Shown here: one piece after another, positions 1-64,000 of the stretch
Layout: each line of letters opens with the position of its first letter
How positions within the stretch are numbered: the stretch's first letter is position 1
Virus record (IMG/VR): IMGVR_UViG_2645727901_000008
DNA length: 64,000 nt
Source: a virus
Lineage: Duplodnaviria > Heunggongvirae > Uroviricota > Caudoviricetes
Direction: 5' to 3' (one strand)
The notes under the pieces: generated by a model
What the model was told of the DNA's origin: nothing
Seen by the model: only the letters and a program-made list of their open reading frames with translations
Databases searched by the model: none
Translations under genes and position numbers: made by a program

Positions 1-3000
1 AAACAAAGAGCCAAGCACCCCCTTATCTTCACCATCAATTACCTTGTATCCATTGTCATAAACTGGAATCCCCCTTGAGTTTACAGAGATTTTTTCACTC
101 TCACTTGCCGAAGAAACACCGGAGAGAAGATCCACTGAAGGCATATCGCGTTCAGCTTTTGGTCTTTTTTGTAAAGCGTCTCTTATATCAGTTACCTGGC
201 TTGCTTTTTGAAATCCAAAAGATTTACCGGTTAAGCTGGATATCTTTTCAGTAAGAGCCTGATCCATTCCTTTCGCTTTTTCGGAAAGCGAAGATATGGA
301 ACCAAACGAAGTCGCCGACGCAAAATCCTTAATCAGGCCAAGGTTTGTACCAGCAAGGCTGGTAGCCGCACCTCCAAATAAATTACCTACCCCGCTGTCA
401 TTTATAGCGATTAATCTCTCAAGCAGACTTGATGGCGAGCCAGTATTAACATCAACAATCTCTGGATTAATCGGTTGCGATTGATTGCCTGTTTTTTGTG
501 GCTTTTTGACTGCCTGGGCATGTTGTGCAACCTCAATTGGCTGTTGTGTTGCTGTCGGAACGGCATTCAAAACTGGTTGAGCTGGAGATTTTCCATTAGC
601 ATATTTTACCTTGCGACCAACACTATATTGCGAATCGCGGGCAATTAGCTGACCACCATTTTCTTTCTGAATTTTATTAATCCGCGCCAATGTTTCGTCA
701 GAGAATTGTCCCTCCCATCGACCAGTGTTAGTGTTAAATGCTCCAAGTGCATTCTTAATGAACTCATTATTAACTGCCGGATTTCCGCCTTCTTTCGTCG
801 CAATTGCACGAACTAATTGCGTCATAACCTCTGGGTTGCTGACATCTATTTTTTCATTAGGCGATACACCAAGATATTTACTGACGTTATCAATATATTG
901 GTTAGTATTGTTCTCATTTGGCGGTGCCCATTTTGAAATGATGCTGGATACCGTCTGTAACTTCTGATATCCCGCTGCAGCACTGGTGCCGTTGTAATAG
1001 CTGGAAACCTGGTTTGCCAGTGCCCTGATCCCTTCTTCAGGTGTGTTAAATCGCGCAAAACGTTGTTCACCCTTTGCATTTGGCGATTCCAGCGTCGCCC
1101 CTTCCTGGTTGGCAAAAACAAGATTACCGAGATTATTATTTCGGTAATTGCGGTTTTTAGCGTTGCTGCCGCCAATATTCAGATCCGCTGCAATGGTGTT
1201 GTTGGCAGGTGCACTAAATTCAGTTGGAGAAGTATACCCGTGCTCACCAACTCCATCCTCGCCATTACGCCCACCTTGTAATTGTTCACCTAGAGAATGA
1301 ATCGCATCGACAGTTTTTTTGGTGCCGTCTTCAACAGCTTTTTTTACTTGTTTCGTGTTTTCGTCAGTGGATAAAAATGTATCCTTAAGGCTACCAAAAA
1401 CAGATTTGGTGATATCTACCGCGCCGTTAACACCACGAGCAATATCTCCGGTATCAAAATTCTGAAGTTTTTCACCTGCTCTTTCAAATCCTAGCGCAGA
1501 AATTCCTTTCCCTATCAAGTTCGTTGCGCCCGACACCAAGCCACCCATATCGAGCACATTAGCTGTTGCGTAAGCCGTTTTTTGCTGTTCGGATACAGCA
1601 TCATCGTCACTTAAACCAAAGGCTGCCTTTTGCGCCTCTGTATCTGTGTAACCATCTATGGCGTCATATCCAGCCATTGCCAGCGAACCGATGATAGGGA
1701 CCGCTCTTGCCGCTGTGGATGCTGCTGATTTAACACCTATTTTTGCTGCACTTTTGAGGGCTACAGATTCAGTTTTTTTCTTTGCAATGACTTCGCCGGT
1801 TTTAATGGTGGCATCTTCAGCCACAACACCAGCTGACTTCACGGCCTTAGCAGTATTTTTTGTTTCCTTTGCAATCCCCTTTGATGTATCGCTGATAGTG
1901 CTTACATCTTTGGGTTTGCTGATCTTATTTTTAACTACTTTTGCTGCTCCGACACCAGTGCCAGCCGCAGCGCTACCGGCAGCAACTTTTTCGCCAGCGG
2001 AGAGTGCTTTTTTCCCAAGATTGCGGCCTTTCCTTTTCGATTTGTTCCGTTTATTTTTTCCCGTCTGATCACCAATATTGATTTTATTTCTTCTGCTTGC
2101 TCGATTTTTCCAGAGATCACTTAAGCCGAACTTATTTCCAGAAGACACTGATTTCCGAAGCTTAACTATCTCGTCAGAAACATTTTCCAGACCATCAATT
2201 ATTTTGTTGTCATTGGTCTGAAGGATTTTGGTTTGCTCTTCTACTGCTTGTGCGGATTTTGTCTCAACAGCGTTATTGAATGCTTTTGCAGATGTTGCTT
2301 TTTGAGAATTCACCGCCGCCGGATAAGTAATTACTGGTGATATCGCTTTCGAGGTTGATGTTTCTTTTTTCCCCTTTTCTACCAATTCTTTAAGAGATTC
2401 TGCTTTACCTGTGATCTCTTTAGTTATGTCGTACATGCCACGAGCCGCCATCCATAACGGCCCACCAGCACCGACACCAGCTGCATTTGTTAAAGACTCT
2501 TCACTGGAAGACTGATTGCCATCTACCCCCATAATGGAACCTAGCTTTCTGAGAAAGCCAGCTTGTAATTTTGCGTCGGCTTTACGTGCGTTCTGCAATT
2601 CTTTTTTTCTGGCTACATCCTCATTGCTTTTTTGGGATACAAAACGTCCATTACTATCCCGCAGCGGGCCTTTTAGACTTTGGGGGGATTGTGGTTCAAG
2701 AGGGGCTGAATTAGCAGCTACCGGTATAAAACCGTCCGATTTTCGGATGGTCTGACGTGATTGCACGGAGCGAACACTTTCTTGTGTGTTCGTTGCAACG
2801 ATAGAGCGGTCCACGGTTTGGTTTATCGGTGCCCTTTCCTTTTTAGCAGGGAGACGTTTTTTATATGGGTTAGTTTGGACATCTCTAACGCTATCAGATG
2901 TACTTTGCTCGTAGTCTTTACGCCTGCGTGATAGTCTGTTGCTAACTCTGCCTTGCCTTTCGTCCTGTTGAGTTATGGTGCTTGCCCCAGAAAGAATGGC

Positions 3001-3222
3001 GTCTTTTACCTCAGCAAGAGCTTTAAGTTCGTTTGTGCTCGCCTCCTGAATAGCGTCAATTATTGCGATACGGTTTTTATTCTCTTTCAAAATAACCTCT
3101 CTTTTACCAGCGCGATCAACGTTTCCCGGCTTGAGCTTTGTATTTTTCTTCCAGGGCTTTTGACATATGGAGTGCTCGCCATTGCGGTAATTGTTCAACG
3201 TCGCTAACGGGCTGATATCCAT
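1..3222 (-). CDS. sit: Tape-measure-like protein (P1 Sit-like), C-terminal part lies outside the window
   Basis: Uninterrupted minus-strand frame from ATG at 3222 to the window edge (over 1070 codons), Gly/Ala/Lys-rich repetitive sequence; absent from the ORF track because the stop is outside the window. Confidence 0.6.
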   Translation of the reverse strand, partial: MDISPLATLNNYRNGEHSICQKPWKKNTKLKPGNVDRAGKREVILKENKNRIAIIDAIQEASTNELKALAEVKDAILSGASTITQQDERQGRVSNRLSRRRKDYEQSTSDSVRDVQTNPYKKRLPAKKERAPINQTVDRSIVATNTQESVRSVQSRQTIRKSDGFIPVAANSAPLEPQSPQSLKGPLRDSNGRFVSQKSNEDVARKKELQNARKADAKLQAGFLRKLGSIMGVDGNQSSSEESLTNAAGVGAGGPLWMAARGMYDITKEITGKAESLKELVEKGKKETSTSKAISPVITYPAAVNSQKATSAKAFNNAVETKSAQAVEEQTKILQTNDNKIIDGLENVSDEIVKLRKSVSSGNKFGLSDLWKNRASRRNKINIGDQTGKNKRNKSKRKGRNLGKKALSAGEKVAAGSAAAGTGVGAAKVVKNKISKPKDVSTISDTSKGIAKETKNTAKAVKSAGVVAEDATIKTGEVIAKKKTESVALKSAAKIGVKSAASTAARAVPIIGSLAMAGYDAIDGYTDTEAQKAAFGLSDDDAVSEQQKTAYATANVLDMGGLVSGATNLIGKGISALGFERAGEKLQNFDTGDIARGVNGAVDITKSVFGSLKDTFLSTDENTKQVKKAVEDGTKKTVDAIHSLGEQLQGGRNGEDGVGEHGYTSPTEFSAPANNTIAADLNIGGSNAKNRNYRNNNLGNLVFANQEGATLESPNAKGEQRFARFNTPEEGIRALANQVSSYYNGTSAAAGYQKLQTVSSIISKWAPPNENNTNQYIDNVSKYLGVSPNEKIDVSNPEVMTQLVRAIATKEGGNPAVNNEFIKNALGAFNTNTGRWEGQFSDETLARINKIQKENGGQLIARDSQYSVGRKVKYANGKSPAQPVLNAVPTATQQPIEVAQHAQAVKKPQKTGNQSQPINPEIVDVNTGSPSSLLERLIAINDSGVGNLFGGAATSLAGTNLGLIKDFASATSFGSISSLSEKAKGMDQALTEKISSLTGKSFGFQKASQVTDIRDALQKRPKAERDMPSVDLLSGVSSASESEKISVNSRGIPVYDNGYKVIDGEDKGVLGSLF

Positions 3223-3236
3223 ATAGAGTCAGGTTG

Positions 3237-4058
3237 TTAATAATGGTTAGCCATCCATTCAGATCTAATTGATGGGATAAACTCTCTATTGAGAAAGGGG
3301 ACGTACAGTGTGGTTGTCACATCTGCACCCTCCTTAGCGTTTTTGCAATGTTGCGGAGGCAGGATCAGTCGGCTTGTGCCTCTCTCAATAGACATTTTCA
3401 GGCCGTGGCGTAGGTCTTTTTGCATAAGCTGTATGCGAGCCACAAGCGGTGTAAACTCGGTTTCAAGCGCCATGCTTTCAATGATGTCGAAGCGTCGGTT
3501 AGCTGCTTGAGTGAAGTCTTCCGGATCGTCGTCCAGTGCTGTGCATAAAGCGAGTTCTGCAATGCGCATACGGGCCACGCCTGCACTGTATTCAGGGCTT
3601 TTCATATCAGGAAGTGACGCACGCATACGTTCAAGGAGTTCCGCGCCTTTCCCGGTTAATGGTTTAAGTATCCAGTCAGTTGGTACGCCGTTTACCGGTA
3701 CGTTGGTTTTTACGTAAGGCGGTACAGTGAGTATCTCTACTGTTTGAGCCAGATCGCTCAGGTTTATATCGGCGTGATGCGTATTACCGCAGTGACTGCA
3801 CTCATAGGAGTAGGTCATTACTGCATCGGGGCGCGAATTAACAAATATCCACCAAAGAGCAGTTCTGCGATCCTGAACTGTCCAGTTAGCACTGTCGTTA
3901 ATTTCACCATCCTGCATAGAGTTAAGGTACTCTGTAGTAGTTGCCTCATCTTCTGCCGGGTTCAGGTCAGAATATTTCAGCGCATCCTTCACGGTAGGGG
4001 CGTGGAACTGAATTTCTGTCTCAGGACGGGAAGGCAATGGGAATTTTGGAATGTTCAA
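3237..4058 (-). CDS. Hypothetical tail morphogenesis protein, Cys/His-containing
   Basis: 273-aa ORF directly upstream of sit; TTG start preceded by GGAGG; CSHCGNTHH motif. Confidence 0.45.
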   Translation of the reverse strand: MNIPKFPLPSRPETEIQFHAPTVKDALKYSDLNPAEDEATTTEYLNSMQDGEINDSANWTVQDRRTALWWIFVNSRPDAVMTYSYECSHCGNTHHADINLSDLAQTVEILTVPPYVKTNVPVNGVPTDWILKPLTGKGAELLERMRASLPDMKSPEYSAGVARMRIAELALCTALDDDPEDFTQAANRRFDIIESMALETEFTPLVARIQLMQKDLRHGLKMSIERGTSRLILPPQHCKNAKEGADVTTTLYVPFLNREFIPSIRSEWMANHY

Positions 4059-4162
4059 TTATTCCTCCGAAAAGCAGGTATCTGTTCATTTTCCAGAGGA
4101 TAGGGAGTGTGTGATTTGCGATGGGGATTGAATGAAGATCTTTGCTAGTCGAGAAGCGATTA

Positions 4163-4304
4163 TTGAGGGTGATTTTTACACCTTAAGTGACGCTACTCAC
4201 ATATCCACAGAGTATTTTTATAAACCTTTTTCCATTTTTAATCCTTTTTAGATCCTTTTTAGGCGTCGCTGGAGCCAGTAGTGGCGCGGGCTGTAGAGGA
4301 GGCT
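4163..4304. promoter_or_regulatory. Putative replication-origin flank: DnaA-box-like ATATCCACA, GATC sites, inverted iteron copy
   Basis: ATATCCACA near 4201, GATC at about 4137 and 4250, iteron-like ttgagggtgatttttacacc near 4163. Confidence 0.4.
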
Positions 4305-4432
4305 GGTGTAAGATTTGCCCTCAATTAAATACGATCGGTGTAAGATTCGCCCTCAAAAGGTGTAAGATTTGCCCTCAAAAGGTGTAGTAATTGCCCTCAA
4401 AGTGATGTAAAAATTGCCCTCACCATTCGAAG
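4305..4432 (+). repeat. Five direct ~20-bp iterons upstream of repA (incC-like)
   Basis: GGTGTAAGATTTGCCCTCAA and close variants at about 4305, 4337, 4359, 4381, 4402 with 21-22 bp spacing. Confidence 0.8.
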
Positions 4433-4446
4433 GAACACACAGGGTT

Positions 4447-5202
4447 ATGAACAGAGCGGAATTAACAGCAAAAGCCGTCAGCCTGATTGAGTCAGCGACA
4501 CCTATTAGTCGTAGTTTGGCACAAGCCAATGAGATCACGGAGGCTGCTTATCACCTGACTCGCGACCAAAAGCGACTGTTGTTTATTGTGGTGGGAAGAC
4601 TTCGCTATGCTTCTAAGGATGGCGTTCTTGGTTCAGGTGCCTGTGAGTTGACGGTCAACGAATATGCAGAGATGTATAATTTGCCCTCTGCTGAAGCCAG
4701 CAAGGATATTCGTAAGGCCATTTCAGGGCTTAGCGAGAAGAAAGTTACGATATATAACCCTGATGAATCGACCGAATCAGAAGACAGTTATGAGTCTTAT
4801 CCTTGGATGATTAAGGATGCCTATTCACCACGGCGCGGGACTTACATTATTCATCTTAATCCATATCTCATGCCGTTTTTTACTCTGCTTGATAAGAGAT
4901 TCACGAGGCTGAATTTTACCGAAGTATCTCGCCTTACAAATCCTTATTCTATGCGGCTTTATGAGTCCTTATGCCAGTACAGGAAGGATGATGGAAGCGG
5001 CTTTGCCATACTTGGCGTCGAATGGATGCGGGAGCGTTATGGGTTACCAAAAAGCTATCAGCGGTATGCCGAATTTAAGAGAAGTTTTTTAACGAAGGCT
5101 GTAGCAGAGATTGAAAAAAATACAAAAATGAAAATAGTCTTCTCAGAGGTGACGGAAGGCGGAAAAGTTACCAGGATAAAATTTACCTATCAGCAGTCTT
5201 AA
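4447..5202 (+). CDS. repA: Iteron-binding plasmid replication initiator RepA-like
   Basis: Flanked by iteron arrays on both sides; ATG at 4447 follows the last iteron (the track's TTG at 4414 lies inside an iteron). Confidence 0.75.
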   Translation: MNRAELTAKAVSLIESATPISRSLAQANEITEAAYHLTRDQKRLLFIVVGRLRYASKDGVLGSGACELTVNEYAEMYNLPSAEASKDIRKAISGLSEKKVTIYNPDESTESEDSYESYPWMIKDAYSPRRGTYIIHLNPYLMPFFTLLDKRFTRLNFTEVSRLTNPYSMRLYESLCQYRKDDGSGFAILGVEWMRERYGLPKSYQRYAEFKRSFLTKAVAEIEKNTKMKIVFSEVTEGGKVTRIKFTYQQS

Positions 5203-5537
5203 GGGCAATTTTTACACCCTTCTCAAGGTGTAGAATTTGCCCTTAACGATCGGCAATTGAGGGCAATTTTTACATCTTAATTGCATGTATCTTGTTATTA
5301 GCAAGTTGTGTTTTTATATAACGTATTGATATGTAAGGATTATGTAAAAATCACCCTCAACCAATATCGTGCGTATCGTGCATTCTTATTGCGCTTTTTT
5401 ATTATCATTCACTGTGTTAACTGATTGATATTATTGAAATGTGTAAAGAATGCCTTCATTACAGATGAATTGATGATGTAAAAAATGCCCTCAAAATTGC
5501 GCTACCTTCCCTACCCGCTATCGTTGAGGGCGTGGGT
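5201..5537. repeat. Downstream iteron cluster in both orientations (incA-like copy-control locus)
   Basis: At least six copies of the GTGTAAAAATTGCCCTCAA family in both orientations after the repA stop. Confidence 0.7.
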
Positions 5538-5583
5538 GCTGACGGGAAATGAGCAACCCTCCAGCACACATAATTAAAGCGCT

Positions 5584-6291
5584 TCAGAATTTAATCACTC
5601 CACTCACAGCTCCCTTTAACGCACTTGTAGCCATGCCTGCGGCACCGTTGACCAAAGCAGAAACACCTGAGCCTGCGGATGTGTATTTCTGGAAAGTGAT
5701 TGGGTATGACAAGAACTCTGACACCTGATCACGTGAGCGAGTGATTTCCCCAAGTTGTGTAGGAAATACGCGCATTTCTTCTTCCAGTTCTTTTCCGCCG
5801 TCCTGAGTCACCCGGTAGACACGGATTTTCATCAGATATTCAGGAGGAAGGTTTATTGTTCCATCAGGGTTTGTTACACGAGAACGACGCTCTTTGAACC
5901 AGTCCATGATCTTGCCATCTTCGGTATCCCTCACGGTCATAGTGACCGGTCCGGCGCTAACATAGGTTGGCTTGCTGAATTCTACGCTGCCGATCACCTT
6001 GCTTTCTGTCTCAATGTTTCCACTGCTGTAGGTGATATCCTTCACGAACATATCGAAGCCGTTCAGGCCATCCACTTCAACGGTCCACTGCCACCCCTGG
6101 GCGTAACGGATACGCATAGCGGCAGCAACAATATTTTTCCCGTAGGCAATATCGCTACTGTAATTCCCGCTTACCCCGCCGCCTGATATGGCTTTATCAA
6201 GAATGTCGCTAATGAGGTTGCTGGTGAATGATTTCGTGTTAAATGACAATGCGGTGGTCAACGTTCTACCAACGCTGCTGAAAATACTCAC
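5584..6291 (-). CDS. Putative tail structural protein
   Basis: 235-aa ORF, GTG start with GGAGG RBS, in the tail gene block. Confidence 0.4.
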   Translation of the reverse strand: MSIFSSVGRTLTTALSFNTKSFTSNLISDILDKAISGGGVSGNYSSDIAYGKNIVAAAMRIRYAQGWQWTVEVDGLNGFDMFVKDITYSSGNIETESKVIGSVEFSKPTYVSAGPVTMTVRDTEDGKIMDWFKERRSRVTNPDGTINLPPEYLMKIRVYRVTQDGGKELEEEMRVFPTQLGEITRSRDQVSEFLSYPITFQKYTSAGSGVSALVNGAAGMATSALKGAVSGVIKF

Positions 6292-6306
6292 TCTGCGCCT
6301 CCAGCG

Positions 6307-6858
6307 TTAAAAAATGGTAGCCCCCGGAATAATGGCCCGGTTTGAGGACATTTTTTCCTCTATCTCCTGCACTCGGGCATATAGCGTGGCTTCATCGGGC
6401 AGATCGGAGTAGTCAAATTTCCCGTCGATGGACGCTCTACGCTGCCGGGCGACATTTCTGACATTGATAAGCGCCTCCAGATATTCCTCCAGCATTCCAA
6501 TGATTGCAGGAGGCACTTGCCATTCATCCAGCTTTCTGTCGCGTAGATTAACCAGATAGAGCATCCGAAAAGGCCAGCGTTCTGAACCTGTTAGCTCTAA
6601 TTCAATAAAGCCGGATAATTCATCCGAATAGACCAACAGGCCATTGTTGTCGGTAACATGAACCAGAGAGAGATAATCTTCTGGCAATGGAATTGCAGTA
6701 CCACCAGCTTTTTCAAGTTTTAACGTTTTCACTACCCCTGCCCTGTCCTGATACGTGGTCAGAGCTTTGATCAGGAAGGCTTTCAGCGTTTCTTCTTCAC
6801 GCACAAGCAGTGGATTAAATCGTGCTTTAACGCTTTCTAATAATTCGGTTGGTGTCAT
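6307..6858 (-). CDS. Hypothetical tail-assembly protein
   Basis: First ATG (6858) with GGAG RBS; the track start at 6897 is TTG. Confidence 0.4.
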   Translation of the reverse strand: MTPTELLESVKARFNPLLVREEETLKAFLIKALTTYQDRAGVVKTLKLEKAGGTAIPLPEDYLSLVHVTDNNGLLVYSDELSGFIELELTGSERWPFRMLYLVNLRDRKLDEWQVPPAIIGMLEEYLEALINVRNVARQRRASIDGKFDYSDLPDEATLYARVQEIEEKMSSNRAIIPGATIF

Positions 6859-6912
6859 CGTGCCTACAACTCCAAAACAAAGATGTTCCCGCCACAAGGG
6901 CGGGAGCGGGGA

Positions 6913-7404
6913 TTATTCTGCCCAGTTGTAAACAATACGCAGAGAAGGTTTAACAACAGCCGTTACGTCTTCGGAAGAGAAGTCCACGGCGTCGGAATAC
7001 ACTTTGCAGTGAGAATATGTGCGGATCAGACCTTTATGGTTACCGCTATTCGATTCAGCCGCCGCCTGTAAGGTAATTTCCAGATATTCTTTTCCGTATA
7101 CCATCTGTTTTACAGCGGCGAGAACTGCGCCTTCGATAGTTTCCGCGCATGTGACCTGAAATTCACCAGAGTTGCGTAATGGTCCGTGCTGGTTGAATTT
7201 CATGCCACCAGGGGCGTAATCCTCCACATCTTCACGTGTCATTTCTGGTAACTGAGCTGTACGAACTAGTACAGACAGATGTTCGTAACCCTTAATGGTC
7301 ATCCAATATTCAGAACCAATAAGTTTTTCGCCTGCAGCCAGGTTTTTATTAAACCGGGATTTTAGAAAGGCCATATCGGCTTTTGTATTTGCAAAACCGG
7401 ACAT
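6913..7404 (-). CDS. Putative tail tube protein (T4 gp19-like size and C-terminus)
   Basis: 163 aa, downstream of the sheath-like gene, GGAG RBS. Confidence 0.45.
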   Translation of the reverse strand: MSGFANTKADMAFLKSRFNKNLAAGEKLIGSEYWMTIKGYEHLSVLVRTAQLPEMTREDVEDYAPGGMKFNQHGPLRNSGEFQVTCAETIEGAVLAAVKQMVYGKEYLEITLQAAAESNSGNHKGLIRTYSHCKVYSDAVDFSSEDVTAVVKPSLRIVYNWAE

Positions 7405-7412
7405 AAATACTC

Positions 7413-8003
7413 CTACACAAAAACAGATGAGATATTGCTACGGTTGATCGATGTGTTACCGCTGCATTGCAGGGTTACCGTGTTATGAGTGAAATAGCCT
7501 TCCGGTGTGCGCGGGGCGTCCAGTTGGTAACTCACGCTTTTGATAACAACGTCGGTAAGGGCTATGTTCCTACCTATGTTTAACGTTACTGTCTCCGGGC
7601 GACGACCGAATGGCGCTACATTGTTCAGTTCCGGCGATTCCATCTTCAGCAATGCTGTAATGGCTGCGTTCACTTCAAGTTGCGCATTCACTGTCGCCAT
7701 GAAATCAATTACCAGATTAAATTCAGGCGGTTGCTGACCTTCCCAAACAAGCATTGAGTTGAAGAGGGTTTTTGTTGTTACGCCGGTTGCGGTCTGAAGC
7801 GTATCTGCAAGAGAGCCAGCCGCAGCGCTAATACCGCCAAGCAAACCTCCTACTGACTGGTTTTCAAATGGTGATTGCCACATTGATGACAGTTCTGCGG
7901 TAGATCCTTCACCGATATAACCGACGACCATATCCTCTGAAGAGAGGATATAAACCTTCATTAACGGACTTATTCCGTCAGGCATTATCGCGCCGCAAAT
8001 CAA
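7413..8003 (-). CDS. Hypothetical tail protein
   Basis: 196-aa ORF in the tail block, TTG start with GGGAG RBS. Confidence 0.4.
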   Translation of the reverse strand: MICGAIMPDGISPLMKVYILSSEDMVVGYIGEGSTAELSSMWQSPFENQSVGGLLGGISAAAGSLADTLQTATGVTTKTLFNSMLVWEGQQPPEFNLVIDFMATVNAQLEVNAAITALLKMESPELNNVAPFGRRPETVTLNIGRNIALTDVVIKSVSYQLDAPRTPEGYFTHNTVTLQCSGNTSINRSNISSVFV

Positions 8004-8052
8004 ACGCTATTTCTCCCAGGTAGAGGCCACCTTTGCAGGCGGCCTGTGTCAC

Positions 8053-8787
8053 TTACAAACCGCGTTTTTTGCGAATGCGCATTGATTTTTTGCGGTTAAT
8101 ATTCGCTACGGATGTATGTGCTTTGCGGCGTGCTTTTTTCAGCGCCTGTTTTTGCAATGACGTCATGCGGCGAGGACGCGGGCGTTTACGGATGATGGTA
8201 ACCTTGCCATCACGAACCACTTTTTTACGTACCGCTTCCAGCATTGCGCTATCACCACCAGCAACGGTGTAAATGGCAATAGCTGTTTCCATCATGTCGG
8301 TGTCGCTTTCGGAAAGAGCGTCATAAACACGTTCGGCAGCTGAGTCATCTTCATCGTCGATCATTTCGGTTACATCGTCCTGATCAGCGCCAAGCGCAAC
8401 AGCTGCATCAGCAAGAGCTGCGAGAGCATCGTTATAAGCATCGATTTGCTCATCGGTGAAATCGGTGTCTTCATCGATATCAGCCAGGCCAGCCATAGTG
8501 ATTGCTAATGCATCAAATGAGTCAGCCTCCGGATCACCATCTTCAACCCAACCAGCAAGCATGGAAGCTGCCAGGCTACGCATATCACCTTGTGCACGGG
8601 ATTCAACCGCTTCCATCATCGCGGTTTCAATGTCGTCTTTGGGCTTTGGTTGAGTGTCCTTTCCTTTCTGTCCTGCGCTTTCCAGCATGGCGTTATCATT
8701 ATTGTCCTGCGTGGATTTATCACCGCTTTCAAAGCAGCCAGAACCGAAAATCGCACGCATAAAAGGATCAGCAGTATAATTTTTCAT
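8053..8787 (-). CDS. Highly acidic protein with basic C-terminal tail
   Basis: Asp/Glu-rich over about 200 aa then KKARRK...RKKRGL; ATG at 8787 with GAGAGG RBS. Confidence 0.45.
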   Translation of the reverse strand: MKNYTADPFMRAIFGSGCFESGDKSTQDNNDNAMLESAGQKGKDTQPKPKDDIETAMMEAVESRAQGDMRSLAASMLAGWVEDGDPEADSFDALAITMAGLADIDEDTDFTDEQIDAYNDALAALADAAVALGADQDDVTEMIDDEDDSAAERVYDALSESDTDMMETAIAIYTVAGGDSAMLEAVRKKVVRDGKVTIIRKRPRPRRMTSLQKQALKKARRKAHTSVANINRKKSMRIRKKRGL

Positions 8788-8832
8788 ATTCAAACCTCTC
8801 TCCCCCGCATCATTTAGCGGGGGGGTTATAAA

Positions 8833-10491
8833 TCAGCGCATCAGAATTGGCTTACCGACGATTCGGCGAGCTGTACCGGTCGGACAAACAGACCAGGACA
8901 CTTCCCACAGATCGATGTCCTTTTGGACAACCTGAACAACATATGGATCTTCGCCCTGGGACTTGTCACGTGGAGTAACCAGCGCACCGGCTGCAACGTA
9001 ACGGTCAAGCAATTCAGTCATTGCTTTCATTAGCGTTTCTTTAGTAATGCCATCTGGTTCATGCTTAATTGTCTGAGCAACTTCATAGAAATTGCGGGCA
9101 ATAGCATTCATCAGAGACGAAACGTGCTGGAATCGCAGGTAGTTGTTTTTACTGAAAGTAGTTAAAGAGTCGTCGATGTAGACAGAACCATCAGCAGCAA
9201 CAGAAACTGGATTAATGCGCGCAAGAACGAACGCTTCACGATCAACTGCACCGATATTTGGAATTCGGGCAATGTTCTGTCGATCAATAATCGCGCGTGA
9301 TATACCTGCCGGTGCGTAATGCCAACCACCAACATCCGGTACCAGCGCCACTCCTTTTGCCTTCGCTACGAATGCGTCGCAGCTAATGCCATAGACGACA
9401 TTCATTCCAGTGAAAGTATCTCGGCAGGAGAGTGGGAAGTAGTAACGGCTTGGTTGATGTGAGCCGCCAAAACTATGGCTTTTCGCTTCTGAAATAGCGT
9501 TTTCAGGTGTCTGGTTGCCCTTCAGGTCATAGAACATGTCTACGCGAACATCTTCAGCCAGCTTTTTGATTGCGGCTAAGGCGGATGCGTCATAACAGCC
9601 AAGTGACAGCAATGCGGTGTAATTAACCTCTGAAGCTTCGAGAACCTTTAATGCTTCCAGATAGTCTGCAGCGTTAATTTCGGACAGATTTCCATCAGTA
9701 CCACCTTCAAAAGCTACATCCTCAAAAATGAGTTGAGCAGCGGATGCTTCTGCATTATCTGCCAGTACGGCACCAATGCGAGAGGACTGGCTTTCAAGCA
9801 GTGTCGGAATCCATGCTGGTTGGCCCATGTCGTTGGTGCCTTCTGGATTGAAAGACACTTGGTGACTTTCCAGCACCTCAATGGACCCATCGGTTTGTTT
9901 TTCTTTCAGCGTCAGCGTAAAGAGTTCGCTTTCTTCATCATCGCGAGTTAGTGATAACGTGCGATTTTGAGATGCATCACCATCTTTGATGAAGAATAAT
10001 GCCTTCTCTCCACTTTTAATCTGGGGCGTCTCTTTGGGTGTGAAGGTCACTGATTGAGTCGTTGCAGTTGAAGCAACACCAACGCTTAATGTGTCACCTG
10101 GATTTACTGTGGTTTCAGTAGGTTCAACGGAAAGTTCTTTGCTCGCCTTTGCCGCTTTTGCTTTGCCCACAACGGAAACAGAAATACCCGGCACCTTCAT
10201 GTCTTTAGCGCAAACTCGAACGACATATCCAGAGCCGCCTTTTACTGCACGCTCCACGTGGCGATATGGTTCAAATGCCGCGCCCTGGCGAGGGTGAATC
10301 GGTGAACCTAATACGCTTTGATAAGTCGTATCGTCAACTTTCAGTACCTTACCCGGTGCGCCACGACGCGATATTACAAGCCCAGCAAAGACGGATGCGC
10401 CACCGCTGGTATTGGTGAGGGTAGCGTCAGCATTTACTGACATTACAGCAACGCCAGCTGCCTGCCCTACCGAAAAACTAATCTTATTCAT
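8833..10491 (-). CDS. Putative contractile tail sheath protein
   Basis: 552 aa, position next to tube-like and head-like genes (P1 gene 22-like by size and synteny). Confidence 0.5.
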   Translation of the reverse strand: MNKISFSVGQAAGVAVMSVNADATLTNTSGGASVFAGLVISRRGAPGKVLKVDDTTYQSVLGSPIHPRQGAAFEPYRHVERAVKGGSGYVVRVCAKDMKVPGISVSVVGKAKAAKASKELSVEPTETTVNPGDTLSVGVASTATTQSVTFTPKETPQIKSGEKALFFIKDGDASQNRTLSLTRDDEESELFTLTLKEKQTDGSIEVLESHQVSFNPEGTNDMGQPAWIPTLLESQSSRIGAVLADNAEASAAQLIFEDVAFEGGTDGNLSEINAADYLEALKVLEASEVNYTALLSLGCYDASALAAIKKLAEDVRVDMFYDLKGNQTPENAISEAKSHSFGGSHQPSRYYFPLSCRDTFTGMNVVYGISCDAFVAKAKGVALVPDVGGWHYAPAGISRAIIDRQNIARIPNIGAVDREAFVLARINPVSVAADGSVYIDDSLTTFSKNNYLRFQHVSSLMNAIARNFYEVAQTIKHEPDGITKETLMKAMTELLDRYVAAGALVTPRDKSQGEDPYVVQVVQKDIDLWEVSWSVCPTGTARRIVGKPILMR

Positions 10492-10558
10492 GCTGGTTCT
10501 TATCCTCTAAAGCGAGAGAACGAGGCAAGGCTACCCACGGTTAATGGGCAGCCTCTGA

Positions 10559-10837
10559 TCAGGATTGGCTTACCGTGAAGTTATCGCCTACGGTTACTTC
10601 TTTCGTAGTTGGTTCAACACTGACGGTGCTTACGCTTTTATGTGCCTCCCTAACAGTGACTGTGCACTGTGCGGTTTTATTGCCGTCATTTGTTTTGATT
10701 GTCAGCACTGCCTGCCCGGCCTTAAGAGCGGTACATGTAGTGCCATCAACCCGGACAATATCAGGGTGATCTGACTCAACAGTGAAAGATTTGTCTGTTG
10801 CGTCAGATGGCGTGATAGTTACTTGAATGTTTGCCAT
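10559..10837 (-). CDS. Bacterial Ig-like domain protein
   Basis: 92 aa beta-rich TVTV/TVSV repeats typical of Big_2-like domains; GGAG RBS. Confidence 0.5.
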   Translation of the reverse strand: MANIQVTITPSDATDKSFTVESDHPDIVRVDGTTCTALKAGQAVLTIKTNDGNKTAQCTVTVREAHKSVSTVSVEPTTKEVTVGDNFTVSQS

Positions 10838-10983
10838 TTTTTCTCCTGAACGCCCCTTAATCAGGGGCGTGTTTTTGCCTTACTTCTGCTTTGTTTTTTT
10901 CTGTGCCTTTGAAGTGTTCGCGGCGATAGTTTCACCTTCATCTACGTCAAGTGACGTTGGTGATACCGACACGTTCGCCACCA

Positions 10984-12681
10984 TCACTTTTTTTCGTTAA
11001 CCTTGCCTGTCAGCATGTCGATAGCACCTTCTTTGGCACGAGTCAGACGCAGGCGGGTGAAGTAGTTTTCACCGTTGCGAGGATGTACTTCGTTGATGGC
11101 ACTGCCCCAGAGAGTGGTACGGTTAACGAGAGACGGATTGGTTTCGTGAACGTAAGGGATTGCTGGGACTGCATCACCAGCAATCAGACCGGCTTTACCA
11201 ATGCCTTCGCCACGCCCATAGAAGAAGATGTCATCCAGCCCGAAGTCATATCCCTGTGCCTGGAATTGCTCACAGACAGGTTGCGGCACTTCGTAAATAC
11301 GAATCGTGCCAAACAGGGTGCCGATGTACTGTACATACGGCGACTGAACGTAACCTGGTGCGATCTGGAAGTGCTGTGGAGGCAGAGAGCGCAGGAAGTT
11401 CGCGGCGTCACCACCAGCAAAGCCGCCACGAATACCCGTTGTCAGGGTACGATTTGCCATTTCTTGAGACAGAGCGTTTACTACGTGACGCAGGAGGCCG
11501 ACCCAGGACTCATAGTTTTGAGCTTCCGGCAGAGCCACATCAAATTCACGACCATAAACGGTATGGAATACCAGGGTGCGCAGACGCATGATGTCGGTTT
11601 CATGGGAGATCCAGTTACGCATCGCGGAGAACTGAAGTGCCGCTAATTCAAGGCCGTGCTCACGGCTTAAATCGGATGCGGACATTACCGTGTGTTCGGA
11701 AGCAATTACGTACTGGGACGGACGAACTTCGTACTTACGCATAGCCTGGTTGATCACCGGAATCAGGCTTGGATTGCGCTCGATGTTAATTTCGACCTGA
11801 ACAGCAATTTCAGTCCCTTCTGCTGGCGCTTGAGTGAAGGTAATGTCGATGACACCAGTGTCATAGGCAACTTTGGCAGTCGCTGAGAAAGCATTACCTT
11901 TGCTGTCTTTAGCATTGAAATAAAGGTTGCCATCGCCGTCGTCAACTTTGGACGGTTTGCGGTTGATCAGCAGTTTGTTATAACCAGCGCGAAGCGGGCA
12001 GGATTGTCCCTCAAAATTTTGGATGTCGAACTGGAAGGTTTTGGTGCTGCCATCCCCTTTAGTGGAAAGGGTATACAGGCGCTTCATTTGAGAATAAACA
12101 CCAGCTGACTGCATATTCAGTTCGTCACCTTGTTTGAAGGTGCCGAATTTTGTGCCTGCTACGTTGACCAGTTCATAAATATTTGACTCGTCACGATCAC
12201 AAGGAACAAAAGTACAGGCATCACTGGTAGCAGCGCCCAGAGAGGCAGGCAGAATTAGAGCAGCATATTGAGCAACTTTCATTACGCCGTCAGAGCTACG
12301 CATTGATTGCGCGACAGACTCAAACATTGCCTTACCCGTGCCTTCATGGGTATCACTGGCACATTCAGTCATCAGGCGTTCAAGAGCCATGTGTGCGTTC
12401 GCCAGGATGTCACTTGCCGGGTAATGACCATGTTGACGTTTATACTCATGCAGAGACATAGCCCACCCACCAGTGATCTGACGAGCGACCTCTGGATTTA
12501 CGCCTTCAAACATAGGCACTTTCTGGATTGCTTTATCCAGGTTTTCCATCATTACTGCCTGGTCAGCAATCATGTTGCCTGCTGCATCGGTGGTCGGATC
12601 GACGGTCATAGCCATGACGCTTGCCGCCCGATTCATAATCTCGCGCTCGCGATCACGAGCTGGCTGAATGTTTTTATTCAC
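10984..12681 (-). CDS. Putative major head protein (P1 gene 23-like by size and position)
   Basis: 565-aa ORF, GTG start, upstream of the sheath gene; assignment by synteny only. Confidence 0.4.
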   Translation of the reverse strand: MNKNIQPARDREREIMNRAASVMAMTVDPTTDAAGNMIADQAVMMENLDKAIQKVPMFEGVNPEVARQITGGWAMSLHEYKRQHGHYPASDILANAHMALERLMTECASDTHEGTGKAMFESVAQSMRSSDGVMKVAQYAALILPASLGAATSDACTFVPCDRDESNIYELVNVAGTKFGTFKQGDELNMQSAGVYSQMKRLYTLSTKGDGSTKTFQFDIQNFEGQSCPLRAGYNKLLINRKPSKVDDGDGNLYFNAKDSKGNAFSATAKVAYDTGVIDITFTQAPAEGTEIAVQVEINIERNPSLIPVINQAMRKYEVRPSQYVIASEHTVMSASDLSREHGLELAALQFSAMRNWISHETDIMRLRTLVFHTVYGREFDVALPEAQNYESWVGLLRHVVNALSQEMANRTLTTGIRGGFAGGDAANFLRSLPPQHFQIAPGYVQSPYVQYIGTLFGTIRIYEVPQPVCEQFQAQGYDFGLDDIFFYGRGEGIGKAGLIAGDAVPAIPYVHETNPSLVNRTTLWGSAINEVHPRNGENYFTRLRLTRAKEGAIDMLTGKVNEKK

Positions 12682-12814
12682 GGTTAAGCCCTAAATTCGG
12701 GCGCGGCGTGAAGGTTCTTTTGACGGGCTAACAATACCTACTTTGTGATTTAGTCAATAGGTTTAGTAAAATAAAATCTATTAACACTCATGTTGTTATG
12801 TGGTTTAATTTTAG

Positions 12815-12828
12815 TTTTCTAACACAAA
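12815..12828. promoter_or_regulatory. C1-type operator-like site TTTTCTAACACAAA
   Basis: Member of a recurring TTTTCTAACA motif family; immediately upstream of ATG 12840. Confidence 0.5.
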
Positions 12829-12839
12829 TCATTAGAGTT

Positions 12840-13232
12840 ATGGCGTATCGAATCTTTGTTTCGTATAAAAATGGCGCTAAGAGCCACTCTCTGAACACAA
12901 CAAGTCGCTTTCTTGTTGAGGCGCAGTTGGCATCAATTCTTGCCGAAAGTGAGATACTCTCGCTCGCTGAACGGATCGTTATCCAGTTTTCTGGTAGAGA
13001 TATACTCAATGTCCCCGCCCTCACCCCGGCCTCCGAAGTTATGGAATCAATTAAATGGCCTGTATGCGGATGTCCTGCCAGGGTTGAAGAGCCGGTAACA
13101 GCAACGCTCTACATGCCGAAAGCAGTAAGAGATTGGCTTGCTATGGTTGGTAATGGGAAAGTCAGTGCTGGACTTCGCAAGTTAATTGAAATGGCAGATA
13201 TTCCTGAGTTAAAAAACGCATGGCGACAATGA
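12840..13232 (+). CDS. Hypothetical protein, operator-controlled
   Basis: ATG 12840 downstream of operator motif. Confidence 0.4.
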   Translation: MAYRIFVSYKNGAKSHSLNTTSRFLVEAQLASILAESEILSLAERIVIQFSGRDILNVPALTPASEVMESIKWPVCGCPARVEEPVTATLYMPKAVRDWLAMVGNGKVSAGLRKLIEMADIPELKNAWRQ

Positions 13233-13248
13233 GTAAACAAGGGACAAA

Positions 13249-13707
13249 ATGAGCCACGTTAACCCATCAAAAACACAATATCGCTTAATGCTGGCGATCG
13301 CGTCAGCTATACCAACCAGCCTGAATCCCCCGGCAGGCTATCCCGCTGTTGTTGATGATTGTTTTCAGTATTACGGAGAAGACATCCTGAGCCAGTCCAA
13401 AGCGCTCAAGCAGTTATGTAAGGCAGGTATTCTTCACTGTATCGGAGATCCGGACGATTTTGTTGTTATGCTGGCGGATCGTGACTCTTTTCTACTGTCC
13501 TGGAAAGCCGGTGCGCGCGAAGCACGTTTGGGGAATGGTATTGGTTACATAGACTATAGTGATTGTCCGCTGGCATTTGCTGGTGGATATATGCATTGGC
13601 ATGAGCGAAATAGAGGCCGTCAGCGTCAGTATCGCTTGAGTGACTTTAACGTCTGTCACGGTTTCGAAGAAGCTGACAGCCAGGACATCTGGCTTCAGGA
13701 GCCTTGA
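13249..13707 (+). CDS. Hypothetical protein
   Basis: 152-aa ORF with ATG start. Confidence 0.45.
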   Translation: MSHVNPSKTQYRLMLAIASAIPTSLNPPAGYPAVVDDCFQYYGEDILSQSKALKQLCKAGILHCIGDPDDFVVMLADRDSFLLSWKAGAREARLGNGIGYIDYSDCPLAFAGGYMHWHERNRGRQRQYRLSDFNVCHGFEEADSQDIWLQEP

Positions 13708-14027
13708 TCCCCCTTCCCTTCCCAAATCTCCCTGTTTCTTTGGTTATTCAGTGCGTTTCGTTGGTTGCATTCGTCGATCGTGCTGAATAACTGTTCAGCG
13801 TATGTCGGATACTTGTTTAACAGCACTGGCGTGTCCTCTGGCACTAAACAAGGGGAGTAATCAATCAGATTTGCCTGCGGCTTGCTGGTGGCTTCTACGG
13901 TAATTTTCACTGGCACGCTGGTTGATGGCTTTTGCCCGTTCCCGCTGCATCCTGATAACGTCATCAGGCACACGCACATCGTTAATCCCAGCACGGCGTA
14001 ACGCATTTTCAAGGCGAGTGATTTCAT
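13695..14027 (-). CDS. Outer-membrane spanin subunit (Rz1-like lipoprotein)
   Basis: Signal peptide with lipobox LSGC; overlaps the 3-prime end of the i-spanin gene in another frame. Confidence 0.6.
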   Translation of the reverse strand: MKSLALKMRYAVLGLTMCVCLMTLSGCSGNGQKPSTSVPVKITVEATSKPQANLIDYSPCLVPEDTPVLLNKYPTYAEQLFSTIDECNQRNALNNQRNREIWEGKGDQGS

Positions 14028-14334
14028 TCTGGCTTTCCTCTCGTTGTTTGATTAGGTTGGCATTCAGTTCTGCTGTTTTGCGCTGGTACTCCTTTTCCAG
14101 TGCTTTAATTCTTTCGTTTTCGGTCAGCATGGCTGAGCGAGCGTTCTCACTTAACTGTAATGCGGTAGAAAGCGTGTTGTTCGTGCTTTCCAGTTGTGAT
14201 TTTGAGTCTTCAAGCGATCGGACATACCTGATGTGTTCGATAACTGCCGTCGTTGTTCGGTAAATTCCAGAAATGGCTAAAAGCGCAATTACAATCAAAA
14301 TTATCTTTTTCAAAACCATCCTCTCCAGGTTCAT
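13861..14334 (-). CDS. Inner-membrane spanin subunit (Rz-like)
   Basis: N-terminal TM helix then long coiled-coil; overlapped by the o-spanin ORF. Confidence 0.6.
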   Translation of the reverse strand: MNLERMVLKKIILIVIALLAISGIYRTTTAVIEHIRYVRSLEDSKSQLESTNNTLSTALQLSENARSAMLTENERIKALEKEYQRKTAELNANLIKQREESQNEITRLENALRRAGINDVRVPDDVIRMQRERAKAINQRASENYRRSHQQAAGKSD

Positions 14335-14389
14335 TTTTGGTGTTAAACATGTACCAATTTACATCCTTTTGTGTGCCTAAGTGGTGTTT

Positions 14390-15196
14390 CTATGGTTCCT
14401 TTTTGGTGTTCTTTTGGAGCGCATCGATAACGCCTTGTGGCATGATTAAACTGATTGCCGGACTCATTACTGCATCATCCAGTAGAGAACCAGTTAACGT
14501 GATGGCGACAGCGTTCTCTAAACCTCTGGTTGCCTGAGTGGTTGACGTTTTAATGCGACCTGTAAGGGCTACGACACCCTCACTTGCTGAGTTAATTTCG
14601 GAGAGTAAAACTTCGGCGGCTGTCACTGCTTCCCGTAAAGCATCAATTTCATCCTGAGTAATGACTGGAGCCTGAGCGCCCCCAGCACCACCCTGTCCAC
14701 CATTGCTTTCACCACCACCAGCACTTCCGGTAGCTTCAATTTTTGCGTTAATGGCGTTCATGGCGGTTTTCAGAGCATCAAGTTTTAGCGCCGTCAATGC
14801 GTCCGTCAGAGATTGCGGAATGGAAACATTCCCCATTCCCTCAACAAGGGCGAAAGCAGGTATGGGGGTCAGCTCGTTACCTTTTGCGTAGCATTCCCAG
14901 CCAATCTTCATCTGTAACAGCTCTGATGGTTTGGTGTATGGGGAAAGAGAATCAGCCAGTAATGAAGACGCTTTGCTGGCCTCATTGAGCTGTTCAGAAA
15001 AGCCAAGCAATTGAGTAGTCCAGGCCGAAACAGAATCAGGATAGGTTTTATCGGCGTGAACTATTCCCTGTATGGCGCTGGCGAGCGATGAGGCTTTTAC
15101 AGAAGCTGCCCGGCTTATGGTTATAGATTCTGGTGTAGAGATACCGGCATCTGACAGAATTTTGAAGGCTTTAACTTCACCTATTGAATCAAGCAT
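14390..15196 (-). CDS. Hypothetical alpha-helical protein coupled to the PAAR gene
   Basis: ATG at 15196 overlaps the PAAR stop (TAATG). Confidence 0.45.
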   Translation of the reverse strand: MLDSIGEVKAFKILSDAGISTPESITISRAASVKASSLASAIQGIVHADKTYPDSVSAWTTQLLGFSEQLNEASKASSLLADSLSPYTKPSELLQMKIGWECYAKGNELTPIPAFALVEGMGNVSIPQSLTDALTALKLDALKTAMNAINAKIEATGSAGGGESNGGQGGAGGAQAPVITQDEIDALREAVTAAEVLLSEINSASEGVVALTGRIKTSTTQATRGLENAVAITLTGSLLDDAVMSPAISLIMPQGVIDALQKNTKKEP

Positions 15197-15480
15197 TATG
15201 CAACCTGAAAAATATCCTCGCCGTTGGCGATAACAGAACCACAAGAAAGCGGATCGCCTACACAGACAACTCCCTTTCCACCTATCGAAAACCATACTCG
15301 CGTCGATACAGCTGCCCCTGGATGTGCACTGTTACCGTCAGTGTGACTGGGAAACATGGCACCATCTACAACAACTGGCTTACCGTTAACGGTGAACCAG
15401 GGAACGGTTTCAGCTACCAGTCGCGGCGGAAATCCTCCGTGACCAGAACAAAGGGTGTCGCTGGTGGCTATTGCGCTCAT
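15196..15480 (-). CDS. PAAR-repeat spike-tip protein
   Basis: 94 aa with PAAR-like repeats (GHGG, SHTDG, HPGAAV); AGGAGG RBS. Confidence 0.7.
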   Translation of the reverse strand: MSAIATSDTLCSGHGGFPPRLVAETVPWFTVNGKPVVVDGAMFPSHTDGNSAHPGAAVSTRVWFSIGGKGVVCVGDPLSCGSVIANGEDIFQVA

Positions 15481-15565
15481 TCTTCACCTCCTGGTTATCC
15501 TCCTATTGTCATCACTTTGTTATTTCGTCATTCAAACGGAGAGTTAAATTTCGGAATATTTTTGT

Positions 15566-15724
15566 ATTCTCAATTCGTTCTCAAATAAATCTCACTGTCA
15601 GACCATCATTCGGTGGGTGATTAAGATATTCTCAAAATAAACTCAACAATCGCTCTTTTTATCTCGTTTGGTGTGGATTTTTGGGTGCTTCTCTTTTAAA
15701 ATTACATTTTGGTTCTCAAATGTG
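15566..15724. repeat. parC-like centromere: iterated TTCTCAA(A/T) repeats upstream of parM
   Basis: At least four TTCTCAA copies between 15566 and 15724. Confidence 0.5.
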
Positions 15725-15745
15725 TCTCAGAAGTGGAGCAAGAAG

Positions 15746-16702
15746 ATGCGCATTTTTATCGATGATGGTTCAACCAATATCAAAATGCTGTGGGAGCACG
15801 ACGGGGAAACTCGCACTCACATCAGCCCTAACAGCTTTAAGCGCGGATGGTCAGCAACATTTGGTGCTGGCAAGCCATTTAACTATGTCATTGACGACGA
15901 AAAGTATTCGTATGATTTGATCTCGCCAGATGTTCTGCCGACGAATAACGTGGAATGGCAATACAGCCCGCTTAACGTCCTGGCTGTTCACCATGCCCTG
16001 CTGACAAGTGGCATTGAGCCGCAGGAAGTAGAAATTGTGGTTACGCTGCCACTGGCGGAGTTTTACGACGACGACGCGCAATACAATCTCGATAACATCG
16101 AGCGCAAGAAAGCCAGCCTTATGCGCCCCGTCACGCTGAATAAAGGCAATGTATTCACGATTAAGAAAGTTACGGTACGCCCGGAGTCTATTCCGGCAGG
16201 AATTGGTCTGTGCGACAATCTGAACCCTGCCCACTCTGTTCTTATCGTCGATTTGGGTGGAACTACCCTTGATGTTTCAATGGTCGCCGGGCAAATGACG
16301 GCAGTTTCCCGTGTTTTTGGCGATTCGAATCTTGGTGTATCACTGGTCACCAGGGAAGTAAGGCAAGCACTTGCCAGAGCCAATACCGAAACGTCAAATT
16401 ACAATGTCGATCAGCTCATTATTAACCGCCACGATGAAGATTATCTGAACGACAATATCAATGACCCATCAGCGGTTGGTGATGTGAAAAAGGCCATTGC
16501 CGCAAGCATTGACCGTCTGCGTACCCGCGTTCTTGATGTGATTGGCGACTTTAAAGGATATACGCATGTCATGGTGATCGGTGGTGGCGCACCGCTGGTG
16601 GCAGATGCAATTCGCGAGCAAGTTAATATTCGTGATGACCGTTTCTTCGTGGCGGATGACCCGCAACTTGCTCTTGTTCATGGCCTGAAAGCAATCGGTT
16701 AA
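15746..16702 (+). CDS. parM: Actin-like plasmid segregation ATPase (ParM/StbA family)
   Basis: Actin-fold motifs IFIDDGSTNIK, IVDLGGTTLD, MVIGGGAP; GGAG RBS. Confidence 0.75.
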   Translation: MRIFIDDGSTNIKMLWEHDGETRTHISPNSFKRGWSATFGAGKPFNYVIDDEKYSYDLISPDVLPTNNVEWQYSPLNVLAVHHALLTSGIEPQEVEIVVTLPLAEFYDDDAQYNLDNIERKKASLMRPVTLNKGNVFTIKKVTVRPESIPAGIGLCDNLNPAHSVLIVDLGGTTLDVSMVAGQMTAVSRVFGDSNLGVSLVTREVRQALARANTETSNYNVDQLIINRHDEDYLNDNINDPSAVGDVKKAIAASIDRLRTRVLDVIGDFKGYTHVMVIGGGAPLVADAIREQVNIRDDRFFVADDPQLALVHGLKAIG

Positions 16703-16715
16703 CGAGGTAATGTCC

Positions 16716-17054
16716 ATGTCTCAGGAACGTAAGAAAGTGATGATTTATCTTCGCCCAGAGGCTTATGCCAATGAAAAGGCGGCGAGCGAGAAGATAAAAA
16801 AACATAGCGATATGGCAAGAACCGCATTGTTGGCAGGGCTTGCGCTGGGAGAAGTCGATAGCAGGCTTCCAGGATTACTGGCTTCCCTGCTGACCGAAGA
16901 CAATAACCCGGAGCTGATCCGAAAAATGCTGGCATCCTTCCTGGAACTACCAGCTGCGGTTGAGGAGCGCCCTGCCTCCATTGAGCCAGTGAAGGAGCAA
17001 GTTGTTGCCAAAAGCGCGTCGGCGCGTAATCTTGCTGATTCTCTACCTGATTGA
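16716..17054 (+). CDS. parR: ParR/StbB-like centromere-binding adaptor
   Basis: Small ORF immediately after parM, ATG 16716 with GAGG RBS. Confidence 0.5.
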   Translation: MSQERKKVMIYLRPEAYANEKAASEKIKKHSDMARTALLAGLALGEVDSRLPGLLASLLTEDNNPELIRKMLASFLELPAAVEERPASIEPVKEQVVAKSASARNLADSLPD

Positions 17055-17071
17055 TGGTCAAAACTCTATTT

Positions 17072-17097
17072 TAAGGCTGCAAATTGCAGCCTTTTTT
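17072..17097 (+). terminator. Rho-independent terminator after parR
   Basis: GGCTGCAA-ATTGCAGCC hairpin followed by TTTTTT. Confidence 0.6.
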
Positions 17098-17106
17098 GTT
17101 CCTTTT

Positions 17107-17300
17107 TGGTGTTAAAATGGCATCAAAGCGACACCAAATGGGAGTCGTTAATGTACTGGTGCATACTTGGTGCTAATTTAGTGCTATTCAGGCGCAAAAC
17201 GTGTACCAGTATCCATCGGATTTGATGTTATACTTCCGGCATTAAGAATGGTGCTATTGCTGTACCGTTGATGTGTAAATGTGGTGCTGTTTTAGTGTAA
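17107..17300. repeat. Centromere-like iterated GGTGCT(A)TT repeats upstream of parA
   Basis: At least five GGTGCT-containing repeats; similar GTGCCATAATG repeats and a CGTGTACCAGT box recur at 18270-18335. Confidence 0.45.
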
Positions 17301-17326
17301 AAATAGAGCCAAAATAAAGCCGAGGT

Positions 17327-17974
17327 ATGGACATGATTATCCTGGTAGCAAGTCAAAAGGGAGGCTGTGGCAAGTCAACCACCAGCGTCAATATTTGTGC
17401 CGAGCTGGCCCGAAAAAACAAAGATGTCGTCTTGATTGATGCTGATAAGCAGGGAACGGCAGCTCGATGGGCGTCAGACCGTAATTCGTCCGAAGTGACA
17501 CCAGTTATTCATTGCGTCCAGAAGTTTGGAAATATTCGAGAAACTCTGCTCGATCTTAACAATCGATATGAATACGTGGTTGTTGATACCGCAGGTCGTG
17601 ATAGTAAAGAGATGCGCACAGGTATAACGGCGGCGGATATTCTATTGGTTCCATTCAGGCCGTCTCAGCCAGATTTGGACACGCTGGCACACTTTGTTGA
17701 GGTGTTTGAAGAGGCTTTGGATCTGATGCCTAATCCCAATATTAAGGCGTGCGCAGTCTTAACTATGGCCCCGTCAAATCCGGTTGTGAATGAAGCAAAT
17801 GAGGCCAAAGAGTATCTGGCAGAATATCCGCAACTGAAATTGCTGAAAACCATTATTCGCGATCGCAAGGTTTACCGCGACTGCATGGCTGAAGGAAAGG
17901 GTGTTGTTGAGATGGATAACGGTAAGGCGAAAGGTGAAATTCAGATGTTAGTTAAGGAGTTGCTAAGTGATTAA
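17327..17974 (+). CDS. parA: ParA/ParF-type partition ATPase (small deviant Walker-A)
   Basis: KGGCGKST deviant Walker A motif, 215 aa. Confidence 0.8.
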   Translation: MDMIILVASQKGGCGKSTTSVNICAELARKNKDVVLIDADKQGTAARWASDRNSSEVTPVIHCVQKFGNIRETLLDLNNRYEYVVVDTAGRDSKEMRTGITAADILLVPFRPSQPDLDTLAHFVEVFEEALDLMPNPNIKACAVLTMAPSNPVVNEANEAKEYLAEYPQLKLLKTIIRDRKVYRDCMAEGKGVVEMDNGKAKGEIQMLVKELLSD

Positions 17975-18251
17975 ACGTCGAGAACCAGCTAAAGCGCCTA
18001 AGGCTACTGATCCGGAACTTGAGCGAAGAATTGAAGAGTTCGCCAGCAAAGCGGATTTAATCCCGGATGAAATTACAACGGGGAAGGTGCTTGATAAAGA
18101 TGCGCCGCGCGACTTTAAATCCATACGCGTGAGCTTTAATGAATATGAGTACGGGGTGCTCGATGCGTTAAGCAAAAAGCTTAACCGCAGCAAATTGAAC
18201 CTGATTCGACATGCCATCCTCATGCTTGCTGAGTCAGAGGATGCTAAATGA
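17967..18251 (+). CDS. ParG-like small partition DNA-binding protein
   Basis: 94 aa, overlaps the parA stop, C-terminal ribbon-helix-helix-like region. Confidence 0.5.
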   Translation: MIKRREPAKAPKATDPELERRIEEFASKADLIPDEITTGKVLDKDAPRDFKSIRVSFNEYEYGVLDALSKKLNRSKLNLIRHAILMLAESEDAK

Positions 18252-18370
18252 TACCGATTTGATGCCTTATTGGCGTCTATCGTGTACCAGTGCAATAATG
18301 TGTCAAAGTGGTGCCATAATGGTGTTAATATACAGCCATATTGATATCAAATTGACACTGTATCGGCATC

Positions 18371-18396
18371 AAAAAGCCCCAGGCGGGGCTTTTTCT
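18371..18396. terminator. Bidirectional rho-independent terminator
   Basis: A-run, GCCCC-AGGC-GGGGC hairpin, T-run between convergent parG and dam-like gene. Confidence 0.6.
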
Positions 18397-19300
18397 ATTT
18401 GAGCGTTGCAATGATATCGTTAGCGACTATTCGCGTGGATGCTTTGCATGACACGGACCGTCTGGCTGGCATGTGGTACAGCTTAAAACCGTTTCTTTCG
18501 TACAATTCGCGAATTTTTGGCGCGCCACTGTTTGTTATTACTATCTTTGCACCGCGCTGGTGGGCCGCCACCAACAGTGATACAAGCCGTTTTTGTTCAT
18601 CGAAAAGGAAGCTATTTCCTGAATAGCTGGTAAATCCCTCTGTATCTGGCAGCGGCTCATACGGCGGGTCACAAAAAATCACATCGTCTTTACCAGCCGC
18701 CTCGATGACACCAGCAAAGTCACCTGATACAAAGGAAGTGTTTTTGAGTACGTCATCAGCCAAAAATGCCTTCATCTCTGCATGTGGGAAGTAGGGCGCT
18801 TTGTATTTGCCATACCCCACGTTGAACTCGCCATTTTGGTTGTACCGCGTTACGCCATTAAAACAGTGACGATTAAGGTACAAAAATGCGGCAGCATGAT
18901 GTAGTTGGTCATACTTTCCTCTGTTAAATGCCTCACGCACTTCGAGGTAAGCGTCAGCGTTGTTGTAATTTTTGAAAAAACTATATGACAGCGTGACGAG
19001 CGAATGTCCTTCTCGCTGCAATGTCTGATAGAAGTTAATCAGGTCACCGTTAATATCATTAAGCAGGTTGTGGCGAAATCCTGCATTCGTAAATACGGAA
19101 CCGCCACCAACGAATGGTTCTATTAACCGCTTACCGTGTGGTAGATGCTCAAGCACTGTAGGCAATTCTGAGAATTTACCACCTACCCATTTGAATATCG
19201 GACGCTCATATTCATCCGGAGTCCGAATGGTGCGCATATAGCTAATTTCAGCCATCGTATCCTGTTTTTCTATGGCTATGCTTGCTATAGATTTACTCAT
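18395..19300 (-). CDS. dmt: Dam-type N6-adenine DNA methyltransferase
   Basis: FKWVGGK motif I and DPPY catalytic motif; ATG 19300 overlaps the upstream stop by 8 nt. Confidence 0.75.
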   Translation of the reverse strand: MSKSIASIAIEKQDTMAEISYMRTIRTPDEYERPIFKWVGGKFSELPTVLEHLPHGKRLIEPFVGGGSVFTNAGFRHNLLNDINGDLINFYQTLQREGHSLVTLSYSFFKNYNNADAYLEVREAFNRGKYDQLHHAAAFLYLNRHCFNGVTRYNQNGEFNVGYGKYKAPYFPHAEMKAFLADDVLKNTSFVSGDFAGVIEAAGKDDVIFCDPPYEPLPDTEGFTSYSGNSFLFDEQKRLVSLLVAAHQRGAKIVITNSGAPKIRELYERNGFKLYHMPARRSVSCKASTRIVANDIIATLK

Positions 19301-20045
19301 AGAGCACCCCCTTATTCGCTTCGAAAACTGCCTTTGCGAATCCATGTGGAGTAGCACTTCGAAAATTAGCCCTGTCAGGCCCTGGTGGCGCGGCATGGAT
19401 TCTGTTATCTGGCTTGCCTAATGATTCGTCCATTAGGGCATCAGGCATGACAAAGCCCTGGCCGCTCCAGAGGCATGTTTTTTTTGTGTAGTTATCTTCC
19501 TGACAATATGCAGTGAAGAAGTAAGGGTGAAAGATGTGATCTGGCTTACGCCAGAATGTCGATATTTTGCTGACCGGATTTTCAATCATGTACGGACAAC
19601 CGATCATCTTTGCAATGTCATAACACTGCCAGACAACCTGCATTGCTTTGAACTGGAAAACCGGATCTTTATTAGCCTTGTCCGAAAACCAGCGCGCGCC
19701 GGAAACAGCCAGGTCAGTACACGGTGGGAACCCGGCCAGAAACACGATGCGCTGCAAATTCTTACGGAGAAAAGCGTATACTTCATCGCTATCGATGATC
19801 GCACTAATACGCGTCAGAACGGCACCTGATTGCATCCGCTCGTCACTGGTCGATAAGTGCTGTGGATCGACGATAGCGGCATCGACACCGTATTCCAGCC
19901 AGGGGGCAACCATTGCCCCCGTAAAATCACAAAGACTCACAACAAGCTGTCGGTTATTATCGTTCTGCTTCACCGCCAATGGCCTCCACCAGCGCGTTAA
20001 ACAGTGCAGATAATTCGCCCGTAAAGAGCACGAAATCAGCATCAA
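19293..20045 (-). CDS. C5-cytosine methyltransferase-like protein (catalytic-domain motifs only)
   Basis: Motif I-like [10 protein letters not shown] motif FAGFPPC, ENP motif; overlaps hrdC 3-prime end and the dam-like start. Confidence 0.5.
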
Positions 20046-20862
20046 ATCGTTGTGCTACATCCTCCCGGTCGATATCGTCGTTCTGGTCATAGAGATCATC
20101 ACAGAATGTCAGGGCTTTGATACTCATATCATCGTTGACTCTGAACGACGCACGGTCCATCCAGTTAATTGCAACGGTCGTAGCTACTTTCCCCGCCTCA
20201 ATGTGAGACATAATCTCGTCGGACTGTAGATCAACTTTGTTGCAGCGAACGGCACCACCATTATCGAGCAGACCCTTTAATGTGGCGTCTTCACCTGCTG
20301 TAAATCCGGCAGGGAAGCCGCTTTTAAACCACTCGGTCATTGTAATTTCCAGCGGTTCGCGTGGTGTGAATGGAATGACAGGCAGGCTGCCGAGCGACTT
20401 TCGCAATAAAGCCAGCTGGTCCTCTGCCTTTTTGGCGCTGCTTGCCTCAACGAATACCAGATGGTTGCTGCGGTCGATCAGGATTTTGGCGAGTGATTTT
20501 CTCGTGAACGCGCGAGGCAAAAGTGAATGCAGGACTTCATCTTTAAGACTGTCTCTTTCCGTTTTCTTCAGCTTGCGGGCTTGCTCTTCTTCGAGTTTCA
20601 GGACTTTTTTCTGCAACTCTTCCTTGAGCACCTGCGAGGGGAGAATTTTTTCTTCTCGCTTATGCTGTATTAGCAGAAAACCCTGGTATTCATGGGTGAG
20701 GTTGTCACCAAGAACAGGTGTCCAACCGACTTTAGCTGTGTCCTGAGAACCGCAAGGAGTAAACACGAATTTGCTAAGAGCATCGGATACTTCTGCGGCA
20801 CTCCAGTTAACTTCACGTGAAAGACGATAGATGAAGATGTTTTTGAAAGCGACTGATCTCAT
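19957..20862 (-). CDS. hrdC: RdgC-like recombination-associated protein (P1 HrdC-like)
   Basis: Translation aligns along its length with E. coli RdgC as recalled ([32 protein letters not shown], [15 protein letters not shown]). Confidence 0.85.
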
Positions 20863-20868
20863 GTTTCA

Positions 20869-20912
20869 CCAATTGTGTTAGAAAATTCTATTCAATTATC
20901 TAACACAATTGG
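20869..20912. promoter_or_regulatory. Palindromic pair of C1-type operator-like sites upstream of hrdC
   Basis: CCAATTGTGTTAGAAAATT / AATTATCTAACACAATTGG near-perfect palindrome. Confidence 0.55.
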
Positions 20913-20921
20913 ATGTGTTTT

Positions 20922-21575
20922 CTATCCCTTCTTGAAATCAAAGTTGCTTGCGATGGCCTGGAAGGTGCCTCCAGCCTTGAAATCAATATTTTCGTCGGCT
21001 GTCACAGTAATGTTTTTGCCATTAACGCTGATGTTATCGGCTGATTTGACGTTAACACTCCCTCCCGCATTCACTACTACATCAGCCGGACCAATGATGT
21101 ATATCTGCCCTGATTCATTCATTCCAATCCTTGAGCCTGCTGCCGTATTCGCTATTTCATATCCACCGCCAGCCGTTCGCACTTCGAGCACATTGTTGCG
21201 GTGAATCACGAAATCTTTTGTCGCCGAAAATTGCGGGCGGGGAGGCGCTCCGTCTACTTCTGGTGGCGTCCAGCCGCTACCATTGCCTGACGCCTCCGGC
21301 GCGACGTTTGGTACTCCTCCAGGCGCATCCTGAGCTGCGCCAACTATCATTGGGCGTCTGGTATCAATTCGACCATTAACATCCAGATAAGGAAACTCTA
21401 CCCATACCAGGTCGCCTTTTACTGTAGGTACAAACGCGTTACCTATGGGTAACAGGTATTCTGCCCAGGGTAGATCGTCATCAGGAACGCCATTCCAGTC
21501 TGGTAAAACACGGACCTGAGCACGCATAAGCCCTGCCGGGTGCACAGTTCCAACAATTTGCGCTCTACGCTTCAT
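20922..21575 (-). CDS. Baseplate central spike protein (gpV-like)
   Basis: N-terminal OB-fold-like region then Gly-rich beta-helix-like C-terminus. Confidence 0.55.
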   Translation of the reverse strand: MKRRAQIVGTVHPAGLMRAQVRVLPDWNGVPDDDLPWAEYLLPIGNAFVPTVKGDLVWVEFPYLDVNGRIDTRRPMIVGAAQDAPGGVPNVAPEASGNGSGWTPPEVDGAPPRPQFSATKDFVIHRNNVLEVRTAGGGYEIANTAAGSRIGMNESGQIYIIGPADVVVNAGGSVNVKSADNISVNGKNITVTADENIDFKAGGTFQAIASNFDFKKG

Positions 21576-22552
21576 TTGTTCGGCACTCCTAATATCATTC
21601 GTGTTGTGTAGCCTACGCGGTCTTCAAAGTGCGCAACATTTTTTACTATCAGCTTGCGGGGCATTGATTCATCAATGCGGTTTTCCTGGTCATAGCGGTA
21701 TACGATAATCTCTATTACCATTCCCGGTTTTATATCCGGATTGCCTGCGACTTCTATATCCATTTTGGGGACGAGAGACAGCTGCATATTGCGAAGAGTT
21801 TCCATATCAGAATCGGATATATAACGCACTGGGAGTGAGCTATCGCCATATTCGACGTAGCCATCGGTCATGGAATACCCAACAAAACGATATTGATTCT
21901 TTGCTGTTGTCGCATGTTCCTGTTGGAGTAGGCGCATTTTGGACAAAGTGTATTCTGCTTTAGGGTTATTCCCCTCGTAGGTAAATGATGGCGTTTGCTT
22001 CATCAGATCAGCCAGGGTGTAAAAGTTAAATTCCCCACGGCATACCCAACATAATGCACCTTTGTCTCGCGCTATCTGCGAGAGCATTTTTGACGGTTTG
22101 TCACCGGCATTCAGATGATATGTAACTGCGCGTTTTAGCACGCTGCTGGTAATTTTAAGCTTGCCGGAATATGCCTTGAATATAGCGTCTGGTGTTTTGT
22201 TGGTATGTAAATTTGTGCGCGGGGAGGGGATCTTAAACCTGCGCACGTCTTCACTGACAGCAATAACGGTAACAACATCACCAGCCAGCATTGCAGACGT
22301 AACAAAGAAGTCTGTTTTAAAAGTGCCTGCATTACCGTTTGGATCGCCCATTTCAGCCACCAGCGATGCACCGTATTTGGCTTTCCAGTCATCAATTACG
22401 GTGCCGGTAGCGTCATGAATTTCCAGTTTTAGCAAAGGGGCTTTGAGGCTGGTTTTTTCTACATATACTGCGGTAAAAATCCAGTCTCGTGGCACTTTGT
22501 TATCGTTAATGAGCACTGACTGTAGAAAATATTGTTGTAACTCCTGGGCCAC
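21572..22552 (-). CDS. Putative baseplate protein
   Basis: 326-aa ORF coupled to flanking baseplate genes. Confidence 0.4.
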   Translation of the reverse strand: MAQELQQYFLQSVLINDNKVPRDWIFTAVYVEKTSLKAPLLKLEIHDATGTVIDDWKAKYGASLVAEMGDPNGNAGTFKTDFFVTSAMLAGDVVTVIAVSEDVRRFKIPSPRTNLHTNKTPDAIFKAYSGKLKITSSVLKRAVTYHLNAGDKPSKMLSQIARDKGALCWVCRGEFNFYTLADLMKQTPSFTYEGNNPKAEYTLSKMRLLQQEHATTAKNQYRFVGYSMTDGYVEYGDSSLPVRYISDSDMETLRNMQLSLVPKMDIEVAGNPDIKPGMVIEIIVYRYDQENRIDESMPRKLIVKNVAHFEDRVGYTTRMILGVPNK

Positions 22553-22555
22553 TTA

Positions 22556-23323
22556 TCACCCCATAGATATCGAGGTTTCGGTAATAATACGTTTTGCGTC
22601 CAACTCCCATGCTGTGATCACGTCTGCAATCACACTTATCGGCGCTTGTGTGGCATAAATACGCTCTTCTCCAATTGGTGCCGAAACATCCGTAAATCCG
22701 ACTTCTTTGGCATCCTGTATCGAGCAAATCAGCGGGACCGGGACACGAACAAGGTGAGTGGTTGCTTCAAATTGTGTACCTGTCATCAGGCGAAGCCGTG
22801 CGCCCAGCGAATTACACATCAGACTCATGGTCGCTTTATCAGTTGACATTAACGTAACGTCATACGTCAGAATGGCCTGGGTGTATTCCAGTTCTGCTAA
22901 AGGCATTCCGGTATCCGGTTCGCAAAAACTGGCTACTTTTTTGCGGTCAATCTGCTGATCATCGTTGATATAATTGATATCCATAGTGCGTGAGATATTG
23001 ACCAGGGGGAGAGCATCCCGGTTAATGTTCTGGTTTTCAGGTTTTCTCCCTTGCCCGGCATTTGCGCGACGAACTGCTTTAAGAAACTCGATCGCATTGT
23101 CGAAACGGGCCACATAGACACGCTCTGCTGGTGGACGATTCAGGAATGACGCAAAGCGTTTTTCTTCCGGCGCGGGGGCCACCAGTAAGATATCAGAAAA
23201 GATATTGCTGATTAGCGTAGCAAACGCGTTATCCACGTTTTCAAAGCCCGTGGTCTGGAATTTCCCTGTGCGTGAGGTTTGCCATTCACCTGTTCGCGCC
23301 AGGAGGGTTTTATTTGAAGTCAT
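22556..23323 (-). CDS. Putative baseplate/tail protein
   Basis: 255-aa ORF in the same operon. Confidence 0.4.
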   Translation of the reverse strand: MTSNKTLLARTGEWQTSRTGKFQTTGFENVDNAFATLISNIFSDILLVAPAPEEKRFASFLNRPPAERVYVARFDNAIEFLKAVRRANAGQGRKPENQNINRDALPLVNISRTMDINYINDDQQIDRKKVASFCEPDTGMPLAELEYTQAILTYDVTLMSTDKATMSLMCNSLGARLRLMTGTQFEATTHLVRVPVPLICSIQDAKEVGFTDVSAPIGEERIYATQAPISVIADVITAWELDAKRIITETSISMG

Positions 23324-24121
23324 TCGATCACTCCGTTTTGAGTCGTATCAAAATTCCTGGCAGGTATGCAGTAGTAAAGCGAACCAACATGCTGTGTGCC
23401 GTAGCTAAAAATACGGTGCACGTACCACCAGCGGCGGGCTACGCCGTTTACCATCTCTTCATTCCATTCAAGAATTGATCCGACGGGGACGTTATTTGCT
23501 GCAATACGCAGAATCAGAACATCATCGGTTAAGCCATCCTGCTCACCGTCTGCGTCAATCGCATGGAAAGAGTCACGCCCGTCCGGGTTATCCAGCACAT
23601 AAACGATTTCAGGTTCCTGGTAAGTCAGTTCGCGCTGGTTGTTATCCAGTTCAGTGAATGACTCTTCTCCTGTTTCGTCGCTGACTACCCCATATGTGCC
23701 AACATCTGGTCGATATAAGAGAGCCTGAAACGCGTCTGGGCTGGATTCAATAATCAGCATCCAGTCTGCGCGGATTTGGTCGTTAAAGGCTTTATGCCCG
23801 TTATAGCGTGCTTTTAGCTGTGGAGTTGGTTCTCTGCCAGCCAGGGAAGGTGGAAGTATGGCTATATCTGATTCGGCAGCATCCGGAGTAAGGCCAGCGT
23901 TGCTATCAGCAAAATTATCATGGCTATCAGCTTTGGCGGCGGGTTGCTCTTCCAGAATGCTGAATGAATCCGAACCGGTATTGCCATGTTCCGGCGCGCC
24001 TCCTGCATTCGCTTCAATCGGCGCTGGCGTTTCTCTCTGCGTGCTGTCATGTTCTGACTCATTACTTGCCAGGTTTGCATCGTCAGCAAACCATTCGTCA
24101 AAACGGCCCATAAGCATCCTC
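23320..24121 (-). CDS. Hypothetical acidic tail-associated protein
   Basis: ATG 24121 with GAGGA RBS (track start 24153 is further upstream). Confidence 0.4.
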
Positions 24122-24181
24122 AAAGGTCGATTTATCAGGTATCGAGGGTGCATTGTCTGGAGATTGTGATTTCAATTCATA

Positions 24182-24226
24182 TCCCAACATGGGACTAAAG
24201 TGCTTTACATTGTCCCATATTGGGAC
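24182..24226. promoter_or_regulatory. Two short palindromes upstream of higB (putative HigA operator)
   Basis: TCCCA-ACA-TGGGA and GTCCCA-TAT-TGGGAC inverted repeats. Confidence 0.45.
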
Positions 24227-24256
24227 TACTATACTTTCAGAGAGAAGGAATCTGTG

Positions 24257-24559
24257 ATGAAAATAATTTCGGTAAAAACACTAAGGGATTTCTGGGCGAA
24301 GAATCCCGATGCAGAACAGCCATTAAAGGCATGGGTTGATGAAGCAACAAAGGCTGACTGGAAAAATCCGGCTGAGATCAAAGAACAGTACCGGACAGCC
24401 AGCATCCTTAAAAACAGGCGCGTGGTGTTCAATATTAAGGGAAATGATTACAGGTTAATTGTCGCAATTGCTTATCAGCGAGGATGGATGTTCGTTAAGT
24501 TTATTGGAACACATAAGGAATACGATGCCATTGAAGCGGATACAATAGAACTGGAGTAA
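24257..24559 (+). CDS. higB: HigB-family mRNA interferase toxin
   Basis: 100-aa RelE/HigB-like sequence; toxin-first order with downstream HTH antitoxin. Confidence 0.75.
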   Translation: MKIISVKTLRDFWAKNPDAEQPLKAWVDEATKADWKNPAEIKEQYRTASILKNRRVVFNIKGNDYRLIVAIAYQRGWMFVKFIGTHKEYDAIEADTIELE

Positions 24560-24562
24560 ATC

Positions 24563-24922
24563 ATGAACATTAAACCTATCCGTACAGAACAAGATTATGA
24601 GGCCGCACTGCGTGCGGTCGAACCGATGTTCGATAACGAACCGGAAATGAACACACCGGAAGGCGATTTCTTTGAAGTAATGTGCCTGCTCATTGAAGAG
24701 TACGAGAAAAAGCATTACCCAATTGAGCCACCATCACCTATTGAAGCCATTAAATTCCGTATGGAACAGCAAGGGCTGACCGTGAAGGATCTGGAACCGG
24801 CGATTGGTAAGTCAAATCGAGTTTACGAAGTGCTTAATGGGACACGAAATTTGACGTTACCTATGATTCGTCGTTTACATGCCCAGTTTGGTATTCCACT
24901 GGAAAGTCTGGTTGGTGTTTAA
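24563..24922 (+). CDS. higA: HigA-family HTH antitoxin
   Basis: 119 aa with XRE-type HTH in C-terminal half, 3 nt after the higB stop. Confidence 0.75.
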   Translation: MNIKPIRTEQDYEAALRAVEPMFDNEPEMNTPEGDFFEVMCLLIEEYEKKHYPIEPPSPIEAIKFRMEQQGLTVKDLEPAIGKSNRVYEVLNGTRNLTLPMIRRLHAQFGIPLESLVGV

Positions 24923-24972
24923 GTTTGGCGGTCTGGAGGACCGCTTTTTATCTAAAATAAAAATTAGAAGGT

Positions 24973-25722
24973 TTGATAGCTTGTATGGGCAAAAATTCAT
25001 CAACAGAAAACACATCTACAATTGACTCAATCAAGGGCACAATGGATGAAGCCATAAAAGATAAATTATTTAATAAATTATTTGCATATGTGGTGGTTTC
25101 ATTTTTTGTCGTTAATTGGCAAGAAATACTAATTTTGTTTAAATCTAAATATGATATATACACAACACTGTCTATAGTATGGGTAGGGGATAAATATCAA
25201 ATCCCTTATTTTGGAACCTTCATTGTATCTCCGTTTTTAGCTCACTTTGTGATGCCGTTTATATATGGCACTATTGCGTCCATAGTGATGCCTTATATTA
25301 CTATGCGTATATCAAAACTCACTGGTAGAAATTATGCGCAAATAAGATACATTGACCATGAATTTGACTCAGAAGAGAAAGCAAGAGTAAAGGCGTTGCT
25401 GAGAAACCTAAAGAAAAAAGAGGAAGAGCTTTTAAAATTAGAGGAACAAATAGAAGGTCAACAAAAAATACTGAATACAATCGAAGAAAAGAAGAGAGAG
25501 ATTGAGAGTGCCAGAGTGGCTCTGTATCACGGTATAAAAGTAATTGTTGATATATATAAAGCAAAAGATAAAAGGATTTCCACCAAAGAAGATTTTGCCG
25601 ATTTATTAAAAGCAATTGAAGAAAGTGATTTTTATAAAGACACTGGGTTGTGGGGTATTAATAAATTAATAGATGACGTGGAGACAATATATGAGTCTCA
25701 ATCGACATCAAAGGACAAGTAA
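24973..25722 (+). CDS. AT-rich membrane protein with cytoplasmic coiled-coil
   Basis: Two or three predicted TM helices then Lys/Glu-rich coiled-coil; low GC; start may be ATG 24985. Confidence 0.5.
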   Translation: MIACMGKNSSTENTSTIDSIKGTMDEAIKDKLFNKLFAYVVVSFFVVNWQEILILFKSKYDIYTTLSIVWVGDKYQIPYFGTFIVSPFLAHFVMPFIYGTIASIVMPYITMRISKLTGRNYAQIRYIDHEFDSEEKARVKALLRNLKKKEEELLKLEEQIEGQQKILNTIEEKKREIESARVALYHGIKVIVDIYKAKDKRISTKEDFADLLKAIEESDFYKDTGLWGINKLIDDVETIYESQSTSKDK

Positions 25723-25755
25723 TATAAAAGGCGGGATAACCGCCTTTGTTGTAAA

Positions 25756-26952
25756 TTAAGAACCTTTCTTCACATACTCCATGAACATTTTTTCAGCTTG
25801 TGCAGGTGGTGTTCCTGCCATGACCAGCGCATCAATGAACGCCTGCTTCTTCAGTGCGAACTGATCGGCCAGGCGTTGCTGAAGCTCCTTGTTTTTCTGT
25901 TTCTCACGTTGCAACGCCGCTTCTTTTGCTGCCGCCCGTTTTTTCTGTGCGTCTGACAACTTTCTGGCCTTGGTCAGTTGGTCACGTAGCTTGTCAATCT
26001 TGCCGTTGTCCTTTGCCAGTTTTGTGCTTAAAGCGGCCTGGCGCTTCTGATAGAGCCTCCATTCGCGCTTGGCAGCGTCAACGTTTGTTTTACTGTTGCG
26101 ATTGCGATTAAACTCCCTCTCGTCTTCTTTTGAGAAGTGTTTGGTTGTACGGCGGCGATCGTCACCAAATGCAATTTGCGTTGCGGCCTTTTGTAACGCA
26201 CGAGCAATACTCATTTGCCAACTAGCGGACTGTAACCGCGTCATTGAGTGGATCACGTGTTTACAGGCGACGCCTTGTAGCTTAGGGTTACGAACTTTTG
26301 GATAGGCGTATTCTTTTGGCGGGGCCAGGGCAAAGTTACCCGCAGTAGCGATGTAACGATACCAGTATTGATGACGACCACAGTCACAATCGAAAGACAC
26401 CCGCCCGGCGCACAGTGATTTAGTGATTTTCAGAGCTGATTTATCGTCTTCTGCGATGTCATCGACCATCTGATCCCATTCTTCAAAGCGTATCCGGACG
26501 ATATGGTGCTGGTGGACGGATATATCCGATGCTTCTACGCGGATATGAATCACGTTGTGGCGAAGAGATACGGGTGTAGCTCTTTTGATACCAGATCCGT
26601 CATCCACGGCGTTATTTGCACGCTTAATATCGATTGCCTGGCTGGATGCCACCAGCTGGGCGTATGTGATGCCAGCCGTCTTGCTGTCATATTTTTCGCG
26701 TGTTTTACTCCGTAGCTTTTCGAAACCTTTCAGGTCGTCTCGCGTGAAGAACGTGCCGCCTTTTTTCTTCCCTAACTTGAGAATATCTTCGGCGGATTTG
26801 TTCCTCAGTCTACCTGGCGTCAGCGTCCGGTGAGCTTGTCGGCGCTTACGGGTTTGTTCTTTCCTGATAAGGTCGAATAAACGCGTGAAGTCCTTAGAGG
26901 ACAGGCCGTCAGTGATATAGCGCCCGTCCTGGTTTTTCAGGAAATCAGGCAT
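25756..26952 (-). CDS. SWIM-type zinc-finger protein with basic coiled-coil C-terminus
   Basis: CxCx(n)CxH pattern FDCDCGRH...ACKHVIH; 398 aa. Confidence 0.5.
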   Translation of the reverse strand: MPDFLKNQDGRYITDGLSSKDFTRLFDLIRKEQTRKRRQAHRTLTPGRLRNKSAEDILKLGKKKGGTFFTRDDLKGFEKLRSKTREKYDSKTAGITYAQLVASSQAIDIKRANNAVDDGSGIKRATPVSLRHNVIHIRVEASDISVHQHHIVRIRFEEWDQMVDDIAEDDKSALKITKSLCAGRVSFDCDCGRHQYWYRYIATAGNFALAPPKEYAYPKVRNPKLQGVACKHVIHSMTRLQSASWQMSIARALQKAATQIAFGDDRRRTTKHFSKEDEREFNRNRNSKTNVDAAKREWRLYQKRQAALSTKLAKDNGKIDKLRDQLTKARKLSDAQKKRAAAKEAALQREKQKNKELQQRLADQFALKKQAFIDALVMAGTPPAQAEKMFMEYVKKGS

Positions 26953-27274
26953 TTTCTATCTCCGGTTCCGCGCTCGCGTAATCACGGATCTTGTTCCTCA
27001 GCCATGCCACATCAGGAAGAGTTAACGTGGTCCCGGCGGGCATTTCTTCCATTTCTGACTCATGGCCCACCAGCACCCGGAATACCCAGCGCAAATCTGC
27101 ATTGCCATACGCCCTGTAGGCTGCAAGGTCTGAACGATATACTTCATCAATCTTTATCGTGTACTGGAAATTATCAGAGTGATACTCCGATACCCGCTTA
27201 ATCATTTCCTGGTGAAACAGCGCACGAAAAATATCGTCTTCAATGTACCTATCGTCGAGTCTGCTATAGCCCAT
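26945..27274 (-). CDS. Hypothetical protein
   Basis: 109-aa ORF coupled to the SWIM gene. Confidence 0.4.
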   Translation of the reverse strand: MGYSRLDDRYIEDDIFRALFHQEMIKRVSEYHSDNFQYTIKIDEVYRSDLAAYRAYGNADLRWVFRVLVGHESEMEEMPAGTTLTLPDVAWLRNKIRDYASAEPEIENA

Positions 27275-27467
27275 AACAAAGCCTCTCAGTCATAACATGG
27301 GGGAAACTGTATGCAGGGTGTGAAATGCGAGAAACAGACAGGCCACCAGTTCAGGGGGATGTGGTTCATAAATCCCCTCACTGGTGACAAGTGACTTTCA
27401 TTAATCTTTATGCGGGGGCCAGCTTCATTTGCTGGCATTAGATTAAAAATTAAACGGAGTGAATGAC

Positions 27468-27611
27468 ATGGATGTTATTCTAGAATTGTTAAAGCTTATT
27501 GATCTGTTTATGAACGCCTCATTGACCACTCAAATACTGGCGTCAATATTTTTGTTACTCTTCTACCTGGTATTGAGGGAGTTAACAAAGCTACTAATGT
27601 GATCAAAGTAT
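27468..27611 (+). CDS. Small hydrophobic peptide (47 aa), not in the ORF track
   Basis: ATG preceded by GGAG; hydrophobic core ILASIFLLLFYLVL; 3-prime end overlaps the convergent gene. Confidence 0.3.
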
Positions 27612-28256
27612 CACGGTATCTTCATCAACTTCTTTCCCAGCCAGTGACTTTGGCTGGGAGGTGCCTGCTTTAACTTTTTCATGCCCAATAATGGAAAGGA
27701 ACGAAGCGAGTATGCCTGTTTTTTGCTCTTTCTCGACTGTACCGGTCATCTGCTCTACATAATCTGCACTGGCAACGTTGTGGTATACGGTCGCGTAGCA
27801 ACACAGGATCATCAGAATATGCTCCGGCCTGATATCCTGCCAGTTCACCCTGTAGACTTCTTCTCCGTTACCGTTGTATTCGGTATCAACGATAGAGTCG
27901 GGGATTTCGAAAGCACCTTTGTTATTTTGCGGCAGGGATAATAGTTTCTGGAGTTTTAACTCTCTGTATCTTTCCATCCCGACGATGATTGCTGCTCTTC
28001 CATCGGCATGACGGGTCTTGAGAGTCACCTGACTTGCTCCGGTGCCAGCGGAGATCGTTGGCGTAATTTCGTCTACCAGTACCTTAAATTTGCTTTTCCG
28101 CAGGGCTGCTATAGCTGGAGGAATTTTTTGCTTTTGCTCCAATGCTGACGCGGGAAGGGGTTTTACTTCGTTAATAATGAGAGCACCGTCTTTCAGTATT
28201 GCAGTGAGCATTTGAGGCTTGCTGGTGGTCAGGCTGAATATTGCGATCTTTTCCAT
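27603..28256 (-). CDS. Hypothetical protein
   Basis: ATG 28256 with GGAGGAAGG RBS. Confidence 0.45.
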   Translation of the reverse strand: MEKIAIFSLTTSKPQMLTAILKDGALIINEVKPLPASALEQKQKIPPAIAALRKSKFKVLVDEITPTISAGTGASQVTLKTRHADGRAAIIVGMERYRELKLQKLLSLPQNNKGAFEIPDSIVDTEYNGNGEEVYRVNWQDIRPEHILMILCCYATVYHNVASADYVEQMTGTVEKEQKTGILASFLSIIGHEKVKAGTSQPKSLAGKEVDEDTVIL

Positions 28257-28524
28257 TGTCCTTCCTCCACGGATGACGGATACAAAAAAAGGCCGCACAT
28301 GGCGGCCTGCTTTGGCGTTATGACTCCCTACCGCGCTTCGGCTGAAAGTTAATCGTCAAAAGAACCTTCAACGGGAGCCGTTAGCGCGATGGATTATGTG
28401 CAGTTTGTGATTTCCAAAATAGTGTCAACCACTTTTTGTGGATTTTATTTTTTGACCGAAATTTGGCCTAAATCATGTTGATGTAGTTAATTGTTTTTAT
28501 AACATAAAACTTCATTTTGTTTAC

Positions 28525-29148
28525 ATGAAGGATGGTGTAGTGAAGTTAAGGGTTTTAGGGGCCGCGCTCGCGGCTATGTTGGGATGCGTATCTGCTAATA
28601 CTGCCAATGCAACTGCGTTACCTGCACAATTCAGGGCAGGGCAGCAGGTTATGAATAATGCTGGTGGGGATCATTCACAAGCGGCCATTATGGACTTTTG
28701 CAAGAGGGAGGGCATTCCATTACGGCCTGTTGGAACTCAGTTTATTGGTAAAACTGACTTTTGCGTTTTTGCATATACAGCATATCTGACGGACAAAGCT
28801 ATAACAAAAACAGGTTATTCAACCAAAGATACTCTTTCCAGATTAAGTCAGGGATGGCAGCAATTCGAAGTGTATCGCCAGCAAGGATTAGGTGAGTTAT
28901 TGCAACCACTTTTTATGCTTGCGTTGGTGCCCGAGGGGCAGCAATTTTTGGTTAAAAAGGGAATGCTTCGCCAAAGTGATATTGCCGGGTTCGATAGCAT
29001 GATGGCTTATGAGCGCAAACTAACCGAGCAGCGAAATAAAAAACCATCTGCTTCATGTGTGCAAAGTAAAACAGCAGAATACAGTGCAGTAGCCGGGCCT
29101 TTAGCCAAACAAATGGCAGAGCAATGGTGTAAAAAATACGGGCAATAA
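28525..29148 (+). CDS. Secreted protein with cleavable signal peptide
   Basis: N-terminal signal peptide ending ANA. Confidence 0.5.
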   Translation: MKDGVVKLRVLGAALAAMLGCVSANTANATALPAQFRAGQQVMNNAGGDHSQAAIMDFCKREGIPLRPVGTQFIGKTDFCVFAYTAYLTDKAITKTGYSTKDTLSRLSQGWQQFEVYRQQGLGELLQPLFMLALVPEGQQFLVKKGMLRQSDIAGFDSMMAYERKLTEQRNKKPSASCVQSKTAEYSAVAGPLAKQMAEQWCKKYGQ

Positions 29149-29168
29149 GTTACGCAGCGGAGGCAGAA

Positions 29169-29561
29169 TTGAAAAGATTGACTATTGCTTTACTGGCGTC
29201 TTTCCCTTTGATCGCGAGCGCCGGAAATTTACAAGTTAAGTGCGGTCGGTTTGATATAAAAATCTATCCAGATGCCATATTTCTGAATGGGAATAAGGTT
29301 GATAACGTACACCGAAAAACTAAATCTGACGTAATGAGCTATGTGTTCCAGGAGTATGCGGAGATGGGGGGAACTTACACGCTGTACTCGCTGGATGTTC
29401 CTTCTCGCGGTGATATGACATTATCCCATCAATGGCAGAACGCCGATGGCGAAGCTCTGCGCGAAGTTAAAACAGAAAAATGCGGCACTTTCCATTCTTT
29501 TAAAGGGAAAGTGCCAAATGTTAAATCTGTGCTTGAAAAACAGCGCGCAGGTGATTTTTAA
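29169..29561 (+). CDS. Small secreted protein
   Basis: Signal peptide MKRLTIALLASFPLIASAG. Confidence 0.5.
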   Translation: MKRLTIALLASFPLIASAGNLQVKCGRFDIKIYPDAIFLNGNKVDNVHRKTKSDVMSYVFQEYAEMGGTYTLYSLDVPSRGDMTLSHQWQNADGEALREVKTEKCGTFHSFKGKVPNVKSVLEKQRAGDF

Positions 29562-29584
29562 ACTGCGTTAGCACTTTGAACATG

Positions 29585-29627
29585 GCGACAACACATCTTG
29601 GTGGCTGCGTTGTCGCTGTATGTTTTT
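29585..29627 (+). terminator. Rho-independent terminator after the secreted-protein genes
   Basis: GCGACAAC / GTTGTCGC stem then T-run. Confidence 0.5.
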
Positions 29628-29649
29628 ATAATATAAAGCATTAAAGTTT

Positions 29650-30267
29650 TCATTTTTGTCGGATCTTTTCCAGCATATTTAATTCATTATCACTTTCTGC
29701 TGCTGAGACGGTTGGCCTCACATTTCCGAAATATTTCCTGTGAGACTCATGACTTATGTATTCACCGACAGTTTCATTCTTGAATATACGAATTTGACAT
29801 ATGCGAGATCCAACAATAAGTTCTACAGGGCTATTCCCATGATTAAATAACTCTAAAGATATACAGCCTCTGTACCCTGGTTGTATCATGGTATTTAATG
29901 AAAGACCAAGCCTTGTATAGCTGCTTCTGGACAATACATCAGCGTAGCAATCTGGTGGCAAACAAACATATTCTAATGTTGTTGCCAGTACCACTTGATT
30001 CGGGTAAACAATGAATCTATCCCCAAGATCTCTCCTTGTTTCCTGGAAAAATGTTCTGATTGGTTGATGAGTATCATTGTTTTTTGATGGAATTAACTCT
30101 ATTGACGGCTTCCTTGTCATAATAGACACTAAAAAATCGTAACCAAGTCTAAGGTCTATGGTGAAGTTCCCAATTTGGTTTTTATTTAGAAGAGGTTCAA
30201 TGAACAACGACTCAGGTTCTTCTGATTCATAATATTGCAGCAATTCAGCTTTGCTTAGGAGATTCAT
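29650..30267 (-). CDS. Standalone dCTP deaminase-like enzyme (dUTPase fold)
   Basis: VLATTLEYVCLP, RSSYTRLGL and IQPGYRGCISLELFN align with E. coli Dcd motifs as recalled; ATG 30267 overlaps the upstream stop (ATGA), GGAG RBS. Confidence 0.7.
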   Translation of the reverse strand: MNLLSKAELLQYYESEEPESLFIEPLLNKNQIGNFTIDLRLGYDFLVSIMTRKPSIELIPSKNNDTHQPIRTFFQETRRDLGDRFIVYPNQVVLATTLEYVCLPPDCYADVLSRSSYTRLGLSLNTMIQPGYRGCISLELFNHGNSPVELIVGSRICQIRIFKNETVGEYISHESHRKYFGNVRPTVSAAESDNELNMLEKIRQK

Positions 30268-31337
30268 TGTGCACTCCATTTTTCAAGAATCATTACGTTT
30301 CGAATCGATTTTTCAACCAAATCATTTATAGTTTTTTCTATGGCTTCTTGTGACAACCCAGACCATATACCCGTAGGTTTTTCCCATTCAGAGCATAAGT
30401 ACTGCCAGCTGCTGTTAATAAAAGCATGCATTTCATTGTGGTCGCGAATAACAAAAGGACGCACATTATCAAAAGCTGATTTCACATCAAGCAAAGGTGT
30501 CGGCAATGTCAAACAAGGAGAAATAATCTGCCCACCATTATGTAAGGCTGATATCACAGCATTGAACATGCCAACAACTGGATTTTCCACTTTGTTCAAA
30601 AAGTCGCTTACAATTTTAACTCTATCTTCTGTGGATGGGTGAGTATAGCTTGCAGGATGAGAGCCAGCTAATTTGTATAAGAAATCTACCCCACTTTTTC
30701 CAATAAATTGGGCACTAAATAGATCTGCAAAATATTCTCTGCAATGATTTATCCAAATAACATCAGGTAGATTACTCCATTCTGGTCCAGGAAGTGTGCC
30801 TTTGTCCTTGGAACGATAGTTAAGACAGGCAAGCTCAGAAATACCTTTGCTAATATCAACGAAATGTCCCAATTCGTGATATAAAGGTATAGAGCATAAT
30901 GGTCGTCTTCTGTACATTTCAGGTAATGAAATCTGAATTAATTCGACATCGAATTTGACATTTAAAACTTCGTCAAATAAAGAATACAAATTCTTGTTTA
31001 CAGACTTAAAATAAAACCCATGCATATCTGGAGATAGGGCTGTGGTTATAAGTGTTTTTTCACTTATCCATTTTTTACAGGCATCATTTAAGCAATAGAC
31101 AATCTCGTAGGGAATTTTCTTTGTAGTACTGCCAGTGAAAAAATTAACTGCATCGGTGATAAAAAAAGTACAATCCGCAATTATTTTATCAGCAACATTC
31201 ACATGGTTTTCATAGAGCTTATCCACCGCTTCTTGTAGAACAGCAAGATATTCATGCATGTCTTTAGAAAAATAGGGAGATTCTGATATCTCCCTTAGCT
31301 TATTTCGAACTAATGTAAGTTGTGTAAATGCAAGCAT
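30264..31337 (-). CDS. HExxH metallopeptidase-like protein (ImmA/IrrE-like HELGH motif)
   Basis: PLYHELGHFVD motif in a 357-aa protein; start overlaps the upstream stop (TAATG). Confidence 0.55.
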   Translation of the reverse strand: MLAFTQLTLVRNKLREISESPYFSKDMHEYLAVLQEAVDKLYENHVNVADKIIADCTFFITDAVNFFTGSTTKKIPYEIVYCLNDACKKWISEKTLITTALSPDMHGFYFKSVNKNLYSLFDEVLNVKFDVELIQISLPEMYRRRPLCSIPLYHELGHFVDISKGISELACLNYRSKDKGTLPGPEWSNLPDVIWINHCREYFADLFSAQFIGKSGVDFLYKLAGSHPASYTHPSTEDRVKIVSDFLNKVENPVVGMFNAVISALHNGGQIISPCLTLPTPLLDVKSAFDNVRPFVIRDHNEMHAFINSSWQYLCSEWEKPTGIWSGLSQEAIEKTINDLVEKSIRNVMILEKWSAQ

Positions 31338-31642
31338 TAAATGTACTCTAATACATTCCGGGCCATTACGGGTTCTAACATATCTTCGCTAGTTACTTTG
31401 GTTAGCACCTGGGCGAGCGCCTTAGTGTGGCGTATCTCTACCGCGAGCGAGATGGACTCTCTGTGAGAAGGAATCTGTAATTGATCACCTTTATCTACAC
31501 TTAAGTTTGAGGCTTCTCTGATCACCTCATAAACCCGTAACTTTAACTGCTGTGACACTTCTTGTTGAGATGCTATAAGCTGAAGTACAGTCTTGATCAA
31601 CTTCAAAGAATCAGAAGCTTGCTGAGGAACCGCATAGAGCAT
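31337..31642 (-). CDS. Small protein, first gene of the three-gene cassette
   Basis: 101-aa ORF translationally coupled to the HExxH gene. Confidence 0.45.
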   Translation of the reverse strand: MLYAVPQQASDSLKLIKTVLQLIASQQEVSQQLKLRVYEVIREASNLSVDKGDQLQIPSHRESISLAVEIRHTKALAQVLTKVTSEDMLEPVMARNVLEYI

Positions 31643-31779
31643 AACCCCTCCTTTCCCTTATCTATAACCGCTTTCTTTTTTCTGTGTATGTTAAAAGTAG
31701 AAGCGGTTTTTACCTTTTGTAATATATATAGTGTCTAAAACTAACTTTGGCACTATATATGGCATGATATCTATGTTTT

Positions 31780-31821
31780 AAAGACACAAAAGCTCTGTTA
31801 AAACAGAGCTTTTGTGTCTTT
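31780..31821. repeat. Perfect 20-bp inverted repeat with 2-nt spacer
   Basis: AAAGACACAAAAGCTCTGTT-AA-AACAGAGCTTTTGTGTCTTT. Confidence 0.8.
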
Positions 31822-31967
31822 AACTTGATCATTTTCTCGCTGAAGTGTATGTCAGGCTTAGCTCATAATCAAGTTGCTTCCAAGCTAAAAATGAGCTAGC
31901 TCCCTGAAACACTAAGAGCGGGGTGTTTCATTTATTAGCGTTGGGCCTGACGGTGTGTAGGTGAATT

Positions 31968-32255
31968 TTAGCTCATTACTCGATAACGACGGGGAATGGA
32001 ATTCTCCATCAGGCCACGAATTACTCCCGCCTCACGTAGTTCCTCTGTCTCCCAGTATCTGTTTGTCACCAGATCGAGGCTGGCTATGACCTTGTGCCGG
32101 TCATTCGGCATAGCTAATTTTTCTGCTATAACCATCAGTGAAAACTCTTCATCCAGTAGAATTTGATAGCAGTTTTTTGATAGTTCCACTTCCCTTATGA
32201 GACTGAAACGTCGCTGGATTGTGGCAGTAGAGTAAGTGAAATCTATTTTCTTCAT
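31968..32255 (-). CDS. Hypothetical small protein downstream of ant
   Basis: 95-aa ORF. Confidence 0.4.
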   Translation of the reverse strand: MKKIDFTYSTATIQRRFSLIREVELSKNCYQILLDEEFSLMVIAEKLAMPNDRHKVIASLDLVTNRYWETEELREAGVIRGLMENSIPRRYRVMS

Positions 32256-32314
32256 CGTGCGGAGAATCCGATTATTTAGCAGTTAAAGCCCCGGACAGGC
32301 CGGGGCAACAGTAA

Positions 32315-33241
32315 TTAACTAACAATCCAGTCCATAGCAACCATATCCTCTGGCGCTAAATCAATAGCATGGATTTTCCCATCCCGGATAGTGCGCCAGT
32401 GCTTCCTTGATCCGCCTTCGGGCCATACCCATACACCTTCAGACCATGAGGCGCGACGGCATACCGTTGCATATCCACTTCTGATCTTCTCTCTGGCGGT
32501 ATGCAGTGACAGATTATCTTTTGGGATTTCCGGTAAAGGATGATGGATTGCCTGAAACAGCCCCATCTTGGGATGATACCAGCGTTTGTTGCGTGGTTCT
32601 GCCTCCGACATAACCTGCTTGAAGGCTTTCTGGAAGGGGGCCAGGGCCACAATGGAGCGTCGCGCAAGCAAACCATCTGGAGTTAAAAACTCATGCGTAT
32701 CGGTGGGAATCCGGAAAGCGTTAACCAGGTTGCGACATTTGGCTTCGGTCAGGCCACATTTCGCCGCCAGCTGGCGGTAGCCAATGTAGCCTTCCGGAAT
32801 ATTGCCTTTCTTTATTTGCTCGAGTGTTTCAGCGACCATCGATACTTGTGCTGATACCTCGGCTACCTGGGCATTTACGGCGTTGATCCGGCGTTCATGC
32901 TCAAGATGCATTTGCGCCATTTCAGCCAGGATTTCGGCTTTTGATTTTAACTGTACCCGGGCATTCTCCAGTTCGCGCCAGCGGTCCACCAGCCGGGCGG
33001 TGAATTCGGGAGAGAGCTGCGCGACGACGACAATACTATCGCGCTTGCCTTGCTCGCCTTCGAAGACGTAATAGCTCGCCGGGCGGCCTGCGGTGGGCTT
33101 TTCCTCAATTTGAGGAAAAGATATTACGCCCCGTTCCGCCAGGTGTTCAATGGTGCGTTTAACGTTATCAGGGCGCTTACCTACCAGTTCCGCGATCTCA
33201 ATGCTGGTCATTGTCGCTTTTTGAGAGATGGACAGATTCAT
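32315..33241 (-). CDS. ant: Antirepressor-like protein (Rha-like N-terminal region)
   Basis: N-terminal TSIEIAELVGKRPDNVKRTIEHL; start overlaps the upstream small ORF stop (ATGA); GGAGG RBS. Confidence 0.55.
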   Translation of the reverse strand: MNLSISQKATMTSIEIAELVGKRPDNVKRTIEHLAERGVISFPQIEEKPTAGRPASYYVFEGEQGKRDSIVVVAQLSPEFTARLVDRWRELENARVQLKSKAEILAEMAQMHLEHERRINAVNAQVAEVSAQVSMVAETLEQIKKGNIPEGYIGYRQLAAKCGLTEAKCRNLVNAFRIPTDTHEFLTPDGLLARRSIVALAPFQKAFKQVMSEAEPRNKRWYHPKMGLFQAIHHPLPEIPKDNLSLHTAREKIRSGYATVCRRASWSEGVWVWPEGGSRKHWRTIRDGKIHAIDLAPEDMVAMDWIVS

Positions 33242-33456
33242 CAGTGCGCCTCCACGCAGTTCATCGGCAGATTCCAGTAATTGAGGATCTCCATCGCATC
33301 AAGAGTGAAGCGAGCAGCAAAAATGCAGGGTTCTTCGGGAAGGTATGAGCGCGCCTCTGCTTCGGTAGCAGCCATGACGCAGATATACAGGTGTTTTTGG
33401 CAGGAATAGAAACGCCAGATAAATTCAGAATGAGTTGGGGTAGGGATAGTAGCCAT
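33241..33456 (-). CDS. icd: Icd-like small protein upstream of ant
   Basis: 71-aa ORF with AGGAGG RBS, positioned like P1 icd. Confidence 0.4.
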   Translation of the reverse strand: MATIPTPTHSEFIWRFYSCQKHLYICVMAATEAEARSYLPEEPCIFAARFTLDAMEILNYWNLPMNCVEAH

Positions 33457-33631
33457 ATTGGCAGCCTCCTTTGACTAAGTTAAGGAGCTACCGCGTGAGG
33501 TTCCAATCTCAATGGCGGTAGCACTGACTGGGTTGGAACTACCGGCGTCAAAGGGAACCGGCCTGCCTTTCGGCAGCCCAGCCAGCACTACCATTGATCT
33601 CTGAGCTAAACGCTACGTATGGCTGTGCGAT

Positions 33632-33720
33632 GGCATGACACAAAAAAAGACGCTTTCGGCGTCTGTGTCGCCTTTGACATTATCCGGGGTTCCAATCCCG
33701 GCACCCGTTTTTCTAAGGTG
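33632..33720 (-). ncRNA. Candidate c4-like antisense RNA
   Basis: Promoter-like region with operator-like GTAGAAATATA, then on the minus strand a hairpin (AGACGC-CGAAA-GCGTCT) plus U-run about 80 nt downstream; GGTTCCAATC-type elements recur in the icd leader. Confidence 0.35.
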
Positions 33721-33772
33721 CCGTAGAAATATACCCCACGATAATGCCAGGGCGCAACAGTCAGTATTTTAT

Positions 33773-33937
33773 GCTTTGGCGGATTTCTTCCGGGCTTGCT
33801 TGCAGGCGTAGGCCATTGCTTTAGCTTTCACTTCATCCAGCTTCCCGGTGATCGCTTCTTTTCCGAGAGTGACAAACCAGTCATAGCAACCGCCAGTGAT
33901 GTTCTGGATTTGAAAGTTGAGGTAGCGAACGGTCATT
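33773..33937 (-). CDS. Small hypothetical protein (54 aa), not in the ORF track
   Basis: ATG with GGGGGTG RBS-like upstream. Confidence 0.3.
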
Positions 33938-34256
33938 TTGACACCCCCAGCGCGAGTAAAGAATGCAGATTATCGCGTGAGTGGCGGACAACGAGTGATG
34001 GGAAAAGACAGTAGCTGTTCATAGTGTAGTGACTCCTTGCTTTCGGAGCCGCCATCGACTGTTCCACGGTCTGGTGGCGGCGCAATAAAGGCTGGAACAC
34101 CGTGAGTCAACGGGGGCTTTTCAGCCACCTATATTGCACCGCCATAGGTATAGCGGCGGCAATAATACGAAAAACTAAACAGTTTGTCTCAAAAAGTTGA
34201 CCGGTGTGCCAATCGGTAGTGAATGTACATCGGAGAAATTTACAATTCAACTTAAA

Positions 34257-34271
34257 ATGTTAGAAAACTAA
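34257..34271. promoter_or_regulatory. C1-type operator-like site ATGTTAGAAAACTAA
   Basis: Nearly identical to the site upstream of the c1-like gene; faces the sim-like/c4/icd/ant region. Confidence 0.45.
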
Positions 34272-34846
34272 TTTATCAATTCAATCGCCATCTGATACAA
34301 CGTCATTTCATCGGCATTGTGCCGCATGAAATCTGCTTTTCCGCCTATTTTTCCGTCAGCATGAACAGGGACCAGCCAGGGATATTGTTCTCGGACCTCG
34401 GCTGGCGCTGCGTACTGGTGGTGCCATTTACACAAAGGGAGGACATATTTATGCGCGTTCTCTGCCGTTCTCCCGAAGATATGGTGCAGGGATACTACTG
34501 GGCTATGTTGTCCGTGAATATGGCAGGCAATGCAGGGGAGAGTACCGATAGCGGTCTGTATCCGGCGTTCATCAGCTGTGAGTGATCTGCCCTTCAGGCC
34601 GCGTGACGTGCGTGTTTTTTTGGGCGGAGCGGATACAGCTTTATCTTTTCTCCGCTGTTCATATTGCTTTGCTTTTTCAATTTTCTTTTGCCGATATTCA
34701 GGCGATGCGGCTTTTTCTCTCGCTCGCTGCTGCTGGCGTTGAGCTTGTTGAAGGCGCTTTGCCCTTTGTTCCTCTCGCCAGGCCGGGTCAGCCAATTTTT
34801 GCATGGCTTTTTGTCTCTGTTTCTCCCAATAGCTCTGTTTCTGCAT
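34268..34846 (-). CDS. ref: Ref-like HNH endonuclease
   Basis: Lys/Arg/Gln-rich N-terminus then HNH-like core CIACHIHG...HHIFGR...CKWHH. Confidence 0.7.
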   Translation of the reverse strand: MQKQSYWEKQRQKAMQKLADPAWREEQRAKRLQQAQRQQQRAREKAASPEYRQKKIEKAKQYEQRRKDKAVSAPPKKTRTSRGLKGRSLTADERRIQTAIGTLPCIACHIHGQHSPVVSLHHIFGRTAENAHKYVLPLCKWHHQYAAPAEVREQYPWLVPVHADGKIGGKADFMRHNADEMTLYQMAIELIN

Positions 34847-34893
34847 GATGGCAGTCTCTTACTTTTCAATGATTTTTCTATGATTGATCAAAA

Positions 34894-34929
34894 CTGTTAG
34901 ATATTCAAAATTGATTTTCTAACACAAAA
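34894..34929. promoter_or_regulatory. Pair of C1-type operator-like sites in the divergent ref region
   Basis: CTGTTAGATAT and TTTTCTAACACAAAA. Confidence 0.5.
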
Positions 34930-35118
34930 CATTAATATCATTCCTGATAACTGTTTGGAGGACATGATGCTTATAGCTTTAAGTGCGATCCACCAGCCAT
35001 CTGTGAATGAAATTGGCCTGTTCTATGTGTTGTTTTTCGGGGCGTTGGCGCTACTTGAGCTTGGTATTGAGCTTTTCGCAGTGCTTATGTTTTGCGTCAC
35101 GATTTTGGGGAAATTTTG

Positions 35119-35742
35119 ATGGTGAAACGAGTTTTGAAAATTTACATCGCGGGGCCGATGACTGGTTATCCAGATTACAACCGTGCTGCGTTTAATGCGA
35201 AAGCGAGCGAGCTGATGGCTGAAGGGCATATCGTTCTGAATCCAGCTGTGTTACCTGGTGGCCTTTGTCAGAGTGAATACATGGATATTTGCCTGGCAAT
35301 GGTGCGTTCTGCTGATGCGATCTACTTGCTCAATCGATGGGAGGAATCGATTGGTGCTCGTGCAGAGCACGCGCTGGCTGAAAAGCTGGGGCTGACTGTA
35401 ATTTATGAATCACCAACCAACATTGAATGCCAGGTTGCTCCGCATATTTACCGGGAACTGGTCAATGCGTTACGTGATGTTGCTATTGAATGTCACGGCA
35501 CGGATCAGCTTCGCGCTCGCTTAAGCCAAACCCTTTCCAGTTACCTGTCTTTGGCTGAAGGATACAACCTCCGACAGCGAAGAATGGTCAAATTAATCAC
35601 TCTTTTATCGCAATCCCTTGCAAATGCTGAACCAACCAATCCGCTACCTGGTGACGCAATGAATTATCTGAAGTCATGCGGTGTTGTTTCTGAAGATGCA
35701 GTTCGTTTTGTGGAGTTTATGTCTCGGAGGATGTCGGCGTGA
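35119..35742 (+). CDS. Nucleoside 2-deoxyribosyltransferase-like (DUF4406-like) protein with distinct C-terminal module
   Basis: N-terminal KIYIAGPMTG...NP motif; C-terminal about 35 aa paralogous to the 43835 protein. Confidence 0.45.
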   Translation: MVKRVLKIYIAGPMTGYPDYNRAAFNAKASELMAEGHIVLNPAVLPGGLCQSEYMDICLAMVRSADAIYLLNRWEESIGARAEHALAEKLGLTVIYESPTNIECQVAPHIYRELVNALRDVAIECHGTDQLRARLSQTLSSYLSLAEGYNLRQRRMVKLITLLSQSLANAEPTNPLPGDAMNYLKSCGVVSEDAVRFVEFMSRRMSA

Positions 35743-36056
35743 GCTGGCGGGGATGGGGAAGGGCAGAAATCATGATACTCCGCCAGTGCGCCGGAACTAT
35801 GACGGTAGAGAGTATTGGGAAGCTGATCGGTCGTACCGGTGATGCCGTCAGGACTAAAGCGCGGGAGCTGGGGATCAGCATGATTCTGAAAGGAGACTTT
35901 CATCCGTCAGCCAAATACCGGCAGAGCGATATAGAACTGGCACGGCAGCTTCATCAGTGTGGTGTTCCCCGCCGTGAGATCGCGGAAAAACTCGAAATGC
36001 CCCTGGGCATGATTAATCAGTACGTTTATTTCGAAAGGAGAGTACATGAAGTCTGA
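35739..36056 (+). CDS. Small HTH-like protein
   Basis: 105 aa, overlaps the upstream stop. Confidence 0.4.
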   Translation: MSWRGWGRAEIMILRQCAGTMTVESIGKLIGRTGDAVRTKARELGISMILKGDFHPSAKYRQSDIELARQLHQCGVPRREIAEKLEMPLGMINQYVYFERRVHEV

Positions 36057-36471
36057 AGGTTTAACGCCAGAGCAACTGGCGGAGCGTAACGCTCAGTATG
36101 TGACGGAAATTTCCCGTCTTGAGAAAGAGCGCGCGGCGCTGGCGGCGGAGAATGCAGGGCTAAAGGCGATATGTGATGACTGTCGCAGGTTCATCATGAA
36201 TGGTGTGCAGATGGGTTATATCAAGGTGCCAACAGCGGAAACAGATCCAGACCTTGAGACAATACGTATTGCTATATCACCACAAAAGCCCATTCCAGCC
36301 ACCGATGCTTTTCTGGCTGAAGTCCGGGCACAGGGATTGGAGATGTTTGCTCAGAAATGTAACTCAAAATCAGAACAGTCGATTGCATCTGATATACGCG
36401 ATAACTGGAAACTACTCGGTGAACATGCCACTGACTTTGCCGCAGAGCTTCGCAAGGGAGGGAAACAGTGA
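36046..36471 (+). CDS. Hypothetical protein
   Basis: 141-aa coupled ORF. Confidence 0.4.
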   Translation: MKSEGLTPEQLAERNAQYVTEISRLEKERAALAAENAGLKAICDDCRRFIMNGVQMGYIKVPTAETDPDLETIRIAISPQKPIPATDAFLAEVRAQGLEMFAQKCNSKSEQSIASDIRDNWKLLGEHATDFAAELRKGGKQ

Positions 36472-36716
36472 GTAATTCAGCACGACTACAGCTTGGTTTT
36501 TCACCGCTATCAAAAACCATCGTGTTGGCAAAAATGCGTGACTTAGGGGATGGAACAAAACGTCGTGTTGGCAATGATCGCGGTCGTGATGTAACCAACG
36601 AGGCCGCTCAACTCGTCTGGCATCTGGTCATGGCAGAAGGCGGTGAAATTAATTGGGAGCTGGATGATGGTTCGCGCATGGTATTGAAGGCAGAAAAGCA
36701 GGAGCCACCACAGTGA
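36468..36716 (+). CDS. Hypothetical protein
   Basis: 82-aa coupled ORF. Confidence 0.4.
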   Translation: MSNSARLQLGFSPLSKTIVLAKMRDLGDGTKRRVGNDRGRDVTNEAAQLVWHLVMAEGGEINWELDDGSRMVLKAEKQEPPQ

Positions 36717-37006
36717 ATATCGACACCACGATAACGATCGATACGGCCCTCAACACAGGTTTGGCCCTGCTCGGTTGGTTTTACATCATGTTCAGTGCGG
36801 GGAAGTGGGCGGCCTCTGTTTTTCTAAAGCAGTGGGGAAAGCGCCGCAAACAGGAGATACGCCAGAAAGCGTTAGAGGCGTTCTATGACGCCTTTGAACT
36901 TAGCCGCATTGAGCCTGGCACAACAGCCAGGGTAGCAACAAAAGATGACCTGATGATCGTGATGTTCCGACAGGAGAAAGCAAATGGCAGCAAAGCGAAT
37001 GACTAA
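36713..37006 (+). CDS. Small membrane protein
   Basis: 97 aa with N-terminal TM helix. Confidence 0.4.
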   Translation: MNIDTTITIDTALNTGLALLGWFYIMFSAGKWAASVFLKQWGKRRKQEIRQKALEAFYDAFELSRIEPGTTARVATKDDLMIVMFRQEKANGSKAND

Positions 37007-37208
37007 TCGCGAACTTGTTGATGCCGCGATTGAACTTGCTGGCGATTTTTATTCCATGATGGGGTACACGCATCGCCCAGGCTTCAAATATTGGGAGTCT
37101 CCGCACCCGCAAGAGCAACGGGTATTTCAAATGGCCTGTCGCGCTTTTGAAGTTATTCGCGGTTCTGATGTGATGGACGCGATTGCTGATTTGGAGGATG
37201 AAGAGTGA
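36984..37208 (+). CDS. Hypothetical protein
   Basis: 74-aa coupled ORF. Confidence 0.35.
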   Translation: MAAKRMTNRELVDAAIELAGDFYSMMGYTHRPGFKYWESPHPQEQRVFQMACRAFEVIRGSDVMDAIADLEDEE

Positions 37209-37516
37209 ACACAATTAAAGAAATGCCGGTAGAACGTGATGAATATGGCTGCTGGACACATCCGGAGTATGAGAAGTTTTGCGCAGGTCGTGAATATATT
37301 TCCACTGAGGAATTTGACGCCTGGATGAAGGAAAATAATCTTCAGTGGACTATTCGCAGTATGGATGAAGATGATTTTGATCTGGACGCAGCTGGTCCCG
37401 ATATTGCCGCCTGGGAACCGGAGCGACCAGAAGGTGAAGGCTGGTTTGTTGGCTCTATTCATGACACTGAAGATGGTCCAGTTTGTATCTGGCTGCGGGA
37501 GAAGGTTGCCGCATGA
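37205..37516 (+). CDS. Hypothetical acidic protein
   Basis: 103-aa coupled ORF. Confidence 0.4.
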
Positions 37517-38205
37517 TCCAAGCTATGCATGAAGTGAATTTATATAGCCGTATTGATGGTTCTGGCTACAGAAACATATGGGTAGTTGGTGATCTGCATG
37601 GTTGCTACACCAGACTGATGTCCGAACTCCATCGTGTGGATTTTGACCCGGCGCAGGATTTACTGATATCGGTTGGCGACCTTATCGATCGCGGTACTGA
37701 AAATGTCGAATGTCTGGAACTATTACAGATGCCCTGGTTCAGGGCAGTAATGGGGAACCATGAGCGGTTGATGCTTGATGCGTTAAGTCCTGATGGCAAC
37801 GTGAATAACTGGCTAATGAATGGCGGACAATGGTTCTTCATGCTGGACACTGATCAGGAAATATTAGCCAAGGCGCTGGTGGAGCTGGTAAAGCGTCTGC
37901 CATATATCATTGAGTTGAACACCGGACATGAAACTATCGTTATAGCCCATGCCGACTATCCAGGTGGAGAGTACCAGTTCGGTAAGGATGTATCGCTTTT
38001 TGATGTTGTCTGGTCGCGCAGTCGCGTCGGTGATTCGATAGATGGCATTGGTGGAGAAATCACAGGCGCAGATCGCTTTATCTTTGGGCACACACCGGTA
38101 CGAAGACCAAAAGCATACTGGAATCAGCACTACATAGACACGGGCGCGGTTTTTTGTGGAAATCTGACGCTAATGCAGGTGAAGGGAGGGCAGCTTAAAG
38201 TCTGA
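37513..38205 (+). CDS. ppp: Lambda-type Ser/Thr protein phosphatase
   Basis: Metallophosphatase motifs GDLHG, GDLIDRG, GNHE; ATG 37513 overlaps the upstream stop. Confidence 0.8.
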
Positions 38206-38228
38206 TCAAATCATTTACGCACTCAAAA

Positions 38229-38263
38229 TGCGTTAGAACATTGATTTTAGTTTTCTAACATAT
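38229..38263. promoter_or_regulatory. Inverted pair of C1-type operator-like sites
   Basis: CGTTAGAACA ... TTTTCTAACATAT upstream of ATG 38303. Confidence 0.5.
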
Positions 38264-38302
38264 TATTTTACCACTCGGAACAAAACAGAGTCGGTATGCA
38301 TT

Positions 38303-39298
38303 ATGAGTGCAATAATCACCCCATATGTCGTAAATGAAACTGGTGTGGCTGTCTTTCCGGTAGACAAGCCCACCAGCAACTACATCGGCGCAGGTCGCCG
38401 TTTCATTATCTCACCACTTCCGCGAGAACAGGCTGAAAACACTCCAGATGGCGTAGTGGATCTGAATTATTCGCTGGTTGCCAACCAGTCGCTGAAACCA
38501 TTTTTTCAAAGCGAGCGCGTATTTAACGCGTTAGGCGGTGAAGATTCGCTTGTTCATTGGGTAAGTTCCAATATCCACGATTGCCAGGCGCACGATAAGC
38601 GCGATTGCAGCCACCAGCTAACCACTCATTTCTATAACGGCTCTGCCGTTCGCCTGTGCTGGAAGCATGATGCGGAATACATGATGAAGGGGTACAGCAA
38701 GCTGGACGACCAGTTATCCCTGAATCGCGCCAACTGGGTTATGAACTGGGCTGCGAGCGAGTTAAAACTACCGCCAGAACGCGATCTGAGCATGGTTGAA
38801 CTCACTTTTTGGGCCATTCGCCGGAATCTGAAAGATGAGCTGCCAGATGAAGCCGGGCGCATTGCATTTTGTCAGCCAAAAACTGAAATCCCTACCGGTA
38901 CGCTGAAAGAATCAGATATCACCTGGGAGCACAGTACCCGCGAGCTGGTGGACATAACCGCAGAGCAGATCGTCAACCTGTCTGTAGATGAGGATTCCGG
39001 CCTGCTTTATATGCGCCGACCAAAAGCGGTCCTCGGTAAAAGCCCAGCTTATCTCCGGTTTGTGGTTTCTCGTCCGTGCATCGGATGCGGTGGCAAAGTT
39101 AACCACCCGTTCATGTACCGCGCCCGCTCGTTAAACGAACACGACCGCTGGGCTGTTCCTCTTTGTGATGACTGCGCCAGAAGCGCAGAACACGATGTCC
39201 GGGCATGGGAAAAAGCACATGGCATACGCCTTTATGTAGCCGCTAACCAGCTTTTCGACTTCGCCATCGAGCGCGGAGTGATCACGTTCAATAACTGA
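38303..39298 (+). CDS. Hypothetical operator-controlled protein with C-terminal Cys cluster
   Basis: 331 aa; CIGCGG...CDDC. Confidence 0.45.
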   Translation: MSAIITPYVVNETGVAVFPVDKPTSNYIGAGRRFIISPLPREQAENTPDGVVDLNYSLVANQSLKPFFQSERVFNALGGEDSLVHWVSSNIHDCQAHDKRDCSHQLTTHFYNGSAVRLCWKHDAEYMMKGYSKLDDQLSLNRANWVMNWAASELKLPPERDLSMVELTFWAIRRNLKDELPDEAGRIAFCQPKTEIPTGTLKESDITWEHSTRELVDITAEQIVNLSVDEDSGLLYMRRPKAVLGKSPAYLRFVVSRPCIGCGGKVNHPFMYRARSLNEHDRWAVPLCDDCARSAEHDVRAWEKAHGIRLYVAANQLFDFAIERGVITFNN

Positions 39299-39311
39299 TG
39301 GGAACAACGCA

Positions 39312-39611
39312 ATGAGTCAAGGTAACGGTGGTGGAGCTGCAAAGTGCAGAATCTCCACTTGTTTGATTAATGGCAGAAAAATAGAACCGTGCGCGGCGCT
39401 GGCACAATCTCTGGAGCAGGATGCTGAATACACGACGCGAAAAGGCCTGCTGAAATACAAAGTCTATAACCATGAATTAATTCATTCACAGGACCTGATC
39501 ATGCTGCGGTCTGGTGAATTTTCTAAATCGCCTATTCGAGTTTCATTTTGCCCATTCTGTGGTGAAAGTCTGAAAACGTGGGAAGCGGAGGCAACCAGTG
39601 AGCAAAATTAA
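39312..39611 (+). CDS. Small Cys-containing protein, paralog of 41104-41367
   Basis: Shared KCRI..G..IEPCA and FCPFCGESLKTW motifs. Confidence 0.4.
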   Translation: MSQGNGGGAAKCRISTCLINGRKIEPCAALAQSLEQDAEYTTRKGLLKYKVYNHELIHSQDLIMLRSGEFSKSPIRVSFCPFCGESLKTWEAEATSEQN

Positions 39612-40056
39612 CTATCAAGAACTGCGCGAGGCGGCGGAACAGGCAACGCAAGATGAATGGGTAGCATATATTTTGCCGGGTCATAACGGCATTTATCCTG
39701 CGCGCACGTCTGAAGGTAGGCATTGCGGATACTTTATTGACTGGCCTGGCATTGATGGACAAAGGAATGCTGGTGCTAATGCCCGTTATATCGCGGCTAT
39801 CCCACCAAAAGTTGCACTGTCACTCCTAGGCGAAATTAAGCGCCTGGAGGACAAAAATATTGATGCCATGTGCCAAATTGCAGAGCTGGAGAGCAATCGC
39901 GCGGCGCTGGCGGCGGAGCATGGTATTCAGATTGCAATAAATGAACTGCTTGCTCTGGCCCCGCGTCTGGATAAACGAGCGATGGATGCACTCTCTGTGG
40001 CTGTGGAGCACCTGTGTAAACTGATTAAGAAGGAGGCAGTCAGTGAGCAAAATTAA
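39598..40056 (+). CDS. Ead/Ea22-like protein (MSKINYQ family, copy 1)
   Basis: GTG start with GGAGG RBS; N-terminus shared with two downstream paralogs. Confidence 0.45.
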   Translation: MSKINYQELREAAEQATQDEWVAYILPGHNGIYPARTSEGRHCGYFIDWPGIDGQRNAGANARYIAAIPPKVALSLLGEIKRLEDKNIDAMCQIAELESNRAALAAEHGIQIAINELLALAPRLDKRAMDALSVAVEHLCKLIKKEAVSEQN

Positions 40057-40723
40057 TTACCAGGCACTGCGTGAGGCGGCAGAAAAAGCACTACATGGTG
40101 AATGGGGTTACGAGGCAGGGGCAATCTGGAATACCTGTGATAGCGGCTATGTTCAGCACATGGCAGCGGTCGAGACTGGCGATGATGTTAGCGATGAAGA
40201 GCATATGAGCAATATGCGTTTTATCACGCTCGCCACGCCAACTGTTGTTCTTGGATTGCTTGATGAGCTTTCTGAAGCTAAAGCTGCCGAAGAGAATGAG
40301 TCCAGTTGTGCTAACAGCGTTATCGACATCGCTATCAACTGGCAGATGCGAGCCAAAGATGCAGAAGCCAAGCTGGAAGCCGCAGAGAAGCGCATTGCGG
40401 AACTGGAAACAAAAGCGAACCAGCAAACCAGAATAAGCGATAAGAATCTGACCAGGCTGATTGCCGATGCTGACAAAATGCTGGGTATGCGTTCGCCGGT
40501 TATAGACAGCGAGTGGTGGACGCTTTTACGGCAGTTCCTGATTGAACTTCAGGATCGCCGCAGAAACAGCATTTCTGAATCTGGAATCCGTGCTGAAACC
40601 CTGAATGATTTAATCCGACATATTGACAGAAACCTGGATATTGACGCGATGAAATCGCCGTTTGAACTGTCATCTGAAATTGTGGATTACGTTAATAGGC
40701 AACTGCACAAGGAGAATTCGTAA
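40043..40723 (+). CDS. Ead/Ea22-like protein (copy 2)
   Basis: Same N-terminal module; coiled-coil centre. Confidence 0.45.
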   Translation: MSKINYQALREAAEKALHGEWGYEAGAIWNTCDSGYVQHMAAVETGDDVSDEEHMSNMRFITLATPTVVLGLLDELSEAKAAEENESSCANSVIDIAINWQMRAKDAEAKLEAAEKRIAELETKANQQTRISDKNLTRLIADADKMLGMRSPVIDSEWWTLLRQFLIELQDRRRNSISESGIRAETLNDLIRHIDRNLDIDAMKSPFELSSEIVDYVNRQLHKENS

Positions 40724-40942
40724 TGCAGGTGGCATTTGTTGGCCTGTTACCGCATCCGATCCGCCTTTGGGCGGATATGTCACTCATAAAAACGCATTTT
40801 TTTACTACTGATGGCGGCATTCCGGCACCAAAGCGCCGTCATACCGGTATTGCAGCGGCACGACGAGCAGCAAAGAGACGCAGGAGAGCAAAGCGATGAA
40901 AAACCGTAAAGCAAATAAAGTGGCAAAACAGGAGGCGGCGCA

Positions 40943-41119
40943 GTGAACCAGCAAACCAGAATAAGCGATAAGAGCCTGACCAGACTGATTGCCGATGCGG
41001 ACAAGGTGCTGGAGCGGAACACACCCGTTGCCGATGAGGAATGGTGGCAGGATTTCCGGGCTGCAATGCTGGAACTTCAGGAACGTCGTCGGGAGGAGTT
41101 GAAGTGAGTGAATTAAAGT
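40943..41119 (+). CDS. Short ORF duplicating the C-terminal part of copy 2 (possible gene fragment)
   Basis: About 60-bp direct repeat of 40425-40490; GTG start with AGGAGG RBS. Confidence 0.3.
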
Positions 41120-41367
41120 GTCGAATTAATGGCAATCAGATAGAACCGTGTGCGGTACTGGCAAAAGCACTCGAATATGGAAATCCAGCCTTTAAGAGTA
41201 AAGGCATATTTATCCCGGAACGCGTGAATATAAATACCGGCGAGCCAGGCTTAGACATTGCTCAAATTCACTCCGGCCAATATGTCGGTCGTGGTGTTGC
41301 CATGTGTTTTTGCCCGTTCTGTGGTGAAAGTCTGAAAACATGGAAAAAGGAGGCAACCAGTGAGTGA
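41104..41367 (+). CDS. Small Cys-containing protein, paralog of 39312-39611
   Basis: GTG 41104; same FCPFCGESLKTW C-terminus. Confidence 0.4.
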   Translation: MSELKCRINGNQIEPCAVLAKALEYGNPAFKSKGIFIPERVNINTGEPGLDIAQIHSGQYVGRGVAMCFCPFCGESLKTWKKEATSE

Positions 41368-41914
41368 AGTTAACTATCAGGCACTGCGTGAGGTGGCAGA
41401 GGCCGCGAAGGGGGATACGACGTGGCAGAACCTACAGGCTTTTCATGCTGCGGCAACGCTGGAGGTTGTGCAGGCGTTGCTGGATGAAAACGAAAGACTG
41501 TGTCGCGATCTGATAGCTCGTAATGGTGAGATTGAAGGGCTTCGGGAGTGGGCAGAAGAACTGGAGGCACGGGAAGTGGCTTTGCCAGTAGCGTCATGCA
41601 TTGTTGAAGATGGATGCATGTGTGTTGATGGGTTCAGTGAGTATGTAGGTCACTCGCTACCTGATGGAATGCATGAGCTTTATGCTGCCCCACCAGCGTC
41701 GGTAGTGCCGGAAGGACTAGTTAAAGCAGTGCGTTTCTATGAACAGGTAAAGTGTGAGAATCCGCCAGTCGAAACCGGAGCATGGAAAGACGCTATTGAC
41801 TGGGTGCTCAAAGAGGCTTGCCAGGCTGTAAACATTGGCATCAAAGGAGAGAGATATGGCAACTTTAACAAAAAAAGAACAAGCATGGTTGAACGAATTA
41901 CAGGACGTTCTTGA
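41360..41914 (+). CDS. Ead/Ea22-like protein (copy 3)
   Basis: N-terminus MSEVNYQALREVAE. Confidence 0.45.
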   Translation: MSEVNYQALREVAEAAKGDTTWQNLQAFHAAATLEVVQALLDENERLCRDLIARNGEIEGLREWAEELEAREVALPVASCIVEDGCMCVDGFSEYVGHSLPDGMHELYAAPPASVVPEGLVKAVRFYEQVKCENPPVETGAWKDAIDWVLKEACQAVNIGIKGERYGNFNKKRTSMVERITGRS

Positions 41915-42119
41915 TCGCTGTCCGTCACCGAAAAAAATAGGCTTTTACACCATTGGCGATAAAAACATTTACCTGTATGACCTACGCCGCATGGATGTAA
42001 TCATGGAGGCTCTTGATAATCGTTCGTCGATGGATTGGTGTGCTGCTGTCCATGATATGAATGCCGGATTTGATGAAACGATTTTGTTCCCCTCATCAGT
42101 TGAAAGCACTGCGGGTTAA
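41856..42119 (+). CDS. Hypothetical protein
   Basis: ORF overlapping the previous gene end. Confidence 0.35.
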   Translation: MATLTKKEQAWLNELQDVLDRCPSPKKIGFYTIGDKNIYLYDLRRMDVIMEALDNRSSMDWCAAVHDMNAGFDETILFPSSVESTAG

Positions 42120-42129
42120 GGAGTAACAC

Positions 42130-42513
42130 ATGACCACTATTACCAAAGAACGTATTGAATTGTTCATTAAAAATCCGCTTGAAAACGGACTTACCCGTGG
42201 CGAACAAATGGAACTGGCACGAATTGCACTGGCCTCGCTTGAGGCAGAGCCAGTTGGTGCATTCCACATTGCTGAACAGCAAGTTGACGGCACAAGTGAC
42301 TACATCAAGGATGGGGAGTGGCCTATTGATAATGGGACAATTGAAGTCTACGCCGCCCCGCCAGTACCGGTAGTACCTGCTGCATTACCTGAGAACGACG
42401 ATGAGGACGGGCAGGACATTGATTATCTTGAGCCATCTGAAGTTTACGCGCTTGGGCGAACAGCTGGCTGGAACGCCTGCCGTGCTGCCATGCTTAAGGG
42501 AGATAAATCATGA
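42130..42513 (+). CDS. Hypothetical protein
   Basis: 127-aa ORF with GGAG RBS. Confidence 0.4.
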   Translation: MTTITKERIELFIKNPLENGLTRGEQMELARIALASLEAEPVGAFHIAEQQVDGTSDYIKDGEWPIDNGTIEVYAAPPVPVVPAALPENDDEDGQDIDYLEPSEVYALGRTAGWNACRAAMLKGDKS

Positions 42514-42881
42514 TTAATCGTACCAAGCTGGAGCACATCCTCGAATATGCCAGACAGCAGAAGCGCTTTGGTCAGCATTGCAAAATTCCGCCAGGAGATA
42601 TGGTTGAAATCGTGGAGATTGCCATGCGTAAGGCTGGCAACTATCCGGTAACTCCGGATAGTTGGATAAGCTGTAGTGATCGAATGCCTGAAAAGGGCCA
42701 GAACGTGCTTATTTCGGTGAATTTCGATAGCTCTCTGGTTGAACCGCTAATATGCTCCGCACGCTATACCGGAAGCACCTTTCGGCGCGGAGATGCAACG
42801 ATTAAGCCGGGTAATGGTATTGAGCAAGCAACTCACTGGATTCCGCTACCGGAACCGCCGCAGGAGGTTAACCGTGGCTAA
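42510..42881 (+). CDS. Hypothetical protein
   Basis: 123-aa coupled ORF. Confidence 0.4.
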   Translation: MINRTKLEHILEYARQQKRFGQHCKIPPGDMVEIVEIAMRKAGNYPVTPDSWISCSDRMPEKGQNVLISVNFDSSLVEPLICSARYTGSTFRRGDATIKPGNGIEQATHWIPLPEPPQEVNRG

Positions 42882-43155
42882 CCTGCAACTTGCCGTCAAA
42901 GGTGAATACTTCGATGCCATGATTCGCGGGGAGAAAACAGAAGAATATCGCCTGTGTAATGACTACTGGAATAAGCGAATTATGTTCCGGGAATATGACC
43001 GCCTGATTATCACAAAGGGATATCCGAAGCGCGACGATTCCAGTCGCAGAATAGACGTCCCGTATAACGGATATGAAATCAAGACAATCACACATCCGCA
43101 CTTCGGTGATAAACCGGTAAAGGTGTTCGCGATAAAAGTGAAGATTAATAGCTAA
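42874..43155 (+). CDS. ASCH-like small protein
   Basis: GTG 42874 overlapping the upstream stop. Confidence 0.35.
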   Translation: MANLQLAVKGEYFDAMIRGEKTEEYRLCNDYWNKRIMFREYDRLIITKGYPKRDDSSRRIDVPYNGYEIKTITHPHFGDKPVKVFAIKVKINS

Positions 43156-43178
43156 ATTTCAATTAACACGGAGTAATT

Positions 43179-43472
43179 ATGTGGCGCGGTAATAATCATG
43201 GCGGAAGCCAGATGATACTTACCGAATATACGTTCGACCCCAAAACCTATAAATCACGTTCAGTATATTTGCTTCGGCACAATAGCCGCGTAAGGAATAC
43301 CGTGCTGGAGCAAAATCTGACCGTTGAAATGGATAATTTTGGGAACTTCAAGCCAACAATTGCGCTTGATGATTTTCCGCGTGGTTTAAGCGAAAGAGAA
43401 GCAATGCTGAAATTAGCAGAATGGCTACAAAGATTAAGCATTGCTATTGAAGATAACTGGTCTGAACCTTAA
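43179..43472 (+). CDS. Hypothetical protein
   Basis: 97-aa ORF. Confidence 0.35.
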   Translation: MWRGNNHGGSQMILTEYTFDPKTYKSRSVYLLRHNSRVRNTVLEQNLTVEMDNFGNFKPTIALDDFPRGLSEREAMLKLAEWLQRLSIAIEDNWSEP

Positions 43473-43478
43473 ATTTAT

Positions 43479-43853
43479 ATGATGACACTAAAACATTTTC
43501 TTGACCGCCCATTATGGGCGGCAGCCGCAGGCTATGATTTTAATTATATGGATTGCATGTCTTATACTGCCAATGCATACGACCATTCGTTCAGCCTGCT
43601 GTTTAATTCTTTAAGAATATTGCCGGAAACAGAAGTTGGAGAGCTTCATTTATGGCTATTGGGTTTTATCGCGGCTGTCGTTGGTATTGCTGTATGGCCT
43701 TTTATTTTCTGGCTGGTGGCTGTTGTAGTGTGGTTTAAGTGCAAGACATACCGGAAAAAGTATTTCTTAGGTGATGGAATGACTGATATTGCCAAAATGA
43801 ACATTGAAAAATGGACTAAGGAATGTGAAAAGAAATGGCGCAAAAAGAAATGA
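43479..43853 (+). CDS. Membrane protein
   Basis: TM segment LWLLGFIAAVVGIAVWPFIFWLVAVVVWF. Confidence 0.4.
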   Translation: MMTLKHFLDRPLWAAAAGYDFNYMDCMSYTANAYDHSFSLLFNSLRILPETEVGELHLWLLGFIAAVVGIAVWPFIFWLVAVVVWFKCKTYRKKYFLGDGMTDIAKMNIEKWTKECEKKWRKKK

Positions 43854-44458
43854 CCAGAATCACTGAAGAGCGTATATCAGAGATTATTTCCCGTATCGAA
43901 ATGTATGGTCACGGAGCTGGATATACGGCAGATGAAGTATTGGAAATAGCCCAGCAGATGCTGGCCTTGAGACAAAAAGAGCAACATGAAAGTAATACGT
44001 GTAGATTGAATTTTGAGCAGTGGCTGGAACAGCAACGCGGGAAAATCGATGTGGACTGTGGTTGTGTGTCCACTGAAACATTCATGCACTGGCTGCGGGT
44101 AGCTTACGAGGCTGGCAACTATCCGGATATTCCGGATAGTTCGGCGCAAGCACCAGGGAAGGGGGGGTTCCCCGGAGAGCGGATCCGAATTAAGCCGCAT
44201 GTTTACCGTGAACTGGTTAACCGCCTCCACGATACAGCGATCAAGTGTGCTGGCACCCAGCAATTACGGGAAAGAATTAGCCGCGTTTTGGGCGAAGTTA
44301 TTACACCAGATCGTCATAAACAAGCCGAGAAAAGCGGCCTGGAAAGGAGTCATCTTGAGGCGGCATTAAACATTAAACCGGGGCATACGCTAGGTGTCAT
44401 TGATGCCATGTTGGTTCATGAAATGGCTAAGGCGTTATTGCCACTGGAGGCTGATTAA
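43835..44458 (+). CDS. Hypothetical protein sharing a C-terminal module with the 35119 protein
   Basis: PHVYRELVNRLHDTAIKCAGTQQLRERISRVL vs PHIYRELVNALRDVAIECHGTDQLRARLSQTL. Confidence 0.4.
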   Translation: MAQKEMTRITEERISEIISRIEMYGHGAGYTADEVLEIAQQMLALRQKEQHESNTCRLNFEQWLEQQRGKIDVDCGCVSTETFMHWLRVAYEAGNYPDIPDSSAQAPGKGGFPGERIRIKPHVYRELVNRLHDTAIKCAGTQQLRERISRVLGEVITPDRHKQAEKSGLERSHLEAALNIKPGHTLGVIDAMLVHEMAKALLPLEAD

Positions 44459-44521
44459 ATTCCGGATAAAGCTGATATCTGATCACCATGCTAAAATCCC
44501 CTCAATTCACAGAGGGGATTT

Positions 44522-44794
44522 TTGTATATGTTGCGTAGATTTTTAGGTAAAAGCGTTATTGTCGGTGCGATGTTGGCTATGTCTGGGTGTGCTATGGTGC
44601 AATACAATGACGGAGAAAAGGTTAGCATCCAGTCAGATGGTTGGTATGGCCTGGATAGCCTGCAAAAAACAGCGGATAAAGCCTGCCAGCAATACGGAAA
44701 GTCTAAAGCCGTATATCAGCATAGCGCGAACGCTAACCCTCATCTTGCGCCCGGTTCGGGTGTTCAGAATACCATCTGGAAATGTGAGCCTTAA
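44522..44794 (+). CDS. Small lipoprotein
   Basis: Signal peptide with lipobox LAMSGC. Confidence 0.5.
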
Positions 44795-44796
44795 AC

Positions 44797-45045
44797 ATGA
44801 GCGACTGGAATATTGCAGCCAAAAGTCAGGAAGAACGGGATAAGGTTAACGTAGATCTGGCTGCCAGCGGTGTGGCGTACAAAGAGCGATTGAACATACC
44901 AGTCATAGCGGAACAGGTGGCCAGGGAACAACCTGAGCACTTGCGTGCATATTTCATGGAAAGACTACGTTATTACCGCGAGCAGAGCGTGAAACTACCA
45001 AAAGGAAGTGATCCGGTATATCAAAAGGCAGATCCACAAAAATAA
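44797..45045 (+). CDS. hot: Pol III theta-subunit homologue (P1 Hot-like)
   Basis: [39 protein letters not shown] matches HolE as recalled. Confidence 0.75.
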
Positions 45046-45120
45046 GCCTTTTCAATAAGCTATATCACCACCAGCTAAAAAATACATTCTGACTTGCATG
45101 AAATGCGCCCTTTAGCGATA

Positions 45121-45140
45121 TACTGTATATAAACACAGTA
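45121..45140. promoter_or_regulatory. LexA (SOS) box overlapping the humD promoter
   Basis: TACTGTATATAAACACAGTA fits CTGT-N8-ACAG; TTGCAT and TATACT promoter-like hexamers nearby. Confidence 0.65.
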
Positions 45141-45156
45141 TTTAGGAGGGCGTATA

Positions 45157-45549
45157 ATGGGATTCCCATCACCAGCAGCCGATTTTGCTGAAAGCAGAAT
45201 TTCGCTTGACGCACAATTCATCAAACGACCAACCGCAACATATTTCATGCGGGCCGCCTGCTCACATCTCCGTGAGGGGATTTTGCAAGGTGCAATGCTG
45301 GTGGTTGATTCATCTCTTCCACCACTGGATGGTTCTCTACTCATATGTGCCGTAGAGGGAGAATTTCGCGTAAAGCGATACCGCAAGCATCCTCGCCCAC
45401 ACCTTGAGGATCTGGAAAGCGGAAGACGTGAGTCACTGCCAGATGATGATGACAGCAGCTATTCCGGGAGTCAGGCCATATTCGGGGTAATCACATACAT
45501 CATTAACGATGCCAGGAGTGGGGAATTTGATGATTGCCCGGTGATTTAA
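45157..45549 (+). CDS. humD: UmuD-prime homologue HumD
   Basis: 130 aa S24-peptidase-like core lacking the N-terminal arm; AGGAGGG RBS; LexA box upstream. Confidence 0.8.
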   Translation: MGFPSPAADFAESRISLDAQFIKRPTATYFMRAACSHLREGILQGAMLVVDSSLPPLDGSLLICAVEGEFRVKRYRKHPRPHLEDLESGRRESLPDDDDSSYSGSQAIFGVITYIINDARSGEFDDCPVI

Positions 45550-45621
45550 GCTGCAAAGAGCTGGTGCTTTATGCTTGTGAAGTTTATACTTGTGTACACA
45601 TAACGAGTACACGAGGTGTTT

Positions 45622-45843
45622 ATGCAATCCATTAACTTCCGTACCGCGCGTGGCAACCTTTCTGAAGTGCTCAACAATGTTGAAGCCGGGGAAGAGGTTG
45701 AAATCACCCGCAGAGGCCGTGAGCCAGCAGTAATTGTCAGCAAGGCTACTTTCGAAGCCTACAAAAAAGCGGCGCTGGATGCTGAATTTGCATCCCTGTT
45801 TGACACCCTGGACTCCACCAACAAGGAACTGGTTAACCGATAA
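45622..45843 (+). CDS. phd: Phd antitoxin
   Basis: [49 protein letters not shown] matches P1 Phd as recalled. Confidence 0.95.
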
Positions 45844-46223
45844 TGAGGCATATATCACCGGAAGAACTTATTGCGCTTCATGATGCGAATATAAGCCGCT
45901 ACGGCGGCCTGCCGGGAATGTCAGATCCGGGTAGGGCAGAGGCCATTATCGGGAGAGTTCAGGCCAGAGTTGCCTACGACGAGATCACCGACCTTTTCGA
46001 AGTCTCCGCCACCTACCTGGTGGCTACGGCGAGAGGGCATATATTCAATGATGCCAATAAGCGTACCGCGCTAAACAGTGCGCTGCTATTTCTACGCCGT
46101 AACGGTATACAGGTATATGATTCTCCCGTGCTGGTGGAACTTGCGGTGGGGGCCGCAACTGGTGAAATCCCCGTATCTTCAGTAGCGGAAAAACTACGTG
46201 AATTATTTGGTTCCAATATTTGA
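45843..46223 (+). CDS. doc: Doc toxin (Fic-fold)
   Basis: 126 aa, start overlaps the phd stop; [11 protein letters not shown] Fic-type motif. Confidence 0.95.
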
Positions 46224-46306
46224 AAAGAAGCCCGCTCAACCAGGCGGGCTTCCTACTATCACTCAATGATTTTTTCTGCTGTCAGCCAGCTAATTCGGTG
46301 ATGTTT

Positions 46307-47113
46307 TTAGGCGTCAGCATCAGCATCCTCCGCTACCTCTGCTTCCACATCAGCCACGGCTTCATCGGACGGTTCTTCTTTGGCCTGATCTGCAATCGCC
46401 GCACGGCATTTCGCCCTGGCTGTAGCGATTGCTTCAGCTCGCACATCATCAGGAATCGTTGACGTGATATACATATCCACTTCTTCGGCGCGGAACACTG
46501 TTTGGTCCAGATATTCGCGTAGCATCCAGGTAAATTCGAAATCACACGCGATAATCTCTGCGCTACCTTCTGCACCATTTGAGAAATGAATAAATGCCTG
46601 TTTAGCCAAACCGATAACACGACATGCGGTTGCCAAAACAGCGACAACTAGGTTTACATTTTCACACGCTACGGGCTGATTAACGCCGGAGATTACTCCA
46701 TTTAACTGTCGGTTATATGGAAGGTAGTTTGAGATGCGTTCTACGCGCCATGTGCCAGTCAGGCTGCCATTTTTAAATATAATTGGTGTAACGGATAGCC
46801 CAAGCTCGCGTATAAGTCGTTGCGCTATAGCAGGATCATTAAACAGGTCTAATGCTATACATTCGAAAGACTGCGCAAGGGCAAACAGTTCTTCCAGAGA
46901 GTAGTCTTTGCCCCTGGCGGTGATGTAACGACGAACGCCGCTGTCTGCATCACTCCATATAGCTACGCCATGCTCTTCATTCAGCACTTCATTAAAGCCG
47001 AGATACGTCATGATAGTGCGTTCAATCGTGTCAAACGGCAGTGACATGTCGGCGTTAACAGCCACCAGCAGGCCATTACGCAAGCGGTATTGAATTGTTT
47101 TGGTGCTTTCCAT
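46307..47113 (-). CDS. Hypothetical protein with acidic C-terminus
   Basis: 268-aa ORF. Confidence 0.4.
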   Translation of the reverse strand: MESTKTIQYRLRNGLLVAVNADMSLPFDTIERTIMTYLGFNEVLNEEHGVAIWSDADSGVRRYITARGKDYSLEELFALAQSFECIALDLFNDPAIAQRLIRELGLSVTPIIFKNGSLTGTWRVERISNYLPYNRQLNGVISGVNQPVACENVNLVVAVLATACRVIGLAKQAFIHFSNGAEGSAEIIACDFEFTWMLREYLDQTVFRAEEVDMYITSTIPDDVRAEAIATARAKCRAAIADQAKEEPSDEAVADVEAEVAEDADADA

Positions 47114-47119
47114 GTCAAA

Positions 47120-47797
47120 TCACTCCACTACAAACCAGTCACATGCCAGTAAGTCGCCTACAGAAGGAACCCACGGAACAACTACACCTTGTGCATTTTT
47201 TAAGGCGAAATAAGCACCATACGGAACGAGGTCGCCGGGGAAATATCCCTTAATGGGTTCCATTCGTGCCGGGTACTGTCCTTCAGGAACCAGCCAGCAG
47301 AATTGGTTTTCGCCGTTCCACCCGCGTCGAGCAACTTTCTTGCCATCCTTCAGCCACATCAGCGCGTCAGAAAAGTCGGCTGCTTCAAGGTCGATTTCTT
47401 CTTGCTGGGTGGTGATGCCACCAGCAGAAATAGTTACGCTCCCGGTAAGATTAATCATCACGCCGTTGTCATCCGTAATGATGACCGTGGTTCCATTTTT
47501 GGCGGCGTCGTTAACCAGGCCATAGCGTTCCTCAAATGGTTTCTCCGGGGCATAGAACAAATAACCGTTTTCATAAACGATCAGATACCCGCCAGTTTTT
47601 GGTCGGTGTTTTTGTAAAAACATTGCGTCAACACAAACTGTTGCCCCTTTTGGCTCAACGAGTTCGATGCAGCCCCAAAGTGGGGCATCAGTTACTCCGA
47701 AAATAACAACATTTTTGATTTTCGATGCACTAACGTTTTTGTGAGCTTTGTATTTGGGAAGGAACTTAAAAAGCTCTTTCGTTGCCATGTTATTCAT
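47120..47797 (-). CDS. Hypothetical protein
   Basis: 225-aa ORF. Confidence 0.4.
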   Translation of the reverse strand: MNNMATKELFKFLPKYKAHKNVSASKIKNVVIFGVTDAPLWGCIELVEPKGATVCVDAMFLQKHRPKTGGYLIVYENGYLFYAPEKPFEERYGLVNDAAKNGTTVIITDDNGVMINLTGSVTISAGGITTQQEEIDLEAADFSDALMWLKDGKKVARRGWNGENQFCWLVPEGQYPARMEPIKGYFPGDLVPYGAYFALKNAQGVVVPWVPSVGDLLACDWFVVE

Positions 47798-47811
47798 AGT
47801 CTTTTCTCTGC

Positions 47812-48306
47812 TTATAACTTTTCGTACTGAAGCGGTGAACGCTTAATTTCAAAGTGGCCTTCCGATGTGCTACCAAAGCCACCAGCACCACGTTCCGTTT
47901 CGTTGAGTTCCTCAACCTCGACTAGTGAGACTTGTTCAACACGCTCAAAAATGCCTTGCATGACAGCCATTCCTGGCTTGAGACAAACGCCTTCCCCGCC
48001 GGGATCAGTAATCAGTTTTGCCATGATTTCACCGCGATAATCGGAGTCGATAATTCCTACGCAGTTAGCCAGGCGAGTATGTTTTTTGCAGCCCAATCCG
48101 GATCGCGGATAGAGTTTCAGACACCAGCCGGGCGGGATCTCCATAGCCAGTCCGGTATACACCCACCAGCTTGAGGAAATTGCACCATTGCTATCGACGC
48201 ATGTTTTTATTTCAACAGCCTCAAAATCCATCGCCGCCGATCCGGAGGTGGCATAAGCTGGAAGTTTTGCTGCCGGATGTAGGCGTTTCACTTTTACGTA
48301 AATCAT
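47812..48306 (-). CDS. dut: dUTPase
   Basis: Motifs YPRSGL, GIIDSDYRGE, RGAGGFGSTS. Confidence 0.75.
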   Translation of the reverse strand: MIYVKVKRLHPAAKLPAYATSGSAAMDFEAVEIKTCVDSNGAISSSWWVYTGLAMEIPPGWCLKLYPRSGLGCKKHTRLANCVGIIDSDYRGEIMAKLITDPGGEGVCLKPGMAVMQGIFERVEQVSLVEVEELNETERGAGGFGSTSEGHFEIKRSPLQYEKL

Positions 48307-48779
48307 TGTTTTTTAGCTCTCTGCGTGAAGGTGTAAACCCGACGTTTGATATGTGGAACGGTAGGAACAGGAAGACAGGAACTTTCAATAACCCCTTGCT
48401 CCTCCAGCGATCGCACCGCCCGCAAGAACTGCGACGTGTCGCCGCCAAACTGGCGGGCATAGGTGCTGCCGTTAAGAAGTATTTGAGCTATTACCCGAGC
48501 TTTTGTCTGGCTGTCACGATATGCGAATAGCCGCACGGCCTCTTCTGGCGCAATCGCTAACTGATAGCCTTTACCGGCACGGTGTCGAATGAATCCATGC
48601 GCCAGTAGGTTTTTGAGTTCGTTACGAGTGCGAACAGATCCGTAATCCAGGAAGTGCGGATTAATAACGACTGGCTTAAACCATTCCGTAGGTGCTTTAG
48701 CTAATAGAGCTAACAGCTTTCCGGACAATTCTGGATAGGAAGACGGGTAACAATTCAGAGATGGGTAATAAGTTTTCAC
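48303..48779 (-). CDS. Hypothetical protein
   Basis: 158-aa coupled ORF. Confidence 0.4.
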   Translation of the reverse strand: MKTYYPSLNCYPSSYPELSGKLLALLAKAPTEWFKPVVINPHFLDYGSVRTRNELKNLLAHGFIRHRAGKGYQLAIAPEEAVRLFAYRDSQTKARVIAQILLNGSTYARQFGGDTSQFLRAVRSLEEQGVIESSCLPVPTVPHIKRRVYTFTQRAKKQ

Positions 48780-49120
48780 CGACGCCCCCTTGCAGGATAT
48801 CGACCTGCATCAGTATCCGGTGCGATAAAGCCGGTAGTGGGGCGAGTGAAAGCGAGATTAATCTTCTCGACCATAGTGCGATAATTTTCCTGATAGTGGG
48901 CCAGGAGTTTTTCGGCGGCAATGATGGTTACTTTCCGGACGTAGCTTTCTGCTTCCTCCAGATTTCGCCAGTTTTTTTCGAGGGTAAACACAGGGACGGC
49001 CTCAAGCCCGGTCATGATGCCGAATACAACGACAGCATGACTGTTCTTAACACCAGCAGCGAAGGTTACGGTGTAACCATCCACCTTAAAGCGTCTTGAT
49101 TCCGTGATTTGACTCTGCAA
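48776..49120 (-). CDS. Hypothetical protein downstream of operator
   Basis: 114-aa ORF. Confidence 0.4.
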   Translation of the reverse strand: MQSQITESRRFKVDGYTVTFAAGVKNSHAVVVFGIMTGLEAVPVFTLEKNWRNLEEAESYVRKVTIIAAEKLLAHYQENYRTMVEKINLAFTRPTTGFIAPDTDAGRYPARGRR

Positions 49121-49174
49121 AGCACCCTCCGAAATAGGCGAGGGTACTTTACAGCAAAGATAACAATCTAAAAA

Positions 49175-49190
49175 GATGTGTTAGAAATTT
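49175..49190. promoter_or_regulatory. C1-type operator-like site
   Basis: GATGTGTTAGAAATTT between the cre stop and the next gene start. Confidence 0.45.
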
Positions 49191-49193
49191 AAT

Positions 49194-50222
49194 TTATGAA
49201 TCCATCAGGCGGCTATTAGCCCCCACAGACACGCCGCCACGGCGCAGATACCGCATAAGTGTTTCCGGTTTCTTCCAGGTTCCTTCCTGCATGATCTCCA
49301 CCATAGACACCTGCTTTTCAGCCATATCGATAGCGGCCCCGACACGAGCACTATGCCCGGTCCACGTCCGGTATCTCCCTTTGTTTGGCGTGGCATCTCT
49401 TTTATTCAGCAACACCCAGGCGTCGCTGAATATTTTCTCCATTGCAGGTGCAGTAAGGGGAGTTGTCGTAATCCTGGCCTTATTGCTACGGTGTATCGGC
49501 GGGAACAGCACCGCGTCAGGATGTTCACGAAGCCCGGAAACATCCAGCCAGTCATTCAGCACTGCGGTAGTGCGACGGGAAAGCACCTTATCAAGCCCGG
49601 CGGCGGTCGTTATTGTCTTCGTGTGTGAAATATGTAGCGTGACAGTGTCACCTGTTTGGTCCAGATCTCCTACACGAATACGCGAGATTTCAGACATTCG
49701 CATCAGCGTATTGTATGCAACGAAGAGGAAAGCCCGGTTACGCAGGTCCACCAGCCGTTCTGACCTGGACAACAGGACGTCGAGCAGTTTCAGATCGTCC
49801 CACCGCAGCGGTATAGCCTGGCCTGTTCGTTCGCCTTTTTCCGTTGCCGCTTCGCGCCGGATGCGCCGCATAGCCAGAGAAACACTTTTATCATCCGAAA
49901 GTGGCGGAAGGCCACAATGCGAAAGCAGCATGTTAAGCATGGCGTAGTGCTTATCAATGGTGGTCGAAGCCAGATCAGCATCATGCAGCTGAAGAAAATA
50001 CTCGCGGGCCATCTCTGGTGAGATCGGGAACCAAGCGAGCTGGCGAGCGTGGCACCATCGCGCCCAGGAGTGAAACACTAACCGGAGATCGCGCAAAGTA
50101 TTCGGCGCGTAAGCCCCCTGGTCATTCATGAACCGCATAAAGTTTTCTGCGGCCTCCTGGTACTCTTTGCCAATGTTGCGCAGAAAACCACCGGAGCTGC
50201 CAGAGATAATTAATTCACTCAT
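49194..50222 (-). CDS. cre: Cre-like tyrosine site-specific recombinase
   Basis: Extended similarity to P1 Cre as recalled (HSWARWC, WFPISPE, SVSLAMRRIRRE, WTGHSARVGAA, LMRYLRR). Confidence 0.9.
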   Translation of the reverse strand: MSELIISGSSGGFLRNIGKEYQEAAENFMRFMNDQGAYAPNTLRDLRLVFHSWARWCHARQLAWFPISPEMAREYFLQLHDADLASTTIDKHYAMLNMLLSHCGLPPLSDDKSVSLAMRRIRREAATEKGERTGQAIPLRWDDLKLLDVLLSRSERLVDLRNRAFLFVAYNTLMRMSEISRIRVGDLDQTGDTVTLHISHTKTITTAAGLDKVLSRRTTAVLNDWLDVSGLREHPDAVLFPPIHRSNKARITTTPLTAPAMEKIFSDAWVLLNKRDATPNKGRYRTWTGHSARVGAAIDMAEKQVSMVEIMQEGTWKKPETLMRYLRRGGVSVGANSRLMDS

Positions 50223-50371
50223 GAAACTATTTAACCTCTATATACAGATGACGCTACGCAAAAATATAAAAATGACAGGGTAGCTATAAGTTAATTTTCA
50301 AAATTCAAGCCTTTGATTCGAGGCACGTATTTTTAGTGATGTCAACACTGATCATCTACCCATGATTATAG

Positions 50372-50407
50372 TCTAACTTTAAATAATGCCAATTATCTAA
50401 AGTTAGA
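50372..50407. other. lox-like recombination site
   Basis: TCTAACTTTAAATA-ATGCCAAT-TATCTAAAGTTAGA: 14-bp inverted arms (1 mismatch) around an 8-bp asymmetric spacer, about 150 bp upstream of the cre start. Confidence 0.7.
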
Positions 50408-50493
50408 AACTTAGGAATTTTTTTCCTTTCCCCGTAGATGGGCAATGCATTGCTGGCGTGGGCTTTAAGTTATGCCTGGCAGTTTTTAAGCAG

Positions 50494-50594
50494 AATTTTC
50501 TAAATTGGATGACAAAAAAATGCATCTTGATCCTTTACTCACCCTGTTATTCGGCATAGATTTGTCATAGTAATTTTATGTTAGAAAACTAAAT
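50494..50594. promoter_or_regulatory. Operator-like sites upstream of the c1-like gene
   Basis: ATTTTCTAAAT (about 50494) and ATGTTAGAAAAC (50578-50589). Confidence 0.45.
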
Positions 50595-50606
50595 CGAGTA
50601 GGAATA

Positions 50607-51644
50607 ATGAGTAAGAAGTCGATCGAGAAAGAGTACAAACGGTTCCTGCAAACCGCTGAACGGTGGAAAGAGCTGGTGGTCGCAAACTCTGTTTTCCATG
50701 ATACCAGTTATGCCGGCGAGGAATTCCGCCACGTTGCACTAACACATGATCAGAATGTACTAGAAGAAGCTGAAAAGTGCCTCACAGAATGGAAAGCCTT
50801 TGTTGACTTGTGCCGTAACGCTGACGGCAAAGCGTCCAACATTGTTGAGTCTGTATATTCTCCGATCCCATTCATTATTGAGGACACAAATCAAAGCACG
50901 CATATTGTTGTGCAAAGCGCGACCACCACCCGCTCATTTACGCGCGAAAATCTGCTCAAAAAATATGATGCAATTATAAAGAAAAGCCTGAAAAACAAGA
51001 TATTTTCGCAGATTGTTGGTGCACTTGAAGAAGAGCGCCGTTTTTTCGCATCAGAACCTGAAGGGGAAGTTTACCGGGCGCGCAAAGATGGATACACAGA
51101 TGTAGTGCTTACAACAAACATTGAAGGCAGCAATGCTCTGTCACGATTCAGGGTAGGCGCACACGGAGCCTTAGTGTTCGCAAAACTTCCGAACACCACA
51201 GTGCCCGTTGTTAATAATGTCGGCGAACGTCGCAGCATTACTATTTATTCTGGGGTTGAGTCGATACCTTGCGGCCTGCTTGGTGACTTTAGCCTCTATC
51301 GCGTTCGCGATCTGGAGAAACACCAACCAAGCTATGTTGCGAAGTCATATATCTTGCGAAACATCGACATCCGCAATGAGAGCTTAAAGAACAAATCAGC
51401 CAAAATGCTTGAGGAAGCCGATCCGGCTATTCGCCATATCATTGAGCGTAAAATACAGACAGCACGCGAAGCGATGGCGAGACTGAATAAAATGGATCTG
51501 GAGTTGTTAGACGTAATGATGACATCCGGAGATGACCTGACAGGCATAAAACTGACAGACGCGCGGAAAAGATACGGTAAAACCATAGAAGAACGTTACG
51601 GGTTCACTTTCTCCCAAACACAGCACGCCGCTAAACTCTGGTAA
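50607..51644 (+). CDS. Putative C1-like master repressor (assignment by position)
   Basis: 345-aa ORF between lox/cre and pacB, preceded by clustered operator-like sites; no recognisable motif. Confidence 0.4.
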   Translation: MSKKSIEKEYKRFLQTAERWKELVVANSVFHDTSYAGEEFRHVALTHDQNVLEEAEKCLTEWKAFVDLCRNADGKASNIVESVYSPIPFIIEDTNQSTHIVVQSATTTRSFTRENLLKKYDAIIKKSLKNKIFSQIVGALEEERRFFASEPEGEVYRARKDGYTDVVLTTNIEGSNALSRFRVGAHGALVFAKLPNTTVPVVNNVGERRSITIYSGVESIPCGLLGDFSLYRVRDLEKHQPSYVAKSYILRNIDIRNESLKNKSAKMLEEADPAIRHIIERKIQTAREAMARLNKMDLELLDVMMTSGDDLTGIKLTDARKRYGKTIEERYGFTFSQTQHAAKLW

Positions 51645-51649
51645 TCACA

Positions 51650-51672
51650 AGCCCCGCATTGCCGGGGCTTTA
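51650..51672. terminator. Bidirectional rho-independent terminator
   Basis: GCCCCG-CATTGC-CGGGGC hairpin with flanking A/T runs. Confidence 0.6.
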
Positions 51673-53178
51673 TATATCCAGATCTGGCATTTCCACATCT
51701 GCAAGAACCTGATCGCGGAAGGTAGCCATTTCAGCGCCGATATCTTCATTAGCAGGAACATAGTCCACCAGCATTGTAAAGCAGTAGGTATCCCATCGGT
51801 CAGGTGATTTGATGTTCAGCTTTTGCCGCATGTGCTCCTTGCGCATCATCGCCATCTTCCCTTCTTCATTAAGTAAAAAGGGGATTTTTGACGCTTGCTC
51901 TGCCGTTTTAGGGTCACTGTCTATTCGCATACGACCTGACTTTATGGCATCACGAGCCATAATATTTGCGTAGGCACGTTGGTTAACAAAACGCTCCTTG
52001 TCTTTGTTCGAAAACATGGGTTTCCCCCACCGAATACGTACCGGATTAGCCCCACGGCGCACCAGCTGCGCACAGGTATCTGAACCAAAACCGTCTGCGT
52101 CAACCGCGATTGTAATATTCGGGTATTTATCCGGCGTGCATTCGTTGTATATAAAGTCAGCAAAAGCCAGCGGGTCCATAGTCCCTGGCATTTCCATTAT
52201 CTTAAAGTTAACAACGCGCCGCTTATTCCTGTGACCTGACACCTTGCAGATGTTAAGGACCGACTTGTCTCGCCCGTTCCCAACGTCAGCTGTCGCTACC
52301 CACCCCCAATTTTTCTCCAACAACACCTTGCGCCGCGCAGCGCGATCGCATTCATCACGACCAAGCAAATAGCCGTTAATCTCCCGAGGGAACTGACCAA
52401 GCACCTTAACCATATACTCAATAGAATCGCGCCCGCCATATTCCAGGAGTTTCTGCCTGATGAATTGTGGTGTGACGAACGGTGATTCTTCTGAGTTAAG
52501 AACAATTGCTGTCCAGATCCCTTTCGGGTTGTCTGGGGTTTTAGCTTGAGAATGGTGCGAATCGTAGAAATAACCACTTGGCCTTGTTGGCTGGGATAGC
52601 ATCAACATTCGGTTATCTTCTTCAGTAAGAGCACCGGTCATTACGCCGATCGCCTTATCAGATATACCAGATGCTTCATCCAGAATTAGAAGCAAATGTG
52701 CCGCGTGTTCCCCCGCCAGCGCTTCTTCGTTGCCGAGTCGATAACCTTTGCAGAGAACTTCCCAAATCCCCTTACGGGAGCGCTCATAAAACATGGTGTC
52801 AGAGAGGACAAAATAGGTCTGCAACCACCCATGACGCTTAACTGCATTCGCCCAATACTGTTTAACGTATTTGAATACGCCTGTTTTTACCTGGCCTATC
52901 TTGTTAGCAACAATGATGACACGGGCATCGGGGAACAGGATCATAAAAATCAACAGCAACATCGCGGTAAGGGACGACTTCCCCGTTCCGTGTCCGGACG
53001 TGACGGTAGTCCTACTCCCCGTTTCCTGCACTGACTGAATGATCTGCTGCTGCTGGTGGGAGGGGAACATCCCAAAAATATCGACAACAGCCTGGGTAAA
53101 GTTGTAGCGGTATTTGATTACCATATCGCGCCAGCGTGGATCGCTGGTGACGCATTTAATCTTGCGCCCGCCAGCCAT
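51670..53178 (-). CDS. pacB: Terminase large subunit (PacB-like)
   Basis: Walker A GHGTGKSS; 502 aa; GGAGGATG RBS. Confidence 0.8.
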   Translation of the reverse strand: MAGGRKIKCVTSDPRWRDMVIKYRYNFTQAVVDIFGMFPSHQQQQIIQSVQETGSRTTVTSGHGTGKSSLTAMLLLIFMILFPDARVIIVANKIGQVKTGVFKYVKQYWANAVKRHGWLQTYFVLSDTMFYERSRKGIWEVLCKGYRLGNEEALAGEHAAHLLLILDEASGISDKAIGVMTGALTEEDNRMLMLSQPTRPSGYFYDSHHSQAKTPDNPKGIWTAIVLNSEESPFVTPQFIRQKLLEYGGRDSIEYMVKVLGQFPREINGYLLGRDECDRAARRKVLLEKNWGWVATADVGNGRDKSVLNICKVSGHRNKRRVVNFKIMEMPGTMDPLAFADFIYNECTPDKYPNITIAVDADGFGSDTCAQLVRRGANPVRIRWGKPMFSNKDKERFVNQRAYANIMARDAIKSGRMRIDSDPKTAEQASKIPFLLNEEGKMAMMRKEHMRQKLNIKSPDRWDTYCFTMLVDYVPANEDIGAEMATFRDQVLADVEMPDLDI

Positions 53179-54542
53179 TAATCATCCTCCGGCGGTTCTA
53201 TCGCGATATCATCATCTCCGGCGTCATACCCTGCATCAGATACATCATAATCACCGTAAATTTCAGCCGTTGCCGAAGGGTCAATATCCAGCTCTTCGTC
53301 GTTGGCCTCGAATTCTCCAGCTTTACGCTCGCCATTGCGGTCGTAATCTCCGCACCCCAATTCTTCAACAATGGTTGCCACATCCGCCCGGCGCTCTGCC
53401 AGCCATTGCGGATGGTTAGCCTGAAGCGTTGCAAACTCCCTTGCCTCTTTGTCCAGCTGTTCATCATCAACATCATTGACGTCAGAAACAGGTGGTTCGA
53501 GAAGAGTGATAGCTTTCGCCGCGCGCGCCGCGAGGATAGCCGGGACGCTGACCCCCTGGCGCTCGATGTATTCAGCAACACCGATATCATCCAGTTCCTC
53601 GCGCTCACGCATACGTATAGCGGCGGCGATAACTCTGGCTGCGCGTGCGTCAGCGCCAATGCGATATTCAATCTCTTTGCCACGCTGTTCGGCCTGTAGG
53701 CGTGCTAATTCGAGTTTTTCTCTGGCCTCAGCCTCTTTGAATGCTTGCTGGCGAGCGCTCTGACGAAGCTTTTCATCCCCCTGTCGCAGCTTTTGTTCGG
53801 ACTGATATATAGCTGCCAACCTACTGATAAAATCATTCATGTAGTAGGCCGCGTCACTGATTAGACCGAGAAGACGCTGCCCAGGGTGCATTCCTTCTGG
53901 CTCTTTATCGCCCAAGGCGTCTATTTCCGCCTGTAGGCGTTCGGCCTCCTGATCAACAATGCTTTGATACTGAAGTGCGCGCTCTTGCGCCATTTGAATT
54001 GCTAACCGCAGGTGTTCTTCTGCGCCGTTCTTCATCATATCGCGAGCCACATTCGTAGTGGGCAATGTGGCACGCTGCACAGCACCGTCAGGGATCATTG
54101 CAGAAGATCCCTCAATTTTTGGGGCGCTTTTATCTTCTTCGGGGATCATTTTCGCCATTTTTTCGCGCAATGATCTCCTGACAGATTCTTTTATCTCATT
54201 GTTATTATTTGCATTATTTTCATGATCCGAAGTTTTCTTTCTCGGCATACTTCGGAAAGAACCTGCGCCCTGCGAATTGTCAATTTCTGTAAATTTTGTT
54301 TTTTCTGCACCCTCTTCCAGCTTTTTTGTTGCTCTTCCCGCCCGTTTTTTTTCAGGTGATTTGGTGCTTTTTTTTGTTGTCTTTACCTGCGACCGCACCT
54401 CATTTTTTTTCATATTGAGATGCTTTCTGGCTGTATTGAAGCTAAGGCCATGCTCCTCACAGTATTCCTTTACAGTGATCCCTTTTTCTTCACGCAACGC
54501 TATAAAGCGGGCGCGGTGCTCCTCCCAATTAACCAGACTCAT
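53178..54542 (-). CDS. pacA: Terminase small subunit (PacA-like)
   Basis: Upstream of and coupled to pacB; contains a GATC-rich pac-like region. Confidence 0.7.
   Translation of the reverse strand: MSLVNWEEHRARFIALREEKGITVKEYCEEHGLSFNTARKHLNMKKNEVRSQVKTTKKSTKSPEKKRAGRATKKLEEGAEKTKFTEIDNSQGAGSFRSMPRKKTSDHENNANNNNEIKESVRRSLREKMAKMIPEEDKSAPKIEGSSAMIPDGAVQRATLPTTNVARDMMKNGAEEHLRLAIQMAQERALQYQSIVDQEAERLQAEIDALGDKEPEGMHPGQRLLGLISDAAYYMNDFISRLAAIYQSEQKLRQGDEKLRQSARQQAFKEAEAREKLELARLQAEQRGKEIEYRIGADARAARVIAAAIRMREREELDDIGVAEYIERQGVSVPAILAARAAKAITLLEPPVSDVNDVDDEQLDKEAREFATLQANHPQWLAERRADVATIVEELGCGDYDRNGERKAGEFEANDEELDIDPSATAEIYGDYDVSDAGYDAGDDDIAIEPPEDD
54090..54230. other. pac-like cluster of GATC hexamers inside pacA
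   Basis: Five GATC sites in about 135 bp. Confidence 0.4.
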
Positions 54543-54931
54543 AAAGCAACACCACGCTTTTTAACGGCGGCATTCCACAGCTTATTCGCCATGTCCACCA
54601 GCTCTCGTTGCTCTTTTCGCGCCTGTTCGACTGATTTCCTGCTACAGTTTTTAACCAGTAAGCTACCGTATTCAGGCGTGCGCCCGCGCACCTTGAACTG
54701 ATATCCGTTCAGACCATGTAGCCAATATTTTCGTGGATACACACGATCATCCAGCTCACAGATTGCCCTGCTTGAACGAACAAAATGACGAATGATGTTA
54801 GTTACACTTACTCGTGAAACATGGAGATGAGGGTATTTTTCTTTGGCGAGAGTGGTAATTTCAGTGACTGTCAGATAGCAGTCAGCCCTGATCATGATAT
54901 CCGCAATTTCTGCGCTGCTGATTTGTTCCAT
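54539..54931 (-). CDS. lpa: Putative late-promoter activator (Lpa-like, by position)
   Basis: 130-aa ORF directly upstream of pacA with an operator-like site upstream. Confidence 0.45.
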   Translation of the reverse strand: MEQISSAEIADIMIRADCYLTVTEITTLAKEKYPHLHVSRVSVTNIIRHFVRSSRAICELDDRVYPRKYWLHGLNGYQFKVRGRTPEYGSLLVKNCSRKSVEQARKEQRELVDMANKLWNAAVKKRGVAL

Positions 54932-55005
54932 TAATCCCCCGGGCAGGAAATGACCGAGGGGATGATAATGAGAATGTTAAAACTGTATAGACTGGTAAAA
55001 AGATG

Positions 55006-55026
55006 ATTATATTAGAAAATTAATAT
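55006..55026. promoter_or_regulatory. C1-type operator-like site upstream of lpa
   Basis: ATTATATTAGAAAATTAATAT. Confidence 0.4.
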
Positions 55027-55039
55027 TAAATACCTAACG

Positions 55040-55432
55040 CTACCAGCGAGACAAACGAACAACATGTTTCACTTTTGCGATCCACTTTCCGCGATAACTA
55101 TTGATTACGGCCTGTGCCAGCTTCAAATTGGCTTCAAAATCAGCCTTACTACCATCAGACTCCACCAGCATTCCTCCATCTATTTCTGGTAAACATAGAT
55201 AATCCTGCTCAACCTGCAGCGGCATTGATGGCTCTCTGAATGGCGTTACTTGCTCTGCTTTCCAGCGAAATCTAACCCTCATCCCCCTGGTGGTCATTAC
55301 TAGATAGCCTGTTATAGTGCTTTTATGGCCCACATCAGTACGCGTGGCATTGCATGACACGATCTTACAGTTAGCGATAGACCACTCCATATTGGTGGCC
55401 TGTTGAGTGCTTAATTTGGTAGTCCCGTACAT
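55040..55432 (-). CDS. Hypothetical protein
   Basis: 130-aa ORF. Confidence 0.4.
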   Translation of the reverse strand: MYGTTKLSTQQATNMEWSIANCKIVSCNATRTDVGHKSTITGYLVMTTRGMRVRFRWKAEQVTPFREPSMPLQVEQDYLCLPEIDGGMLVESDGSKADFEANLKLAQAVINSYRGKWIAKVKHVVRLSRW

Positions 55433-56007
55433 CAGAAAGCCTCCCAGTCAGTCGCGATAATATCCACACCAGTTGCAAACCAGTCTGTCTGCGCCTGTAA
55501 ATCACCATTCATCATTACCAGGCGAGGCATCACCATCACATCGCACCCTTCCACAATATCGAATGCCTCTTCCGGCAAGAATTCGAAGAGCTTTTCTTTG
55601 CTGCCAATGCTGCCACGGAACATCGATATATAGCTCCCTTTAGGCCATGATGTCCGCCGGGCATCAAGCCCTTTCATCATCCAGTAAAAAGCCGAGGAAA
55701 AAGGGATATTCTTTTTGCCAATGATTACATTATTCGCTTCTGTGTACTTCAGGAACTTAACTAACCTTACCATTGACTCGGATAACGCAACGTATGGCTC
55801 ATGATTGATTGCTGACACGCTTACACCGTGCAATCCAACGCTTACCACTGTCATATCGCCGCTTTGTGCGGTTTCGATATTGACGCCTTTGCGAACTAAT
55901 GAGGCGTAAAGTTCCTCTCGCTTTTGGGTCCAGCGTTCACGCTTCCCTATGAAGTCACTCAAAATGAGATCTTCTTCTGCATATGCGTTATCGTTCGCCA
56001 TTAACAT
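55432..56007 (-). CDS. Hypothetical protein
   Basis: 191-aa coupled ORF. Confidence 0.4.
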   Translation of the reverse strand: MLMANDNAYAEEDLILSDFIGKRERWTQKREELYASLVRKGVNIETAQSGDMTVVSVGLHGVSVSAINHEPYVALSESMVRLVKFLKYTEANNVIIGKKNIPFSSAFYWMMKGLDARRTSWPKGSYISMFRGSIGSKEKLFEFLPEEAFDIVEGCDVMVMPRLVMMNGDLQAQTDWFATGVDIIATDWEAF

Positions 56008-56461
56008 AACGTCTCCTTTTTTACACGCGCGACTATCCCCCGGAAGTACCGGTAGTGATGTCGTAACTTCGTATTAATTAAGGGGTACAGCCTGAGCGGC
56101 TATATGATGAATTGAAAGGAGTTGTGGCGGTGGTGCCTCCACCTGCCAGGTTAGCCACTCCCGGCGACGTCACTTATCAGAACGTAGTGAATGAAAATGG
56201 CTTCGTCACGAGCGCATAGCCGCAATTACCACAACGGAAACGGCGCTCACGCTAATTAAACGCCTTTTCCTGTTGTGCGCCGTACTCTTCCGGCTGTCAC
56301 ACCGAATCGCCAGGATGGTGAGTCCTCGGTCCGACGATATGAACGGGGCTTGCACATTCCGGCTACCTGGTTTGTTGCCTGAGCTAGGGGAAAAGGTAAC
56401 CCCTTTAACGTCACCAGACCGCTAACGACGCATGTGCCATACGCCGTGTTACAACCAAATA

Positions 56462-56537
56462 TGGTGGCCCCTACCGGACTTGAACCGGTGACCGTGCGAT
56501 TATGAGTCGCCAGCTCTAACCACTGAGCTAAAGGGCC
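56462..56537 (-). tRNA. tRNA-Ile2-like, anticodon CAT (could be Met)
   Basis: Cloverleaf traced by hand; close to E. coli ileX as recalled; CCA encoded. Confidence 0.8.
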
Positions 56538-56547
56538 AATTAGTGTT

Positions 56548-56661
56548 TTATTTTCGACGCCTGAGATTCTTCGCGACTTGTTCTACGCCGTATACGATCA
56601 CAAGTAGAAACAGCAAAAACCATCCAGGGTTCTTATCGATATACGTCCAAAAATCCATCAT
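56548..56661 (-). CDS. Tiny membrane peptide (37 aa)
   Basis: Hydrophobic core; start overlaps the upstream stop. Confidence 0.3.
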   Translation of the reverse strand: MMDFWTYIDKNPGWFLLFLLVIVYGVEQVAKNLRRRK

Positions 56662-56822
56662 GAGTTCCTGAACGCACCTTCAATAATCGGCAATAGCAAT
56701 ACCACAGCTACTGAAACTAATGCCCCATCAGCCAACACCGACATCACTTTGCTGGTGAAATCCACCAGTACGGACAAAACGAGAAAGCCAATGGCGCCCG
56801 CAATACGCGCCTTGCCAATCAT
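56658..56822 (-). CDS. Small membrane protein (54 aa)
   Basis: ATG overlaps the TerB-like stop (TAATG); two hydrophobic segments. Confidence 0.35.
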   Translation of the reverse strand: MIGKARIAGAIGFLVLSVLVDFTSKVMSVLADGALVSVAVVLLLPIIEGAFRNS

Positions 56823-57256
56823 TACAGATAATCTTCCACACGAAGGCCAAGACGGCGACCAACCTCTTCCAGAACCTTATGCTCCGCAGGTTCGATTTCA
56901 CCATCTGCTTCAGCGATCGTGAGCATGTTCACGAAGACTTCTTCCGCTTCTTTGGGATCGTTTTTGATATCTTCAATTTCGCGGAGGATATTCATGCGAC
57001 CAACACGGAAACCAGCTTCCAGTTGCTCAGTAAAACGGGTGATTGTTGCGGTAATTTCGTTGCCAAAATGACTTAAGCGAGGATTAGAGCGGACAAGCTG
57101 ATCAAGTTTCGCTGTTTCTTCCTTTTCGATTTCACCATCTGCGGCAGACACCAGCAAACAGCCACCGATGATGGCCTCCATCAGATCGCGATTCTCAACC
57201 CTTTTCAGCTCTACTTTTGCTGAAGCGACTTTCTTACCGAAAAATTTACCGAACAT
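56822..57256 (-). CDS. TerB-like tellurite-resistance family protein (P1 TciA-like)
   Basis: TerB-like acidic repeats ADGEIEKEE and ADGEIEPAE; ATG 57256 with GAGGG RBS. Confidence 0.7.
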   Translation of the reverse strand: MFGKFFGKKVASAKVELKRVENRDLMEAIIGGCLLVSAADGEIEKEETAKLDQLVRSNPRLSHFGNEITATITRFTEQLEAGFRVGRMNILREIEDIKNDPKEAEEVFVNMLTIAEADGEIEPAEHKVLEEVGRRLGLRVEDYL

Positions 57257-57523
57257 TGGTTTTCCCTCAATAAACATGACGTATTTATTAGGTTGCGGTG
57301 CCTGGTGCCTCCAGGTGACGTTAACCAGTTAACAATTAACGCCGGGATTTTTGTCTTCACAATTAAGGAGGATTGTTTTAACTGTTCCGCGTGCGCTTAG
57401 CCGCATTCACCGCAATGGTAAGAGCACTTGGCTGGCTGGGCGGCGATGACGCCTGTACGCATTTGGTGAACCGGTTCTGCTTCCGGCATTCGCTTAATTA
57501 GCCAAATACTCTTAACGTTGCAC

Positions 57524-57610
57524 TGGCGGAGAGTAATGGAATCGAACCATCATCGCTTGCGCAATGGGACGGTTTTCAAGACCGCTTGAGCACCATGCTC
57601 CCTACTCTCC
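57524..57610 (-). tRNA. Long-arm tRNA-like gene, anticodon loop CUUGAAA (Ser-TGA-like), atypical D/variable arms
   Basis: 7-bp acceptor stem, TTCGATT T-loop, CCA encoded; anticodon stem-loop resembles tRNA-Ser(UGA) but other arms are non-canonical. Confidence 0.5.
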
Positions 57611-57746
57611 CGTTATTGTGGCGACCGGTGCTGATCTCCGGCTTGCGGTTATTTCAGACTCTCACGGGCGTTTAATTGCCCCGCCGAACAGCTCTTTTCC
57701 GCAATAGCTGCAATGTCTTTCGCGCATCAGCCTGCGCATTCACCAC

Positions 57747-57834
57747 AATGTTGAGAACACTGGTTGTCACGCTGCAACGCAACATTTATTCGTAGATTGG
57801 GATATGACCCCGTTACGCCAGTGTTCTCAACGTT
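57747..57834. repeat. 17-bp inverted repeat (16/17) separated by 54 bp
   Basis: AATGTTGAGAACACTGG ... CCAGTGTTCTCAACGTT. Confidence 0.5.
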
Positions 57835-57983
57835 GTAGTGCCGGTTACGGTTCCGGCCAGGCCTCTTCCTCAACGGGTTGTTCTCCATACGGACTACCGT
57901 TTATTGGTCGTTCCTGCGGTTTATGTTGTGAAGCCAGATGCTTATCTTCTGGTTGCTTCAAAGAGCTGCACTTCATCACAACG

Positions 57984-58056
57984 GTAAGGGTACTTCGTAG
58001 GGATTCGAACCCTCTGCCAAGCACGGCGATCTCCGACGTCGCAAAATACCCTTACC
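57984..58056 (-). pseudogene. Degenerate tRNA-like element
   Basis: GGTTCGAATCCC T-loop and 7-bp acceptor pairing, but no canonical anticodon arm and no CCA. Confidence 0.3.
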
Positions 58057-58064
58057 TGTTGCGT

Positions 58065-58140
58065 TGGTGCCGATTAACGGGATCGAACCGCTGACCATTC
58101 GCTTACAAAGCGACTGCTCTACCAACTGAGCTAAACCGGC
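58065..58140 (-). tRNA. tRNA-Thr (TGT)
   Basis: Canonical cloverleaf, anticodon loop TTTGTAA, CCA encoded. Confidence 0.85.
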
Positions 58141-58144
58141 AATT

Positions 58145-58231
58145 TGGTGGGGAGTGATGGAGTCGAACCACCCGAGTCGCAATGACAGTAGATTTACAGT
58201 CTACCCCGCTACCCCTACGGACTAACTCCCC
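58145..58231 (-). tRNA. tRNA-Tyr (GTA), long variable arm
   Basis: Anticodon stem-loop GTAGA-CTGTAAA-TCTAC as in E. coli tRNA-Tyr; CCA encoded. Confidence 0.75.
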
Positions 58232-58236
58232 TAAAG

Positions 58237-58313
58237 TGGCGATGGTGGGTGGATTCGAACCACCGACCGACAGCTTAGAAGGCTGCTGCTCTATCCTACT
58301 GAGCTACACCATC
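58237..58313 (-). tRNA. tRNA-Arg (TCT)
   Basis: Canonical cloverleaf, anticodon loop CTTCTAA, CCA encoded. Confidence 0.85.
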
Positions 58314-58816
58314 ACTTGCCGGGTACGTCTCCGGCGAGGGCTTCCACCTCCGTATGCTTTTCGGCGCACCGCGCCCTGGCTGCAATTCAGTAACAGGGGA
58401 TGCATAACCCTGGCTTCCAGCGTGATTAGCGCCTTCAGCATGACGGGATATACCCGTAACCAACAAACTTTCCCATATACCATCAAACAATGGCTGTTAC
58501 GCGGGAGGGACGTAACAGGTAAGGGCGCTGACCAGAAAGACCTGACCCTTCTCATTCATCTGGTTAATCACACCAGCGCCCTTGCCTGTTATGTCTCCCC
58601 GTTCCCTAATACACAGACGGGGACACTCTGCGGTCGATTTTTTGACGGGGGACGACTCATACCCCGTGGCGTCTGGCTTCTTAGGCCGCTACCATCATCA
58701 GATCATCGTTTGCATTTACTTTAATGGTCGGTTTCTAAACCGCCGCAAAGCCGCTAACCATGACGAAAACCCTAAAAAAGCCCACCCGAAGATGGGCAAA
58801 TACGCTACATCTCACA

Positions 58817-58895
58817 CAAGAAAGAAGCCGACTGCCTGAGCTGGATTCACTTTCAAATGCCCGCAGAAAGGGAACACAAGTCGGCTTCTTTCTTG
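58817..58895. repeat. Perfect 17-bp inverted repeat separated by 45 bp
   Basis: CAAGAAAGAAGCCGACT ... AGTCGGCTTCTTTCTTG in an ORF-poor stretch. Confidence 0.6.
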
Positions 58896-59383
58896 ATGCG
58901 GCACTCTCTCCGCCCGTCACCGTTCTGTCTCGGTTGTCGCGTTTGCCACGCCAGCCGTAACGAGGTTTAAAGTCTTTGCACGTTTCCATCACTCGACTGC
59001 CGTCTGTGGCTGTTCGTTGCAGCGGGGGTGCCTCCCCCTGGGGATATCCCCGGCCTTACCCCATTCTTTCAAGACACAATGCAAGGCCGCATCCGCATAG
59101 GTGCATTACCGCAACATTAAGGAGACTTAGGGCAAAAGGTAATCGCCACAAAAAAAATCCCTATGCCTCCTTAATGTTGAGGATGTGCATTGATGATGAT
59201 TCGATGCGGCGAGTCCCGTTACTCTCTGCCGGACCATCATCAATGAACATCTTAAAAAGACCTTCCGTGGCTCAACATGTCTTGTCGTTTACTCCGTAAA
59301 GTGCTCTCTCTGAAACCACTTTACGCACTAAACCTGCTGAACTTTGGCTTGCTCGGTGCCAAAGCGAGTCCCTGTATGTATGT

Positions 59384-59398
59384 AATTTTCTAACACTT
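59384..59398. promoter_or_regulatory. C1-type operator-like site
   Basis: AATTTTCTAACACTT. Confidence 0.45.
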
Positions 59399-59540
59399 TA
59401 ATTTGTTATTTGCTGGTGGGCGAACAACAACCAATAAGTGACTATCAAGCCCAGCAAGCGAAATGTGGCAACGCTCCACCAGCAAGGAAAATTCTAAGTT
59501 AAGTTACTCTCACAATCAATACGTTCGTTTAGTGAAATTA

Positions 59541-59555
59541 GATTTCTAACATTTT
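59541..59555. promoter_or_regulatory. C1-type operator-like site
   Basis: GATTTCTAACATTTT at the 3-prime end of the 406-aa gene. Confidence 0.45.
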
Positions 59556-60774
59556 ATTTCCCATAAAGATCTTCTACGCCCCCATTCTTCTTGTCCCATT
59601 CGTTAGCCCACACCCGGCAGGCATCAATAATTTCTTGACGACGGTCGCCCTGCATAAAGGGGATGCTTTCATGAAAACTACTTGGGATACAGGCCACGCT
59701 GAATACGGTATCAAACGCAGTCTGTTTGATAGCTTCCAACGTCTCTGGGCGCATTTTCAATTCATCGATCGGCGCATCCTTAGAGTCCATAATCCGGCGA
59801 TGCAGGCGCGGGAAATCAGTCTCCAGGTACGCCATAATTTTATCTGCCAGGCATTCGTCTATATCGGTATTCCAGTCCGTTTCGAAGCCGGGCAGGCGAT
59901 AGTAAAGCGGCGTTCCCCATACTGATGGGATCACATCCATCGTCAGCAGGCGGTTGGTTCTAATTTGTTGATGGTAATTAGCCGTCAACAGAGCTTCACC
60001 ACGCTGACCAGTCTCCGCAACCAGACCATGCGGGTACTCATGGATATAGGCAATAGCATCCACCCCGTCATACATGAGCGGGAATGTCTCTGGCCTTTGT
60101 CCCATACCACAAGCGCGGTTCAGATCATGACCAAGCTGTGAGCACTCTCGTTTCAGCGTTTCAATAATGTTCTGCGCTGTTGCTAACTTTTTACGCAGTG
60201 TGACGCCTTCGCCTTGATACTTAATGCATTGCTGATTCAGCTCTGTTAAACGCTCTTTTAGTTCCCGACGCTCTCTTTTCAGCGCACGGTTATCCTTCTC
60301 CGCAACATCCAGTCGTTTTGACAGACTGGCTGGATAGTCTTTTTTGTAACGACTCAAATCGGCTTCTGCGGATTTGCGCAGTGTGTTTGCCTGTTCAAGA
60401 CGCGCTTCCAGATTACCGATCTCACTACGCATATTCGCGGCAAATTGATTAACAGCATTGCCAAGACTTTCAACTGTCGCTGATACGCCTGTGACTTGTG
60501 AAAAACGGATCAAGCCATCATTAACGGCTTGTTGATATCCCTCAAACTGATCCACCAGCTTGTTGTAATCAACCGTCCCTTCCTCAAGTAGCTGGTTGAT
60601 CTCCGCGACCAGGTTATCAGTAGTGGCAATGACGCTCTCATGTAACCGTCTGGACAGGTCATCCCCCGGATTCCGCTTTTGAATAAGGGCGATCTGTGTC
60701 CGCAGCGTTTCAATCGCGGCTGAGATGATTTCCAGATTAGAAGTATCAGTTTGTTGACTCATTGCAGTTCCCAT
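59554..60774 (-). CDS. Operator-controlled coiled-coil protein
   Basis: ATG 60774 (or 60762) just downstream of the operator; long N-terminal coiled-coil. Confidence 0.5.
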   Translation of the reverse strand: MGTAMSQQTDTSNLEIISAAIETLRTQIALIQKRNPGDDLSRRLHESVIATTDNLVAEINQLLEEGTVDYNKLVDQFEGYQQAVNDGLIRFSQVTGVSATVESLGNAVNQFAANMRSEIGNLEARLEQANTLRKSAEADLSRYKKDYPASLSKRLDVAEKDNRALKRERRELKERLTELNQQCIKYQGEGVTLRKKLATAQNIIETLKRECSQLGHDLNRACGMGQRPETFPLMYDGVDAIAYIHEYPHGLVAETGQRGEALLTANYHQQIRTNRLLTMDVIPSVWGTPLYYRLPGFETDWNTDIDECLADKIMAYLETDFPRLHRRIMDSKDAPIDELKMRPETLEAIKQTAFDTVFSVACIPSSFHESIPFMQGDRRQEIIDACRVWANEWDKKNGGVEDLYGK

Positions 60775-60790
60775 TGTTTTTTGCAAGATT

Positions 60791-60806
60791 AGTTTTCTAA
60801 CATATT
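60791..60806. promoter_or_regulatory. C1-type operator-like site
   Basis: AGTTTTCTAACATATT. Confidence 0.5.
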
Positions 60807-60844
60807 TTATTAGTATGAGAACAAGAGCGAAAGATGTGATAAAC

Positions 60845-60871
60845 AAAAAACCCGCTAATCGGCGGGTTTTT
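60845..60871. terminator. Bidirectional rho-independent terminator
   Basis: A-run, CCCGC-TAATCG-GCGGG hairpin, T-run. Confidence 0.55.
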
Positions 60872-60877
60872 GAGCGG

Positions 60878-61192
60878 TTATTGTGTCATTGCCTGGTAGA
60901 TAAAATACACGATGCATACCGGTACGATAGCCCATTGCAGCAATGAAAGCAGCCTCATGGCTGTCATGGGAGTAACTCCATCTACGTATTCCTTCTCTGA
61001 CATTTTCCCTAACCAACTAACCGACAAAAGGGTCGAGTTCTCCCCCATTTCCAGCTCCCTGAGGGCTTCCCGGATTAAAGGCGCTGTTACCACCTTGCGG
61101 GCAGTGTTGAGCGTAATGCTCCGCGTCCTCCCGGCGTCATCGGCAAACGCCAGGTTCACATGATATTTTTTGCTCAATGTACAAACTCCCAA
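60878..61192 (-). CDS. Small protein with C-terminal TM helix
   Basis: 104 aa; LLSLLQWAIVPVCIVYFIY. Confidence 0.35.
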   Translation of the reverse strand: MGVCTLSKKYHVNLAFADDAGRTRSITLNTARKVVTAPLIREALRELEMGENSTLLSVSWLGKMSEKEYVDGVTPMTAMRLLSLLQWAIVPVCIVYFIYQAMTQ

Positions 61193-61374
61193 TCATTGGC
61201 TTTCGCGCTTTCCGGGGTAATGCATACCTTGTCGCCGGTAACTATGTTTCGGGCTTCTAATGCCCCATCATCCATCTTTTTAAGCTCTATACAGAAAGAA
61301 TGAGGCCATGAGCAGCGACGAGCAACAACGTTAGCACCAGCAGGGATAAGTTCAGCCACGTTAAGTAAACGCAA
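61174..61374 (-). CDS. Small hypothetical protein
   Basis: 66-aa coupled ORF. Confidence 0.3.
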   Translation of the reverse strand: MRLLNVAELIPAGANVVARRCSWPHSFCIELKKMDDGALEARNIVTGDKVCITPESAKANDWEFVH

Positions 61375-61388
61375 AACGATTTCTCCGT

Positions 61389-61832
61389 TTAATCAAGACA
61401 AACATATTCCGTGATAGCTTTTATGGCTTCATCGGCACTGCGCGCCTCAAAGCAGTAATAGCCTGCTTCCGTGAGGCGAGTCATCCAGACGAGCTGTTCG
61501 GGAGTCAGACGGTTTCTCCCGTGCTTCATCTCAATGCGCATTCCGTGATACCCACCACGAGCAAGGTCAATAGAAAGGTCCGGATAGCCCTTCTTCTGAC
61601 CTTCTGCCACCATCTTAATGGCTGTCCTTTTGCCTCTCAGGCCGCCGTTCGGTGTTGAGTGTGTGTGCTCATACACGTATCGCATGTTGCGATACAGCCA
61701 ATCCAGAACGCGAACCTGTTCGTAATGTTCGTAATTCCGTTTTAATAAGTCAGGATTTCTTTCTAACTCTCTCAGTGCAGCAGCGTGCGGGGATATTTCA
61801 GAATACGCACTATGATGCCTGCGTCTTCGCAT
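61389..61832 (-). CDS. VRR-NUC-type (PD-(D/E)xK) nuclease
   Basis: GYPDLSIDL...HGMRIEMK core; ATG 61832 abuts the operator. Confidence 0.65.
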   Translation of the reverse strand: MRRRRHHSAYSEISPHAAALRELERNPDLLKRNYEHYEQVRVLDWLYRNMRYVYEHTHSTPNGGLRGKRTAIKMVAEGQKKGYPDLSIDLARGGYHGMRIEMKHGRNRLTPEQLVWMTRLTEAGYYCFEARSADEAIKAITEYVCLD

Positions 61833-61834
61833 CA

Positions 61835-61849
61835 AATTTCTAACACAAA
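61835..61849. promoter_or_regulatory. C1-type operator-like site
   Basis: AATTTCTAACACAAA immediately upstream of the VRR-NUC start. Confidence 0.5.
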
Positions 61850-62020
61850 CTTACTGAATTCATGAACACGATAATAACAAGAGCGTTAGTTTTATCAAAC
61901 CGAGGGGAATACTACTGAAGAGATAGGCGGATGCAACAGGTCGGACTTGTTTTTAGAGTAAATGGTGATGCGGGTCAACAAGCCGGGTAAATTGTATGTC
62001 ATTTACCCAACTTGTTATTT

Positions 62021-62281
62021 TTAATGGTTTATTTTATCAGGTTCGTTAATTTCCGTAACCGCCTTGTCGATAGCAATCATCCATCCTTCATAGGATAAAT
62101 CATCAACAAGTCCCACCAGCTTATCGTCAGTGTGCGGAAAATAAATCCATCCCCATTTCGAAGGGTTTCCTATATGCCGCAGGGTAAATACCCGCTTATA
62201 ACGGTGGTATTCAAGGGCGTATCCCTTCCCTTGTGAGTACGCTTTTAAGTCGTCGATCGTAAACCTACGATTCTTCCGCAT
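62021..62281 (-). CDS. Hypothetical protein
   Basis: 86-aa ORF. Confidence 0.4.
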   Translation of the reverse strand: MRKNRRFTIDDLKAYSQGKGYALEYHRYKRVFTLRHIGNPSKWGWIYFPHTDDKLVGLVDDLSYEGWMIAIDKAVTEINEPDKINH

Positions 62282-62283
62282 GG

Positions 62284-62718
62284 CTACCCCACGATTCGAT
62301 ATTTCTCTATAGACTCGTCGTAACTTGTGTATACGTATGGCTCTGTATCATCAGCATAAGGCGCGACTTCCAGAGCATGAACGGGATTGTATACCGCGTC
62401 ATTTTCCAGGCGATCGCTCGAATACAGATGCCCGGCTAAAACCGTAAGCGCCGGGCGACTCATTTTGTAGATTTCTGCCACATCACTATCTACAACTTGT
62501 CCAAATGATATGTCGCCACGCTCCAGCAATAACGTTTTAAGCGCAGGCCACCACGGCCCATAAAGATGATAAAGCTGTGGATCTCTTTTCAGCCTTTCCG
62601 CCATGCCATCCAGATATGCATCCAGAAACGCCTCTTCACTCCTGCCATTGAGCGCCTGCGGCAAAATGTCCTCAAGGTAGGATTCCGTCGGTTTTACAGT
62701 GTCAATTAATGTCGTCAT
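62284..62718 (-). CDS. Hypothetical protein
   Basis: 144-aa coupled ORF. Confidence 0.4.
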   Translation of the reverse strand: MTTLIDTVKPTESYLEDILPQALNGRSEEAFLDAYLDGMAERLKRDPQLYHLYGPWWPALKTLLLERGDISFGQVVDSDVAEIYKMSRPALTVLAGHLYSSDRLENDAVYNPVHALEVAPYADDTEPYVYTSYDESIEKYRIVG

Positions 62719-62754
62719 TCAAATTCGGCCCCGGTTGGGGCCGCTCCTTATCTG

Positions 62755-63894
62755 TTAGGCCGCATCGGCGATTATTTTACGCAATTCATCTACCGAGTAA
62801 CGCGTAGATACCATCCATGCAGGACGGTCAAAGTTCACATCAGCAACCGGGTTTGCTTCAAAATTCCAGAAACGCCCGCCAATCTTCTTAATCGCGTCTT
62901 TGGCGTTCCGTATTGTCGAGGAACCAGGTTGGTCGGCAATGAGATAAACCGCACCGACGTCCTCGCTGACACTCCACCAGCGCCCGCGAACACGCGCCTT
63001 AGCGCGAATCGGCTTATCATTAACCACAATGATATAGTCATCATTCGCCGCTTCATCAGCTCTGGCTTCAGCCACTGCCGCCTGCTCTTCTCTTTTGCTT
63101 TCAGCCTGTTCAAGCCTTTCCGCGATCTCTGATTCGGTGGCCCCGCCGTTTTTCAGCGATACATAGTCTTGCCACGTTGCTGATTTGAGCGCATCCGGCA
63201 ACTCATTCACATAGTCACCGTCTTTCAACTCACGGGCGCGGCGGGTAGCCATTTCTACCAGGCGATTAACAGAAACAGCATCAGCAAAATCGTCCTTACT
63301 AATGTGTTTTTCATCAAATGCATTGATGACAGCCCCCACCTTAATCCACTGCGCTGCTGGCGAATCCAGAGGATTATCGGCCTGAACAATGGCTAATTTC
63401 GCTCCATCGACACCATTATTAGCCAGCTGCTCCAATGCCGACCAGCCATCGGCATCGCTGAGTGATTTATATTGCTCAAACAATGCATCGCGCCAGGCCA
63501 CCAGCGCAGCTCGTGTTTTCTCAATTTTCGCCGTAATTTTCGCGGCCTTCACCTGATTAAACATCCGTTCAATGTCATCAGTGTTGCTAAAGGCTTTCAT
63601 CCTGCCCTGGAATAAACGGTATGCCACCACGGTCTTCCAGAAAGATTCCAGCCCTTCTCCGGACGGTTTACGGAACAGGCTAAGAATATCTTCAGAAGTA
63701 ACTTTATTAAGTGAGCGACCGGACAAACCACGCCCTGCCATCCAGTTTTCAAACTCCTGGGAAACATCATCCATCGTGGCCTGTGACCCCCATGCCTGCA
63801 TTCCCTGGATGTAATCATATCCATACAATGCCTGGAGGAATCCCTCGCCGTCCACGACATTCAGCGGGTTATCACTGGCTTGTATTTTTGCCAC
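62755..63894 (-). CDS. Hypothetical protein
   Basis: 379-aa ORF with GTG start. Confidence 0.4.
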   Translation of the reverse strand: MAKIQASDNPLNVVDGEGFLQALYGYDYIQGMQAWGSQATMDDVSQEFENWMAGRGLSGRSLNKVTSEDILSLFRKPSGEGLESFWKTVVAYRLFQGRMKAFSNTDDIERMFNQVKAAKITAKIEKTRAALVAWRDALFEQYKSLSDADGWSALEQLANNGVDGAKLAIVQADNPLDSPAAQWIKVGAVINAFDEKHISKDDFADAVSVNRLVEMATRRARELKDGDYVNELPDALKSATWQDYVSLKNGGATESEIAERLEQAESKREEQAAVAEARADEAANDDYIIVVNDKPIRAKARVRGRWWSVSEDVGAVYLIADQPGSSTIRNAKDAIKKIGGRFWNFEANPVADVNFDRPAWMVSTRYSVDELRKIIADAA

Positions 63895-63897
63895 TTC

Positions 63898-64000
63898 ACG
63901 CTTCAGCGCCTCATCGTTGCCATCAGGGTAAATCCACCGCTCAGGCGCTATATCCGATGCTCGCCCGATTTTTTGACCTATTACGCCATCATAAGCCGAT
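63898..64000 (-). CDS. 3-prime end of a minus-strand gene starting outside the window
   Basis: Open frame running off the window edge, stop overlapping the downstream GTG start. Confidence 0.25.

What the first reader, a model, noticed from the sequence alone, without database searches (positions are those of the whole stretch)
24973..25722. AT-rich membrane plus coiled-coil gene immediately downstream of HigBA: candidate exclusion or abortive-infection factor
Strongly AT-rich relative to flanking DNA; the product has N-terminal TM helices and a long Lys/Glu-rich cytoplasmic coiled-coil, an architecture common in single-gene superinfection-exclusion and Abi proteins; it is a cargo-like insertion between the tail block and the SWIM gene.
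Basis: inference. Interest (0 to 1): 0.6.

Follow-up and report, generated by a model that had tools for sequence, protein, structure and literature searches.

The report
Hypervariable membrane cargo gene beside HigBA
A real, AT-rich accessory gene of a D6-type (P1-family) phage-plasmid encodes an uncharacterised two-helix membrane protein whose cytoplasmic tail differs enormously between otherwise near-identical phages, which fits a phage-defence or exclusion role, but that role is untested.

Summary
A 245-aa gene (true start ATG 24985, stop 25722) lies 62 nt downstream of a genuine higBA pair. Its GC content is 32%, against 47% for the window. The whole higBA-plus-ORF cassette sits antisense between the homologues of P1 genes 7 and 25, which are contiguous in P1 itself.

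The protein has two hydrophobic segments, a roughly 110-residue charged helix and a small helical C-terminal domain. It belongs to PHROG 8191 (function unknown). It has no significant Pfam, NCBIfam, PADLOC, PDB-sequence or fold match.

The new result is evolutionary. In D6-like phage-plasmids whose flanking genes are mostly 95-100% identical, this gene ranges from 36 to 100% identity. Its synonymous sites are saturated, so ancient alleles are being swapped in. The membrane domain is conserved and the cytoplasmic part is effectively unalignable.

The gene does not depend on HigBA. It stays intact beside a truncated higA, and one allele occurs with different toxins. Distant relatives have no toxin-antitoxin neighbour and sit next to recombinases, once next to AbiTii.

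Best reading: an autonomous defence protein with a conserved membrane effector and a variable cytoplasmic sensor. Function is inferred, not shown.

The parts
24182..24237 (+). higBA control region: two 25-nt direct repeats, each holding a TCCCAnnnTGGGA palindrome (likely HigA operators), overlapping a sigma-70-like promoter at 24204-24232
   Evidence: Repeat family D1; promoter-like site TTTACA-17-TACTAT. The operator role is an inference from how type II toxin-antitoxin operons are usually autoregulated.
24257..24559 (+). higB toxin gene (100 aa)
   Evidence: PF09907 HigB_toxin 4.9e-34; PADLOC PD-Lambda-2_A 1e-41; annotated as a HigB-family toxin in the 98.8%-identical plasmid NZ_CP028198.
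24563..24922 (+). higA antitoxin / HTH gene (119 aa)
   Evidence: HTH_3 at residues 63-115; matches only positions 1-119 of the 402-position PD-Lambda-2_B profile, so it lacks the peptidase half.
24927..24953 (+). Terminator-like hairpin GGCGGTCtggagGACCGC plus T-run, between higA and the ORF
   Evidence: A different hairpin sits at the same position in the unrelated Klebsiella- and Enterobacter-type higBA-ORF modules.
24985..25722 (+). The gene in question: 245 aa plus stop; PHROG 8191, function unknown
   Evidence: phrog_8191 1.6e-112; start codon conserved in homologues; no significant Pfam/NCBIfam/PADLOC hit.
25051..25356 (+). Conserved membrane domain, residues 23-124: amphipathic helix, TM1 (32-52, invariant N44 within an NW motif), short helix plus beta-hairpin loop (54-82), TM2 (about 83-110, invariant P91 and P103)
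   Evidence: Hydropathy; AF2; invariant columns across 36 distant relatives; 51-59% identity even between the most divergent alleles, dN/dS about 0.07-0.14; K+R counts favour N-in/C-in with the loop outside.
25357..25569 (+). Hypervariable charged helical stalk, residues 125-195 (coiled-coil-like)
   Evidence: pLDDT 87-98 as a continuous helix; 13-30% identity between allele classes; only generic coiled-coil matches; heptad test not significant.
25570..25719 (+). Variable C-terminal three-helix domain, residues 196-245
   Evidence: AF2 helices 201-213, 215-220 and 223-242; 14-44% identity between classes, yet 98% in the mosaic allele L013; sub-threshold DUF6947 hit, E 0.005-0.01.
25727..25747 (.). 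Bidirectional terminator hairpin AAAGGCGGgataaCCGCCTTT shared by the ORF and the convergent gene 25
   Evidence: In ORF-less relatives a single hybrid hairpin joins the left arm of the higA terminator to the right arm and tail of this one.
23320..24153 (-). Left flank: homologue of P1 gene 7 (tail)
   Evidence: phrog_1906 tail protein 2.6e-115; D6 annotation 'similar to P1 gene 7'.
25756..26952 (-). Right flank: homologue of P1 gene 25 (tail stability; has the CxC...CxH 'SWIM-like' motif)
   Evidence: phrog_1722 5.4e-197; 57% identical to P1 gp25; no Pfam family at E<=0.01.

Best explanation
The gene is an autonomous accessory ('moron') gene carried by mobile elements and expressed from the prophage-plasmid. 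Its product is most likely a single-polypeptide anti-phage sensor-effector of the abortive-infection type.

Shown by the analyses:
- It is cargo inserted antisense into the tail operon.
- It is bracketed by two terminator hairpins.
- It is a bitopic-hairpin inner-membrane protein, probably N-in/C-in.
- Its 2-TM domain is conserved (invariant Asn in TM1, two invariant Pro in TM2).
- Its cytoplasmic stalk and C-terminal domain exist as many ancient, recombinationally exchanged allele classes.

Inferred:
- The variable cytoplasmic part recognises a phage-encoded protein or a state of the infected cell.
- Recognition changes the oligomeric state of the stalk.
- The conserved membrane domain then permeabilises or depolarises the inner membrane, stopping the infection.
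- Transcription probably comes from read-through of the higA terminator, or from a weak AT-rich promoter, during lysogeny.
For: Cargo status:
- P1 has genes 25 and 7 contiguous.
- ORF GC is 0.32 against 0.47 for the window. Relatives are also AT-poor-context outliers, with GC 0.33-0.40 even in genomes of GC 0.55-0.62.
- It is present in about 100 of about 115 D6-like plasmids. It is cleanly absent in 10, all with an identical hybrid-hairpin junction.

Independence from HigBA:
- The gene is intact where higA119 is truncated or frameshifted.
- The same allele class occurs with HigB100/HigA119 and with RelE100/HigA112.
- A terminator lies between higA and the ORF in three module types.
- The Klebsiella grimontii relative and all distant relatives inspected have no toxin-antitoxin gene immediately upstream.

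Arms-race signature:
- Flanking genes are mostly 95-100% identical (79-100% across all D6-like loci) while the ORF is 36-100% identical.
- Against D6, dS is 0-0.29 in the flanks and above 2 in the ORF.
- Identity is 51-59% in the membrane domain and 13-30% in the stalk.
- Within allele classes dN/dS is mostly below 1, so each allele is functional.

Defence-like neighbourhoods:
- Erwinia amylovora: serine recombinase, AbiTii, family gene, resolvase.
- Leclercia: serine recombinase, family gene.
- Other loci: integrase- or resolvase-adjacent.
- K. grimontii: the gene is kept intact in a decayed P1-like remnant whose gene 25 is broken, in an island with Lamassu LmuA/LmuB and a TIR protein.

Structure and background:
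- Two TM segments, a long helix and a small domain.
- Conserved polar Asn and two Pro in the TM helices across 36 relatives.
- D6-like phage-plasmids carry almost no recognisable defence systems (bioRxiv 10.1101/2025.09.12.675607).
Against: - There is no experimental phenotype.
- The defence neighbourhoods are few and anecdotal. PADLOC found nothing in the Pectobacterium or L040 neighbours.
- No convincing promoter was found for the ORF.
- Between-class divergence is ancient and within-class evolution is mostly purifying. That fits balanced specificity alleles of other kinds, such as entry exclusion, as well as it fits defence.
- Topology and oligomerisation are predictions only.
- The gene is disrupted in most Klebsiella IncFIB(K) plasmids, so it is dispensable there.
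Confidence: 0.35

Rival explanations
1. Superinfection or entry exclusion. The membrane protein sits at the inner membrane and blocks DNA entry of related phage-plasmids (or of other phages) without killing the cell. The polymorphic region sets exclusion specificity, as in polymorphic plasmid/ICE entry-exclusion proteins or the T4 Imm, HK97 gp15 and P22 SieA class.
For: - Inner-membrane location and small size.
- Carried by a prophage-plasmid and oriented with the lysogenic higBA operon, opposite to the late genes.
- Many ancient, discrete allele classes kept in one conserved backbone, with purifying selection within classes. This is the pattern expected of specificity groups under frequency-dependent selection.
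- Present in about 87% of D6-like plasmids but not in P1 proper.
Against: - The variable part is predicted to be cytoplasmic, while the membrane and loop part that would face an incoming tail tip is the conserved part.
- Relatives occur on non-phage Klebsiella plasmids and in chromosomal islets of Pectobacterium, Citrobacter and Dryocola, where kin exclusion makes little sense.
- No equally polymorphic partner was identified in the flanking backbone.
- No homology to known Sie or Eex proteins.
Confidence: 0.2
2. Third component of a HigBA-based tripartite module. The ORF would be an accessory sensor, effector or membrane anchor that works with the upstream toxin-antitoxin, in the manner of PD-lambda-2 or toxin-antitoxin-chaperone systems.
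For: - The ORF lies 60-90 nt downstream of, and co-oriented with, a HigB/RelE-type toxin-antitoxin in three different module types. These are D6-like HigB100/HigA119, D6 RelE100/HigA112 plus an orphan HigA119, and Klebsiella/Enterobacter HigB103/HigA139. The last occurs on IncFIB(K) plasmids with no phage genes nearby.
- HigB and HigA here match PD-Lambda-2_A and the N-terminus of PD-Lambda-2_B, and PD-lambda-2 needs a third gene for defence.
Against: - A terminator hairpin separates higA from the ORF in all module types.
- The ORF is intact where higA119 is cut to 66 aa or frameshifted.
- One allele class pairs with different toxins.
- HigB and HigA are 99% and 97% identical between the Klebsiella and Enterobacter modules while the ORF is 50% identical, so there is no co-evolution.
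- higBA persists without the ORF in 10 plasmids.
- The K. grimontii relative and all more distant relatives inspected have no toxin-antitoxin gene immediately upstream.
- The ORF does not match PD-Lambda-2_C or any PADLOC model.
Confidence: 0.08
3. Some other accessory membrane function unrelated to phage. Examples are competition with other plasmids or mobile elements, envelope or stress modulation in the lysogen, or a selfish cassette with no host benefit.
For: - The family has no annotated relative, so nothing ties it to phage specifically.
- It travels as a small cassette. A 1.67-kb two-gene unit is shared by Citrobacter and Dryocola at 84% nucleotide identity. In two other loci the gene and a neighbouring resolvase lie near or within inverted repeats.
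- It is often disrupted in Klebsiella plasmids.
Against: - Purifying selection acts on the membrane domain and within allele classes.
- The gene is retained intact in a decayed prophage remnant.
- Its prevalence in D6-like plasmids is high.
- Extreme diversification confined to one region is hard to explain without an antagonistic partner.
Confidence: 0.3
4. A phage lytic-cycle protein: an i-spanin-like, holin/antiholin-like or morphogenetic factor belonging to the tail gene block.
For: - Embedded between tail genes.
- An N-terminal membrane anchor plus a long helix superficially resembles i-spanins.
- An insignificant Foldseek hit to a holin, E 5.5.
Against: - P1 has nothing at this position and makes functional virions.
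- The gene is antisense to the late operon, AT-rich and separately terminated.
- It is absent from 10 otherwise intact D6-like plasmids.
- It occurs on non-phage plasmids and in chromosomal islets.
- No o-spanin, holin or endolysin neighbour was seen.
- The predicted topology puts the helix in the cytoplasm.
Confidence: 0.03

Closest known systems
PHROG 8191 / phage D6 orf73 (ASR76396.1), function unknown
   Same: Full-length homology: phrog_8191 1.6e-112. D6 orf73 is 36.7% identical and sits in the same slot between higA and gene 25.
   Different: Nothing is known about the family. The window allele belongs to a different, deeply diverged allele class.
CapRel(SJ46)-type fused sensor-effector defence proteins of P1-like phage-plasmids (from my own knowledge of Zhang et al. 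2022; CapRel presence in P1-like phage-plasmids is noted in bioRxiv 10.1101/2025.09.12.675607)
   Same: A single polypeptide carried by P1-family phage-plasmids, with a conserved N-terminal 'effector' part and a hypervariable C-terminal part that could set specificity.
   Different: No sequence or fold similarity. The conserved part here is a 2-TM membrane domain, not a RelA/SpoT-like toxin. A sensor role for the C-terminus is inferred only.
RexAB of lambda and other membrane-acting abortive-infection effectors
   Same: Prophage-encoded and expressed in lysogeny. A proposed membrane effector coupled to a cytoplasmic sensing part.
   Different: RexB is a 4-TM protein with a separate RexA sensor. 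No homology was detected. Membrane depolarisation by this protein is untested.
Inner-membrane superinfection or entry-exclusion proteins (T4 Imm, HK97 gp15, P22 SieA; plasmid/ICE TraS/Eex)
   Same: Small inner-membrane proteins encoded by mobile elements. For TraS/Eex, discrete polymorphic specificity groups; for Eex, specificity in a cytoplasmic segment (my own knowledge).
   Different: No homology. The 110-residue helix and C-terminal domain have no counterpart in those proteins. Relatives occur outside phages and conjugative elements.
PD-lambda-2 (Vassallo et al. 2022, PMC9519451)
   Same: The upstream HigB matches PD-Lambda-2_A (1e-41) and HigA matches the N-terminal HigA-like part of PD-Lambda-2_B (7e-43). 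It is a three-gene layout with a third gene after the HigA-like gene.
   Different: HigA here lacks the C-terminal peptidase domain. The third gene is unrelated to the P4-antitoxin-like PD-lambda-2C. The ORF is genetically separable from higBA.
ZorA of Zorya (membrane domain plus long cytoplasmic coiled-coil tail; my own knowledge)
   Same: General design: a membrane-embedded module continuing into a long cytoplasmic helical tail in a defence context.
   Different: ZorA is a MotA-like multi-TM stator subunit that works with ZorB and other partners. There was no PADLOC Zor hit, and no partner genes are present here.

Membership tests
PHROG 8191 (unknown function) | Full-length match to the family profile | tested here: met
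   E 1.6e-112, residues 5-249 of the 249-aa mechanical ORF against profile positions 1-241 of 242.
Type II HigBA toxin-antitoxin (for the upstream pair, not the ORF) | HigB_toxin domain followed by an HTH antitoxin, with palindromic operators at the promoter | tested here: met
   PF09907 4.9e-34; HTH_3 3.8e-05; two TCCCAnnnTGGGA palindromes overlapping a promoter-like site. Toxicity and neutralisation were not tested.
PD-lambda-2 tripartite defence system | A = HigB-like toxin | tested here: met
   PD-Lambda-2_A 1e-41.
PD-lambda-2 tripartite defence system | B = HigA-like HTH fused to a C-terminal peptidase (402-position profile) | tested here: not met
   Only profile positions 1-119 are matched. 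The protein ends at 119 aa and has no peptidase.
PD-lambda-2 tripartite defence system | C = P4-antitoxin-related third component | tested here: not met
   The ORF has no PADLOC hit at E<=1.
Known Abi / defence protein families (PADLOC-DB 2.0, Pfam Abi families) | Significant profile match | tested here: not met
   0 PADLOC families for the window protein. Coiled-coil-only weak hits (LmuB, JetC) appear for one relative. No Pfam Abi family was hit.
Abortive infection (functional class) | Infected cells die or arrest, and the population is protected only at low multiplicity of infection | not testable with these tools
   Needs infection assays.
Superinfection exclusion (functional class) | Block of DNA entry with survival of the infected cell | not testable with these tools
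   Needs adsorption and DNA-entry assays.
i-spanin (Rz-like) | N-terminal TM domain with a periplasmic coiled coil, partnered with an o-spanin lipoprotein gene in a lysis cassette | tested here: not met
   Neighbours are higBA and tail genes, with no lysis genes or lipoprotein ORF. There are two hydrophobic segments, and charge counts place the helix in the cytoplasm.
2-TM pore-loop cation channels (NaK/KcsA/Kcv) | TM1, pore helix, selectivity filter (TxGYG-like), TM2, with a significant fold match | tested here: not met
   The top Foldseek hits are NaK channels but at E 3.3-9.4 and TM-score 0.13-0.26. No filter motif is conserved in the family.
Canonical coiled coil | Sustained heptad periodicity of hydrophobic a/d positions | tested here: inconclusive
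   High-confidence continuous helix 83-194 and generic coiled-coil hits. The single-register heptad test was not significant, with 701 of 5000 shuffles reaching it.

The most novel reading that the evidence does not exclude
The gene founds an unrecognised, rare family of single-polypeptide membrane immunity proteins. The family has 79 representatives among 1.84 billion protein clusters. Each member has a conserved 2-TM effector of novel fold fused to a hypervariable cytoplasmic stalk and sensor.

The alleles are maintained as ancient balanced polymorphisms and are shuffled by recombination through an otherwise clonal phage-plasmid backbone. This would give D6-like phage-plasmids, which otherwise carry almost no recognisable defence systems, a polymorphic specificity locus. 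That locus would act either in anti-phage defence or in self/non-self exclusion among phage-plasmids.
Probability: 0.3. Interest if true: 0.7.

Novelty: new variant of a known kind. Interest (0 to 1): 0.45.

Why it matters
D6-like phage-plasmids are common in clinical E. coli, Shigella and Salmonella, and they are reported to carry almost no recognisable defence systems. About 87% of them carry this gene, and it is by far the most polymorphic gene in the 12-kb neighbourhoods examined.

If it is a defence or exclusion determinant, it would do three things:
- It would add a new protein family, with a membrane domain of unknown fold, to the catalogue of defence systems.
- It would explain a balanced polymorphism in a conserved mobile element.
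- It would offer a simple one-gene model for how a variable cytoplasmic sensor controls a membrane effector.

The allele series is a ready-made set of natural domain swaps for mapping specificity. If instead it has no phage phenotype, it is still a clean example of a recombination-exchanged cassette that splits a phage late operon.

Tried and rejected
1. Family assignment failed. Pfam, NCBIfam and PADLOC scans of the window protein, three relatives and a 36-member alignment gave only sub-threshold or coiled-coil noise. The weak DUF6947 hit (E 0.005-0.01, below the cut-off) led nowhere, and no paper mentions it.

2. A PDB sequence-profile search gave only generic coiled coils.

4. The K+-channel idea, prompted by the insignificant NaK hits, was rejected because there is no conserved filter motif.

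5. Membership of PD-lambda-2 was rejected.

6. The idea that the ORF is HigBA's third component was rejected on the genetics.

7. The genome-contig scan with the close-family alignment found nothing, and the 36-member alignment was too divergent to scan with. A sub-alignment worked.

8. The promoter scan found no sigma-70 consensus site for the ORF. A conserved TAAAAT after the higA terminator has no credible -35 element (my reading).

9. The heptad periodicity test was not significant.

10. Within-class dN/dS gave no clear signal of ongoing positive selection.

11. Literature searches for the accessions, the PHROG number and the D6 locus tag found nothing relevant. The D6-like population paper mentions only higA-higB.
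Full report
**What the window is**

The region belongs to a D6-type member of the P1 family of phage-plasmids.
- The 1.65 kb around the finding is 98.8% identical to the 92-kb Salmonella plasmid pGMI14-002_2, and 118 plasmid records match at least part of it. Nearly all are non-mobilisable replicons; those inspected are about 75-97 kb.
- Phage D6 matches only the flanks.
- The flanking minus-strand genes are homologues of P1 genes 24, 7, 25 and 26.
- A C4 antisense RNA (the P1 immI region) lies 8 kb away.

**Checking the observation**

The ORF 24973-25722 exists.
- Its mechanical TTG start is almost certainly wrong. All homologues and the RefSeq annotation start at the ATG that corresponds to 24985, giving 245 aa.
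- GC is 0.324 (GC3 0.30), against 0.471 for the window. The sliding profile drops to 0.29-0.36 over the ORF only. Only one other island in the 64 kb is as AT-rich.
- The upstream pair is a bona fide higBA. HigB matches PF09907 at 4.9e-34 and HigA has a C-terminal HTH. Two palindromic repeats overlap a promoter-like site upstream.
- The ORF starts 62 nt after higA. A terminator-like hairpin lies in between, and a bidirectional terminator follows the ORF.

In P1 itself genes 26-25-7-24-6-5 are contiguous. The higBA-plus-ORF block is therefore an antisense cargo insertion that splits the late tail operon in the D6 lineage.

**The protein**

- Hydropathy shows two hydrophobic segments, at residues 32-52 and about 75-110.
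- With a 36-sequence alignment AlphaFold2 gives pLDDT 82. The predicted elements are an N-terminal amphipathic helix (9-28) and a kinked TM1 (31-53). A short helix and a beta-hairpin loop (58-80) follow. Then comes one continuous helix (83-194) that starts as TM2 and runs into a highly charged stalk, and finally a three-helix C-terminal domain (201-242).
- Lys+Arg counts across the family favour N-in/C-in with the loop outside.
- The stalk is 42% charged, but a single-register heptad test was not significant. 'Coiled coil' is therefore plausible rather than shown.

**No known relative**

The protein belongs to PHROG 8191, function unknown.
- There is no Pfam family above threshold, no NCBIfam and no PADLOC model.
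- There is no PDB sequence relative beyond coiled-coil noise.
- The family is very rare: 20 clusters among 5.8 billion proteins by word-seeded search. An exhaustive profile search of 1.84 billion cluster representatives found 79 at E<=0.001.
- All are 200-470 aa with the same architecture. N44, P91 and P103 are invariant, and S39 and S54 nearly so.

**The main new finding: a hypervariable allele in a conserved backbone**

- In about 25 D6-like loci the products of genes 24, 7, 25 and 26 are mostly 95-100% identical to the window's (79-100% overall). The ORF product ranges from 36 to 100%.
- Against D6, synonymous divergence is 0-0.29 in the flanks but above 2 (saturated) in the ORF. The alleles are ancient and have been exchanged by recombination. 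They were not produced by a recent burst of substitutions.
- Divergence is modular. The membrane domain keeps 51-59% identity with dN/dS about 0.07-0.14. The stalk drops to 13-30% and the C-terminal domain to 14-44%. Mosaic alleles exist, for example 85/70/98% in L013.
- Within an allele class dN/dS is mostly below 1, so each allele is constrained and presumably functional.
- The same pattern recurs independently. A Klebsiella IncFIB(K) plasmid and an Enterobacter P1-like phage-plasmid share HigB and HigA at 99% and 97% identity, but the downstream family gene at only 50%.

**Presence and absence**

- About 115 plasmids have a D6-type gene 25 at 90% identity or more, and about 100 carry a near full-length allele.
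- Ten plasmids lack the ORF, and all have a virtually identical junction.
- That junction is a single hairpin made of the left arm of the higA terminator and the right arm and tail of the ORF's terminator.
- This is best read as one deletion between the two hairpins that bracket the cassette. That reading is an inference.

**Relation to HigBA**

The ORF lies just downstream of a HigB/RelE-type toxin-antitoxin in three module types, which at first suggests a tripartite system. HigB and HigA also match PD-Lambda-2_A and the N-terminus of PD-Lambda-2_B. The evidence nevertheless points away from coupling:
- HigA lacks the peptidase half of PD-lambda-2B, and the ORF is unrelated to PD-lambda-2C.
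- A terminator separates higA from the ORF in every module type.
- In the commonest D6-lineage class, higA119 is truncated to 66 aa or frameshifted while the ORF stays intact.
- The same allele class is found with HigB100/HigA119 and with RelE100/HigA112.
- higBA persists without the ORF.
- The Klebsiella grimontii relative follows umuDC, not a toxin-antitoxin.
- None of the distant relatives inspected has a toxin-antitoxin gene immediately upstream.

I conclude that the ORF and higBA are co-located cargo, not one system.

**Context of relatives**

| Host or locus | Neighbourhood |
|---|---|
| K. grimontii | Gene intact in a decayed P1-like remnant whose gene 25 is broken; the island also holds Lamassu LmuA/LmuB and a TIR protein |
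| Erwinia amylovora (L045) | Serine recombinase, AbiTii, family gene, resolvase |
| Leclercia (L047) | Serine recombinase, family gene |
| Metagenomic locus L039 and two Citrobacter loci (L043, L046) | Next to a tyrosine integrase or a resolvase |
| Pectobacterium | Small variable islet near fis |

All relatives are AT-rich, with GC 0.33-0.40 even in genomes of GC 0.55-0.62. The defence associations are real but few.

**Interpretation**

The data show an autonomous, horizontally exchanged accessory membrane protein with a conserved 2-TM module and a hypervariable cytoplasmic module. The combination 'conserved effector plus variable sensor' is typical of single-protein defence systems. I therefore rank the readings as follows:
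- An abortive-infection-type sensor-effector that perturbs the inner membrane when its cytoplasmic part detects a phage cue: about 0.35.
- Superinfection or entry exclusion with polymorphic specificity groups: about 0.2. It is favoured by the discrete ancient alleles. It is disfavoured because the variable part is predicted to be cytoplasmic and because relatives occur outside phages.
- An unrelated accessory membrane role: about 0.3.
- A HigBA-linked third component: about 0.08.
- A lytic-cycle role: about 0.03.

Every functional step is inferred. Nothing beyond anatomy, distribution and evolution is shown.

**Novelty and score**

The family is catalogued only as an unknown-function PHROG. 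I found no paper mentioning it. The kind of thing, a prophage moron encoding a membrane protein suspected of defence or exclusion, is familiar.

What is unusual is the novel membrane domain, the extreme and ancient allelic polymorphism inside a near-clonal backbone, and its presence in a phage-plasmid lineage reported to have almost no recognisable defence systems. I rate it a new variant of a known kind, with interest 0.45. It is a good, cheap experimental target, not a demonstrated discovery.

Noticed in passing
window 29650-31642 (-): Second AT-rich island (GC 0.365-0.384) with three co-oriented ORFs of 101, 357 and 209 aa. The 209-aa product is dCTP-deaminase-like (PF22769 1.3e-30, plus dUTPase). 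The other two have no Pfam family, and none has a PADLOC hit. Possibly a nucleotide-depletion defence cargo.
   Followed up: partly
window 24182-24237: Two 25-nt direct repeats, each with a TCCCAnnnTGGGA palindrome, overlapping the promoter-like site upstream of higB. They are likely HigA operators.
   Followed up: partly
window 23320-26952 compared with P1 (L042): In P1, genes 26-25-7-24-6-5 form one contiguous late operon. In the D6 lineage the antisense higBA-ORF cassette and its bidirectional terminator split it, so genes 7-24-6-5 must have acquired their own late promoter in the 24154-24256 region. The promoter itself was not looked for.
   Followed up: no
window 33511-33721 (-) and 56462-58313 (-): C4 antisense RNA (77 bits) and isrK (63 bits), marking the P1-type immI region, and a cluster of five tRNA genes: Met, Ser, Thr, Tyr, Arg.
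   Followed up: no
L015 6832-7311 (+) (IMGVR_UViG_2563366977_000001): An extra 159-aa ORF with no Pfam or PADLOC hit lies between the family gene and gene 25 in one D6-like relative, so the slot accumulates further cargo.
   Followed up: partly
L045 8486-8518 / 9857-9889; L046 7864-7905 / 9480-9521: In Erwinia amylovora and Citrobacter the family gene lies next to a small resolvase/invertase, with imperfect inverted repeats of 33 nt (79% complementary) and 42 nt (71% complementary). In L046 the repeats bracket the gene plus the invertase. In L045 one arm lies inside the 3' part of the gene. This could be an invertible (phase- or C-terminus-switching) segment or a small mobile unit.
   Followed up: partly
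L043 and L044, about 7490-9155: A 1.67-kb two-gene cassette (a 129-aa Cys-rich ORF plus a 379-aa family member, GC 0.33) is shared at 84% nucleotide identity by Citrobacter and Dryocola chromosomes with unrelated flanks.
   Followed up: partly
L010 7001-8716 and 55 Klebsiella plasmid records: On most large Klebsiella plasmids (IncFIB in the two typed) only part of the family gene downstream of HigB103/HigA139 matches. In the one inspected (L010) it is split by an insertion of about 0.94 kb. An intact copy exists in NZ_CP069846.
   Followed up: partly
L005 1281-5321 (Klebsiella grimontii CP067380): The island carrying the chromosomal relative also holds a complete Lamassu pair (LmuA 6.5e-198; LmuB E reported as 0, 1013.7 bits), a TIR-domain protein and HicAB. 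It also has remnants of P1-like genes 25/26, with gene 25 broken.
   Followed up: partly

What the first reader, a model, noticed from the sequence alone, without database searches (positions are those of the whole stretch)
25756..28256. SWIM zinc-finger protein operon of unknown function
The 398-aa protein combines a CxCx(n)CxH SWIM-like zinc finger with a basic coiled-coil tail and is coupled to a 109-aa ORF; a small hydrophobic peptide ORF (27468-27611) lies convergent to the neighbouring 231-aa gene. None has an assignable phage role.
Basis: partly seen in the sequence, partly recalled or inferred. Interest (0 to 1): 0.45.

Follow-up and report, generated by a model that had tools for sequence, protein, structure and literature searches.

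The report
Known P1-type tail genes; gp25 has SWIM fold
These are not orphan genes: they are the D6/P1-type phage virion-assembly genes mat, 26 and 25. The one residual point of interest is that the essential tail protein gp25, still unplaced in the P1 virion, appears to be built around a zinc-binding SWIM domain.

Summary
The ORFs are real. The window is a D6-like (P1-related) E. coli plasmid prophage.

- **109-aa protein:** the ortholog of P1 gp26, the T4 gp53-type baseplate "plug", whose structure is solved in the P1 baseplate.
- **398-aa protein:** the ortholog of P1 gp25, the "tail stability" gene defined by amber mutants.
- **231-aa ORF:** 217 aa from its likely ATG; the ortholog of P1 Mat ("maturation control").

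The SWIM observation holds and adds something:
- C-x-C-x(36-43)-C-x-H occurs in 260 of 269 family members; the other nine are fragments.
- SWIM is the only Pfam family recurrently matched, though below threshold.

P1 studies found no HHpred match for gp25, and two cryo-EM studies did not place it. The 26-25 pair, usually with overlapping or abutting stop and start codons, is conserved across distant contractile-tailed phages of Proteobacteria, often with Mat-like and terminator-like genes nearby.

My best inference is that gp25 is a zinc-stabilised adaptor or assembly factor working with the gp26 plug. That mechanism is inferred, not shown.

The parts
27603..28256 (-). mat ortholog ('maturation control', 217 aa from the ATG; the open frame extends to a GTG at 28298)
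   Evidence: 99.5% identical to D6 Mat; 33% identical to P1 Mat over 95% of its length, E = 2e-31. phrog_1837, E = 1e-94. No Pfam, NCBIfam or PDB relative.
27468..27602 (+). small hydrophobic ORF (44 aa; D6 orf77), convergent with mat
   Evidence: Translation. phrog_38362, E = 4e-28. Intact in 30 loci, all of which carry mat; substitutions by codon position 48/19/89. GGAG lies 8 nt upstream of the ATG. Function unknown.
26945..27274 (-). gene 26 ortholog: T4 gp53-type baseplate 'plug' that joins wedge to hub
   Evidence: Solved P1 chain Gp26 (9ay5_S, 9vzk), E = 1e-16. phrog_1269 'baseplate wedge subunit', E = 2e-36. Role in the P1 baseplate from cryo-EM.
26945..26952 (-). 8-nt overlap ATGCCTGA between the gene 26 stop and the gene 25 start
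   Evidence: Sequence. Across 158 loci the junction is mostly -8, -4, -1 or at most 12 nt.
25756..26952 (-). gene 25 ortholog ('tail stability' protein, 398 aa, pI 10.06)
   Evidence: 57% identical to P1 gp25 over 334 aa, E = 2e-112. phrog_1722, E = 5e-197. 636 cluster representatives at E <= 0.001.
26083..26691 (-). globular core of gp25 (about residues 88-290): three-strand sheet plus helices carrying the SWIM-type site
26257..26388 (-). C189-x-C191-x38-C230-x-H232 putative zinc site, with a highly conserved 38-residue insert (…YWYRY…E..FPK.RNP.L.G..CKH)
   Evidence: Invariant columns. Present in 260 of 269 members, spacer 37/38 in 253. Pfam SWIM sub-threshold in 8 of 41 members.
25819..26082 (-). 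basic helical tail of gp25 (residues 291-378), probably a coiled coil
   Evidence: Single long helix in the model. Period 3.5; a/d positions 62% hydrophobic in one register. Family median net charge of the tail +12. Replaced by Pro/Lys-rich linkers in some members.
25765..25806 (-). short C-terminal helix (residues 383-396) after the tether; a similar 'G-[ML]-[ST]-x-E-Q' tip recurs in distant members
   Evidence: Model. C-terminal sequences of distant members read by eye.
25727..25747 (-). hairpin plus T-run right after the gene 25 stop (terminator-like)
   Evidence: Consensus scan.
20922..24111 (-). rest of the P1-type operon: genes 7 (stopper), 24 (tail terminator), 6 (hub) and 5 (spike)
   Evidence: D6 and P1 annotation and gene order. 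phrog_1906 for gp7. Structural roles in P1.
24200..25722 (+). oppositely oriented higB-higA-orf249 cassette that interrupts the operon between genes 25 and 7
   Evidence: Annotation. PADLOC PD-Lambda-2_A, E = 2e-41, and the N-terminal part of PD-Lambda-2_B, E = 7e-43. P1 has genes 25 and 7 adjacent.

Best explanation
**Shown.** The region carries the D6-type orthologs of three P1 virion-morphogenesis genes.
- Gene 26 encodes the small T4 gp53-type 'plug' that fastens the baseplate wedges to the central hub.
- Gene 25, whose start overlaps the gene 26 stop, encodes the P1 'tail stability' protein.
- mat lies 328 bp upstream of gene 26.
- In P1, genes 26-25-7-24-6-5 form one late operon. Here a toxin-antitoxin-like cassette splits that operon after gene 25.

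**Supported by sequence and fold.** gp25 has a globular core with a SWIM-type Cys2-Cys-His site carrying a conserved 37/38-residue insert. A strongly basic coiled-coil tether and a short terminal helix follow the core.

**Inferred.**
- The site binds one structural zinc ion.
- The SWIM core is a protein-binding module, as in Shu2.
- gp25 works together with gp26 at the hub-wedge junction. It would act either as a transient assembly factor or as a low-copy, flexibly attached component.
- Without gp25 the wedge ring would be poorly locked and tails would be unstable.
For: **Orthology**
-.
- P1 operon and late promoter LP26.

**P1 literature**
- gp26 is structurally placed as the plug between wedge and hub.
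- Genes 25 and 26 were found as amber mutants, so they count as essential.
- gp25 gave only a weak virion mass-spectrometry signal (2 peptides) and no HHpred match above 50%.
- Neither cryo-EM study lists gp25 among its modelled virion proteins, and no gp25 relative is found among PDB chains.

**SWIM fold**
- Motif invariance.
- SWIM is the only Pfam family recurrently hit: 8 of 41 members, best E = 0.0024.
- Core model pLDDT 89.8.
- Phage SWIM-type proteins appear among the BFVD hits.
- Long inserts and a protein-binding role for SWIM are documented in Shu2, where n = 59.

**Functional link to gp26**
- A gp26-like ORF lies directly upstream in 151 of 160 loci, including 71 of 76 divergent ones. 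hhalign probability is 97.8%.
- The junction is mostly -8, -4 or -1 nt.
- The wider module includes gp24-like (90%) and Mat-like (85.7%) genes.
Against: - No direct evidence here that gp25 binds zinc, or that it binds gp26.
- The window protein itself gets no Pfam SWIM hit at E <= 1.
- In Xanthomonas phage Rb1 no gp26-type ORF is seen in the ORF list for the roughly 650 bp upstream of the gp25 homolog.
- In the divergent phages the pair lies among head and neck genes rather than baseplate genes. So adjacency alone does not fix the site of action.
- The weak virion signal fits either a contaminating assembly factor or a true low-copy component.
- CRISPRi knockdown of P1 gene 25 lowered plating only about 10-fold.
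Confidence: 0.55

Rival explanations
1. gp25 is a genuine low-copy virion component hidden from symmetric cryo-EM. It could be a basic protein in the hub cavity or tube lumen alongside the unresolved tape-measure protein Sit. It might be ejected with the DNA and bind it, as a pilot-type protein.
For: - It was detected in CsCl-purified P1 virions with 2 peptides. That is the same count as gp7 (a hexamer in the cryo-EM model), while gp26 (six-fold) was missed entirely.
- The protein is very basic: pI 10.06, tail net charge about +12. Some members have Lys/Pro-rich, histone-H1-like tails.
- The tape measure and other flexible parts were unresolved in the P1 maps.
Against: - No density has been assigned to it.
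- The tight, conserved coupling is to gp26, not to the tape-measure gene.
- DNA binding is untested.
Confidence: 0.25
2. The Cys/His signature is not a SWIM zinc site. The residues serve another structural purpose and the resemblance to SWIM is convergent.
For: - Pfam SWIM is below threshold everywhere and absent for this protein.
- The spacer is atypical.
Against: - The four residues are invariant across a family going down to 28% identity.
- CxC sits at the end of a strand and CxH at the start of a helix.
- SWIM proteins are the top PDB hit and recur in BFVD.
- A cytoplasmic Cys3His cluster is typical of a zinc site (general knowledge).
Confidence: 0.12
3. gp25 is a DNA-binding regulator, a nucleoid-associated or MvaT-like protein, rather than a morphogenetic protein.
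For: - The Xanthomonas homolog is annotated as an MvaT/P16 regulator.
- The tail is basic.
- SWIM domains have been proposed to bind DNA as well as proteins.
Against: - P1 gene 25 mutants are classed as tail-defective: 'tail stability' in the P1 record, and amber mutants.
- The gene sits in a late tail operon next to gp26 across the whole family.
- No MvaT or other DNA-binding Pfam hit.
Confidence: 0.04
4. One reading: an accessory operon of unknown function, unrelated to virion structure or replication.
For: No Pfam or NCBIfam family covers the 398-aa or 231-aa proteins.
Against: Direct orthology to P1 genes 25, 26 and mat, and a solved structure for gp26.
Confidence: 0.02

Closest known systems
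Phage P1 gp25 ('tail stability' protein) and its D6 ortholog orf74
   Same: - 98% identical to D6 orf74 and 57% identical to P1 gp25.
- Same length class.
- Same position directly after gene 26.
   Different: - The C-terminal roughly 60 residues are not aligned to P1 by tblastn.
- In this window and in D6, a reverse-oriented cassette separates gene 25 from gene 7; in P1 they are adjacent.
Phage P1 gp26 / T4 gp53 (baseplate plug, LysM-like wedge-hub connector)
   Same: - Sequence match to the solved P1 Gp26 chain.
- PHROG 'baseplate wedge subunit'.
   Different: - 109 aa here against 125 aa in P1.
- Pfam Phage_gp53 and Phage_tail_X match only below their cut-offs (E = 0.05-0.07).
SWIM zinc-finger domain (Pfam PF04434), e.g. 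ZSWIM8 and yeast Shu2
   Same: - The CxCxnCxH signature.
- CxC at a strand end and CxH at a helix start.
- Best structural matches are SWIM proteins.
- Shu2 shows that long inserts are tolerated and that the domain can be a protein-protein interface.
   Different: - The spacer is fixed at 37/38 residues and is itself the most conserved part of the protein.
- Sequence similarity is below Pfam's threshold.
- The context is virion assembly, not recombination or ubiquitin ligation.
Phage P1 Mat ('maturation control')
   Same: 33% identity over 95% of the protein.
   Different: - In P1, mat lies about 75 kb away, next to ref, with its own late promoter and C1 operator.
- Here, in D6 and (as Mat-like genes) in 43 of 78 divergent loci, it lies just upstream of genes 26-25.

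Membership tests
P1 gp25 family (phrog_1722) | Full-length sequence homology to P1 gp25 | tested here: met
   tblastn 57% identity over 334 aa, E = 2e-112. phrog_1722, E = 5e-197, covering residues 2-396.
P1 gp25 family (phrog_1722) | Position immediately downstream of the gene 26 homolog in a tail gene cluster | tested here: met
   8-nt overlap with gene 26. Same order in P1 and D6. 151 of 160 loci.
P1 gp25 family (phrog_1722) | Loss of function gives unstable tails or non-viable phage | not testable with these tools
   Known only for P1, from amber mutants.
SWIM zinc finger (PF04434) | CxCxnCxH signature | tested here: met
   C189, C191, C230 and H232 are invariant. Present in 260 of 269 members.
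SWIM zinc finger (PF04434) | Typical spacer length (n about 6-16) | tested here: not met
   n = 38 here and 36-43 across the family. The typical range and the Shu2 exception (n = 59) come from PMC5727457.
SWIM zinc finger (PF04434) | Match to the Pfam model at its gathering score | tested here: not met
   No hit at E <= 1 for the window protein. 8 of 41 relatives hit, but only down to E = 0.0024.
SWIM zinc finger (PF04434) | SWIM-like three-dimensional fold | tested here: met
- BFVD returns SWIM-type phage proteins at E = 2.5e-4 and 2.6e-3.
- The scores are modest.
SWIM zinc finger (PF04434) | Binds one zinc ion through the four motif residues | not testable with these tools
T4 gp53 / P1 gp26 baseplate plug | Sequence homology to a structurally placed member | tested here: met
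   PDB 9ay5_S/9vzk Gp26, E = 1e-16. phrog_1269, E = 2e-36.
T4 gp53 / P1 gp26 baseplate plug | Match to Pfam Phage_gp53 or Phage_tail_X at the gathering score | tested here: not met
   13.6 and 13.2 bits against cut-offs of 21 and 22.
P1 Mat family (phrog_1837) | Full-length sequence homology to P1 Mat | tested here: met
   33% identity, 95% coverage, E = 2e-31. phrog_1837, E = 1e-94.
Type I toxin-like small membrane peptide (considered for the 44-aa ORF) | Small hydrophobic peptide with a regulating antisense RNA | tested here: inconclusive
   It is hydrophobic and shows coding-type conservation. No antisense partner or toxicity could be tested.

The most novel reading that the evidence does not exclude
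The gp25 family would be the first SWIM zinc-finger protein with a role in virion assembly. On this reading it is a widely conserved, zinc-dependent adaptor or chaperone, made together with the gp53-type plug. It either loads or locks that plug at the hub-wedge junction, or it rides in the tail as a flexible, basic, ejected component. Together with Mat it would define a conserved 'mat-26-25' module of contractile-tailed phages of Proteobacteria that current virion structures do not account for.
Probability: 0.35. Interest if true: 0.5.

Novelty: already known. Interest (0 to 1): 0.3.

Why it matters
As a locus it is ordinary: annotated tail and maturation genes of a well-known phage group. The useful residue concerns P1, a workhorse of bacterial genetics. 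P1 still has an essential tail gene (25), and a maturation gene (mat), with no fold, no biochemical role and no place in the published virion structures.

A confident SWIM-type model, an invariant putative zinc site and a conserved partnership with the gp26 plug give concrete handles for experiments: ligand mutants, pull-downs and focused cryo-EM. They also correct mis-annotations such as 'MvaT regulator' and 'hypothetical protein' across many prophages.

Tried and rejected
- **Direct searches with the 398-aa protein:** Pfam, NCBIfam and PDB sequence searches gave nothing useful. A 41-sequence profile against the PDB also found nothing.
- **AFDB50 fold library:** unavailable.
- **Alignment A2:** too diverse for locus scanning.
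- **Gene fusions:** no fusion of gp25 with gp26-, fam2-, Mat- or gp7-like domains among 269 family members.
- **The conserved downstream gene of divergent phages (fam2, phrog_4597):** no detectable relation to P1 gp7, gp24, gp6 or gp5. No Pfam or PDB match. No counterpart in the window or in the parts of P1 searched (nt 1-50,000 and the gene 26-5 region).
- **Mat/fam4 profile:** no Pfam or PDB match.
- **P1 late-promoter consensus (AAGTGACTT-N4-TAnnAT):** built from eight annotated P1 promoters. It is not enriched in the window (8 hits against 5.3 in shuffles; 2 exact boxes against 0.93 expected). I therefore could not assign a promoter to genes 26-25.
- **Literature dead ends:** the primary P1 genome paper was not held. 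A 'SWIM' hit in a Xanthomonas phage paper referred to swimming motility.
- **Ligand geometry:** model coordinates are not exposed, so it was not checked.
Full report
**What the window is.** The 12 kb around the finding is 95% identical to phage D6 over 63% of its length. It is 96-99.6% identical over its full length to ~90-110 kb E. coli plasmids. These are P1-related plasmid prophages. RefSeq calls the finding's genes 'hypothetical protein' (twice) and 'maturation control protein'. The curated D6 record calls them 'similar to P1 gene 25' (tail protein), 'similar to P1 gene 26' (baseplate wedge subunit) and 'similar to P1 gene mat', and also lists the small ORF as orf77.

**Checking the observation.**
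- All ORFs exist.
- The gene 26 stop and the gene 25 start overlap by 8 nt, ATGCCTGA.
- A hairpin plus T-run follows the gene 25 stop.
- The small ORF is 27468-27602, not 27468-27611.
- The 231-aa frame most likely starts at the ATG at 28256, giving 217 aa.

**What the three proteins are.**
- *109-aa protein.* It matches the solved P1 chain 'Gp26' (PDB 9ay5/9vzk) at E = 1e-16 and phrog_1269 'baseplate wedge subunit'. In P1, gp26 is the T4 gp53 counterpart. Two cryo-EM studies model it as six copies that tie the wedges to the hub, as the 'plug'.
- *398-aa protein.* It is 57% identical to P1 gp25 (E = 2e-112) and matches phrog_1722 'tail protein' at E = 5e-197.
- *217-aa protein.* It is 33% identical to P1 Mat over 95% of its length.
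- *Operon.* In P1, genes 26-25-7-24-6-5 form one late operon behind promoter LP26. Here the same genes lie in the same order, but a reverse-oriented higB-higA-orf249 cassette sits between genes 25 and 7.

The statement that none has an assignable phage role is therefore wrong.

**What is known about gp25.**
- The P1 record notes 'tail stability'.
- In the P1 virion proteome gp25 met the two-peptide threshold (8.4% coverage). HHpred gave no match above 50%, and the authors state that its function remains unknown.
- The two P1 cryo-EM studies list the proteins they modelled: gp7 as stopper, gp24 as terminator, gp26 as plug, and others. One says it identified almost all proteins from head to tail. 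gp25 is not among them.
- No gp25 relative is found among PDB chains, either with the single sequence or with a profile.

**Is the SWIM reading right?** Four independent lines support it.
1. *Motif conservation.* C189, C191, C230 and H232 are invariant in alignments going down to 28% identity. Of 269 collected family members, 260 carry C-x-C-x(36-43)-C-x-H; the other nine are fragments. The spacer is 37 or 38 in 253 members.
2. *Pfam.* Scanning 41 diverse members, SWIM (PF04434) is the only family matched by more than two: 8 members, best E = 0.0024. That is below Pfam's threshold, and the window protein itself has no hit.
4. *Fold against viral models.* In BFVD the few significant matches include phage proteins labelled 'SWIM-type domain-containing'.

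The spacer is longer than the usual 6-16 residues. However, Shu2 has n = 59 and uses its SWIM domain as a protein-protein interface. I treat gp25 as a divergent SWIM-type protein. Zinc binding itself is untested, and I could not inspect ligand geometry.

**Rest of the architecture.**
- The protein is very basic: pI 10.06, with 84 K/R against 49 D/E.
- Residues 291-378 form one long helix. It shows heptad periodicity, and one register has 62% hydrophobic a/d positions.
- Across the family this region varies in length and is always cationic, with a median net charge of +12. In some members it is replaced by Pro/Lys-rich linkers.
- It ends in a short helix with a recurring G-[ML]-[ST]-x-E-Q-like motif, read by eye.
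- Overall this looks like a tether with a docking tip.

**Family and context.**
- The family has 636 representatives at E <= 0.001 in the 50%-clustered library, nearly all 330-450 aa.
- It occurs in only 23 of about 50,000 isolated phage genomes. Yet it is found in many Gamma- and Betaproteobacteria genomes, on ~80-100 kb contigs and inside chromosomes.
- In 162 fetched loci, a gp26-type ORF lies directly upstream of the gp25-type gene in 151 of 160 cases. That includes 71 of 76 in the divergent set, confirmed by hhalign at 97.8%.
- The junction is mostly -8, -4, -1 or a few nucleotides.
- The divergent phages are contractile-tailed, with sheath and PmgG-like genes.
- Recurrent neighbours are a gp24-like terminator (hhalign 90%), a Mat-like protein (85.7%, E = 5e-6) and a ~169-aa protein of unknown function just downstream.
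- For the Mat-like family, the profile's best hits in the window and in P1 are the two mat genes.
- So the mat…26-25 neighbourhood of this window recurs widely. P1 is an exception, with mat elsewhere.

**How it most likely works.**
- *Shown:* orthology, gene order, overlap, motif conservation and fold resemblance.
- *From the literature:* the position of gp26 and the essentiality of genes 25 and 26.
- *Inferred:* gp25 binds one structural zinc ion. Its SWIM core is a protein-binding module. It acts with gp26 at the hub-wedge junction as a transient assembly factor or a flexible low-copy component, and its loss leaves tails unstable.

The main rival is a hidden low-copy tail component in the hub or tube lumen beside the unresolved tape measure. 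I cannot exclude it. gp25 gave as many peptides as gp7 (a hexamer in the cryo-EM model), and its charge would suit such a site. A regulator role, as implied by the 'MvaT' annotation of the Xanthomonas homolog, is unlikely given the tail phenotype and the context.

**The small ORF.** It is intact in 30 loci, all with mat. Its substitutions are biased to third codon positions (48/19/89), and it has a GGAG 8 nt upstream of the ATG. It is probably a real, lineage-restricted membrane peptide; its function is unknown.

**Verdict.** The locus is already known. The SWIM assignment for gp25 and the conserved mat-26-25 module are modest new annotation-level insights that make an unresolved piece of P1 tail assembly testable.

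Noticed in passing
window 24200-25722 (+): A three-gene cassette (higB-like, short HTH higA-like, and a 249-aa protein whose only weak family matches (Pfam, NCBIfam) fall in its coiled-coil-like stretch) sits in reverse orientation inside the tail operon, between genes 25 and 7. The first two genes match PADLOC PD-Lambda-2_A (E = 2e-41) and only the first 119 of 402 positions of PD-Lambda-2_B (E = 7e-43). The third gene matches no defence model. It may be a variant defence or addiction module.
   Followed up: partly
window 27389-27407 (+): AAGTGACTT-TCAT-TAATCT: the 9-mer is identical to the -22 box of P1's late promoter LPmat and is followed by a -10-like hexamer. It lies upstream of the 44-aa ORF and points antisense to mat. 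Such boxes are not enriched in the window, so it may be chance. It is invariant in 29 D6-like loci, but so is the whole segment.
   Followed up: partly
window 28290-28308 (-): A GC-rich hairpin with a T-run lies between the mat upstream region and the mat ribosome-binding site, overlapping the alternative GTG start. It could be an attenuator. Read on the other strand, it could be the end of a transcript from the small ORF that would be antisense to all of mat.
   Followed up: no
window 29650-31642 (-): A low-GC block (0.374) encodes a dCTP deaminase (dcd) plus 357-aa and 101-aa proteins. D6 has no DNA match to this stretch: its match to the query ends at about window position 28,576. It looks like an accessory or defence-type island, but PADLOC gave no match.
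   Followed up: partly
window 28525-29561 (+): Two genes (207 aa and 130 aa, both with hydrophobic N-termini that look like signal peptides; phrog_12786 and phrog_13864, function unknown) occupy the position where D6 has a simB-like gene.
   Followed up: no
loci L086-L165, gene directly downstream of the gp25-like gene: A ~169-aa protein family (phrog_4597, unknown function) follows the gp25-like gene in 62 of 78 divergent loci. It is also seen in Xanthomonas phage Rb1 (L005 7884-8387). It has no detectable counterpart in the parts of P1 searched or in the D6-type window, and no Pfam or PDB match.
   Followed up: yes
L005 6758-7879 (Xanthomonas phage Rb1): The gp25-family member of this phage is annotated 'transcriptional regulator MvaT'. 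A 2026 paper describes it as the ORF most conserved with Acinetobacter phage ABMM1. The label is probably an artefact of the basic, low-complexity tail.
   Followed up: partly

What the first reader, a model, noticed from the sequence alone, without database searches (positions are those of the whole stretch)
27468..27611. Unannotated 47-aa hydrophobic peptide with a strong RBS
Short ORF below the track threshold, preceded by GGAG, encoding a single TM-like helix, overlapping the 3-prime end of the convergent gene: features of small membrane toxins or holin-like peptides.
Basis: inference. Interest (0 to 1): 0.4.

Follow-up and report, generated by a model that had tools for sequence, protein, structure and literature searches.

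The report
Small phage membrane-peptide gene, late promoter
The flagged short reading frame is a real, conserved 44-codon gene of D6-like phage-plasmids (GenBank already lists it as hypothetical orf77) that encodes a tiny two-helix membrane peptide, sits behind a phage-P1-style late promoter, and has no known function.

Summary
The window is a D6-like (P1-family) phage-plasmid of E. coli.

**The ORF.** It exists, but the coordinates are off. It runs ATG 27468 to TGA 27602 on the + strand and is 44 aa, not 47. GGAG lies 8 nt upstream. Its stop abuts the stop of mat (27603) and does not overlap it.

**Real gene.** Two independent comparisons show a strong excess of synonymous changes (8 of 9 and 14 of 21). 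A diverged allele keeps the length, the frame and the amphipathic pattern. AlphaFold (pLDDT 94) gives an amphipathic helix (residues 2-16) followed by a hydrophobic helix (19-43).

**Already annotated.** It is D6 orf77 (hypothetical) and phrog_38362. PGAP does not call it. No other homologue turned up among 1.84 billion representative proteins, and nothing in Pfam, NCBIfam, PADLOC, PDB or Rfam.

**New here.**
- An invariant 17-nt block upstream carries AAGTGACTT-N4-TAATCT. This matches the P1 late promoters LPmat and LP23.
- D6's own late promoters use a different box (AAATCACAA-N6).
- The gene lies on the opposite strand to both neighbours, in a variable slot between mat and gene 26. In other lineages that slot holds toxin-antitoxin cassettes.
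- Insertion sequences disrupt or uncouple the gene in some plasmids, so it is dispensable.

**Verdict.** A toxin or holin role is plausible but untested, and no defining feature of type I toxin-antitoxin systems or holins was met. Moderate interest.

The parts
27468..27602 (+). Small gene (D6 orf77 homologue): 44 codons plus TGA. The product has an N-terminal amphipathic helix (residues 2-16) and a C-terminal hydrophobic, transmembrane-type helix (residues 19-43).
   Evidence: ORF and translation. D6 annotation. phrog_38362. Purifying selection. AlphaFold pLDDT 94. Amphipathicity p 0.013 and 0.002.
27456..27459 (+). Shine-Dalgarno GGAG, 8 nt upstream of the ATG
   Evidence: Sequence. Present in most alleles, replaced by TAGTG in the L007/L033 lineage.
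27418..27436 (+). 5'-UTR hairpin GCCAGC-ttcattt-GCTGGC near the predicted 5' end of the mRNA
   Evidence: Predicted in both the MFE and the centroid fold. Kept in the diverged type-B alleles as CCAGCTC/GAGCTGG, and with G.U wobbles in L049. The wobbles fit an RNA structure on the + strand.
27389..27407 (+). P1-type late promoter: 9-bp near-palindromic '-22' box AAGTGACTT (27389-27397), then tcat, then -10 TAATCT (27402-27407). It points at the small gene. The predicted transcript start is near 27414.
   Evidence: The box is identical to the annotated -22 regions of P1 LPmat and LP23, with the same 4-nt spacing to a TAnnnT -10. The best P1 matches of this region are LP23, LPmat and LPpac. The 17-nt block ACAAGTGACTTTCATTAA is invariant in 33 distinct sequences. 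The motif occurs once in the window and once in the D6 genome.
27306..27326 (-). Candidate D6-type late promoter for gene 26 (ATTTCACAC cctgca TACAGT). It is divergent from the small gene's promoter, with its box 52 nt upstream of the gene-26 ATG.
   Evidence: Relaxed scan, 3 mismatches to the D6 box. D6-type consensus. Sequence kept in type-B loci. Weak evidence.
26945..27274 (-). Gene 26 homologue (baseplate wedge subunit), left neighbour
27603..28256 (-). mat homologue (maturation control protein), right neighbour. Its stop codon directly abuts the small gene's stop.
28393..28413 (-). D6-type late promoter of mat (AAATCACAA actgca CATAAT). Any transcripts from it that pass mat's stop would be antisense to the small gene.

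Best explanation
This is a real accessory ('moron'-type) gene of D6-like phage-plasmids. It is dispensable and confined to this lineage. It encodes a 44-residue membrane peptide.

Shown:
- The frame is under purifying selection.
- The product is predicted with high confidence as a 15-residue amphipathic helix joined by a short break to a 25-residue hydrophobic helix ending in RELTKLLM.
- The gene lies alone on the opposite strand to both neighbours, in the spacer between mat and gene 26.
- Directly upstream is a strictly conserved element that matches phage P1 late promoters in box sequence, spacing and -10 form. A conserved 5' hairpin and, in most alleles, a Shine-Dalgarno sequence follow it.

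Inferred:
- A late-promoter activator of the Lpa type switches on a transcript that starts near 27414. The activator could be the resident one cross-recognising the box, or that of a P1-type phage.
- The peptide inserts through its C-terminal helix. Its basic C-terminus faces the cytoplasm and its acidic N-terminal amphipathic helix lies at or in the membrane.
- It acts there, probably as an oligomer, as a membrane-perturbing accessory factor for lysis timing or exclusion of other phages.
- The phage's own late transcription through mat would run antisense to it and could damp it.
For: Identity of the element:
- 98.7% identical to phage D6. Found only on plasmids, in 100 of 5426 complete E. 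coli genomes and in 119 PLSDB plasmids of Escherichia, Salmonella and Shigella.

Coding:
- dN/dS is 0.03-0.43 in all pairs.
- Synonymous excess appears in the ORF frame at p 7.5e-5 and 1.4e-5. The only weaker echo is in the antisense frame that shares its wobble positions.
- No other frame is stop-free.
- The type-B allele (MNIFNKLIDLLNKFISASLTQQVSTSVF...) has diverged over the first 28 codons. It still keeps the length, the frame and the polar face of the helix.

Structure:
- pLDDT 94.2, helices 2-16 and 19-43.
- Hydrophobic moment of the N-helix is 0.52 and 0.70, above shuffles.

Promoter:
- The P1 annotation gives LPmat = AAGTGACTT cagt CAGAAT and LP23 = gtcaacAAGTGACTTtcaaTAAAAT.
- The window has gtgacAAGTGACTTtcatTAATCT. 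Type B shares 18 of 18 nt with LP23.
- The block is invariant while its flanks diverge.
- The 9-bp inverted repeat is described as the Lpa-binding site of the 11 P1 late promoters (PMC10695390).
- An Lpa homologue is encoded in the window at 54539-54931.

Accessory status:
- The spacer is about 70 bp with no ORF in L038. It holds a different toxin-antitoxin cassette in L032, and higBA plus the small gene in L004, L009, L024 and L030.
- IS insertions in L003 and L031 and a frameshift in L006 show the gene can be lost.
Against: - No expression, localisation or phenotype data exist.
- The resident Lpa homologue is only 31% identical to P1 Lpa.
- At least 10 resident late operons use a different box, AAATCACAa-N6. 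Activation of the P1-type box by the resident activator is therefore doubtful.
- In type-B alleles the same block doubles as a fair sigma-70 promoter (TTGACT-17-ATTAAT), so expression might be constitutive there.
- The SD is missing in one lineage.
- There is no homology to any holin, toxin or exclusion protein.
- A Leu-rich ORF in 35% G+C DNA looks hydrophobic partly because of composition.
Confidence: 0.5

Rival explanations
1. Sensor-and-kill exclusion module. The P1-type late promoter is a decoy that the resident D6-type activator does not read but the Lpa of an incoming P1 or P7-type phage does. P1 infection of a D6-type lysogen then switches on the membrane peptide, which kills or de-energises the cell (abortive infection) or blocks the invader. 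During the element's own lytic cycle, antisense late transcription from the mat promoter keeps it off.
For: - The P1-type box with N4 spacing and a -10 occurs once in the whole D6 genome and once in the window, exactly here.
- Resident late promoters are of a different type.
- The resident Lpa is 31% identical to P1 Lpa.
- The box is invariant across lineages whose flanks have diverged, which argues for present-day function.
- Box and ORF are present or absent together.
- The slot otherwise holds toxin-antitoxin cassettes.
- P1-like and D6-like elements share host species.
Against: - It rests entirely on promoter sequence.
- Cross-recognition by the resident Lpa is not excluded.
- Toxicity is not shown.
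- No known defence family matches.
- The type-B promoter may be constitutive.
- The gene is often tolerated when disrupted, which could mean little benefit.
Confidence: 0.13
2. Type I toxin-antitoxin-like addiction module. The peptide is a membrane toxin. Its antitoxin is antisense RNA, either the 3' extension of the convergent mat transcript or an unrecognised small RNA, and the pair stabilises the plasmid prophage.
For: - Small hydrophobic peptide.
- Located on a low-copy plasmid prophage that already carries higBA and phd-doc.
- The stop-to-stop convergent arrangement, with no terminator between the genes, guarantees antisense overlap.
- Recurrent IS disruption is common for toxin genes.
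Against: - mat has a late promoter, so its RNA would be absent in the lysogen, which is when an antitoxin is needed.
- No convincing antisense promoter or terminator was found. There is only one weak 8-of-12 hexamer match inside the ORF.
- No Rfam family matches.
- The mRNA is not unusually structured (z = -0.65).
- No similarity to Hok, Ldr, TisB, Ibs, Fst or other families.
- The upstream promoter is of the late type, not constitutive, in type A.
Confidence: 0.1
3. The RNA is the main product. The late promoter fires a transcript that runs antisense into mat, with no terminator for at least 440 nt, and tunes Mat and gene 26 expression. The short ORF is a secondary passenger.
For: - Stop codons abut, and there is no terminator until a weak candidate at 28042-28064.
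- The promoter block and the 5' hairpin are the most conserved non-coding parts.
Against: - Codon-level selection shows the protein itself is constrained.
- Lineages without the cassette (L032, L038) do without such regulation.
Confidence: 0.08
4. Chance ORF. AT-rich, T-rich spacer DNA happens to stay open, and its conservation reflects the mat 3' end and promoter elements.
For: - 35% G+C and 15 Leu of 44.
- PGAP does not call it.
- The A/B divergence boundary falls inside the ORF at about 27541.
Against: - Synonymous excess in two independent comparisons, with a third-position bias of 7/5/20.
- Length, frame and amphipathic pattern are retained in the diverged type-B half.
- The ORF is intact in 39 of the 43 sequences examined. 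The exceptions are one IS insertion (L003), one frameshift (L006) and two lineages that lack the cassette (L032, L038).
Confidence: 0.05

Closest known systems
Phage D6 orf77 (YP_009914754.1) / PHROG phrog_38362
   Same: Same gene. It sits at the same position between gene 26 and mat, is 44 aa long and is 95.5% identical. The profile match covers the full length.
   Different: Nothing structural differs. The database entries carry no function, promoter or topology.
Phage P1 Lpa-dependent late promoters (LPmat, LP23, LPpac, and the divergent LP26/LPpmgL pair upstream of gene 26)
   Same: The 9-bp near-palindromic box AAGTGACTT is identical to that of LPmat and LP23. The flanking gAC...TCA, the 4-nt spacer and the TAnnnT -10 also match. 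Its position next to gene 26, pointing away from it, mirrors P1 LPpmgL.
   Different: It sits in a D6-type genome whose other late promoters use AAATCACAa-N6 and whose Lpa is only 31% identical to P1 Lpa. The downstream gene is unrelated to pmgL. There is no -10 on the gene-26 side of the box.
Type I toxins (Hok/Gef, TisB, Ldr, Ibs, ShoB, Fst and others)
   Same: Size of 19-60 aa, one hydrophobic helix, a plasmid or prophage location, and antisense overlap with another transcript.
   Different: There is no sequence relation, no dedicated antisense RNA gene and no fold-back mRNA. The promoter is of the late type, and the peptide has an extra amphipathic N-terminal helix.
Holins and antiholins of P1-type phages (LydA, LydB, LydC)
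   Same: A small membrane protein with a charged C-terminus and a late-promoter context.
   Different: There is no homology. It is not next to an endolysin or the lysis cassette (the lydA/lydB homologues are at D6 30.7-31.5 kb). It has only one hydrophobic helix and is dispensable.
Prophage 'morons' that encode small membrane exclusion proteins (for example HK97 gp15, T4 Imm, P22 Sie; named from general knowledge, not tested here)
   Same: An opposite-strand insertion with its own promoter inside a late operon region, variable presence among relatives, and a small membrane product.
   Different: There is no sequence relation. Morons are usually expressed from the prophage, whereas this one has a late-type promoter.

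Membership tests
D6 orf77 / phrog_38362 family | Full-length sequence match to the family profile | tested here: met
   E 3.1e-28, residues 1-44 of 44. 95.5% identity to D6 orf77.
D6 orf77 / phrog_38362 family | Same genomic position (between gene 26 and mat, opposite strand) | tested here: met
P1-type Lpa-dependent late promoter | 9-bp inverted-repeat box centred near -22 that matches known P1 boxes | tested here: met
   AAGTGACTT at 27389-27397 equals the annotated -22 regions of P1 LPmat and LP23.
P1-type Lpa-dependent late promoter | -10 hexamer 4 nt downstream of the box, with no good -35 | tested here: met
   tcat then TAATCT. The -35 position reads TCACTG in type A. Type B has TTGACT at -35, as P1 LPmat has TTGACA.
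P1-type Lpa-dependent late promoter | Cognate activator encoded by the same element, with the same box used at its other late operons | tested here: not met
   The resident Lpa homologue is 31% identical. Ten resident late operons use AAATCACAa-N6 instead. The P1-type motif is unique in D6.
P1-type Lpa-dependent late promoter | Transcription dependent on Lpa | not testable with these tools
   Needs reporter or RNA experiments.
Type I toxin-antitoxin system | Small hydrophobic toxin ORF | tested here: met
   44 aa, GRAVY 1.43, hydrophobic helix 19-43.
Type I toxin-antitoxin system | Dedicated antisense or divergent small RNA gene with its own promoter and terminator | tested here: not met
   No terminator and only one weak hexamer pair on the minus strand. 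No Rfam hit. Antisense RNA could come only from mat read-through.
Type I toxin-antitoxin system | Membership of a known toxin family | tested here: not met
   Pfam, NCBIfam and PADLOC give nothing at E <= 10. An exhaustive phmmer search finds only the same family.
Type I toxin-antitoxin system | Toxicity on overexpression, neutralised by the RNA | not testable with these tools
   Experiment needed.
Holin / antiholin | Small membrane protein with at least one transmembrane helix and a charged C-terminus | tested here: inconclusive
   One hydrophobic helix plus one amphipathic helix, C-terminal RELTK. Topology was not determined.
Holin / antiholin | Location in the lysis cassette next to the endolysin | tested here: not met
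   The neighbours are baseplate gene 26 and mat. The lydA/lydB homologues are about 40 kb away in D6.
Holin / antiholin | Homology to a holin family | tested here: not met

The most novel reading that the evidence does not exclude
A prophage-borne 'decoy late promoter' defence. D6-type phage-plasmids keep a perfect P1-type Lpa box, foreign to their own late regulon, fused to a small membrane peptide. The late activator of an invading P1 or P7-type phage would then trigger membrane damage or exclusion. The element's own convergent late transcription would silence the gene during its own lytic cycle.
Probability: 0.13. Interest if true: 0.75.

Novelty: new member of a known kind. Interest (0 to 1): 0.4.

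Why it matters
Automatic annotation routinely misses small membrane proteins of phages and plasmids. Here PGAP omits a gene found on the D6-like plasmids of about 2% of complete E. coli genomes (100 of 5426, nearly all with the ORF intact) and in Salmonella and Shigella.

Showing that the frame is under protein-level selection makes it a concrete candidate for lysis control, exclusion or addiction. So does its position behind a late promoter of the P1 type inside a genome whose own late promoters differ.

If the promoter responds to the activator of a different phage, this would be a simple, testable case of one phage-plasmid sensing a competitor's late transcription programme.

The work also yields a consensus for D6-type late promoters. 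That consensus helps annotate this widespread group of plasmid prophages.

Tried and rejected
- **Known families.** Pfam, NCBIfam and PADLOC scans of three alleles at E <= 10 gave nothing.
- **Protein searches.** A profile search of 5.8 billion proteins and an exhaustive phmmer search of 1.84 billion representatives found only the same family in the same context.
- **Phage records.** tblastn found only D6, with no copy in P1-type phages.
- **Structure.** A PDB profile search and Foldseek against viral models gave no meaningful match.
- **RNA families.** Rfam at a permissive threshold gave only chance-level snoRNA hits and a weak isrK hit.
- **Simple sigma-70 promoter upstream.** The consensus scan found none upstream in this allele, only a hexamer pair inside the ORF.
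- **Relation to P1 PmgL.** PmgL occupies the equivalent position in P1, but there is no similarity.
- **The 47-aa GTG start.** Rejected because the GTG is not conserved.
- **D6 orf76 (window 27311-27394) as a partner or leader ORF.** Rejected. The higBA insertion point cuts it in type-B loci, and it overlaps both promoter elements.
- **A second P1-type hit at 59509-59501.** Rejected as a late promoter. It is a TTGATT-17-TAGAAT sigma-70 promoter flanked by repressor-operator-like motifs.
- **Papers not held.** The D6 genome paper (PMC5800970) and the P1 genome paper (PMC523184) were not available.

Full report
**What the window is.** The region 26900-28400 is 98.7% identical to Escherichia phage D6, a P1-family plasmid prophage. 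It matches about 99% to plasmids in 100 of 5426 complete E. coli genomes and never matches a chromosome. In PLSDB, 119 plasmids of Escherichia, Salmonella and Shigella carry the region. The neighbours of the finding are gene 26 (baseplate wedge, 26945-27274, minus strand) and mat (maturation control, 27603-28256, minus strand).

**The observation.**
- The open frame ends at TGA 27600-27602.
- From ATG 27468 the product is 44 aa: MDVILELLKLIDLFMNASLTTQILASIFLLLFYLVLRELTKLLM. The 47-aa figure needs GTG 27459, which lies inside the GGAG and is GCG in several relatives.
- GGAG (27456-27459) lies 8 nt before the ATG.
- The next triplet after the ORF's stop, TCA at 27603-27605, is mat's stop on the other strand. 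The two genes abut and do not overlap.
- mat and gene 26 are co-directional. The small gene is therefore the only plus-strand gene in the 328-bp spacer.
- GenBank D6 already lists it as orf77, a hypothetical protein. It matches phrog_38362 over its full length. PGAP does not annotate it.

**Is it a gene?** I collected the locus from plasmids, IMG/VR contigs and one GTDB genome.
- The frame is intact in 39 of the 43 sequences examined, with 19 distinct nucleotide versions. The other four are an IS insertion (L003), a frameshift (L006) and two lineages that lack the cassette (L032, L038).
- Pairwise dN/dS is 0.03-0.43.
- In two phylogenetically separate comparisons the changes are mostly synonymous. 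Window vs L008 gives 8 synonymous and 1 non-synonymous (p 7.5e-5). L004 vs L009 gives 14 and 7 (p 1.4e-5).
- No such excess appears in the other frames. The exception is a weaker echo in the antisense frame that shares wobble positions. All other frames contain stops.
- Variable sites among type-A alleles fall 7/5/20 by codon position.
- A second allele class (type B: L004, L009, L024, L030, L049) has diverged strongly over the first 28 codons (MNIFNKLIDLLNKFISASLTQQVSTSVF...). It keeps exactly 44 codons. Eight of the ten conserved residues after the start Met are encoded by different codons.

I conclude that the protein is under selection. The chance-ORF reading is essentially excluded.

**The product.** AlphaFold on a 19-sequence alignment gives pLDDT 94 with helices at 2-16 and 19-43. 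The first helix is amphipathic, with a hydrophobic moment of 0.52 in type A and 0.70 in type B (p 0.013 and 0.002 against shuffles). Its polar face (positions 2, 6, 9, 12, 16) is kept between allele types. The second helix is uniformly hydrophobic through residue 36 and ends in RELTKLLM. By the positive-inside rule the C-terminus should be cytoplasmic. That is an inference.

**Relatives.** None was found outside this family.
- Pfam, NCBIfam and PADLOC gave nothing.
- A profile search of 5.8 billion proteins gave 37 hits, all the same peptide or mis-called extensions of it.
- An exhaustive phmmer run on 1.84 billion representatives gave 8 hits, all the same family.
- PDB gave nothing.
- Foldseek against viral models gave nothing.
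- Phage genomes other than D6 have no copy.
- Where I looked up contexts, they are the same gene 26 / ORF / mat arrangement.

**The spacer is a variable slot.**
- In L038 (Mat 78% identical) mat is followed by about 70 bp with a terminator-like hairpin and then gene 26. There is no small gene.
- In L032 a different RelE/ParE-type cassette fills the slot. There is no small gene there either.
- In type-B loci a higBA cassette sits between gene 26 and the small gene.
- In CP125036 (L003) an IS200/IS605-family element has inserted after TTAC inside the ORF.
- In L031 another insertion separates the promoter from the ORF. L006 is frameshifted.

The gene is therefore accessory and dispensable.

**The upstream element.** An alignment of 33 distinct upstream sequences shows one invariant 17-nt block, ACAAGTGACTTTCATTAA. 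Its flanks differ between allele types.
- The annotated P1 genome gives the '-22 region' of LPmat as AAGTGACTT, followed by 4 nt and the -10 CAGAAT. LP23 reads gtcaacAAGTGACTTtcaaTAAAAT.
- The window reads gtgacAAGTGACTTtcatTAATCT (box 27389-27397, -10 at 27402-27407). Type B shares 18 of 18 nt with LP23.
- A short-word BLAST of the 69-nt region against 52 kb of P1 returns LP23, LPmat and LPpac as the top hits.
- The 9-bp inverted repeat is described as the Lpa-binding site of the 11 P1 late promoters (PMC10695390).
- The -10 lies only on the plus-strand side, so the promoter points at the small gene.
- In P1 a single box upstream of gene 26 serves the divergent promoters LP26 and LPpmgL. The small gene occupies the pmgL position but is unrelated to it.
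- Downstream, a hairpin (27418-27436) is retained in both allele types. One variant has G.U pairs that work only in plus-strand RNA.

**A twist.** The element's own late promoters look different.
- Ten D6 late operons carry AAATCACAa-ACTnnn-nAtanT, with the box 45-157 nt upstream of the start codon. They are mat, 7, upfC, 23, pmgB, R, lydA, ddrB, prt and orf16.
- The motif occurs 11 times in D6 against 1.85 expected from shuffles.
- The P1-type box with N4 spacing and a -10 occurs once in D6 and once in the window, only here.
- The resident Lpa homologue (54539-54931) is 31% identical to P1 Lpa.
- A weaker D6-type motif at 27326-27306 (minus strand) may serve gene 26.

The small gene thus carries a late promoter that appears foreign to its own genome. 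The block is strictly conserved, and it is present or absent together with the ORF.

**Mechanism.** The best-supported reading is a small bitopic membrane peptide made when an Lpa-type activator fires this promoter. It would act on the inner membrane as a non-essential accessory factor. Which activator fires the promoter, and what the peptide does, is not shown.

- There is no antisense RNA gene.
- The mRNA is not hok-like (z = -0.65).
- There is no family membership.
- The obvious antisense source, mat, is itself a late gene.

The 'holin' idea fails on location and homology. Both remain possible as 'works like' descriptions.

The most novel reading not excluded is a decoy P1 promoter that lets a D6-type prophage respond to P1-type invaders. 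I give it about 0.13.

**Verdict.** This is a real gene, already catalogued as hypothetical, and its function is unknown. The new points are the evidence for coding selection, the two-helix architecture, the variable slot rich in toxin-antitoxin cassettes, and the P1-type late promoter in a D6-type background. Interest is moderate.

Noticed in passing
window 28290-28413 (minus strand), upstream of mat: The D6-type late promoter of mat is followed by a leader of about 125 nt that is conserved even in the most distant relative (Mat 78% identical). The leader has a long hairpin (CGCGCU...AGCGCG) and an intrinsic terminator (28308-28290) immediately before the mat start. It looks like an attenuator, an antitermination target or a late small RNA.
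   Followed up: partly
window 28354-28369 (minus) and 12710-12725 (plus): The 16-mer GAAGGTTCTTTTGACG occurs exactly twice. One copy is in the mat leader. The other lies on the opposite strand in the leader of the major-capsid (gene 23) late transcript, so the two leader RNAs would be perfectly complementary over 16 nt. Alternatively both copies bind the same protein.
   Followed up: partly
window 12743-12751, 24164-24172, 28405-28413 (all minus strand); D6 genome-wide: A consensus for D6-type late promoters, AAATCACAa-ACTnnn-nAtanT, lies upstream of ten late operons. It is distinct from the P1 Lpa box.
   Followed up: yes
window intergenic gaps starting at 33457, 34847, 38206, 49100, 50223, 59300, 60775, 61833: The recurrent motif TGTTAGAAA occurs in eight intergenic regions next to early-type sigma-70 promoters. 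These are probably operators of the C1-like repressor of this phage group.
   Followed up: no
window 27275-27602 and loci L004, L009, L024, L030, L032, L038, L049: The spacer between mat and gene 26 is a cargo slot. It may be empty, or hold the small gene alone, higBA plus the small gene, or a different RelE/ParE-type cassette with a palindromic operator.
   Followed up: yes
L003 (CP125036.1) 6410-7745; L031: An IS200/IS605-family element with a TnpB-like ORF is inserted directly 3' of TTAC inside the small gene, without a target duplication. A different insertion in L031 lies right after codon 2 and separates the promoter from an intact copy of the ORF.
   Followed up: partly
window 27311-27394 (plus): D6 orf76 (27 aa) overlaps the two divergent promoter elements. 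The higBA insertion point interrupts it in type-B loci. It is probably not a gene.
   Followed up: partly
window 29650-31337 (minus): A 209-aa ORF and an overlapping 357-aa ORF replace the simB-like region of D6. RefSeq annotates the 209-aa ORF as dCTP deaminase in a near-identical plasmid. This may be an anti-phage nucleotide-depletion module in the variable region next to mat.
   Followed up: no
window 24200-25722 (plus): A HigB/HigA pair and a 249-aa protein with an N-terminal membrane region and a coiled coil lie on the opposite strand between tail genes 7 and 25. This is another opposite-strand cargo block inside the late tail operon.
   Followed up: no
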